Position numbers and translations under genes: made by a program. Positions 1-12,128 of a stretch of 12,128 nucleotides of DNA are shown one piece after another. Within the stretch, counting starts at the first letter, position 1. Every line of letters begins with the position of its first letter. Source of the DNA: a virus. Its lineage: Duplodnaviria > Heunggongvirae > Uroviricota > Caudoviricetes. The stretch is taken from the IMG/VR virus record IMGVR_UViG_2778261502_000010, positions 1-12,128 of that record. The stretch is one strand, 5' to 3'. The notes beneath the pieces were generated by a model, which was given only the letters and a program-made list of their open reading frames with translations, had not been told where the DNA came from and did not search any database.

Positions 1-1164
1 TTACGCCTTCTTTATATCCTCCATAATTCCAGAGTGGGACATATTTGGGACATTATCACCAAAAATGTCGTCTATTTTCCTCGCATGCTCTGTCAAATGA
101 TTAGGCGCAAGGTGAGCATACCTACGAACCATTTCTATGGACTCCCATCCGCCCATTTCCTGAAGCACTGATAATGGGACGCCTGACTGAATCAGCCAGC
201 TTGCCCAGGTGTGTCTGAGGTCATGGAAACGGAAATCTTCAATTCCTGCACGACGACAAGCTGATAGCCATGATGTCTTGCTGTCGATGCGCATCTTCCT
301 GACCGCAGGCGTTGATGTTCCATCTGCTCGCTTAGCCGCCTTGGTATGTACAAACACCCATTTGTGATGCTTGCCTATTTGATCACGCAACACTTTACAG
401 GCGGTATCGTTCAGCGCCACACCAATGGCGCGGTTTGATTTGCTCTCTTCTGGATTCACCCAGGCAACTCGTCGCTGCATGTCGATTTGTTGCCATTCCA
501 GATTTATGATGTTCGACTTTCTCAGACCAGTTGCCAGCGCAAACTTGACGACAGATTTCAGTGGTTCGGGGCACTCATCAATAAGGCGTTTTGCTTCCTC
601 CTTTTCCAGCCATCTGACTCGCTTGTTTCTGACCGCTGGTATCTTGATGACAGGCGCTTTTTCCAGCCACTTCCAGTCGCGTTCTGCAGCACGGAGAATG
701 GCCTTTATCATGGCAAGATGCTTTGCCTTTGTCTGAGTTGATACTGGCTTTGGTTCATAAACAGGCAGTTCTTTACCTTTCCTGATGGCGGCCTGAACTT
801 TCTGTTTCCATATTTCTTTCGTCTTTCTGTTATGCATTCTGCTTACAGCAGAGTAAATCTTTGCCTCCGAGATATCTTTAAGCCTTATACCCTCAAAATG
901 TTCAAGCCAGAACTCAATCCGGCTTTTATCTGAATCGAGAGATTTTTTATCAGCTTTTTCCTCAAGCCATCTTAGGCAGGCCTCTTCAAAAGTGACATCA
1001 GGTAAATCCCCTAGCTTTTCTACTCGCTAGAGTTCTGCTTTTCGCTTGTCGTGCAACTCCTGAGCTTGCCGCTTGTCCTTTGTGCCAAGAGATTCCTTAA
1101 TTCGTTTCCCGCCCGGGAGCGAATACGAGGCATACCATATTTCATTTCTGCGGAAGAGTGACAT
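1..1164 (-). pseudogene. int: P22-type tyrosine integrase, full 388-codon frame present but interrupted by an in-frame amber (TAG) at codon 46
   Basis: Minus-strand translation from the ATG at 1164-1162 gives [45 protein letters not shown], then a stop (plus-strand cta at 1027-1029), then [24 protein letters not shown]... continuing in the same frame to the stop at 1-3. It is colinear with P22 Int as recalled from memory, including the C-terminal [11 protein letters not shown]...MVRRYAHL catalytic region. The stop sits where P22 has Trp (TGG to TAG). Confidence 0.8.
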
Positions 1165-1391
1165 TTTCTTTCCTCTGTTATGCCATCACCCGCGCTCACC
1201 TGGACAGTATGCAGCGGAGACTGAAGCGCCGCAATGCAGGCTTGCCGTGTTGTGAGGTAAGGAGATTTTGGCTTGGTTGGATCTTTACGTGTTGCCTGTA
1301 GGCGGCCTGTTCGTATCCAGTTGGTGGCGGTTGGTCTGGATATCTTAAGAAACTGACAGGCCTCATCGAGTGTGAGGCTGTATGATTCCAT
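1020..1391 (-). CDS. xis: Excisionase, P22 Xis-like (123 aa); 3' end overlaps the int start out of frame
   Basis: Translation begins [56 protein letters not shown], matching P22 Xis from memory. The ATG at 1391 is the likely start; the ORF-track extension to 1454 is upstream leader read in frame. Confidence 0.8.
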
Positions 1392-1534
1392 GGTTAGCTT
1401 TGGTGGTGTGTGTGAGTCGTAGTCCTGAACGAAAACACCCCACGATTGGCTCATTTGCAGCTAATCCGGATTCGCACTTCCGGCCAATGCTTCGTTTCGT
1501 ATCACACACCCCAAAGCCTTCTGCTTTGAATGCT

Positions 1535-1565
1535 GCCCTTCTTCAGGGCTTAATTTTTAAGAGCA
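1535..1565 (-). promoter_or_regulatory. nutL: nutL-like N-utilisation site (boxA TGCTCTTAA, boxB GCCCTGAAGAAGGGC) in the PL leader
   Basis: The minus strand reads GATGCTCTTAAAAATTAAGCCCTGAAGAAGGGCAGCATTCAAAGCAGAAGGCTTTGGGGTGTGTGATACGAAACGAAGCATTGG, which matches the lambda nutL/N-leader sequence from memory. The boxB inverted repeat is visible directly. Confidence 0.75.
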
Positions 1566-1610
1566 TCACCTTCAATGGTGGTCAGTGCGTCCTGCTGATG
1601 GCTTAAAATT

Positions 1611-1677
1611 ACAAGAAAGATTGTATGTTGTAAACAAGAAATATTGTGAAAGGGGCATGAAAAACAAACTCCATTGT
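1611..1677. promoter_or_regulatory. Left operator OL1-OL3 (three 14-bp 434-type sites) with the leftward PL promoter
   Basis: Three 14-mers of the form ACAA-N6-TTGT: ACAAGAAAGATTGT (1611-1624), ACAAGAAATATTGT (1634-1647), ACAAACTCCATTGT (1664-1677). Same family as the OR sites found upstream of cI. Confidence 0.8.
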
Positions 1678-1727
1678 TTTTAAACGGAAAATAGTTTGTT
1701 TTTTGGTTATCGAGATTGAGGTGGGGA

Positions 1728-3084
<1,357 letters not shown>

Positions 3085-3092
3085 GACATTCC

Positions 3093-3124
3093 CGCTCTTA
3101 CACATCCCAGCCCTGAAAAAGGGC
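3093..3124 (+). promoter_or_regulatory. nutR: nutR (boxA CGCTCTTA, boxB GCCCTGAAAAAGGGC)
   Basis: CGCTCTTACACATCCCAGCCCTGAAAAAGGGCATCAAA read directly; matches lambda nutR from memory. Confidence 0.8.
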
Positions 3125-3150
3125 ATCAAATTAAACCACACCTATGGTGT

Positions 3151-3170
3151 ATGCATTTATTTGCATACAT
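3151..3170 (+). terminator. tR1-region hairpin between cro and cII
   Basis: GTATGCA-TTTATT-TGCATAC inverted repeat (7-bp stem) at the position of the lambda tR1 region. Confidence 0.45.
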
Positions 3171-3189
3171 TCAATCAATTGTTATCTAA

Positions 3190-3230
3190 GGAAATACTTA
3201 CATATGGTTCGTGCAAACAAACGCAACGAG
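3190..3230 (-). promoter_or_regulatory. PRE establishment promoter with CII site TTGC-N6-TTGC (minus strand TTGCGTTTGTTTGC at 3213-3226)
   Basis: The CII recognition repeat is read directly on the minus strand overlapping the cII 5' end, as in lambda. Confidence 0.65.
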
Positions 3231-3497
3231 GCTCTACGAATCGAGAGTGCGTTGCTTAACAAAATCGCAATGCTTGGAACTGAGAAGACAGCGGAAGCTG
3301 TGGGCGTTGATAAGTCGCAGATCAGCAGGTGGAAGAGGGACTGGATTCCAAAGTTCTCAATGCTGCTTGCTGTTCTTGAATGGGGTGTCGTTGACGACGA
3401 CATGGCTCGATTGGCACGACAAGTTGCTTCGATTCTCACCAATAAAAAACGCCCGGCGGCAACCGAGCGTTCTGAACAAATCCAGATGGAATTCTGA
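3204..3497 (+). CDS. cII: CII transcriptional activator (97 aa), lambda type
   Basis: MVRANKRNEALRIESALLNKIAMLGTEKTAEAVGVDKSQISRWKRDWIPKFSMLLAVLEWGVVDDDMARLARQVASILTNKKRPAATERSEQIQMEF is near-identical to lambda CII from memory. Confidence 0.93.
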   Translation: MVRANKRNEALRIESALLNKIAMLGTEKTAEAVGVDKSQISRWKRDWIPKFSMLLAVLEWGVVDDDMARLARQVASILTNKKRPAATERSEQIQMEF

Positions 3498-3519
3498 GGT
3501 CATTACTGGATCTATCAAC
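3443..3519 (-). ncRNA. oop: oop antisense RNA (about 77 nt), overlapping the cII 3' end
   Basis: The minus strand reads GTTGATAGATCCAGTAATGACCTCAGAATTCCATCTGGATTTGTTCAGAACGCTCGGTTGCCGCCGGGCGTTTTTTATT, matching lambda oop RNA from memory, with a terminal GC hairpin and U-tract. Confidence 0.6.
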
Positions 3520-3529
3520 AGGAGTCATT

Positions 3530-4429
3530 ATGACAAATACAGCAAAAATACTCAACTTCGGCAGAGGTAACTTTGCCGGACAGGAGCGTAATGTGGCAGA
3601 TCTCGATGATGGTTACGCCAGACTATCAAATATGCTGCTTGAGGCTTATTCAGGCGCAGATCTGACCAAGCGACAGTTTAAAGTGCTGCTTGCCATTCTG
3701 CGTAAAACCTATGGGTGGAATAAACCAATGGACAGAATCACCGATTCTCAACTTAGCGAGATTACAAAGTTACCTGTCAAACGGTGCAATGAAGCCAAGT
3801 TAGAACTCGTCAGAATGAATATTATCAAGCAGCAAGGCGGCATGTTTGGACCAAACAAAAACATCTCAGAATGGTGCATCCCTCAAAACGAGGGAAAATC
3901 CCCTAAAACGAGGGATAAAACATCCCTCAAATTGGGGGATTGCTATCCCTCAAAACAGGGGGACACAAAAGACACTATTACAAAAGAAAAAAGAAAAGAT
4001 TATTCGTCAGAGAATTCTGGCGAATCCTCTGACCAGCCAGAAAACGACCTTTCTGTGGTGAAACCGGATGCTGCAATTCAGAGCGGCAGCAAGTGGGGGA
4101 CAGCAGAAGACCTGACCGCCGCAGAGTGGATGTTTGACATGGTGAAGACCATCGCGCCATCAGCCAGAAAACCGAATTTTGCTGGGTGGGCTAACGATAT
4201 CCGCCTGATGCGTGAACGTGACGGACGTAACCACCGCGATATGTGTGTGCTTTTCCGCTGGGCCTGCCAGGACAACTTCTGGTCCGGTAACGTGCTGAGT
4301 CCGGCCAAACTCCGCGACAAGTGGACCCAGCTCGAAATCAACCGTAACAAGCAACAGGCTGGCGTGACAGCCGGAAAACCAAAACTCGACCTGACAAACA
4401 CTGACTGGATTTACGGGGTGGATCTATGA
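3530..4429 (+). CDS. O: Replication initiator O (299 aa), lambda type
   Basis: [66 protein letters not shown]... is near-identical to lambda O from memory; the ori iterons lie inside it. Confidence 0.93.
3878..3964. repeat. ori-lambda: four ~19-bp iterons (ATCCCTCAAAACGAGGGA-like) followed by an A/T-rich unwinding region to about 4010
   Basis: Four tandem imperfect repeats: tcatccctcaaaacgaggga / atcccctaaaacgagggata / catccctcaaattgggggat / tatccctcaaaacaggggga, then acaaaagacactattacaaaagaaaaaagaaaag. Confidence 0.85.
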
Positions 4430-4593
4430 AAAACATCGCCGCACAGATGGTTAACTTTGACCGTGAGCAGATGCGTCGGATCGCCAACAACATGCCGGAA
4501 CAGTACGACGAAAAGCCACAGGTATTTGATACCAGACCTCTCCGCGCCGCCATGATTGTCTTTCTCCTGATGCAGGAGGCCAATAATGCTTAG
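4426..4593 (+). pseudogene. P: Truncated replication protein P: first ~33 codons lambda P-like, then unrelated sequence and a stop
   Basis: The ATG overlaps the O stop (ATGA at 4426-4429). [33 protein letters not shown] matches the lambda P N-terminus from memory, then [22 protein letters not shown] and TAG at 4591-4593. Lambda P is ~233 aa and there is no room for it before rusA. Confidence 0.75.
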
Positions 4594-4803
4594 CCCATCT
4601 CAATCCCTTCAATACCTGAAAGGAAGCATAGAGCGGGCTTCAATGTGCACAGAGTGGATTCTATCTAGGTTTAGCGCATACAGAAGATTGCCGGTAAAGG
4701 GCATGCCAAGCAAGTCGATGCTGCATATGCAAAAGAATGCGCGCTGGAAGGTATGGCGAGAACGCAGGTTATCTGGCTGAAAGAGGGGGTAATTAAGGCG
4801 TGA
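4586..4803 (+). pseudogene. nin-region remnant: NinF-like N-terminus running through frameshifts into a YbcO (DUF1364)-like C-terminus
   Basis: The ATG at 4586 opens [14 protein letters not shown]... (lambda NinF starts [10 protein letters not shown] from memory). In another frame 4675-4803 reads [42 protein letters not shown], resembling the YbcO C-terminus. No continuous frame exists; the reference sequences are recalled from memory. Confidence 0.45.
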
Positions 4804-5162
4804 ATACTTACCACATCACACTACCCTGGCCGCCGAGCAATAACCGCTACTACCGCCATAATCGAGGGCGCACGCACGTCAGCGCAGAGGGGCAGGCATA
4901 CCGCGATAACGTCGCCCGAATCATTAAAAACGCAATGCTGGATATCGGCCTGGCTATGCCTGTGAAAATCCGCATTGAGTGCCACATGCCGGATCGCCGT
5001 CGCCGTGACCTGGATAATCTGCAAAAAGCCGCTTTTGACGCACTCACTAAAGCAGGTTTCTGGCTGGATGATGCTCAGGTCGTTGATTACCGCGTTGTGA
5101 AGATGCCTGTTACCAAAGGTGGGAGGCTGGAACTGACCATCACCGAAATGGGGAATGAATGA
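4800..5162 (+). CDS. rusA: RusA Holliday-junction resolvase (GTG start)
   Basis: [120 protein letters not shown] matches E. coli RusA from memory. Confidence 0.93.
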
Positions 5163-5299
5163 TGTTTGAGTTTAATATGGCAGAACTTCTTCGCCACCGC
5201 TGGGGGCGTCTGCGCTTATATCGTTCCCCCGGTTCTGTTTTGACCGATTACCGAATACTGAAGAATTACGCCAAAACCCTGACAGGAGCAGGAGTATGA
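5159..5299 (+). CDS. ylcG: YlcG-like small protein (46 aa), start overlapping the rusA stop
   Basis: [46 protein letters not shown] translated directly; resembles DLP12 YlcG from memory. Below the length cutoff of the ORF track. Confidence 0.65.
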
Positions 5300-5384
5300 A
5301 GTCAGAGATAACAATCAACTAATACTGTTTTGTTGATTTTTGCTTGTAATTGGCGTTCTGGCCTGATTTTTGTGGAGTAAGTTG

Positions 5385-5768
5385 ATGCGTGATATTCAGA
5401 TGGTTCTTGAGCGTTGGGGAGCGTGGGCGGCTAATAATCATGAAGATGTGACCTGGTCGTCCATTGCCGCCGGTTTTAAGGGATTAATTACTTCAAAAGT
5501 AAAATCTCGCCCGCAATGTTGTGACGATGACGCGATGATTATTTGCGGGTGCATGGCCCGTCTGAAAAAGAACAACAGCGATTTGCACGATTTATTAGTA
5601 GATTATTATGTAGTCGGTATGACATTCATGTCACTGGCAGGTAAGCATTGCTGCTCTGATGGTTATATCGGGAAAAGGTTACAGAAGGCTGAGGGCATAA
5701 TTGAAGGGATGTTAATGGCATTAGATATCCGGTTAGAGATGGATATCGTTGTTAATAACTCTAATTAA
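5385..5768 (+). CDS. Q: Q-family late-gene antiterminator (QuuD-like, 127 aa)
   Basis: [62 protein letters not shown]... with Cys-rich zinc-binding-like motifs, in the Q position downstream of rusA/ylcG. The ATG at 5385 is preferred over the TTG at 5370. Confidence 0.85.
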
Positions 5769-5780
5769 TATGCCAGTTGT

Positions 5781-5819
5781 TTACTAAAAATTATTAAAAA
5801 TGGGGCGTTGCAACGCCCC
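5781..5819 (-). terminator. Rho-independent terminator for the convergent porin transcript
   Basis: Perfect palindrome GGGGCGTTGCAACGCCCC (5802-5819) followed on the minus strand by ATTTTTAATAATTTTT. Confidence 0.6.
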
Positions 5820-5906
5820 CAAAAATAAAGGGTAATATATAACAGAAGGTTTATATAGTTAGAAGCAAGGTTGTGCTCCTAAAGGAAGTGGCTTGAGGGA
5901 GCCACT

Positions 5907-5948
5907 TATATGTTGGGGAGGCAAAGCCTCCCGCAACATATCTTTTTC
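5907..5948 (+). terminator. Rho-independent terminator downstream of Q (candidate end of a short PR'-type transcript)
   Basis: ATATGTTGGGGAGGC-AAA-GCCTCCCGCAACATAT (about a 15-bp stem with one bulge) followed immediately by TCTTTTTCG on the plus strand. Confidence 0.55.
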
Positions 5949-5957
5949 GTAATCAGA

Positions 5958-7055
5958 TTAGAACTGGTAAACCAGACCTACAGCAACGATGTCATCAGTG
6001 CTTACACCGAGTGCTTTAGTGAAGTCATTTTTGTCAAGCAGGTTGATTTTGTAATCAACGAAAGTAGACATATTTTTGTTGAAGTAATAGGTTGCACCTA
6101 CATCAACATATTTGACTAAGTCCTGATCGCCCCATACTCCAAGATCCTTACCTTTAGATTGCAGGTAAGCAACGGACGGACGCAGACCGAAATCGAACTG
6201 ATATTGTGCAACAGCTTCGAAGTTTTGAGCTTTATTAGCAACGAAGTGATCAGCAAATACAGTCATATTCTGGGTTTCAGAATAGGTAGTGGCCAGGTAA
6301 ATGTTGTTAGCGTCATATTTCAGACCTGCGGCCCAAACTTCTGCATTTTTACCGGAAGCAAATACTTCAGGAAGAACTTTCCCTGCATTAACTTGAGTGT
6401 CGGTACGATCAGATTTCGCATAAGTTGCACCGATACCGAATCCTTCGTATTCATAGGTAGCAGAGAAACCGAAGCCATCACCGTTACCTTCGGTGTAGTT
6501 ATCGAAATCGCTACGATCGTTTTTGCCTTGGTACTGAGCAGCAAAGTTCAGACCATCAACCAGACCAAAGAAGTCGTTGTTACGATAGGTTGCAACACCA
6601 GTGGTGCGACCAGTCATGAACACATCTGTTTGGGTCCAGGTATCGCCACCGAATTCTGGCAGAACGTCAGTCCACGCACCGATGTCGTATGCTACACCGT
6701 AGTTACGGCCGTAATCGATGGAGCCGTAGTCACCGAATTTCAGGCCAGCGAAGGCAAGACGGGTTTTATCTTTGGAGGAACCTTGAGATTCAGCGCGGTT
6801 GCCTTTGAATTCATATTCCCACTGACCGAAACCAGTCAGTTGATCGTTGATTTGGGTTTCACCTTTGAAGCCAAGACGGGCATAAGTAGTATCACCATCA
6901 TCTGCATCATTAGAGGAGAAGTAGTGCTTAGCATTAACTTTCCCGTACAGATCCAGCTTGTTACTGTCTTTATTATAAATTTCAGCTGCCTGAGCAGACA
7001 TCGCCATCAGTACTGATGCAGCTACAGCAGAAATTGCCACTGTTAATTTTTTCAT
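5958..7055 (-). CDS. nmpC: General diffusion porin, NmpC/Lc (OmpC/OmpF/PhoE family), intact 365 aa with signal peptide
   Basis: [40 protein letters not shown]... and a C-terminal ...VAVGLVYQF beta-barrel signature with a terminal Phe. It sits convergent to Q and upstream of the holin, as for lc in phage PA-2 and nmpC in DLP12. Confidence 0.93.
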
Positions 7056-7483
7056 CGTGAGCCCTTTTTTTTGAACTATTATTAAAAAATGATGTCACTG
7101 CGCGATAAATATTCATCTAATCAATATGATTATTTCAAGATGTAAGTTTTGGTTTCTCGTTTGATTTGTGAAGTAGATCTCTATTTTTATCTGAACTTTT
7201 TTCTATCGAATCCTATTCATGGCTCTTGGCTGAATAAAAATAAATCTATTAGCCAATTTATATTAACGGTTGTTATTTATAAGTGCTCTATGATTTGAAG
7301 GTTCAATTTAAATCGGCTAAAAATAACACTGGGAATTATTTGTTGGTTATTTGTTGAGATTTGCTTATGTATTTGTAGTGGTGTTTTCAATACTCGGTAG
7401 CATTCTCGCAAATATCATTTAGTGGTTTACGTACGTAAAAAATTGGTTATGCTGTTAAGAGTGGTTACTTCGTCACACAGCTT

Positions 7484-7516
7484 AAACCCGCCGTCGAGTG
7501 GGTTTTTCCATTTTTT
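7484..7516 (+). terminator. Rho-independent terminator about 110 bp upstream of the holin gene (tR'-like)
   Basis: AAACCCGC-CGTCGA-GTGGGTTT stem-loop followed by TTTTTCCATTTTTT. Confidence 0.6.
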
Positions 7517-7628
7517 GAGTCTCGATATTAGCTGATAACCCAATACCTGAGTTATTCACTGACTCCGAGTCTGTTACGTTTCGTAGTATTCCCTCAATTT
7601 ACACCCGCTTTGTCTGCGAGGTGGGGTT

Positions 7629-7844
7629 ATGAAATCCATGGATAAGTTAACAACGGGTGTCGCCTATGGCACCTCAGCAGGTAGTGCCGGGTACTGGTTT
7701 TTACAGCTGCTAGATAAAGTCACGCCCTCACAGTGGGCGGCAATTGGAGTGCTGGGTAGCCTGGTATTTGGCCTGCTGACGTACCTGACAAACCTTTATT
7801 TCAAGATTAAAGAAGATAAGCGCAAGGCTGCGAGAGGTGAATAA
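7629..7844 (+). CDS. S: Class II holin/pinholin, phage-21 S-like (71 aa), dual-start motif MKSM
   Basis: [71 protein letters not shown]: two transmembrane segments and a charged C-terminus; matches S21/EssD from memory. Confidence 0.9.
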
Positions 7845-8341
7845 TGCCTCCATCATTACGAAAAGCCGTTGCTGCTGCTATTGGTGGCGGAGCAATTGCT
7901 ATAGCATCAGTGTTAATTACTGGCCCAAGTGGTAACGATGGTCTGGAAGGTGTCAGCTACATACCATACAAAGATATTGTTGGTGTATGGACTGTATGTC
8001 ACGGGCATACAGGAAAAGACATCATGCTCGGTAAAACGTATACCAAAGCAGAATGCAAAGCCCTCCTGAATAAAGACCTTGCCACGGTCGCCAGACAAAT
8101 TAACCCGTACATCAAAGTCGATATACCGGAAACAACGCGCGGCGCTCTTTACTCGTTCGTCTACAACGTGGGTGCTGGCAATTTCAGAACATCGACGCTT
8201 CTTCGCAAAATAAACCAGGGTGATATCAAAGGCGCATGTGATCAGCTACGGCGCTGGACATACGCTGGCGGTAATCAATGGAAAGGACTGATGACTCGCC
8301 GTGAGATTGAGCGTGAAGTCTGTTTGTGGGGGAAACAATGA
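7844..8341 (+). CDS. R: SAR endolysin (phage-21 R / RrrD-type lysozyme, 165 aa)
   Basis: The start overlaps the holin stop (TAATG). The N-terminus [27 protein letters not shown] is a Gly/Ala-rich signal-anchor-release segment, followed by a lysozyme domain matching R21/RrrD from memory. Confidence 0.93.
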
Positions 8342-8796
8342 GCAGAGTAACCGCGATTATCTCCGCTCTGGTTATCTGCATCATCGTCTGCCTGTCATGG
8401 GCTGTTAATCATTACCGTGATAACGCAATCGCCTACAAAGAGCAGCGCGATAACAAGGCCAGTGAACTGGAGAAGGCGAACGCCACCATCGCTGACATGC
8501 GGAAGCGTCAACGTGATGTAGCAGAACTCGACGCAAGATACACAAAGGAGCTTGCTGATGCTAACGCGACTATCGAAAGTCTCCGTGCTGATGTTTCTGC
8601 TGGGCGTAAGCGCCTGCAAGTCGCCGCCACCTGTGCAAAGTCAACGACCGGAGCCAGCGGCATGGGCGATGGAGAAAGCCCAGGACTTACAGCAGATGCT
8701 GAACTCAATTATTACCGTCTCCGAAGTGGAATCGACAAGATAACCGCGCAGGTTAACTACCTGCAGGAATACATCAGGACGCAATGCCTGAAATAA
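8338..8796 (+). CDS. Rz: Rz i-spanin (inner-membrane spanin subunit)
   Basis: The ATG overlaps the endolysin stop (ATGA at 8338-8341). It has an N-terminal transmembrane segment [23 protein letters not shown], a coiled-coil-like charged region, and Rz1 embedded in the +1 frame. Confidence 0.85.
8552..8743 (+). CDS. Rz1: Rz1 o-spanin lipoprotein embedded in the +1 frame of Rz
   Basis: ...[26 protein letters not shown]...: a lipobox-like LGVSAC followed by a proline-rich segment, entirely within Rz. The exact start (Met1 or Met3) is uncertain. Confidence 0.7.
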
Positions 8797-8827
8797 TTTT
8801 TTTGCAAATCACAAAGTCCATTTAATG

Positions 8828-8852
8828 AGCCTCGCGATGCGGGGCTTTTTTT
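8828..8852 (+). terminator. Rho-independent terminator after the lysis cassette
   Basis: AGCCTCGC-GAT-GCGGGGCT (8-bp stem with one G-U pair) followed by a run of 7 T. Confidence 0.7.
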
Positions 8853-9001
8853 ACATCTGAATTTCACAGCGCATCTCACGCGCATATTACATCACCCGAG
8901 CCTTTCAGAAAGTTGAGCCTGAGAACTGCCGTATATGGTGGCGACCATCTCGGGGCGGCTTTTCTGTGAGACAGGCTCACTTTCTAAAAGGTAAAGACGC
9001 T

Positions 9002-9490
9002 ATGAACCAATTAGAAGAAAAGCTTCAAAGAATGATTTCCTTATACAAGGAAGATAACTGCCAAAAAGTTCCTGAAAACATCGCAGAGTTAATGGAATTG
9101 GCAAGTGAATTTTCTGGCATGCTTAAGTCGTCAGGTGTTCGGTCAGCGTTCTTTGTTGAAATGCTGATGCACGGCGGACTTATGGCAACAATGAGACGTG
9201 TAATGGAAGACCAGAGAAAAGAACCTCCTCAGGTATACGTTTTGTCATCGAAGAAAACTGGGCTAACCAAAATTGGGTATTCATCCAACATTCCACAACG
9301 CATCAAATCGCTTGGCAACTCTGGACCAGACTGCTTGAAGCTTGAGTGCCTGATCCCTGGTGGAAGAGAAACTGAAAACATGCTTCATCGCAAATTTGCC
9401 GCAAAGAGAAAGCACGGTGAATGGTTCGCCCTGTCCAAGGATGACATTGAGGGATTGAAATCTGTAGCGATTACTTCTGATGGCTATTAA
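9002..9490 (+). CDS. Hypothetical protein with a C-terminal T5orf172 / GIY-YIG-like domain (162 aa from the ATG at 9002; alternative GTG at 8966)
   Basis: The C-terminal half PQVYVLSSKKTGLTKIGYSSNIPQRIKSLGNS...LKLECLIPGGRETENMLHRKFAAKRKHGEWFALSKDDIEGLKSV fits the T5orf172 pattern (VYVL...KIG...R...L......E..LH..F...R..GEWF). The N-terminal ~80 aa are unassigned. AAGG lies about 10 nt upstream of the ATG at 9002. Confidence 0.6.
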   Translation: MNQLEEKLQRMISLYKEDNCQKVPENIAELMELASEFSGMLKSSGVRSAFFVEMLMHGGLMATMRRVMEDQRKEPPQVYVLSSKKTGLTKIGYSSNIPQRIKSLGNSGPDCLKLECLIPGGRETENMLHRKFAAKRKHGEWFALSKDDIEGLKSVAITSDGY

Positions 9491-10168
9491 TGCTTGTTTA
9501 GAGCAATTTTCATAACAACTCTTCATTACAAAGCCCATCTACTGGTGGGCTTGATAATGAAACCGTGATTTACATCCCCACAATCCGGGTATGTAAAAGA
9601 TAGTTCAGGCGAGAACGGATTTAACTAAATCTGTGCGCCACCAGTTAACGGCAGTACCACGAAACAACCCAAGCCAGTAAGTGGGGAAATAACACCGGCA
9701 GCCACTGAAAGATGAACCTCCTGCCTTATGGCAAAAAAGATTCTTTGTGGTGGCGGACTGATGGAAAGACATCCTAATTTCAGCCAAACATTGAAGGAGT
9801 TGTTATGTCAGCAGAAGGTTTCAATAACCCATCAAAATTCCGGGATGAGTGGGATAGCAGCGTAAAGAGTAAGTGATGCCATCACAAAAGCCATTCCCTA
9901 CAGAGTGGCTTTGATAATGGCTTATACCCTACACGGGATAACTTAACTGATATCCCTTTTAAAGGATAAAGGTATTCAAGCCTGACACATCATGCGCTGT
10001 ATCGTCGCCGTATTCCCGTATTAACAGAGACCGTAGCCCGACGGGGAACTCCTTCTGCGCGAGTGTGCGGGAATAATCAAAAACGATGCACACCGGGGTT
10101 ACCGGGTACACATATTTCATCATGCCAGCGAGTCCGGTTCTGGCACGGAAGAAACCGGACGTTATGAT

Positions 10169-10579
10169 TTAGTGCGGAAATATTTGTGTAGTGTTCTGAA
10201 TGTTCTCAGTAAAGAGTAATGAATTATCAAAGGTATAGTAATACCTTTTGTTTTCGTGGATATTTGTAATCCATCTGAAAACCCCTGCTGTAGCAAGATT
10301 TTTCCTGTATTCGTAAAATGATAACTCTCCTGATTTGAATCCTTTTAATGTGGCTTCTATAAGGCATTTATTTTTTGAAAATCTTACATTTACAACCTTA
10401 CCCTGTCCTTTTATTAAAACCGTATTATCGTTTTCAAGAACAAGATGAATATTCTCTGTGGCTAAATAGTAAATGTAATGTGAGACATTGTGACGTTTTA
10501 GTTCAGAATAAAACCAGTGATAGTTTAAATTATTTCGCACTTTATCGAATATTTGTTTAAAAATGGCAACCTGAGCCAT
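10169..10579 (-). CDS. ybcV: YbcV-like protein (DUF1398 family), 136 aa from the MAQVAIF start
   Basis: [58 protein letters not shown]...[38 protein letters not shown] resembles DLP12 YbcV from memory. GAAGG lies upstream of the second ATG; the first ATG is at 10594. Confidence 0.7.
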
Positions 10580-10636
10580 TGTAGTACCTTCCATGTGATA
10601 TGAGGGTACCTAGTCTGCACGATTATCTAAATTGCT

Positions 10637-10870
10637 TCAATCTGGTCTGACCTGCTTTCTGAGCAATTCAGTAATGTCACTCTTTTCTTTGTTTGCTTCA
10701 GGCGAAACTCTTTTTTCTGAGCACAGTCTTCGGCGGCAGGCTTCAATGACCCAGGCTGAGAAGTTCCCAGACCCTTTTTGATCAAGAGCGATGTTAATTT
10801 GTTCAATCATTTGGTTAGGAAAGCGGATGTTGCGGGTTGTTGTTCTGCGGGTTCTGTTCTTCGTTGACAT
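10637..10870 (-). CDS. ylcI: YlcI-like small basic protein (DUF3950-like, possible ribbon-helix-helix DNA binder), 77 aa
   Basis: MSTKNRTRRTTTRNIRFPNQMIEQINIALDQKGSGNFSAWVIEACRRRL...: basic N-terminus followed by a beta-helix-helix-like pattern; it lies directly upstream of and co-oriented with the ybcV-like gene. Confidence 0.6.
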   Translation of the reverse strand: MSTKNRTRRTTTRNIRFPNQMIEQINIALDQKGSGNFSAWVIEACRRRLCSEKRVSPEANKEKSDITELLRKQVRPD

Positions 10871-11069
10871 GAGGTTGTCCCGTATTCAGTGTCGCTGATT
10901 TGTATTGTCTGAAGTTGTTTTTACGTTAAGTTGATGCAGATCAATTAATATGATACCTGCGTCATAATTGATTATTTGACGTGGTTTGATGGCGTAGATG
11001 CACGTTGTGACATGCAGATGATAATTATTATCATTTTGCGGGTCCTTTCCGGCGATCCGACAGGTTACG

Positions 11070-11257
11070 GGGCGGCGACCTCGCGGGTTTTTGCTATTTA
11101 TGAAAATTTTCCGGTTTAAGGTGTTTCCGTTCTTCTTCGTCGTAACTTAATGTTTTTATTTAAAATACCCCTGAAAAGAAAGGAAACGACAGGTGCTGAA
11201 AACGAGCTTTTGGGCCTTTGTCGTTTCCTTTCTCTGTTTTTGGCCGTGGAATGAACA
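11070..11257. other. cos: cos site: cosN 12-nt cohesive-end sequence GGGCGGCGACCT (11070-11081) and the cosB terminase-binding region up to Nu1
   Basis: ...GGTCCTTTCCGGCGATCCGACAGGTTACG|GGGCGGCGACCTCGCGGGTTTTTGCTATTTATGAAAATTTTCCGGTTTAAGG... matches the junction of the lambda right and left ends from memory. Confidence 0.88.
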
Positions 11258-11803
11258 ATGGAAGTCAACAAAAAGCAGCTGGCTGACATTTTCGGTGCGA
11301 GTATCCGTACCATTCAGAACTGGCAGGAACAGGGAATGCCCGTTCTGCGAGGCGGTGGCAAGGGTAATGAGGTGCTTTATGACTCTGCCGCCGTCATAAA
11401 ATGGTATGCCGAAAGGGATGCTGAAATTGAGAACGAAAAGCTGCGCCGGGAGGTTGAAGAACTGCGGCAGGCCAGCGAGGCAGATCTCAAGCCAGGGACT
11501 ATTGAGTACGAACGCCATCGACTTACGCGTGCGCAGGCCGACGCACAGGAACTGAAGAATGCCAGAGACTCCGCTGAAGTGGTGGAAACCGCATTCTGTA
11601 CTTTCGTGTTGTCGCGGATCGCAGGTGAAATTGCCAGTATTCTCGACGGGATCCCCCTGTCGGTGCAGCGGCGTTTTCCGGAACTGGAAAACCGACATGT
11701 TGATTTCCTGAAACGGGATATCATCAAAGCCATGAACAAAGCAGCCGCGCTGGATGAACTGATACCGGGGTTGCTGAGTGAATATATCGAACAGTCAGGT
11801 TAA
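11258..11803 (+). CDS. nu1: Terminase small subunit Nu1 (181 aa), lambda type
   Basis: [71 protein letters not shown]... is near-identical to lambda Nu1 from memory. Confidence 0.93.
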
Positions 11804-11960
11804 CAGGCTGCGGCATTTTGTCCGCGCCGGGCTTCGCTCACTGTTCAGGCCGGAGCCACAGACCGCCGTTGAATGGGCGGATGCCAATTACTATCTCCCG
11901 AAAGAATCCGCATACCAGGAAGGGCGCTGGGAAACACTGCCCTTTCACCATCACCGTTAA
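11778..11960 (+). pseudogene. A: Terminase large subunit A, N-terminal ~55 codons only, truncated by a deletion
   Basis: [56 protein letters not shown] matches the lambda gpA N-terminus from memory, then HHHR and TAA at 11958-11960. The ~640-aa remainder is absent. Confidence 0.85.
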
Positions 11961-12027
11961 CGCTGCTGGTAACGCGGAAAACACCGTCAAAAACATCGCA
12001 TTTAACTATATTGTGAGGCTTGCATAA
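11948..12027 (+). pseudogene. stf: 3'-terminal fragment of a side-tail-fibre gene (Stf C-terminus) fused to the terminase stub
   Basis: The frame ending at TAA 12025-12027 reads ...[24 protein letters not shown], the typical C-terminal tail of lambdoid side tail fibre proteins, immediately followed by the tfa start. Confidence 0.55.
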
Positions 12028-12128
12028 TGGCATTCAGAATGAGTGAACAAGCACGGACCATAAAAATTTATAATCTGCTGGCCGGAACTAATGAATTTAT
12101 TGGTGAAGGTGACGCATATATTCCGCCT
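12027..12128 (+). CDS. tfa: Tail fibre assembly protein, N-terminal part (runs off the window end)
   Basis: ATG at 12027, then [33 protein letters not shown], matching the Tfa N-terminus (TfaD/TfaE-like) from memory. Confidence 0.85.

Follow-up and report, generated by a model that had tools for sequence, protein, structure and literature searches.

Described systems closest to the locus

A nonsense codon in int abolishes the integration and excision of phages λ and P22 unless the host has a suppressor, as is known from laboratory int amber mutants. Those mutations were obtained by laboratory selection, and the phages were otherwise viable, whereas the int amber codon considered in the present study is a natural allele of a decaying prophage. 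Mutations in recombinase genes have been reviewed as a route to ‘grounded’ prophages (PMC6379469). The cryptic lambdoid prophage Qin of E. coli likewise has an inactive integrase gene, intQ, and shows no detectable excision; prophage DLP12 of strain K-12, in which intD is intact, excises in fewer than 1 per 100,000 cells (PMC3105296). The intQ gene is regarded here as a different integrase family member with a different site and a different lesion from the intD gene described below. In DLP12, the P22-type integrase gene intD is located at argU, according to Lindsey et al. 1989, as cited in PMC6379469.

The DNA analysed in the present study, hereafter the window, is a stretch of 12,128 nucleotides. 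Judging by its gene content and layout, the element that it carries is a remnant of a DLP12-family lambdoid prophage at tRNA-Arg(UCU) in E. coli. Over positions 1-11454, the window is 100% identical to contig NLUV01000033.1 (L023) of assembly GCA_002233275.1. In this contig, a tRNA-Arg(tct) gene starts 16 nt beyond the int stop codon, just outside the window, and is followed by fimZ. The same layout of fimZ, tRNA-Arg and int was found in E. coli K-12, EM18-18-42 and HKUOPY1. The integrase gene is therefore placed next to tRNA-Arg(UCU), the attachment site, as is typical of IntD; this placement is based on gene layout. The tRNA-Arg(UCU) gene at the insertion site is presumably argU.

K-12 DLP12 occupies the same chromosomal site and has the same late region as the window (rusA, ylcG, quuD, porin, essD, rrrD, Rz and nohD), with nohD likewise fused to tail-fibre remnants. 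The Int sequences align without gaps and are identical at 385 of 387 positions, one of the two differences being the replacement of Trp46 by a stop codon. In K-12, however, intD is intact, with TGG at codon 46, and xis is cut by a deletion at the window-equivalent position 1259, whereas in the window int contains the amber codon and the xis ORF is complete. The 434-type immunity and the deletion end-points of the window also differ from those of K-12 DLP12.

The closest relative with the same amber codon is the prophage in the complete genome of E. coli EM18-18-42 (NZ_CP063473.1, locus L001; chicken meat, Laos). It carries the identical allele, the int-xis region being the same at 1,396 of 1,396 nt, TAG included, and PGAP has annotated its intD as an integrase pseudogene with an ‘internal stop’ (locus IQS24_RS05515). 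The EM18-18-42 prophage keeps the exo-to-N region, P, the nin genes, a terminase gene and a frameshifted portal gene, all of which have been lost from the window.

The integrase frame and its overlap with xis

The int frame is read on the minus strand from the ATG at 1164-1162 to the final stop at 3-1, with 387 sense positions, and its sole internal stop is codon 46 (Table 1). It can be aligned with Int of the P22-like phage ST160 without gaps, 277 of the 387 residues being identical. This colinear similarity over the full length places the frame among P22/DLP12-type IntD proteins. A Pfam search revealed the PF00589 domain, which covers residues 184-355 (E = 5e-47; 160 bits, with the cutoff at 27). 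The catalytic residues R215, K242, H314, R317, W340 and Y349, which were assigned from HP1 and XerC-like alignments and from knowledge of the family, are all present 3′ of the stop codon. Both attributes of a tyrosine recombinase of the phage integrase family, PF00589 and the R-K-H-R-(H/W)-Y residues, are thus found in the part of the frame that follows TAG, while the frame is interrupted between its start codon and the catalytic Tyr.

Codon 46 is TGG in K-12, HKUOPY1, PhiR26_1, a Stx1c phage, BIS08P22 (Salmonella), an Enterobacter phage and ST160. Trp46 is invariant in these seven homologues, isolated phages among them, at protein identities of 72-99.7%. The change from TGG to TAG is G-to-A on the coding strand, which corresponds to C-to-T on the plus strand at base 1028. 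The initial annotation had described int as colinear with P22 Int over 387 codons, with TAG at codon 46 where P22 has Trp, and had attributed the amber codon to one G-to-A change in an otherwise intact frame, suggesting alignment with intact homologues as a check. The comparisons bear this out in full, and the positions that it had given for the xis-int overlap, the stop codon and the ATG at 837 are all correct.

Table 1. Positions of the features discussed; lesions of intD found in other E. coli assemblies are given in window-equivalent coordinates.
Feature	Position	Strand	Remarks
intD pseudogene	1..1164	minus	P22-type tyrosine integrase, 387 codons, one amber codon; gapless alignments and Pfam
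Residual ORF, 278 aa	1..837	minus	from the first in-frame ATG (codon 110); contains all catalytic residues
Amber codon TAG	1027..1029	minus	int codon 46; ancestral codon TGG (Trp); mutated base 1028
N-terminal stub, 45 codons	1030..1164	minus	would remain translated; good GAGGA Shine-Dalgarno sequence upstream
xis ORF, 123 aa	1020..1391	minus	P22-type excisionase, HTH_17; G122S; native ribosome-binding site lost
Deletion junction 1	1393..1396		GTTA microhomology (4 bp); xis start joined to the N leader
434-type OL operators and pL, presumed nutL boxB (1535-1549), 5′ part of the presumed N leader	1397..1677	minus	now read straight into xis-int
cI repressor, 434-type, intact	2129..2761	minus	LexA/S24 family; ORF; phage 434 match; ‘LexA family protein’ in EM18-18-42
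Deletion junction 2	4513..4524		2.4 kb lost (L001 13731-16096): most of P, ren, ninB, dam, ninE, ninX
Deletion junction 3	11946..11947		DNA just after nohD joined to the tail-fibre remnant
intD one-base deletions	948 and 1074
intD IS insertions	about 1005-1014		two different contexts
intD different nonsense mutation	1004		codon 54
intD start-codon loss	1162		ATG to ATA
Homology to the window ends	881, 975, 1108, 1126		975 may be a contig end and not a deletion

Heterobivalent integrases such as λ Int have an N-terminal arm-type DNA-binding domain made up of a three-stranded sheet and a helix. The part of int in front of the amber codon was modelled with AF2 in the single-sequence mode. Strands at residues 2-6, 9-16 and 20-25 and a helix at 31-44 were predicted for residues 1-45, with a pLDDT of 88.9 for the best model and about 60 for the other four. 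A Foldseek comparison of this 45-aa model with the PDB gave no match below E = 0.4, and a sequence search of int residues 1-114 against the PDB returned nothing relevant. The Pfam match of the N-terminus to DUF6538 was weak (E = 0.005, below its cutoff). It may be speculated that the 45-residue stub is still able to bind arm-type sites and to interfere with related integrases.

The first ATG, GTG or TTG that follows the int stop codon in frame is the ATG at 837, as had been pointed out in the initial annotation together with the N-terminally truncated product that would result. This product should begin at residue 110, within the expected core-binding region, and by analogy with the Int proteins of λ and P22 it is reasonable to suppose that it would be devoid of the arm-binding domain. 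A Shine-Dalgarno sequence was found neither at ATG 837 nor at other downstream in-frame int starts, and the 278-aa ORF is probably not expressed. An in-frame restart of int was rejected, as no ATG, GTG or TTG precedes 837 and no Shine-Dalgarno sequence accompanies it.

The xis ORF lies upstream of int on the minus strand, with its ATG at 1391-1389 and its stop TAG at 1022-1020, and overlaps int over 145 nt (1020-1164). It encodes a small helix-turn-helix protein that belongs to the P22 Xis-type excisionases by this position, by identity with ST160 Xis at 91 of 116 residues and by the Pfam domain PF12728 (HTH_17, E = 1e-8); the score against TIGR01764 ‘excise’ (E = 3e-6, 27.7 bits) is just under the cutoff of 28.8. 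Base 1028 belongs to both frames, as the second position of the int amber codon and the first position of xis codon 122, two codons ahead of the xis stop, in agreement with the initial annotation, according to which the mutated base is shared with the 3′ end of xis. The codon reads AGC (Ser) in the window and GGC (Gly) in relatives, whose Xis proteins end in NSGE or NCGE. The Gly122Ser replacement is probably neutral, because it is located in a C-terminal tail that has no counterpart in P22-type Xis.

Preservation of xis, which had also been claimed, applies to the ORF, but not to the codon just mentioned or to the signals in front of the gene. In relatives, the xis ATG is preceded by CAGAGGTAACC, while the window has CAAAGCTAACC instead. 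Since deletion junction 1 sits 2 nt upstream of the ATG, the Shine-Dalgarno sequence of xis has been lost: the GAGGT ribosome-binding site was removed, and the native translation-initiation region is absent from the window. An engineered origin of the CCATGG at the xis start was considered and rejected, as all relatives have this sequence natively and the 4-bp microhomology of the junction is typical of spontaneous deletion. In L001 (5326-5391) and in L004 (4326-4391), PGAP has annotated the first 22 codons of xis only, as ‘helix-turn-helix domain-containing protein, incomplete’. In both, the ORF with homology to P22 Xis is open over all 123 codons, and the short call seems to be an annotation artefact due to the overlap of xis with int.

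Immunity region, deletions and probable order of decay

The immunity region is of the 434 type, as revealed by cI, cro and the operators. Five ACAA-N6-TTGT operators were found, against 0.35 expected by chance for the whole window, and three of them are located at 1611-1677. A scan of 800-2200 for promoters and terminators gave results at chance level, the boxB hairpin being the only signal found. The names nutL and N leader are assigned by reference to the λ sequence. Immediately downstream of cI and overlapping its stop, in the position of rexAB of λ, there is a minus-strand ORF of 134-158 aa (1728-2204) with a hydrophobic N-terminal segment and no Pfam match.

The deletions were called against EM18-18-42. 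At junction 1, 5.2 kb have been lost (L001 5397-10603), with DUF4222, TraR, exo, bet, gam, kil, cIII and N. Between nohD and the tail-fibre remnant, where the contig ends, there is no gene for the terminase large subunit, the portal or other morphogenesis proteins. Both the contig and the window end in this remnant, which puts attR outside the view. N, P, and the head and tail genes, which an intact (inducible) lambdoid prophage would have, are absent from the window and present in EM18-18-42. The initial annotation had regarded the prophage as apparently locked in place by a single change. The conversion of Trp46 to an amber codon stands, but the element is not otherwise functional, having also lost the 5.2 kb, the 2.4 kb of junction 2 and the genes behind nohD.

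Junction 1 brings nutL and pL to a distance of about 150-250 nt upstream of xis-int, and the fusion creates an extended xis ORF of 144 aa from the ATG at 1454. A look-up of this extended protein, which is specific to junction 1, returned only contig NLUV01000033.1, in 2 samples, and the junction was not found in 5,426 complete E. coli genomes.

The genes N, cIII, kil, gam, bet, exo, O and P have been retained in two amber carriers, EM18-18-42 and L015. Because these carriers keep genes that the window lacks, the amber codon appears to predate the deletions of the window. The amber mutation first and the deletions later is the simplest order, as suggested by parsimony. The antiterminator gene quuD is frameshifted in EM18-18-42 (L001 16967-17349) and open in the window (5370-5768). 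After the amber codon arose, the decay of these two carriers has thus taken different courses.

Distribution of the allele and possible explanations

A 61-mer centred on the amber site is held by 1,639 complete E. coli genomes and matches exactly in one of them, EM18-18-42. The 39 other genomes listed all differ at a single base, which was confirmed as base 1028 in K-12 and HKUOPY1 only, and a total of 1,574 genomes fall within the band of 95-99% identity. Carriers are rare, with one among 5,426 complete genomes. The 61-mer is also held by 20 phage records, never as an exact match; 14 of them differ at one base, and no isolated phage with the amber codon was found among the phage records examined. 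An exact-pattern scan of the GTDB representatives, one genome per species, with an amber 36-mer gave no match, a result that speaks for species representatives only.

The mutation creates a unique Xis protein, so an exact look-up of Xis-G122S was used as a proxy for the amber allele. It returned 17 contigs, which come from assemblies at NCBI, metagenomes at ENA and read sets in Logan. Ten loci from these three sources were retrieved (L001 and L015-L023), and TAG was read at codon 46 in all ten, base by base. The 1,391-nt xis-int block shows 0-1 other differences among them. As almost nothing else has changed in the gene, the amber allele is young. The stop codon is an inherited mutation and not an error or a chance event.

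Gene callers have predicted the 278-aa residual ORF in 216 blocks of the public collection, where it follows a variety of lesions. Ten places were returned of these 216 blocks; the codon-46 amber was found in none of the ten, which instead carry ten different lesions (L005-L014, window-equivalent positions 881-1162; Table 1). These belong to other E. coli assemblies, fall in codons 1-95 of intD and all leave the same 278-aa ORF. The 5′ part of intD is thus a recurrent target of inactivation in E. coli. Nor is the amber mutation exceptional: the same allele is already a RefSeq pseudogene, and ten other loci have ten different 5′ lesions.

The amber codon occurs on two int haplotypes, 767A and 767G, and all four combinations of the alleles at sites 767 and 1028 exist. 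In L021, the amber codon is found together with 767G, a variant otherwise seen in the non-carrier HKUOPY1. In L016, a metagenome co-assembly, the amber allele adjoins a chromosomal flank beyond tRNA-Arg with 104 differences in about 9 kb (~1%). Simple clonal descent, with neither recombination nor recurrent mutation nor chimeric assembly, does not explain the two haplotypes and the diverged flank; any of these three could explain them. The immunity regions of the carriers differ as well. L015, L023 and EM18-18-42 are of the 434 type, while L021 has a different repressor of 251 aa with YdaS/YdaT.

Taken as a whole, it is very probable that the locus is a loss-of-function intD pseudogene of a DLP12-family prophage, in which Int-dependent excision has been abolished and the amber codon came before the deletions. 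A spontaneous G-to-A transition turned the invariant Trp46 codon into an amber codon, and the same base change produced the probably neutral Gly122Ser in the C-terminal part of Xis. Ribosomes that initiate at the normal start would stop after 45 residues, and the core-binding and catalytic parts of the protein would not be made. Without functional Int, the prophage would lose Int-dependent excision and re-integration and become ‘grounded’. When the allele arose, the early and replication genes of the prophage would still have been in place, along with some or all of the packaging and head genes. The allele was inherited, and three large blocks have been lost by illegitimate deletion in the lineage of the window, probably at a later time.

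One dead integrase is found beneath prophages with different immunity and replication modules, on two int haplotypes and possibly in two chromosomal backgrounds. It is nevertheless very unlikely that the int-amber allele is more than decay and represents a long-lived anchor, by which a grounded DLP12-type element is kept as a fixed platform. Such a platform would be rebuilt when incoming lambdoid phages recombine with it, or homologous recombination would transfer it from strain to strain.

UAG codons are read through in E. coli at about 1e-3 to 1e-2, depending on the context. The UAG of int, which is followed by C, might be read through at a low level by a near-cognate tRNA or in a suppressor host, and a trickle of full-length Int with a substituted position 46 would then leave the prophage throttled and not locked. 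The fully intact downstream frame with all catalytic residues, and the youth of the allele, with 0-1 further differences among carriers, are in line with such a conditional integrase. It is highly improbable, however. Trp46 is invariant in all homologues checked and the substituted product may be impaired, the TAG is not conserved outside one allele and nothing suggests a programmed event. Even the intact IntD of K-12 supports fewer than 1e-5 excisions, 1% of which would be negligible, and xis of the window has no ribosome-binding site. No tRNA gene was found in the window, which rules out a suppressor tRNA borne by this part of the prophage. An amber suppressor or a cross-reacting integrase may be present elsewhere in the host genome, beyond what the window can tell.

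Selected domestication would mean that the amber codon was favoured because it anchors useful prophage genes (the 434-type immunity, the porin and the lysis cassette) and prevents lethal induction, the anchored element then serving incoming lambdoid phages as a landing pad to recombine with. The idea has been proposed in general terms (PMC6379469). The persistence of the allele in many samples, in prophages with different immunity and replication modules, would fit it, as would the two int haplotypes on possibly two chromosomal backgrounds. The repeated inactivation of intD would fit it too, but recurrent loss is equally predicted by neutral decay of an unused gene. Moreover, carriers are rare among complete genomes (1 in 5,426), and the case with the diverged flank comes from a metagenome co-assembly that may be chimeric. 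Selection of this kind is thus highly improbable as the explanation of the allele. A sequencing or assembly error, with G as the true base and int intact, might be suspected from a single base in a draft assembly shared by only one of the 1,639 complete genomes in which this site occurs, but is almost certainly wrong and was rejected, since the same base was read in ten independently assembled loci from different assemblies, metagenomes and read sets, a finished chromosome included.

The int amber codon of the window is, then, an ordinary nonsense pseudogene in a cryptic DLP12-family prophage, already annotated in RefSeq. For annotation, this means that intD should be treated here as a pseudogene and the element as a non-excisable, non-inducible DLP12-family remnant, and little follows beyond correct annotation. 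The locus also offers a small, clean example of the order of prophage decay, in which the integrase would have been knocked out first and the large deletions would have come after. Independent hits at the 5′ end of intD are frequent and comprise point mutations, frameshifts, IS insertions and deletions, which fits the published picture of the ‘grounded’ prophage.

Follow-up and report, generated by a model that had tools for sequence, protein, structure and literature searches.

A 5,211-bp deletion between TAAC repeats in the PL operon and the probable stepwise decay of a DLP12-family prophage with 434-type immunity

The stretch of DNA analysed here (the window; 12,128 bases) is identical to positions 5576-17703 of L006, the terminal part of contig NLUV01000033.1 from an NCBI draft assembly of E. 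coli (GCA_002233275.1). The last base of the window is the contig end, short of the right end of the prophage. On the other side, the window is flanked by the sfm fimbrial operon, fimZ and the tRNA-Arg(UCU) gene argU (L006 5484-5560; tRNA-Arg(tct) in the ARAGORN output), the same flank as in K-12, with a gap of 15 bp between argU and the window. The integrase gene reads towards argU, and its stop codon forms the start of the window at L006 5576. The following features were located.

1-1164, minus strand: intD-type (P22/DLP12-type) tyrosine integrase, a pseudogene with an amber codon at position 46 (TAG at 1027-1029); Phage_integrase, E = 6.7e-47.
1020-1391, minus strand: xis, a full-length ORF of 123 aa plus stop, overlapping the int start; 81% identical to SfI Xis and 100% identical to the ORF of the undeleted relative (L001, see below).
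1393-1396, minus strand: junction of deletion 1, a 4-bp microhomology TAAC (GTTA on the plus strand), from blastn against L001 and a three-way alignment.
1397-1599, minus strand: remnant of the PL/N leader (lambda/434 type), ending 16 nt before the would-be N ATG; from alignment with lambda, 434 and L001.
1535-1564, minus strand: nutL, with boxA (GCTCTTAA) and the boxB hairpin GCCCTGAAGAAGGGC (1535-1549); exact pattern, annotated as nutL in the 434 and lambda records.
1606-1677, minus strand: PL -10 region and the 434-type operators OL1 (1611-1624), OL2 (1634-1647) and OL3 (1664-1677); ACAAN6TTGT matches, with oL1-3 and pL annotated in 434.
1728-2132, minus strand: Hex-like ORF of 134 aa, at the position of the 434 gene annotated as 'repressor protection protein' (OL657226).
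2129-2761, minus strand: cI repressor of the 434 type, full length, with the S24 autocleavage domain (Peptidase_S24 is listed for the called gene).
2797-2855, plus strand: OR3 (2797-2810), OR2 (2820-2833) and OR1 (2842-2855), with PR and PRM; operator matches and 434 annotation.
2869-3084, plus strand: cro of the 434 type; matches 434 Cro in PDB (1ZUG/2CRO), E = 1.4e-42, residues 1-71.
3094-3124, plus strand: nutR, with boxA (GCTCTTA) and boxB GCCCTGAAAAAGGGC; exact pattern, boxA right and nutR being annotated in 434.
4426-4593, plus strand: fusion ORF of 55 aa, P(1-33) joined to the C-terminus of NinX, with the junction at 4524|4525 resulting from deletion 2.
5385-5768, plus strand: quuD-type Q antiterminator, intact; Phage_antitermQ, E = 3.5e-53, 118 of 118 profile positions.
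5958-7055, minus strand: OmpC/NmpC-type porin of 365 aa, uninterrupted, between quuD and the lysis cassette.
8966-9490, plus strand: nuclease-like ORF of the GIY-YIG/T5orf172 family, downstream of the lysis genes, where K-12 DLP12 has borD.

The element has the hallmarks of the DLP12 family. It is integrated next to argU, which according to Lindsey et al. (1989), as cited in PMC9119081 and PMC6379469, is the attachment site of the K-12 cryptic prophage DLP12; its integrase is of the IntD (P22-like) type; and its late region runs rusA-ylcG-quuD-nmpC-type porin-essD-rrrD-rzpD-nohD, the Pfam families of the called genes being in agreement. Immunity is of the 434 type: cI and Cro have the 434 specificity, both OL and OR contain three 14-bp operators of the ACAA-N6-TTGT type, and lambda-type cII and O are located downstream of the immunity region. 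The repressor matches the 434 repressor structures in PDB (1PER/1R69) over residues 2-70 with E = 9e-38, and the C-terminal domain of lambda cI with E = 2e-26. OR2 and OR1 were found by the exact pattern, OR3 (ACAAGAAAAACTGT) was placed by alignment with the 434 annotation, and a PR-like promoter is situated at 2813-2841. A scan of the whole window at gathering thresholds yielded no Rfam families, nut sites not being Rfam families. We assign the window to a DLP12-family lambdoid prophage with 434-type immunity, residing at argU of E. coli in an advanced state of decay, and predict that it can be neither excised (int amber codon), nor replicated (P deleted), nor packaged (large terminase subunit truncated at 11947).

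The start of PL transcription was placed at 1599 (the A of ATCAGCAGG) by identity with the lambda PL start (lambda 35582) and from the pL annotation of the 434 record. From this point, the window aligns nearly base for base with lambda, phage 434 and L001 through nutL to ...AAAGCTAAC. The three reference sequences continue with TGACAGGAGAATCCAG ATG GAT GCA, which is the ribosome-binding site and start of N, whereas the next bases in the window are C ATG GAA TCA TAC AGC..., the start of xis. Phage 434 and lambda imm434 share with the window OL1-3, PL, nutL and the N leader (95.5% identical to phage 434), but in phage 434 and lambda the leader leads into the N ribosome-binding site and N, and in the window into xis. 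The preliminary description of this DNA had proposed precisely such a junction of a lambda-like PL leader, extending through nutL, with a P22-type xis start; alignment with lambda, 434 and L001 bears this out to the base, the crossover falling within the TAAC at 1393-1396, with a leader that is lambda-derived and no intact N in the interval.

Both nut sites carry boxB of the lambda specificity (no boxA-boxB match arose by chance in 200 shuffles), and nutR is followed by an intact lambda-type tR1 region, up to cII. An N gene directly downstream of nutL is absent, and tblastn with the lambda, 434 and EM18 N proteins found no N homologue in the window, all matches being at the chance level (best 24.6 bits); the best match, at 8891-8998 (32% over 37 aa), was set aside as a chance one. 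The nut sites are therefore left without an N gene in the window, as had been suggested, and, since the defining gene of the system was searched for and is absent from the window, this is not a functional N/nut system. N may come in trans from another prophage, the source genome having been examined on one contig.

An undeleted prophage occupies the same argU locus in E. coli EM18-18-42 (NZ_CP063473, 1168713-1188241; referred to as L001), where the corresponding sequence is spread over 19.5 kb. The window is 100% identical to it over 1-1396, which includes int with its amber codon and xis, and about 99.8% identical over 1393-4524 and 4513-11947; the locus and the immunity type are the same. 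By blastn, window positions 1-1396 correspond to L001 3001-4396, and 1393-4524 to 9604-12730, so that exactly 5,211 bp (L001 4397-9607) are missing. Unlike the window, the EM18-18-42 prophage keeps this N-to-DUF4222 segment, the 2,378-bp P-nin segment and the full terminase and head genes; on the other hand, quuD has a frameshift there, and cro has lost its ATG through a 4-bp deletion at the start of the gene.

Across the junction, the minus strand of the window reads ...CACACACACCACCAAAGCTAAC|CATGGAATCATACAGCC..., and the parental sequences are ...AGCAGAGGTAAC|CATGGAA... on the xis side and ...CCAAAGCTAAC|TGACAAGAG... on the N side, with only TAAC common to both at the crossover. Leaving the TAAC repeat aside, the deleted segment (5,207 bp) has no match anywhere in the window. 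According to the L001 annotation, the deletion involves 13 genes, N through DUF4222: N, DUF2528, cIII, kil, gam, bet, exo, DUF1317, DUF1382, a TraR/DksA-family gene and DUF4222, as well as one hypothetical gene and an 870-bp gene whose 434 homologue is annotated with a Nun C-terminal peptide. Thus, the comparison with L001 confirms the loss of N, cIII, kil, gam, bet and exo, noted earlier, and extends it by seven further genes. The likely event would be a single illegitimate recombination between two TAAC copies, of which one preceded the N start by 16 nt and the second lay just ahead of the xis start.

If, alternatively, the P22-type int-xis module of one prophage had been joined by mosaic recombination to the 434/lambda early region of another, the two halves would come from different elements. 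Lambdoid phages are indeed mosaics, and a search of the phage collection matched each half of the query to different phages, with both halves in none of them. However, EM18-18-42 and at least eight other complete genomes hold both halves in one argU prophage, in the same orientation and at 98-100% identity, which makes a mosaic origin very unlikely. As both halves are collinear in argU prophages of other genomes, loss of the intervening 5,211 bp is the simplest history, and we retain the deletion as the preferred reading.

The deletion-1 allele is private to the source strain. The junction-spanning site was found in none of 5,426 complete E. coli genomes and in none of 50,697 phage records, an exact-pattern scan for the junction gave no hits in IMG/VR, in the GTDB representative genomes or in the JGI metagenomes, and the gene-position index has the 144-aa ORF that spans the junction on one contig only. 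The allele is probably recent.

The int lesion is not private in this sense, as the same stop is present in L001, where the PGAP note reads 'internal stop'. It changes codon 46 from TGG to TAG; the residue is W46 in both K-12 IntD and HKUOPY1 Int, and otherwise the translation matches both, the difference from K-12 IntD amounting to this stop and one C-terminal residue. The gene callers report only a C-terminal int ORF of 278 aa (1-837). Because the stop is common to the undeleted relative, the prophage was probably locked in the chromosome already, and excision was most likely lost before the N deletion, an order suggested by the shared stop. Instead of descending from a shared ancestor, the stop could also have been exchanged between the lineages by recombination.

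We next consider what the deletion would mean for xis and int. The xis ORF contains the Pfam domain HTH_17 (E = 1.2e-8) and is labelled P22-type because of its nucleotide identity of about 90% to P22-like Salmonella phages. The distance from PL +1 to the xis ATG (1391) is 208 nt, compared to 222 nt from PL +1 to the N ATG in lambda. In the undeleted phage xis and int already belong to the PL operon, hence what has changed is their distance from the promoter and the removal of terminators. A simple scan for hairpins followed by a T-run, blind to Rho-dependent termination, found no minus-strand terminator in the window between PL and the end of int, whereas in the deleted segment of L001 the same scan detects six minus-strand sites (with both strands counted, 7 of 11 sites fall within this segment), e.g. 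8387-8370, 7806-7787 and 4985-4967. Since the terminator-like hairpins between PL and the end of int are gone, PL transcription would be expected to reach xis-int without N. Likewise, after loss of the 434-type repression, presumably on SOS induction, transcription of xis-int would not need N.

The products are a different matter. The junction removes the Shine-Dalgarno sequences of both N and xis: the native context of the xis start, AGAGGTAACC ATG, becomes AAAGCTAACC ATG, and the energy of the duplex with the anti-Shine-Dalgarno sequence changes from -7.1 to -0.1 kcal/mol. The gene callers choose instead the in-frame leader ATG at 1454, which gives an ORF of 144 aa and whose Shine-Dalgarno match is weak (-3.3 kcal/mol); the called 'HTH_17 protein' of 144 aa is consequently a chimeric ORF made by the junction. 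Some Xis could be produced from a weak, Shine-Dalgarno-independent start or from the in-frame start at 1454. As xis is left without a ribosome-binding site and int has an amber codon at position 46, transcription of xis-int probably yields little or no functional product. The earlier proposal that xis and int were placed under direct PL control is thus consistent with the loss of terminators as far as transcription is concerned, but does not extend to the proteins, given the lost Shine-Dalgarno sequence of xis and the int amber codon.

One might suppose that the deletion was kept for the sake of Xis, possibly in its 144-aa form, acting as a host regulator under direct 434-cI control, SOS-inducible and independent of N. 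If this were the case, the toxic PL genes (kil, gam, N) would have been purged and the Xis regulator retained. TorI and AlpA are examples of prophage excisionases that were recruited as regulators, and the locus shows a full-length xis ORF next to a broken int, no remaining terminator-like signals between PL and xis, and intact cI, OL and PL. Against that, the same event that would have created the arrangement destroyed the ribosome-binding site of xis, and the ATG at 1454 offers just the weak match mentioned above; moreover, the undeleted relative has an xis ORF that is just as intact, and the junction, confined to one strain, gives no sign of spread or conservation. We consider such domestication highly improbable, and decay of the prophage through deletion remains the preferred reading.

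Could two prophage fragments have been wrongly joined during assembly? The source assembly is a draft, the window reaches a contig end, and sequences of the xis/int and lambda types recur in many E. coli genomes. Nevertheless, an overlap of 4 bp is too short for a false join in a k-mer (de Bruijn) assembly, the contig is continuous over the sfm operon, argU, int and xis and reaches the immunity region without interruption, and an independently built Logan contig from SRR3957146 (L007) spans the junction, being 100% identical to the window over 1355-7044. An assembly artefact is therefore extremely unlikely. A laboratory construct, in which the N leader would have been joined to xis via an NcoI site, has next to no probability: CCATGG does span the xis ATG exactly at the junction, and 434-immunity/lambda hybrids are classical laboratory phages, but the site is native, with GGTAACCATGGAA at the xis start of both L001 and SfI, the element has natural flanks and lies at argU within a chromosomal contig, and the short or imperfect microhomologies at the other two deletions are typical of spontaneous events.

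The deletion in the PL operon is accompanied by two more. The second one (2,378 bp; exact microhomology at the breakpoint of only 2 bp, TA) has removed P, ren, a tR2-type terminator, ninB, a methyltransferase gene, ninE and most of ninX, so that the 55-aa ORF following O is a P-NinX fusion and an artefact of the junction. In L001, the gap between ren and ninB contains a strong hairpin with a T-run, AGGCCTGCTGGTAATCGCAGGCCT-TTTTATTT (13646-13669), which is absent from the window. The hairpin is annotated as 'terminator' in the records of phages 434, 21 and O276, and we take it to be lambda tR2. In lambda, removal of tR2 by nin deletions makes Q expression independent of N. No strong plus-strand intrinsic terminator-like site is left in the window between PR and quuD, and read-through of a partially efficient tR1 could reach Q. 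The preliminary description had expected transcription from PR to stop at tR1, limiting O and Q; this is part of the picture, but it overlooks the second deletion with its loss of the tR2-type terminator, P, ren and most of the nin region. Lytic growth is predicted to be blocked by the loss of P and the morphogenesis genes, and not by the loss of N alone.

The second deletion resembles the nin5-type deletions of lambda in the loss of the strong intrinsic terminator between ren and ninB. It differs from them in that nin5 keeps P and gives a viable phage, whereas the deletion in the window starts at P codon 33 and would abolish replication. Hence it does not belong to the nin5-like class, defined by the loss of tR2 with the replication genes kept.

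At the third junction (11947|11948), the large terminase subunit is truncated after about 56 codons, and the remaining part of the window, 11948-12128, is a fragment of the tail-fibre C-terminus/tfa matching E. coli HKUOPY1 (L002 18249-18431) at 100% identity. The breakpoint at 11947 differs from those of K-12 DLP12 and HKUOPY1. That it might be common to K-12 DLP12 was rejected by direct inspection, K-12 continuing like the intact terminase.

One of the closest known systems is DLP12 itself; DLP12 and 'grounded' prophages form an established class (PMC9119081; the 'grounded' concept is reviewed in PMC6379469). K-12 DLP12 occupies the same argU site, is 99.8% identical to the window at the nucleotide level over window positions 1-1259, and has the same gene order rusA-ylcG-quuD-porin-essD-rrrD-rzpD-ybcV-ylcI-nohD with 96-98% nucleotide identity; both elements lack most morphogenesis genes, and the one in the window is predicted to be defective, as DLP12 is. 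On the other hand, the whole immunity region is gone from K-12 DLP12, which carries IS3, IS5, emrE and ybcK-M, whereas the window keeps the 434-type cI-cro-OL-OR block, cII and O, and has three breakpoints of its own. In K-12, xis is truncated (the similarity ends at window position 1259) and joined to an exo fragment, and nmpC is disrupted by IS5; in the window, xis is full length and the porin gene is uninterrupted. Similarity to K-12 is also absent between approximately positions 8607 and 9993 of the window.

Taken together, the junction, the gene content and the near-identical relative point to the stepwise decay of a DLP12-family prophage with 434-type immunity, in which the PL operon was shortened by a TAAC-mediated deletion of 5,211 bp; we estimate the probability of this reading at about 0.88. 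The likely order would be the int nonsense mutation first, then the N-exo deletion, then the P-nin deletion, and then the loss from the terminase to the tail fibre, with the morphogenesis genes. Each deletion would have removed functions (kil, N-dependent early expression, in-situ replication) that are lethal upon induction of a non-excisable prophage. The repressor module, the Hex-like gene, the porin, rusA, Q and the lysis cassette were spared. It is plausible that selection favoured the three losses, although both the order and the advantage are deduced from a single undeleted relative.

A laboratory parallel is available: induction of a trapped lambda prophage kills the cell by in-situ replication, and the survivors carry lesions in O or P, including deletions (PMC3640518). 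These replicative-killing-resistant survivors from the Hayes laboratory resemble the window in having a non-excisable prophage with P inactivated. They were, however, obtained by laboratory selection on lambda cI857 fragments, whereas the window comes from a natural isolate, for which we only infer selection.

What is new here is a deletion allele; it belongs to a cryptic prophage of a well-known kind and does not amount to a new regulatory arrangement or mechanism, and nothing in the element is categorically new. Thanks to the near-identical undeleted relative, it provides a cleanly resolved natural case of stepwise prophage disarming, and the locus may be used as a data point in studies of prophage domestication, being of little importance beyond annotation.

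Several minor observations concern the immunity region. In 434, the annotation of Hex states that it protects the repressor from RecA-dependent cleavage; the Hex-like ORF of the window has no Pfam match, and the ORF lister gives a longer version of it (158 aa, 1728-2204), which overlaps cI. The C tract at 2781-2789 in the cI leader, near the pRM start, comprises nine C in the window, eight in EM18-18-42, seven in HKUOPY1 and five in phage 434, which could be a progressive expansion or a sequencing artefact. Finally, comparison of window positions 2836-2868 with phage 434 shows a change of the PR -10 region from TATGAAAAT to TATAAAAAT and of the cro Shine-Dalgarno sequence from GGAGG to GGGGG.

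Follow-up and report, generated by a model that had tools for sequence, protein, structure and literature searches.

In the window, by which we mean the whole stretch of 12,128 nucleotides analyzed here, a gene of the T5orf172 family stands behind a conserved RNA leader, and this leader sequesters the Shine-Dalgarno sequence of the gene in its basal helix. The best explanation of the gene, to which we assign a probability of roughly 55%, is that it encodes a nuclease of the so-called Bro network, expressed late and gated at the level of translation, and that the gene is an interchangeable cargo of a cassette in the rha slot.

The gene, its start codon and its relatives

Over its 12.1 kb, the window represents a lambdoid prophage of E. 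coli that resembles DLP12 (Table 1). The N gene, the recombination genes and the P gene are all absent from the window, and the prophage therefore looks defective; a search for tRNA genes found none. The T5orf172 gene follows the Rz terminator, precedes the packaging genes and is co-oriented with the late operon. An earlier note on this DNA had described an open reading frame on the plus strand at 8966-9490; the frame does exist, but its start needs to be corrected from the GTG at 8966 to the ATG at 9002, the latter being used in both the PGAP and the HK106 annotation. Indeed, the GTG was rejected as a start because it falls within paired RNA of the conserved leader; in other leader variants, this codon either lies in another frame or has a stop after it, and the 36 nt from the GTG to the ATG are part of the conserved non-coding leader. 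Gene callers have produced versions of 162, 174 and 224 amino acids, the longer of which arise only because this variant of the leader has no in-frame stops. The 224-aa call (P0001) was thus also discarded, given that its upstream frame is not conserved across the leader variants and lies inside paired RNA.

Table 1. Features of the window (positions are those of the 12,128-nt stretch)
Feature	Position	Strand	Remarks
Integrase	1-837	-	
HTH_17 excisionase-like ORF			between integrase and cI-type repressor
cI-type repressor	2129-2761	-	
cro, cII, replication protein O, rusA			in this order, between repressor and QuuD
Antiterminator QuuD	5370-5768		
nmpC-type porin	5958-7055	-	
essD, rrrD			between porin and Rz/Rz1
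Rz/Rz1	8326-8796		directly before the T5orf172 gene
Intrinsic terminator after Rz/Rz1	8827-8852	+	9-bp stem, 6 GC pairs, T-run (terminator scan)
Conserved structured RNA leader	8901-8991	+	whole conserved leader about 8853-9001
Leader helix 1 (basal)	8901-8908 with 8984-8991		contains Shine-Dalgarno AAAGG
Leader helix 2	8915-8921 with 8972-8978		
Leader helix 3	8922-8932 with 8955-8965		
Leader apical hairpin	8936-8939 with 8944-8947		
T5orf172 gene (CDS)	9002-9490	+	162 aa + stop; identical to WP_016245257.1 "GIY-YIG nuclease family protein"
N-terminal domain, residues 1-72	9002-9217	+	acidic three-helix bundle (AlphaFold2, pLDDT above 90)
C-terminal T5orf172/MUG113 domain	9218-9487	+	GIY-YIG superfamily
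Key residues of the C-terminal domain	Y79 9236-9238; R100 9299-9301; E125 9374-9376		also K90-I-G92, H129, G139-E-W-F142
Conserved 3' hairpin	9523-9559	+	right cassette edge (blastn breakpoints, fold); common to Rha and KilA-N cassettes
Conserved backbone segment	9639-9773	+	right-hand slot flank; just 3' of rha in P22, HK620, epsilon34, HK106 and others
DUF1398 gene, then YlcI/YnfO gene		-	after the T5orf172 gene
nohD, then terminase-large frame			right end of the window; the frame stops after 60 codons

The gene is already annotated and widespread and is hence not new. Its 821-bp region was recovered at essentially full length from 80 of the 5426 complete E. coli genomes (~1.5%), many of the copies being 100% identical, and the protein is 99.4-100% identical in the phages HK106 (gp64, YP_007151734.1) and Chlobot. 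Such copies in phage isolates and in 80 genomes speak against the suggestion that the gene would be notable for its presence in a domesticated prophage. HK106 gp64, which corresponds to WP_016245257.1, also shares the slot after the Rz terminator and the leader, and we see no difference of substance between the two genes. The protein matches phrog_4284 (PHROG 4284, annotated as function unknown) with an E value of 4.6e-91. In a collection of 5.8 billion proteins, the full-length family is small, comprising 16 clusters from Escherichia, Salmonella and Klebsiella. The products of the Salmonella phages epsilon34 (gp68) and g341c (gp64) align over the full length and share the two-domain architecture, the slot and the leader; these copies are only 30-33% identical to the protein examined here, which indicates that the family is old in the slot. 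Relatives with an identity of 33-83% in the phages of E. coli, Salmonella and Klebsiella always follow the lysis genes and precede the terminase genes.

Purifying selection acts on both domains of the protein with dN/dS of about 0.1; namely, comparison with the Salmonella homologue gave 0.15, and comparisons with or among the Klebsiella and Salmonella homologues gave 0.08-0.13, with similar values for the N- and C-terminal parts. The possibility that this copy is a decaying gene left over in a cryptic prophage was rejected, given that it is intact, is the same as in phage isolates and belongs to a family with such a dN/dS. Truncated copies of the T5orf172 gene occur elsewhere.

A cassette with a structured leader at the rha locus

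The space between Rz and the DUF1398 gene is variable across E. coli, as the earlier note had supposed; our survey found bor (in K-12), iss, genes of the Rha family, KilA-N genes, other small genes or nothing at all, and the DLP12 prophage of K-12 does carry bor at this slot. A terminator upstream of the gene had also been claimed, and the terminator scan located it at 8827-8847 with a following T-run. This Rz terminator is annotated as rho-independent in the records of HK106 and epsilon34 and is kept upstream of every cassette variant compared (alignment A3). In pairwise blastn, homology with the Rha-bearing locus L007, epsilon34 and other loci covers the Rz terminator and positions 8828-9006, ends 5 nt past the ATG, and restarts at the 36-bp hairpin and at the backbone segment on the right-hand side of the slot. 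The latter segment is found directly 3' of rha in P22 and in many P22-, HK620- and HK97-like phages. A 152-bp upstream segment was hit in 155 phage records including 73 Stx2a phages and phi80, in which it precedes rha; the hosts of these phages are E. coli, Salmonella, Klebsiella, Enterobacter, Citrobacter, Hafnia, Pantoea and Providencia. Given that one flank precedes rha in phi80 and the other follows rha in P22, the slot is the rha locus of phi80 and P22.

The cassette is accordingly composed of an intrinsic terminator, a structured leader of ~90 nt, a cargo gene at a fixed ATG and a 3' hairpin. Many temperate phages of enterobacteria have such a cassette between their lysis and packaging genes. 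The rha genes of phi80 and P22 share the slot, the upstream terminator, the leader and the position of the ATG with the T5orf172 gene, but the Rha protein (Pfam Phage_pRha) is unrelated; it has a winged-helix Rha domain and ORF11CD3 and is not a nuclease fold. Rha of phi80 and P22 is known from a genetic phenotype, reportedly described by Henthorn and Friedman in 1995, in which it is inhibitory in IHF-deficient hosts, and the phi80 record annotates rha with "DNA synthesis inhibition in IHF- hosts." In a census of 129 cassettes, which is biased in that the sample was seeded by a 22-mer of the leader and by the fetched loci, the cargo was of the Rha type in 86, T5orf172 in 20, KilA-N in 16 and ANT in 3. 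A fusion protein of Rha and T5orf172 also exists (P0030). All of the Rha, KilA-N, ANT, P22_AR_N and T5orf172 cargos belong to the domain-swapping "Bro network," and T5orf172 is known to associate with Bro-N and KilA-N domains (PMC8096241). In Klebsiella variicola, furthermore, an Endonuclease_NS gene comes next after the homologue and overlaps it, an arrangement that fits a nucleic-acid-degrading theme and proves nothing.

When the region 8853-9010 was folded as a single sequence, a long irregular hairpin was obtained (-50.5 kcal/mol, z -3.2), in which 8900-8905 pairs with 8987-8992, the region of the AAAGG Shine-Dalgarno sequence. From 35 distinct leaders aligned with MAFFT (alignment A4), RNAalifold gave 27 pairs; 98.7% of the cells are paired, and compensatory double changes are present in 15 of the 27 pairs. 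The number of compensatory pairs fell to 0-2 when the partners were slid by 1-3 columns, and none of 500 column shuffles reached any of the observed measures. With 29 diverse leaders in an alignment fitted to the covariance model (A8), 22 of the 27 pairs were compensatory, compared with 4-7 in the slid controls. The basal helix with the Shine-Dalgarno sequence is itself compensatory in five of its seven pairs in the MAFFT set and in all seven in the model-aligned set. The covariance model built from A4 (called R1) scored 132.9 bits at 8889-9007 on the plus strand of the window versus 25 bits on the minus strand; this excess and the frequent U-G pairs point to a sense-strand RNA, not a DNA element. 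Rfam 15 gave no match on 8300-11300 at E values up to 1 or on the whole window at E values up to 0.1, and C4, isrK and any other curated Rfam family are thereby ruled out as the identity of the leader.

The leader is not specific to the T5orf172 gene. R1 placed it, ending at ATG+6, before every T5orf172 slot homologue tested (Salmonella L138/L139, Klebsiella L134 and L135/L136) and also before rha of phi80 and P22, whose annotated starts fall inside it; the empty-slot loci have no R1 leader. The same leader precedes ANT genes, a 242-aa ORF of phi80 and, in Stx2a phages, a P22_AR_N/ORF11CD3 gene. Klebsiella phages have it before KilA-N/P63C genes amid the tail genes, and a Salmonella prophage has it before an HNH_3-AP2 gene that stands between Q and the holin gene. 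It was found in 919 of the 5426 complete E. coli genomes (17%), and in different genomes of this species a 100%-identical leader precedes either a Rha or a GIY-YIG gene. The phenotype of Rha in IHF-deficient hosts motivated a scan for the IHF consensus, in which 22 matches were obtained against 16 expected and none in the leader was meaningful.

The earlier note regarded the gene as a terminator-bounded, independently expressed unit. This description does not fit what we found: a consensus scan, which can miss weak or non-sigma-70 promoters, detected no sigma-70-like promoter in 8850-9001, the Shine-Dalgarno sequence is buried, and the hairpin downstream (9-bp, at about 9531-9553) has no U-tract and was not called by the terminator scan. 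The layout is that of a tightly silenced late gene, not of a lysogen-expressed moron such as bor; indeed, bor is on the opposite strand with its own promoter, whereas the T5orf172 gene has the orientation of the late operon and a sequestered Shine-Dalgarno sequence. In lambda, RNA polymerase modified by Q reads through intrinsic terminators. Through such read-through of the upstream terminator, the cassette should be transcribed late and be insulated from read-through in the lysogen. Gene order, the lack of a consensus promoter and general lambdoid biology thus suggest that expression is confined to the late phase. The gene would be silent in the lysogen and be transcribed only when Q-antiterminated late transcription passes the terminator, and the leader would then gate translation as a second lock. 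Gating of the Shine-Dalgarno sequence in turn implies that the product may be harmful to the cell. The cassette can be likened in this respect to com/mom of phage Mu, where the last gene of a late operon acts on DNA, may be toxic and has its translation start occluded by an mRNA hairpin; the two are not known to be related in sequence or structure.

The C-terminal nuclease-type domain and the N-terminal module

The assignment of the C-terminal half to T5orf172, which had been made from a motif by eye, was right; both MUG113 (PF13455; E 7.4e-15, 55.7 bits versus a cut-off of 22.3) and T5orf172 (PF10544; E 3.3e-10, 40.8 bits versus a cut-off of 20) of Pfam are above their gathering thresholds. 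The canonical GIY-YIG profile (PF01541) remained below threshold with 12.5 bits versus 22.6 (E 0.18) and matched at the first motif only. The motif quoted by the note is present, but two of its spacers are longer by one residue (VYVL-x8-KIG-x7-R). In 26 homologues with 27-49% identity, Y79, K90, I91, G92, R100, E125, H129 and G139-E-W-F142 are invariant, and the same residues are kept in the close family; the catalytic-type Tyr, Arg and Glu, the possible loss of which the note had raised, are therefore in place. One cluster representative with 98% identity (P0002) has Gly at E140. Compared with canonical GIY-YIG proteins (I-TevI, UvrC, Slx1, Eco29kI and PD-T4-3), the Tyr of YIG is replaced by Lys (Lys90), as it is throughout the T5orf172 family, and an invariant H-G-E-W-F motif is added.

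A model made by AlphaFold2 from a 10-sequence alignment has a mean pLDDT of 87 and, after the N-terminal helices, runs strand-strand-helix-strand-helix-strand-helix. The C-terminal domain is predicted to adopt the GIY-YIG alpha/beta fold. Searches with the whole model were uninformative because helix bundles dominated the matches. When the PDB was searched with a profile of 26 diverse T5orf172 domains, only two matches were obtained, both below threshold and both GIY-YIG proteins, and in them GIY is aligned to V-Y79, YIG to K90-I-G92 and the catalytic Arg to R100; a PDB search with the full-length profile had no relevant match. From the order of secondary structures, in which E125 is in the helix after strand 3, this residue would correspond to the metal-binding Glu of I-TevI. 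The superfamily of the C-terminal domain is large, with 38,349 representative proteins at E values up to 0.001. No NCBIfam family matched the protein, and PADLOC-DB v2 gave one weak match to PDC-S57 (E 8e-6, 23.6 bits), which is confined to positions 3-83 of a 212-position profile, namely the shared domain.

One T5orf172 protein, Odn (Gp88) of phage ICP1, has been shown experimentally to be an endonuclease and is inactivated by E180A, a substitution at the Glu aligned with E75 of I-TevI (PMC8263062). The protein examined here shares the T5orf172 catalytic domain with its conserved Arg and Glu with Odn and with the products of the T5orf172 homing genes of ICP1 (PMC8263062, PMC10448857). The ICP1 proteins, however, carry RepA_N or a Zn-finger (CapR, DUF723) and are encoded by lytic phages, whereas here the partner of the catalytic domain is an acidic module of three helices in which no DNA-binding signature could be detected, and the gene belongs to the late-operon cassette of a temperate phage, with the leader in front. 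Indeed, a search for a sequence-specific DNA-binding domain (Zn-finger CapR/DUF723, NUMOD, AP2 or other) found none. In all lineages checked, the C-terminal part is basic (pI 9.4) and the N-terminal part is acidic (pI 5.3).

The N-terminal region had been described as helical and unassigned, and we agree on both points; three helices at residues 3-20, 23-43 and 49-71 are modeled with a pLDDT above 90, and Pfam has no family that matches this region. The module is portable. In an HMM scan of all the fetched loci, it was found as a stand-alone protein of ~85 aa with a tail rich in Lys, Arg and Glu, encoded after KilA-N genes (loci L006, L054 and L075, and L130 of the distant Klebsiella phage ST11-VIM1phi8.1), and hhalign relates the module to ORF2 of L006 with a probability of 95.9% and an E value of 5e-9. 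When the 5.8 billion proteins were searched with a profile of the module alone, all matches were pieces of this same gene, and no further fusion partner came up. Since the module also exists as a separate protein beside KilA-N genes, it might supply partner binding, targeting or autoinhibition to the nuclease-type domain.

Possible functions of the T5orf172 protein and of its leader

By analogy with I-TevI and ICP1 Odn, we suppose that the C-terminal domain acts as a nuclease, which would nick or cleave DNA with Mg2+ through Y79, R100 and E125. No DNA-binding or targeting domain was found, and our best guess at the substrate is DNA that is being replicated late in the lytic cycle, either that of the host or that of rival prophages or satellites induced at the same time.

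Three other explanations need to be weighed against a gated late nuclease, two of which, homing and defense, had been offered in the earlier note. Among the homing-endonuclease genes of phages, those with T5orf172 are abundant and are often located beside terminase genes and at exchange boundaries (PMC10448857). The gene could be a free-standing homing endonuclease that cuts a gene-less, rha-type allele in a co-infecting or co-induced lambdoid genome and is then copied by repair, the leader and the 3' flank serving as homology arms. Allelic replacement in which homology breaks off sharply at the ATG and the 3' hairpin, the identical leader before either allele, the presence behind the same leader of an HNH_3-AP2 gene with the typical architecture of a homing endonuclease, and the truncation of some copies, as in a homing cycle, would all be in line with homing. 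We nevertheless consider it unlikely: 87% of the T5orf172 homing-endonuclease genes carry a DNA-binding domain (PMC10448857), which is missing here, and the N-terminal domain is acidic. Also, lineages that are only 30-50% identical share one slot under strong purifying selection on both domains, which argues for a long-term function rather than a selfish cycle. Cargos that are not nucleases are swapped in the same cassette, so that the exchange needs no nuclease, and the T5orf172 gene is a minority allele (80 genomes versus 919 with the leader).

It is likewise improbable, in our estimation, that T5orf172 is a non-catalytic DNA-binding module and that the protein is a regulator in the Bro network, doing the same job as Rha, KilA-N and Ant proteins, for example antirepression, or modulating how the phage or prophages in the same cell are replicated or transcribed. 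The slot and the leader are common to Rha, KilA-N, ANT and P22_AR_N proteins, and KilA-N has the N-terminal module as a partner in trans; the initial prediction that T5orf172 binds DNA came from its association with Bro-N and KilA-N, and CapR, a related endonuclease-derived protein, acts as a repressor (PMC8096241). A loss of catalysis, however, would hardly be expected to leave the catalytic-type Tyr, Arg and Glu invariant down to 27% identity, and the characterized T5orf172 protein is a real nuclease (PMC8263062). A nuclease expressed in the lysogen for defense against superinfecting phages is very improbable and is the reading least compatible with the anatomy of the gene. Lysogenic-conversion genes (bor and iss) do occupy the slot in other prophages, the weakly matched PDC-S57 is a candidate defense system, and the gene is kept intact in a defective prophage; still, its late-operon orientation differs from that of bor, no sigma-70-like promoter was detected, a terminator is directly upstream, and its Shine-Dalgarno sequence is sequestered. 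In addition, the PADLOC match is limited to the shared domain, no NCBIfam defense family matches, and in its fold the protein resembles PD-T4-3 no more closely than it does any other GIY-YIG protein.

Beyond the preferred reading of a gated late nuclease, a broader proposal can be made only tentatively, and we hold it to be rather doubtful as a whole. The leader may represent a new class of cis-regulatory RNA that gates toxic, DNA-acting cargo (Rha, KilA-N, Ant, HNH and T5orf172) in the late operons of temperate phages of Enterobacterales and that would open on a signal from the phage or the host. The T5orf172 protein might then be a late nuclease weapon against rival prophages or satellites, with the three-helix module as an adaptor that serves KilA-N in trans.

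In conclusion, the gene itself is ordinary; of greater novelty are the leader that the cargos share and the portability of the N-terminal module. The start-codon calls are corrected by the leader, given that the annotated phi80 and P22 rha and the 174- and 224-aa versions of the T5orf172 gene all begin inside it. Because the gene is an allele of the classical rha locus, learning what one cargo does will be informative for the rest. The leader, which matches no Rfam family and is found in 17% of the complete E. coli genomes, Stx2a phages among its carriers, provides a handle on the silencing of Bro-network proteins by lambdoid phages and on the harm that Rha of phi80 and P22 does in IHF-deficient hosts.

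Structured leader and the start codons of rha

The structured RNA leader is marked by strong covariation and a conserved structure, and was found in 919 of the 5426 E. coli genomes; Rfam 15 contains no family for this leader. In temperate Enterobacterales phages, the genes located directly 3' of the leader encode Rha, KilA-N, ANT, P22_AR_N, HNH-AP2, and T5orf172 proteins. Also, we noticed that the annotated start of rha falls within the leader in both phi80 (L009, position 2593) and P22 (L140, position 1205), with a conserved ATG 36 and 69 nt further downstream, respectively. Because this conserved ATG lies downstream of annotated starts that are inside the leader, the Rha proteins of phi80 and P22 in the database are probably over-long at their N-terminus.

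Features of the window and of the comparison loci
Feature	Locus	Position	Strand	Remark
Structured RNA leader	window	8901-8991	+	Shine-Dalgarno sequence sequestered
Leader copy	L009 (phi80)	2517-2634
Leader copy	L140 (P22)	1161-1279
Leader copies (two)	L010	1168-1285 and 2534-2652
Leader copy	L139 (Salmonella prophage)	1409-1522
158-aa ORF	window	1728-2204	-	directly downstream of cI-type repressor; N-terminus hydrophobic, signal-like
Porin gene, nmpC/OmpC-type	window	5958-7055	-	opposite strand, between Q antiterminator and holin gene
Terminator-like hairpin within the non-coding patch	window	9738-9717	-
Non-specific DNA/RNA endonuclease gene, 232 aa	L134 (Klebsiella variicola prophage)	4489-5187		Pfam Endonuclease_NS, E 2.9e-38
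Stand-alone three-helix module	L006 (KilA-N locus)	2672-2983
Stand-alone three-helix module	L130 (Klebsiella phage ST11-VIM1phi8.1)	2391-2651

The 3' flank of the cassette

Cassettes of all three types (T5orf172, Rha, and KilA-N) share a conserved GC-rich hairpin of 9 bp without a U-tract (9523-9559) at their 3' edge, and its counterpart in L006 sits within the 3' end of the small ORF of that locus; an RNA stabiliser and a recombination boundary are candidate roles of this hairpin. Further downstream is a non-coding patch of 135 bp (9639-9773). In 157 phage records, among them P22, HK620, epsilon34, and HK106, this patch recurs with 93-98% identity directly 3' of rha. A 60-aa ORF overlapping this patch had no match in the Pfam search.

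The prophage around the cassette

The prophage shows signs of being defective, given that N and the recombination genes are absent from the int-cI interval (838-2128), that only a NinX-like fragment occupies the position of P (4426-4800), and that the terminase-large reading frame ends after 60 codons (11778-11960). The placement of the porin gene is the same as in DLP12. The 158-aa ORF, for which Pfam, NCBIfam, and PADLOC gave zero matches, is a candidate for a lysogen-expressed accessory gene; in lambda, the matching position is held by rexAB.

T5orf172 relatives and the N-terminal module

In some genomes, the T5orf172 gene is truncated or frameshifted, with the N-terminal domain kept and the nuclease domain gone (loci L077 and L024; proteins P0010, P0012, and P0015). 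The K. variicola prophage has a homologue 76% identical to the gene, followed by the overlapping endonuclease gene. In the Salmonella prophage, furthermore, an HNH_3-AP2 gene, which is a homing-endonuclease-type architecture, is found behind a weaker leader copy (39 bits) between the Q antiterminator and holin genes; leader copy and gene together span 1409-2029.

The N-terminal three-helix module also has a separate homologue of ~85 aa with a tail rich in Lys, Arg, and Glu. Since this homologue is encoded directly 3' of KilA-N genes in the same type of cassette (L006, L130, L054, and L075), our results suggest that the three-helix module is a portable partner module.

Follow-up and report, generated by a model that had tools for sequence, protein, structure and literature searches.

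What does a stretch of about 0.7 kb hold when it lies in the slot of bor, with the bor gene itself missing? This question is raised by positions 9491 to 10168 of a 12,128-nt viral DNA (the whole stretch analyzed is referred to here as the window), which belong to an E. coli lambdoid prophage of the DLP12 type. A preliminary description had pointed out a 23-codon open reading frame (ORF), a 54-codon minus-strand frame, and three hairpins in this interval, and had proposed that gene remnants, a small RNA, or small proteins might reside there. Each of these frames and hairpins was indeed present where it had been placed, and the interval is the site occupied by bor in lambda and K-12 DLP12, as had been claimed.

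Mosaic make-up of the bor slot

As summarized in Table 1, seven conserved segments with recombination joints make up a mosaic, and homology between phages ends precisely at the hairpins designated H. In this DLP12-like prophage, a P22/HK97-type rightward accessory-gene array stands in place of bor. Judged from these comparisons, the interval is a junction, where the end of a rightward late-operon array with interchangeable P22/HK97-type cassettes (left) meets the leftward ybcV module (right), the latter of which runs on into bor in lambda and K-12 DLP12. Alignment to bor-carrying prophages, proposed earlier as a check, located the boundaries: homology to DLP12, lambda, and 933W stops at 9993, and, relative to K-12 DLP12, ~630 bp (the 3′ half of Rz, borD, and the borD promoter) has been swapped for ~1.4 kb comprising a terminator, the T5orf172 gene, H1, S2, S3, S4, H2, and S6. 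The gene upstream of S0 (8966-9490) matches Pfam T5orf172/MUG113, and S0 travels together with this T5orf172/GIY-YIG-like gene, while S2 is deleted in Chlobot and different in Emek. As for the gene remnants suspected before, no pseudogene fragments were found; what stood of the proposal is that S3 represents the 3′ flank of rha with a relic stop codon and that S7 represents the ybcV-bor spacer remaining after bor loss.

Table 1. Coordinates of the segments, hairpins, and reading frames in the interval
Feature	Positions	Strand	Details
S0, 3′ trailer of the T5orf172/GIY-YIG-like gene	9491-9521	+	Common only to phages with that gene (HK106, Chlobot)
H1, hairpin	9522-9561	+	Lower stem, 2x2 internal loop CA/GA, upper stem AAGCCCA/TGGGCTT
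S2, mosaic filler	9562-9638	not assigned	Common to Sf6 and HK106; from local BLAST map, alignment, and architecture counts
S3, near-invariant rha 3′ flank	9639-9778	+	From P22 and POCJ13 annotation and sequence
45-codon ORF, probable mis-call	9728-9865	+	Overlaps the micro-gene in another frame
S4, micro-gene cassette	9779-9877	+	SD 9794-9799; ORF 9805-9876; TGA 9874-9876
H2, hairpin, paralogue of H1	9878-9921	+	19-nt arms; directly 3′ of the micro-gene stop
S6, conserved tail of the rightward array	9922-9970	+	Stem 9935-9956; TTTT 9957-9960; GGATAA direct repeat 9936-9941/9963-9968
54-codon ORF, lineage-specific chance frame	9959-10123	−	Within S7
S7, ybcV-proximal part of the ybcV-bor spacer	9971-10168	−	Aligned with lambda/HK630, DLP12, 933W, 4A7, PPyecE, and POCJ13

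S7 has a conserved non-coding core at about 9993-10100, and the alignment with lambda, DLP12, and 933W revealed that the bor ORF which lies downstream of this spacer is absent from the window. The bor promoter (TGGACA-N15-TACAAT in HK630, itself a prediction) is degenerate here, with CGGTCT...TACGGC at the aligned positions, and the promoter scan gave no minus-strand promoter-like site. On this alignment, S7 is the leftover of the ybcV-bor spacer after bor loss. It includes the inverted repeat TCCGGTT-N13-AACCGGA (10133-10159), located 9 nt from the stop (10169) of the DUF1398 (ybcV-like) gene; the fold of this hairpin alone was marginal (z = −2.6, 3/200 shuffles), it is conserved in relatives, and 4A7 holds a compensatory version, TCCTGT...ACAGGA.

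The 23-codon ORF and other reading frames

The 23-codon ORF, MSAEGFNNPSKFRDEWDSSVKSK, begins 5 nt downstream of the Shine-Dalgarno (SD) motif AAGGAG, and its stop codon ends one nucleotide before H2. Homologues comprised 24 peptide variants of 23-30 aa, which occur in prophages of Escherichia, Enterobacter, Atlantibacter, Trabulsiella, and Proteus and in the Salmonella phage Emek; in every case the gene lies on the late strand, between Rz and the terminase genes. These peptides are hydrophilic and share the core G-[FS]-x-N-P-x-[KQ]-F-R-x-E-[WL]-D, with seven residues that are invariant across the family and encoded by differing synonymous codons. Homologues from other genera, at 43-61% protein identity, have the same fixed length between unrelated flanks; the diverged full-length ones keep an aligned ATG and SD, and a GGAG-type motif lies upstream of most.

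The nucleotide data pointed in the same direction. Codon 1 is ATG in 90 of 95 distinct versions, and codon 24 is a stop in 93 of them. The pN/pS ratio was 0.39 in the frame of the ORF versus 0.91 and 1.22 in the other sense frames, and 18 of 29 segregating mutations were synonymous, where ~20% would be expected. Since the homologues were retrieved by a translated search together with a peptide pattern, part of this coding test carries an ascertainment bias, and the synonymous excess is given both with (p = 3e-4) and without the codons of the search pattern (p = 0.009). The ORF is less variable than its own flanks, S4 has merely three nucleotide versions among 82 loci, one locus (L202) carries an in-frame recombinant of two paralogous copies, and the predicted fold leaves the SD and the AUG free. 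With length-fixed homologues in several enterobacterial genera and a coding substitution pattern, the 23-codon ORF is very probably a protein-coding gene, hereafter the micro-gene, as the small-protein option had it, and, by the same comparisons, it is the only frame in the interval with the signature of a gene.

The micro-peptide was absent from a collection of 15 billion proteins and from all other protein collections searched, and RefSeq holds no annotation at the micro-gene in 126 E. coli genomes. Membership in DUF2740 (PF10872) was tried and rejected, with scores of 12.9-13.6 bits (E of ~0.06-0.09) against a gathering threshold of 27 bits. In this profile search, five of nine members matched and the four others gave no match; the five align to the same 14 positions (19-32 of 43) via a GFDNPSKFR.EWD core, but the peptides span only a third of the profile, the matches are non-independent, and the comparison was by profile only. 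We found no mention of DUF2740 in the literature. P22 orf25 was also discarded as a homologue, being unrelated and merely overlapping H2′, the empty-site variant of H2.

A consensus scan of the plus strand found no sigma-70-like promoter upstream of 9805. Because no promoter-like site precedes the micro-gene, its expression rests on assumed late read-through: in lytic growth, Q-antiterminated transcription from pR′ would reach the micro-gene, ribosomes would initiate at its strong SD, and the functional product would be the micro-peptide itself.

The small-protein option did not survive for the 54-codon ORF, which lacks an SD, as noted before. Other lineages lack its start codon and first 8 codons, and the frame is interrupted by a stop codon in lambda, DLP12, and 933W and disrupted by indels in the POCJ13/Stx types. 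Its pN/pS was 0.63 versus 0.62-1.03 in the other five frames, amino-acid identity was below nucleotide identity, and searches of Pfam, PHROG, and NCBIfam gave no match. Assignment to DUF1398 was rejected, the shared database cluster being an artefact of partial proteins. By these comparisons, the 54-codon ORF is a chance reading frame and not a conserved gene. A further frame, the 45-codon ORF, was not on the list of the preliminary description; it is present in databases and annotated in some records as a hypothetical protein. An A-run indel frameshifts it in Emek, the Proteus and Enterobacter homologues have stop codons in this frame, and its pN/pS is 0.91; from these data, it is probably a mis-call.

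The H hairpins and the cassette slot

The stem AAGCCCA-N8-TGGGCTT (9531-9552) proved to be the core of a longer hairpin, H1, whose 16-nt arms are 88% complementary (−22.2 kcal/mol, z = −7.6, with none of 200 shuffles folding equally well; covariance-model match of 54.7 bits). Its paralogue H2, overlooked before, folds at −21.1 kcal/mol (z = −4.7) and matches the covariance model at 60.3 bits. This model gave 169 co-oriented matches in 100 loci; Sf6 and HK106 have two matches each per whole genome, both of them in this region (at 37831 and 38495 in Sf6), and H2 alone was found in 1444 of 5426 complete E. coli genomes.

Covariation, which had been suggested as a check on the hairpins, was borne out for the H family, as both partners vary in 10 of 18 pairs while the CA/GA loop is invariant, and 92% of the cells in the H alignment are paired versus 30-50% in slid controls. 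Compensatory differences separate H2 from H2′ and are also present in diverged copies from Proteus, Enterobacter, and Trabulsiella. Because the hairpin variants fall into a handful of lineages, the independent compensatory events are few. The plus strand, which is the sense of the late mRNA, folds better in 16 of 17 variants, and ~16% of the paired cells are G·U on this strand (A·C mismatches on the other). Such a strand asymmetry is what an RNA of the late-mRNA sense would show, unlike a duplex palindrome, while an inverted repeat would also be preserved by a role of H at the DNA level.

The stop codon of the upstream ORF lies at the base of H for at least 12 unrelated ORF families, and in most lineages the base overlaps the stop codon of the preceding accessory ORF, with the exception of H1 here, which sits 30 nt from the upstream stop codon. 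As intrinsic terminators, H1 and H2 lack a U-tract (the 3′ sequence is GAAACCG for H1 and GCTTATACC for H2), the terminator scan reported neither of them, and in the larger cassettes H is preceded by a separate, true terminator. No Rfam family matched H, nor is the hairpin described in the genome paper of phage L. In late mRNA, H could help to process or stabilize the 3′ end of the upstream cistron, possibly as an RNase III-type site or as an exonuclease barrier, and its conserved 45 nt may provide the homology for swapping ORF+H units between phages.

S3 was found in 163 phage records at 90-99% identity and with almost no internal variation across 117 flank contexts. It contains the relic rha stop TAA (9646-9648), an A-run indel polymorphism (9732-9737), and a minus-strand terminator-like stem (9717-9738), a site that is also annotated in phage L. 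Three assignments of S3 were rejected: it is not the inside of rha, since the overlap is the last 10 nt with the stop codon and the rest is 3′ flank; a structured RNA is not supported, since its fold is not significant (z of about −1) despite the strong conservation, the variation being too small for a covariation test; and it is not an ORF, since the A-run indel breaks all spanning frames. An S3-like stretch in Enterobacter and Trabulsiella was set aside, the similarity being too limited for use.

The right edge of S3 (...GACATC, 9773) is a fixed insertion point of at least five different ORF cassettes, each ending in H, and at least four unrelated cassettes share an identical 5′ junction after this motif. 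ORFs of 23, 56/57, 71, 80, and 118-126 aa occur at the junction, which is empty in about 68 loci; thus, as with morons, a gene is variably present here among otherwise collinear relatives. The micro-gene cassette occupies the slot of Sf6 gene 66, one locus carries cassettes in tandem, and some hairpins are recombinant (L017 and L105). Among the loci examined, annotated neighbors comprise lysis, Rha/KilA-N/T5orf172, and terminase genes. Downstream of H2, the GGGATA-N10-TATCCC hairpin with its TTTT, listed previously, lies in S6 and is conserved in relatives. This 6-bp stem has a 10-nt loop and is followed by four T only, its fold alone is marginal (z = −3.1, with 3 of 200 shuffles folding as well), and it is absent from the terminator-scan output; the P22 and Enterobacter copies keep the stem sequence without the T-run. 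It is at best a weak terminator. In P22-like phages, S6 runs into the SD of orf80.

Likeness to known systems and rival readings

Intercistronic hairpins of phage mRNAs that are processed by RNase III include the T7 R sites and lambda sib. H resembles them in its predicted structure, an irregular helix of ~18-20 bp (18 pairs plus the 2x2 loop) in the sense strand of a long polycistronic phage mRNA and directly 3′ of cistrons. We know of no scorable sequence consensus for RNase III sites, and, to our knowledge, neither the overlap with a stop codon nor the invariant CA/GA loop has been described for them. H also recalls integron attC sites, in that an imperfect inverted repeat lies 3′ of each promoter-less ORF cassette, with one insertion point and sometimes in tandem. 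However, attC is conserved mainly in structure, while H is conserved in sequence and shows a strand asymmetry that fits the mRNA sense, the array lies inside a phage late operon, and there is no integron integrase among the annotated neighbors in the loci examined.

Like lambdoid morons (Juhala et al. 2000, as cited in PMC4104026), the cassettes are extra genes variably present at one position between conserved late-operon modules, and the interval holds the same position as the bor slot of lambda, DLP12, and 933W. Classical morons come with a promoter and a terminator of their own, and lysogens often express them. In contrast, the micro-gene cassette has an SD with no detectable promoter and ends in a conserved non-terminator hairpin rather than in a stem with a U-tract. 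The boundary sequences of Sf6 ('bsq'; AF547987) are similar in being short, conserved between unrelated flanks, and located at gene boundaries where homology switches, but none of the seven annotated features (bsq2-bsq7 listed) covers the Sf6 H copies. Moreover, H covaries and has an invariant internal loop and a strand-asymmetric stability, none of which is needed by simple recombination linkers. The micro-gene itself resembles YnfR of the K-12 Qin prophage, a 21-aa protein discovered by Ribo-seq, in being a late-strand gene of ~20 codons in the equivalent Rz-to-DUF1398 slot, but YnfR (MKAPSGAFLLGVYSMDTHILR) has no sequence similarity to the micro-peptide. As possible relatives, ynfR, ynfN, ynfQ, and gnsB of K-12 Qin were rejected, being unrelated to the micro-gene and without the H hairpin. 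In the K-12 Qin and DLP12 stretches examined and in the right end of lambda (45000-48502), no H hairpin was detected and a translated pattern search found no copy of the micro-gene; because the K-12 stretches hold no copy, K-12 data sets could not detect it.

We favor, with a probability of about 65%, a joint reading in which the interval is a mosaic junction with a coding micro-gene, a covarying H hairpin, the rha flank S3, and a leftover S7 with an accidental 54-codon ORF, and in which the micro-gene and H have the roles proposed above. H might instead act in DNA, either as a linker or single-strand hairpin site for the capture or exchange of ORF+H cassettes, akin to the module linkers of Botstein or, by analogy, to attC, or as a palindromic binding site of a phage DNA-binding protein. 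The ending of every cassette in H, the shared 5′ junction, the tandem locus and recombinant hairpins, the breaks of homology exactly at the hairpins, and neighbors of the Rha, KilA-N, and T5orf172 type of DNA-binding protein would all suit such a role. Against it stand the G·U pairs and the greater stability of the plus strand, the invariant CA/GA mismatch, which breaks palindromic symmetry, and annotated neighbors that, in the loci examined, include no integrase or dedicated recombinase, so that we hold this role to be possible but unlikely. RNA and DNA roles of H are not mutually exclusive. The micro-gene, for its part, could be translated as a cis-acting leader or upstream ORF, with a coupling or nascent-peptide effect and no free micro-protein. 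Such an arrangement is suggested by APC_JM3.2-type copies, whose stop lies 5 nt before the small-terminase ATG, by Atlantibacter and E. adelaidei, in which the next ATG follows one and 4 nt after the stop, respectively, and by Proteus phage Brookers, in which a gp66-like gene begins 17 nt downstream. However, the downstream partner differs in every lineage, only the hairpin and no downstream cistron lies 3′ of the ORF in this window, in Trabulsiella, and in Proteus phage Pm34, and the seven invariant residues imply that the peptide sequence matters; we consider a leader function distinctly improbable.

A regulatory small RNA, expressed for instance from S3 or the rha 3′ UTR and ending at the S6 stem with TTTT, would account for the conservation of S3 far beyond its flanks with no consistent ORF, for the terminator-like S6 of this window, and for the minus-strand terminator-like stem inside S3. 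The whole window, however, gave zero Rfam matches at gathering score and, under permissive settings, only mir-458 (22 bits versus 59) and Proteo-phage-1 (20 versus 42), neither of them close to its threshold; S3 does not fold better than its shuffled versions, promoter-like sites are absent from both strands of S3-S6, and the S6 T-run is not kept in P22 or Enterobacter. ARAGORN likewise found no tRNA or tmRNA. Described prophage small RNAs lie elsewhere, as the AgvB/AsxR anti-sRNAs of EHEC/EPEC occupy a moron site near Q, pR′, and holin (PMC4104026) and the Pas sRNAs are likewise near Q, pR′, and holin (10.64898/2026.05.13.724894), whereas the interval is downstream of Rz; we rejected it as a locus of the AgvB/AsxR or Pas type, outside the Q/pR′-to-lysis site. 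A regulatory small RNA is accordingly very unlikely to be encoded here, and what is left of the earlier small-RNA proposal is not a free-standing molecule but a covarying hairpin motif inside the late transcript. Least credible to us is that nothing in the interval functions, the pieces being recombination debris whose conservation would come only from recent horizontal transfer between lambdoid phages. For most segments, identity between phages is 92-99%, as is typical of recently exchanged mosaic patches, and the few versions of S4 and the accidental 54-codon ORF agree with this, but recent spread cannot explain the diverged, length-fixed micro-ORF homologues between unrelated flanks, the synonymous excess in polymorphism, or the compensatory hairpin changes with diverged copies in three further genera. 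Going beyond the joint reading, ORF+H might constitute an unrecognized cassette system of lambdoid late operons, with H as both an RNA 3′-end signal and a capture site after the rha flank and the 23-aa peptide as a conserved late-phase effector, for example on packaging; packaging is suggested because a paralogue lies 5 nt upstream of the small-terminase gene. We regard this extended proposal as a long shot, although not quite so remote as the small RNA.

If the ordinary reading alone applies, the locus offers well-mapped moron-zone mosaicism and one new small gene. None of the annotation pipelines and protein databases examined had picked up this conserved 23-codon gene, which is carried by temperate phages of enterobacteria, and several records annotate the overlapping wrong frame in its place. 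The micro-gene is a candidate for the catalogue of phage micro-proteins, adjoining the DNA-packaging genes, and the present comparisons also put right some likely mis-annotations, namely P22 orf25, Pm34 gp6, and the hypothetical proteins of 45 and 54 aa. H is a structured motif with good support that Rfam does not list; about one in four complete E. coli genomes has it, with O157:H7, O104:H4, and ST131 strains among the carriers. Its position at stop codons provides a testable handle on why the mosaic joints of lambdoid phages fall exactly at gene boundaries, for which homology-guided exchange at conserved linkers and selection after random recombination are the candidate answers.

Setting and mosaic composition of the interval

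The window is E. coli DNA from a lambdoid prophage resembling DLP12. An 851-bp probe (window 9400-10250) was matched over at least 80% of its length by 65 complete genomes, and all 20 genome matches listed were 100% identical across the full probe. RefSeq annotation of an identical copy gives the order porin, essD, rrrD, Rz, a "GIY-YIG nuclease family" gene, a 0.7-kb unannotated gap, a DUF1398 ybcV-like gene, YlcI/YnfO, nohD, and terminase, and the interval thus separates the last of the rightward accessory genes from the ybcV module, which runs leftward. The preliminary description had placed it in the slot where related prophages carry bor, and alignment to K-12 DLP12 bore this out: homology extends to 8607 and restarts at 9993, with ∼630 bp of DLP12 (the 3′ half of Rz, borD, and the bor promoter region) swapped for ∼1,385 bp in the window. 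As the left breakpoint (8607/8608) falls inside Rz, the Rz of the window is a hybrid, with a 3′ half that differs from the DLP12 allele.

Sequence reading and the ORF list located both short ORFs, the SD, and the three inverted repeats where they had been reported; a long hairpin (H2) and a 45-codon ORF had been overlooked. Megablast against phages yielded no record spanning 80% of the interval, and many records covered differing parts of it. Segment borders were drawn from local BLAST and alignment against Chlobot, Sf6, HK106, PhiR49_1, an Stx2 phage, Emek, and lambda, and more than 25 segment combinations were found across 130 loci. For the most part, the 0.7 kb is joint DNA typical of lambdoid mosaics, comprising the rha flank, a bor-less spacer, and a chance ORF.

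Features of the interval and its flanks (window positions)
Feature	Position	Strand	Remark
"GIY-YIG nuclease family" gene	8966-9490		Pfam T5orf172/MUG113
S0	9491-9521
H1	9522-9561		arms 9522-9537 and 9546-9561
S2	9562-9638
S3	9639-9778
45-codon ORF	9728-9865	+	overlaps the micro-gene in another frame
S4	9779-9877
SD of 23-codon ORF	9794-9799	+	AAGGAG, 5 nt ahead of ATG at 9805
23-codon ORF (micro-gene)	9805-9876	+	within S4
H2	9878-9921		19-nt arms
S6	9922-9970
S7	9971-10168
Hairpin after ybcV stop	10133-10159		within S7
DUF1398 ybcV-like gene	10169-10594	minus	RefSeq annotation of identical copy

The position of the interval differs from that of known prophage small RNAs, since the EHEC anti-sRNAs and EPEC Pas sRNAs adjoin Q/pR′, upstream of the lysis genes (PMC4104026; 10.64898/2026.05.13.724894), whereas the interval lies after Rz. 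In K-12 Qin, the small genes of the equivalent slot (cspI, ynfQ, the 21-aa ynfR, ynfN, and gnsB) are all unrelated to the micro-gene and the slot has no H hairpin, so K-12 ribosome profiling could not have detected the micro-gene.

The spacer segments S7, S6, and S3

Small proteins had been suggested as one possible content of the interval, and for the 54-codon ORF this did not hold. Although 432 phage records matched it in a translated search, most spanned only residues 9 to 44. We aligned S7 in ybcV orientation from the window, Chlobot, PhiR49_1, HK630/lambda, DLP12, 933W, PPyecE, 4A7, and POCJ13. The hairpin after the ybcV stop, marginal when folded alone (z = −2.6), is conserved in this alignment, with one compensatory pair change in phage 4A7 (TCCGGT/ACCGGA to TCCTGT/ACAGGA); it is kept even in phages without ybcV (933W and POCJ13). 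Next to it lies a variable stretch holding the window's ATG and first 8 codons of the ORF, and past this a conserved core of ∼110 nt, which in lambda, DLP12, and 933W is followed by the bor promoter predicted in the HK630 annotation and then by bor. At the promoter hexamers, the window sequence is CGGTCT...TACGGC, and S7 joins S6 instead of bor. The ORF frame has an internal stop in lambda, DLP12, and 933W and a 9-nt deletion in POCJ13, and other copies are frameshifted; its pN/pS was 0.63 versus 0.62 to 1.03 in the other five frames, and amino acid identity fell below nucleotide identity in every comparison. The 54-codon ORF is a lineage-specific accident in conserved noncoding DNA. Kinship with DUF1398 was rejected, the database cluster it shares with DUF1398 proteins being an artefact.

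The GGGATA...TATCCC stem of S6, likewise marginal alone (z = −3.1), and its TTTT are conserved in sequence, but the T-run is absent from P22 and Enterobacter copies, and the terminator scan did not report the stem. S6 continues into the SD of orf80 in P22-like phages; in the window it is the last rightward element ahead of the convergent ybcV module, and is there a weak terminator at best. It contains two direct GGATAA copies (ACGGGATAAC at 9933-9942 and AAGGATAAAG at 9961-9970) and an inverted copy, TATCCC (9951-9956). Retention of the motif in Enterobacter prophages that lack the T-run hints at a putative protein-binding site rather than a terminator.

In the "distant" search, 163 phage records matched 9629-9790 at 90 to 99% identity, and the match is annotated under rha in P22, BTP1, and POCJ13. 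An origin of S3 within rha was ruled out: only the last 10 nt of rha fall in it, the stop codon of rha aligning with TAA at 9646-9648, and S3 is the 3′ flank of rha. S3 was nearly invariant over 117 distinct flank contexts, its left edge being sharp and at the stop codon, and its predicted fold was no better than that of shuffled sequence on either strand (z of about −1). The same contexts revealed an A-run length polymorphism, which frameshifts every ORF across it, including the 45-codon ORF and a 60-codon minus-strand ORF.

A cassette slot and a probable 23-codon micro-gene

For a cassette survey, the sequence between the end of S3 (...GGAAAGACATC) and S6 was taken from all loci. In ∼68 loci the slot is "empty," H2′ (a variant hairpin) directly following S3; this is the form of P22, L, HK106, POCJ13, and Chlobot. 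A filled slot holds one of five unrelated ORFs, of 23, 56/57, 71, 80, or 118 to 126 aa, the last (Sf6 gene 66 type) being Pfam Phage_gp49_66; one locus, L017, has two slot ORFs in tandem. H2 follows every cassette, and the left junction is at the identical nucleotide in all. In E. coli phages, the micro-gene and the gene 66 type are alternative occupants sharing the 5′ junction CTAAT; in Proteus phage Brookers (L135 1501-1972) a gene 66 homologue lies 17 nt 3′ of the micro-gene. The two may derive from one ancestral two-gene cassette.

For the 23-codon ORF, the small-protein suggestion stood: it is very probably a gene, judging from comparison of its homologues. Full-length matches to the peptide (43 to 61% identity, tblastn) in other phages are free-standing ORFs in which the ATG lines up with residue 1, an SD of the GGAG type is present, and the flanks are unrelated; they occur in APC_JM3.2 (MATQGFDNPSKFRDEWDKQAEGK), Proteus phages Brookers and Pm34, and an Enterobacter phage. 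Pattern-plus-tblastn scans recovered 332 to 379 relatives in viral contigs, and one-genome-per-species assemblies gave 14 loci in Escherichia, Enterobacter, Atlantibacter, Trabulsiella, and Proteus, for a total of 24 peptide variants of 23 to 30 aa. Seven residues (G5, N8, P9, F12, R13, E15, and D17) were invariant among nine aligned representatives and are encoded by different synonymous codons (Arg13, for example, by CGG, CGC, CGT, and CGA).

The micro-gene frame had a pN/pS of 0.39 versus 0.91 and 1.22 for the two remaining sense frames, both of which are interrupted by stops in some homologues. Within the Proteus type, 13 of 24 segregating mutations were synonymous (20% expected, P = 3 × 10−4), as were 5 of 5 in the two E. 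coli types, and other frames showed no synonymous excess in within-type polymorphism. As the retrieval pattern spans codons 8 to 15 and is a source of bias in this count, these codons were left out, giving 8 of 16 synonymous versus 21% expected (P = 0.009). Of 95 distinct versions, 93 stop at codon 24; the micro-ORF was less variable than its 30-nt flanks.

The SD and AUG are unsequestered in the predicted fold, and the peptide is hydrophilic and charged. Its downstream neighbor varies (hairpin, terS, gp66-like gene, or other ORFs), which speaks for a free peptide rather than a dedicated leader. Some phages have a second copy, 5 nt ahead of the small-terminase ATG, besides the one in the S3/H2 slot; in some P22-like phages these paralogues, as at L193 2501-2572 and 2920-2991, lie ∼420 nt apart. 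At L202 (IMGVR_UViG_2648501336_000006, 2501-2572) there is an in-frame hybrid of both paralogues, the 5′ half and leader being window type and the 3′ half and downstream small-terminase start APC_JM3.2 type; this implies homologous recombination between the paralogues with loss of everything between them.

Annotation has passed the gene over: none of the 126 complete E. coli genomes with the cassette has a RefSeq annotation there, PHROGs and NCBIfam gave no match to the peptide, and Pfam DUF2740 matched consistently, yet at 13 bits against a cutoff of 27. None of four peptide versions was present in a 15-billion-protein collection, which does contain the overlapping 45-aa frame. That +1 frame is the 45-aa "hypothetical protein" of several Enterobacteriaceae records (NCBI WP_001688536.1 and relatives), probably a misannotation, since an A-run indel disrupts it in Emek and distant homologues have stops in it. 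Pm34 gp6 (L136 1460-1606), Emek orf53, and P22 orf25, which overlaps H2′, look like similar miscalls. Two contigs binned into unrelated MAGs, L222 (JAUVQU010000080.1, "Cellvibrionaceae") and L223 (JARKOR010000234.1, "Candidatus Nanosynbacter"), have a micro-gene and H2 identical to those of the E. coli prophage except for one SD base in L223, and are almost certainly misbinned enterobacterial phage DNA. The 23-codon gene is convincingly conserved and unannotated.

The H hairpin family

The first stem of the preliminary description forms the core of an inverted repeat with 16-nt arms, H1 (−22.2 kcal/mol, z = −7.6), which belongs with H2 (z = −4.7) to one family. H1, H2, and H2′ share a lower stem of 5 to 8 bp (...ATTA/TAAT...), an upper stem of 9 to 10 bp, a loop of 3 to 6 nt, and, between the stems, an invariant 2 × 2 internal loop (5′-CA/5′-GA). 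In a set of 25 distinct E. coli/Salmonella variants, pairing was seen in 93% of cells versus 31 to 51% with slid partners, and 6 pairs changed on both sides. A covariance model made from these variants found 169 co-oriented matches in 100 loci, diverged copies in prophages of Proteus, Enterobacter, and Trabulsiella, and exactly two copies, both post-lysis, in each of the whole genomes of Sf6 and HK106; it found none in lambda's right end or in the stretches of K-12 DLP12 and Qin examined. With the diverged copies included, both sides changed at 10 of 18 pairs (reached by 2 of 500 shuffles), the covariation score was 0.48 versus 0.26, and the CA/GA loop was still invariant; with few lineages represented among the variants, compensatory events that arose independently are limited in number.

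G·U pairs made up ∼16% of paired cells, and the late-mRNA sense strand gave the more stable fold in 16 of 17 variants (mean, −20.6 versus −15.0 kcal/mol; P of about 8 × 10−5), which favors a function on that strand as RNA or at least in single-stranded form. The stop codon of the preceding ORF lay −4 to +6 nt from the first paired base in 36 of 60 distinct upstream contexts, a pattern seen with at least 12 unrelated ORF families; the mode was −2, at which the stop codon overlaps the stem; the distance is one nucleotide from the micro-gene stop to H2 and 30 nt from the T5orf172 stop to H1. H is not the terminator, because the larger cassettes hold a separate true terminator (...GGCGGCCTTTTT) ahead of H2.

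Several further observations concern H and its surroundings. Rha, KilA-N, and T5orf172 genes alternate in the rha slot among phages, and the T5orf172/GIY-YIG-like gene of the window and related loci has at least three alternative C termini (...VAITSDGY, ...ISIPGLPK, and ...TQPELLIN), the latter two stopping exactly at an H hairpin. Directly 3′ of the Rz stop (window 8797-8850), ATCACAAAG (8808-8816) resembles the 5′ arm of H and may be a relic half-site; a strong intrinsic terminator follows (8827-8847 and a T-run). In one viral contig, a weaker match to the model (31.6 bits; L025 5003-5047) directly follows an 89-codon ORF ∼3 kb upstream of the regular copy, and H-like elements may occasionally lie outside the post-lysis region.

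H had no Rfam match, is covered by none of the Sf6 "bsq" features, and is not mentioned in the phage L genome paper; we found no prior description. H, of which the interval has two copies, is a covarying hairpin associated with the stop codons at which exchangeable accessory genes end. An RNA-level role is the favored one; a DNA-level role as a recombination linker is less likely, and the two may coexist.
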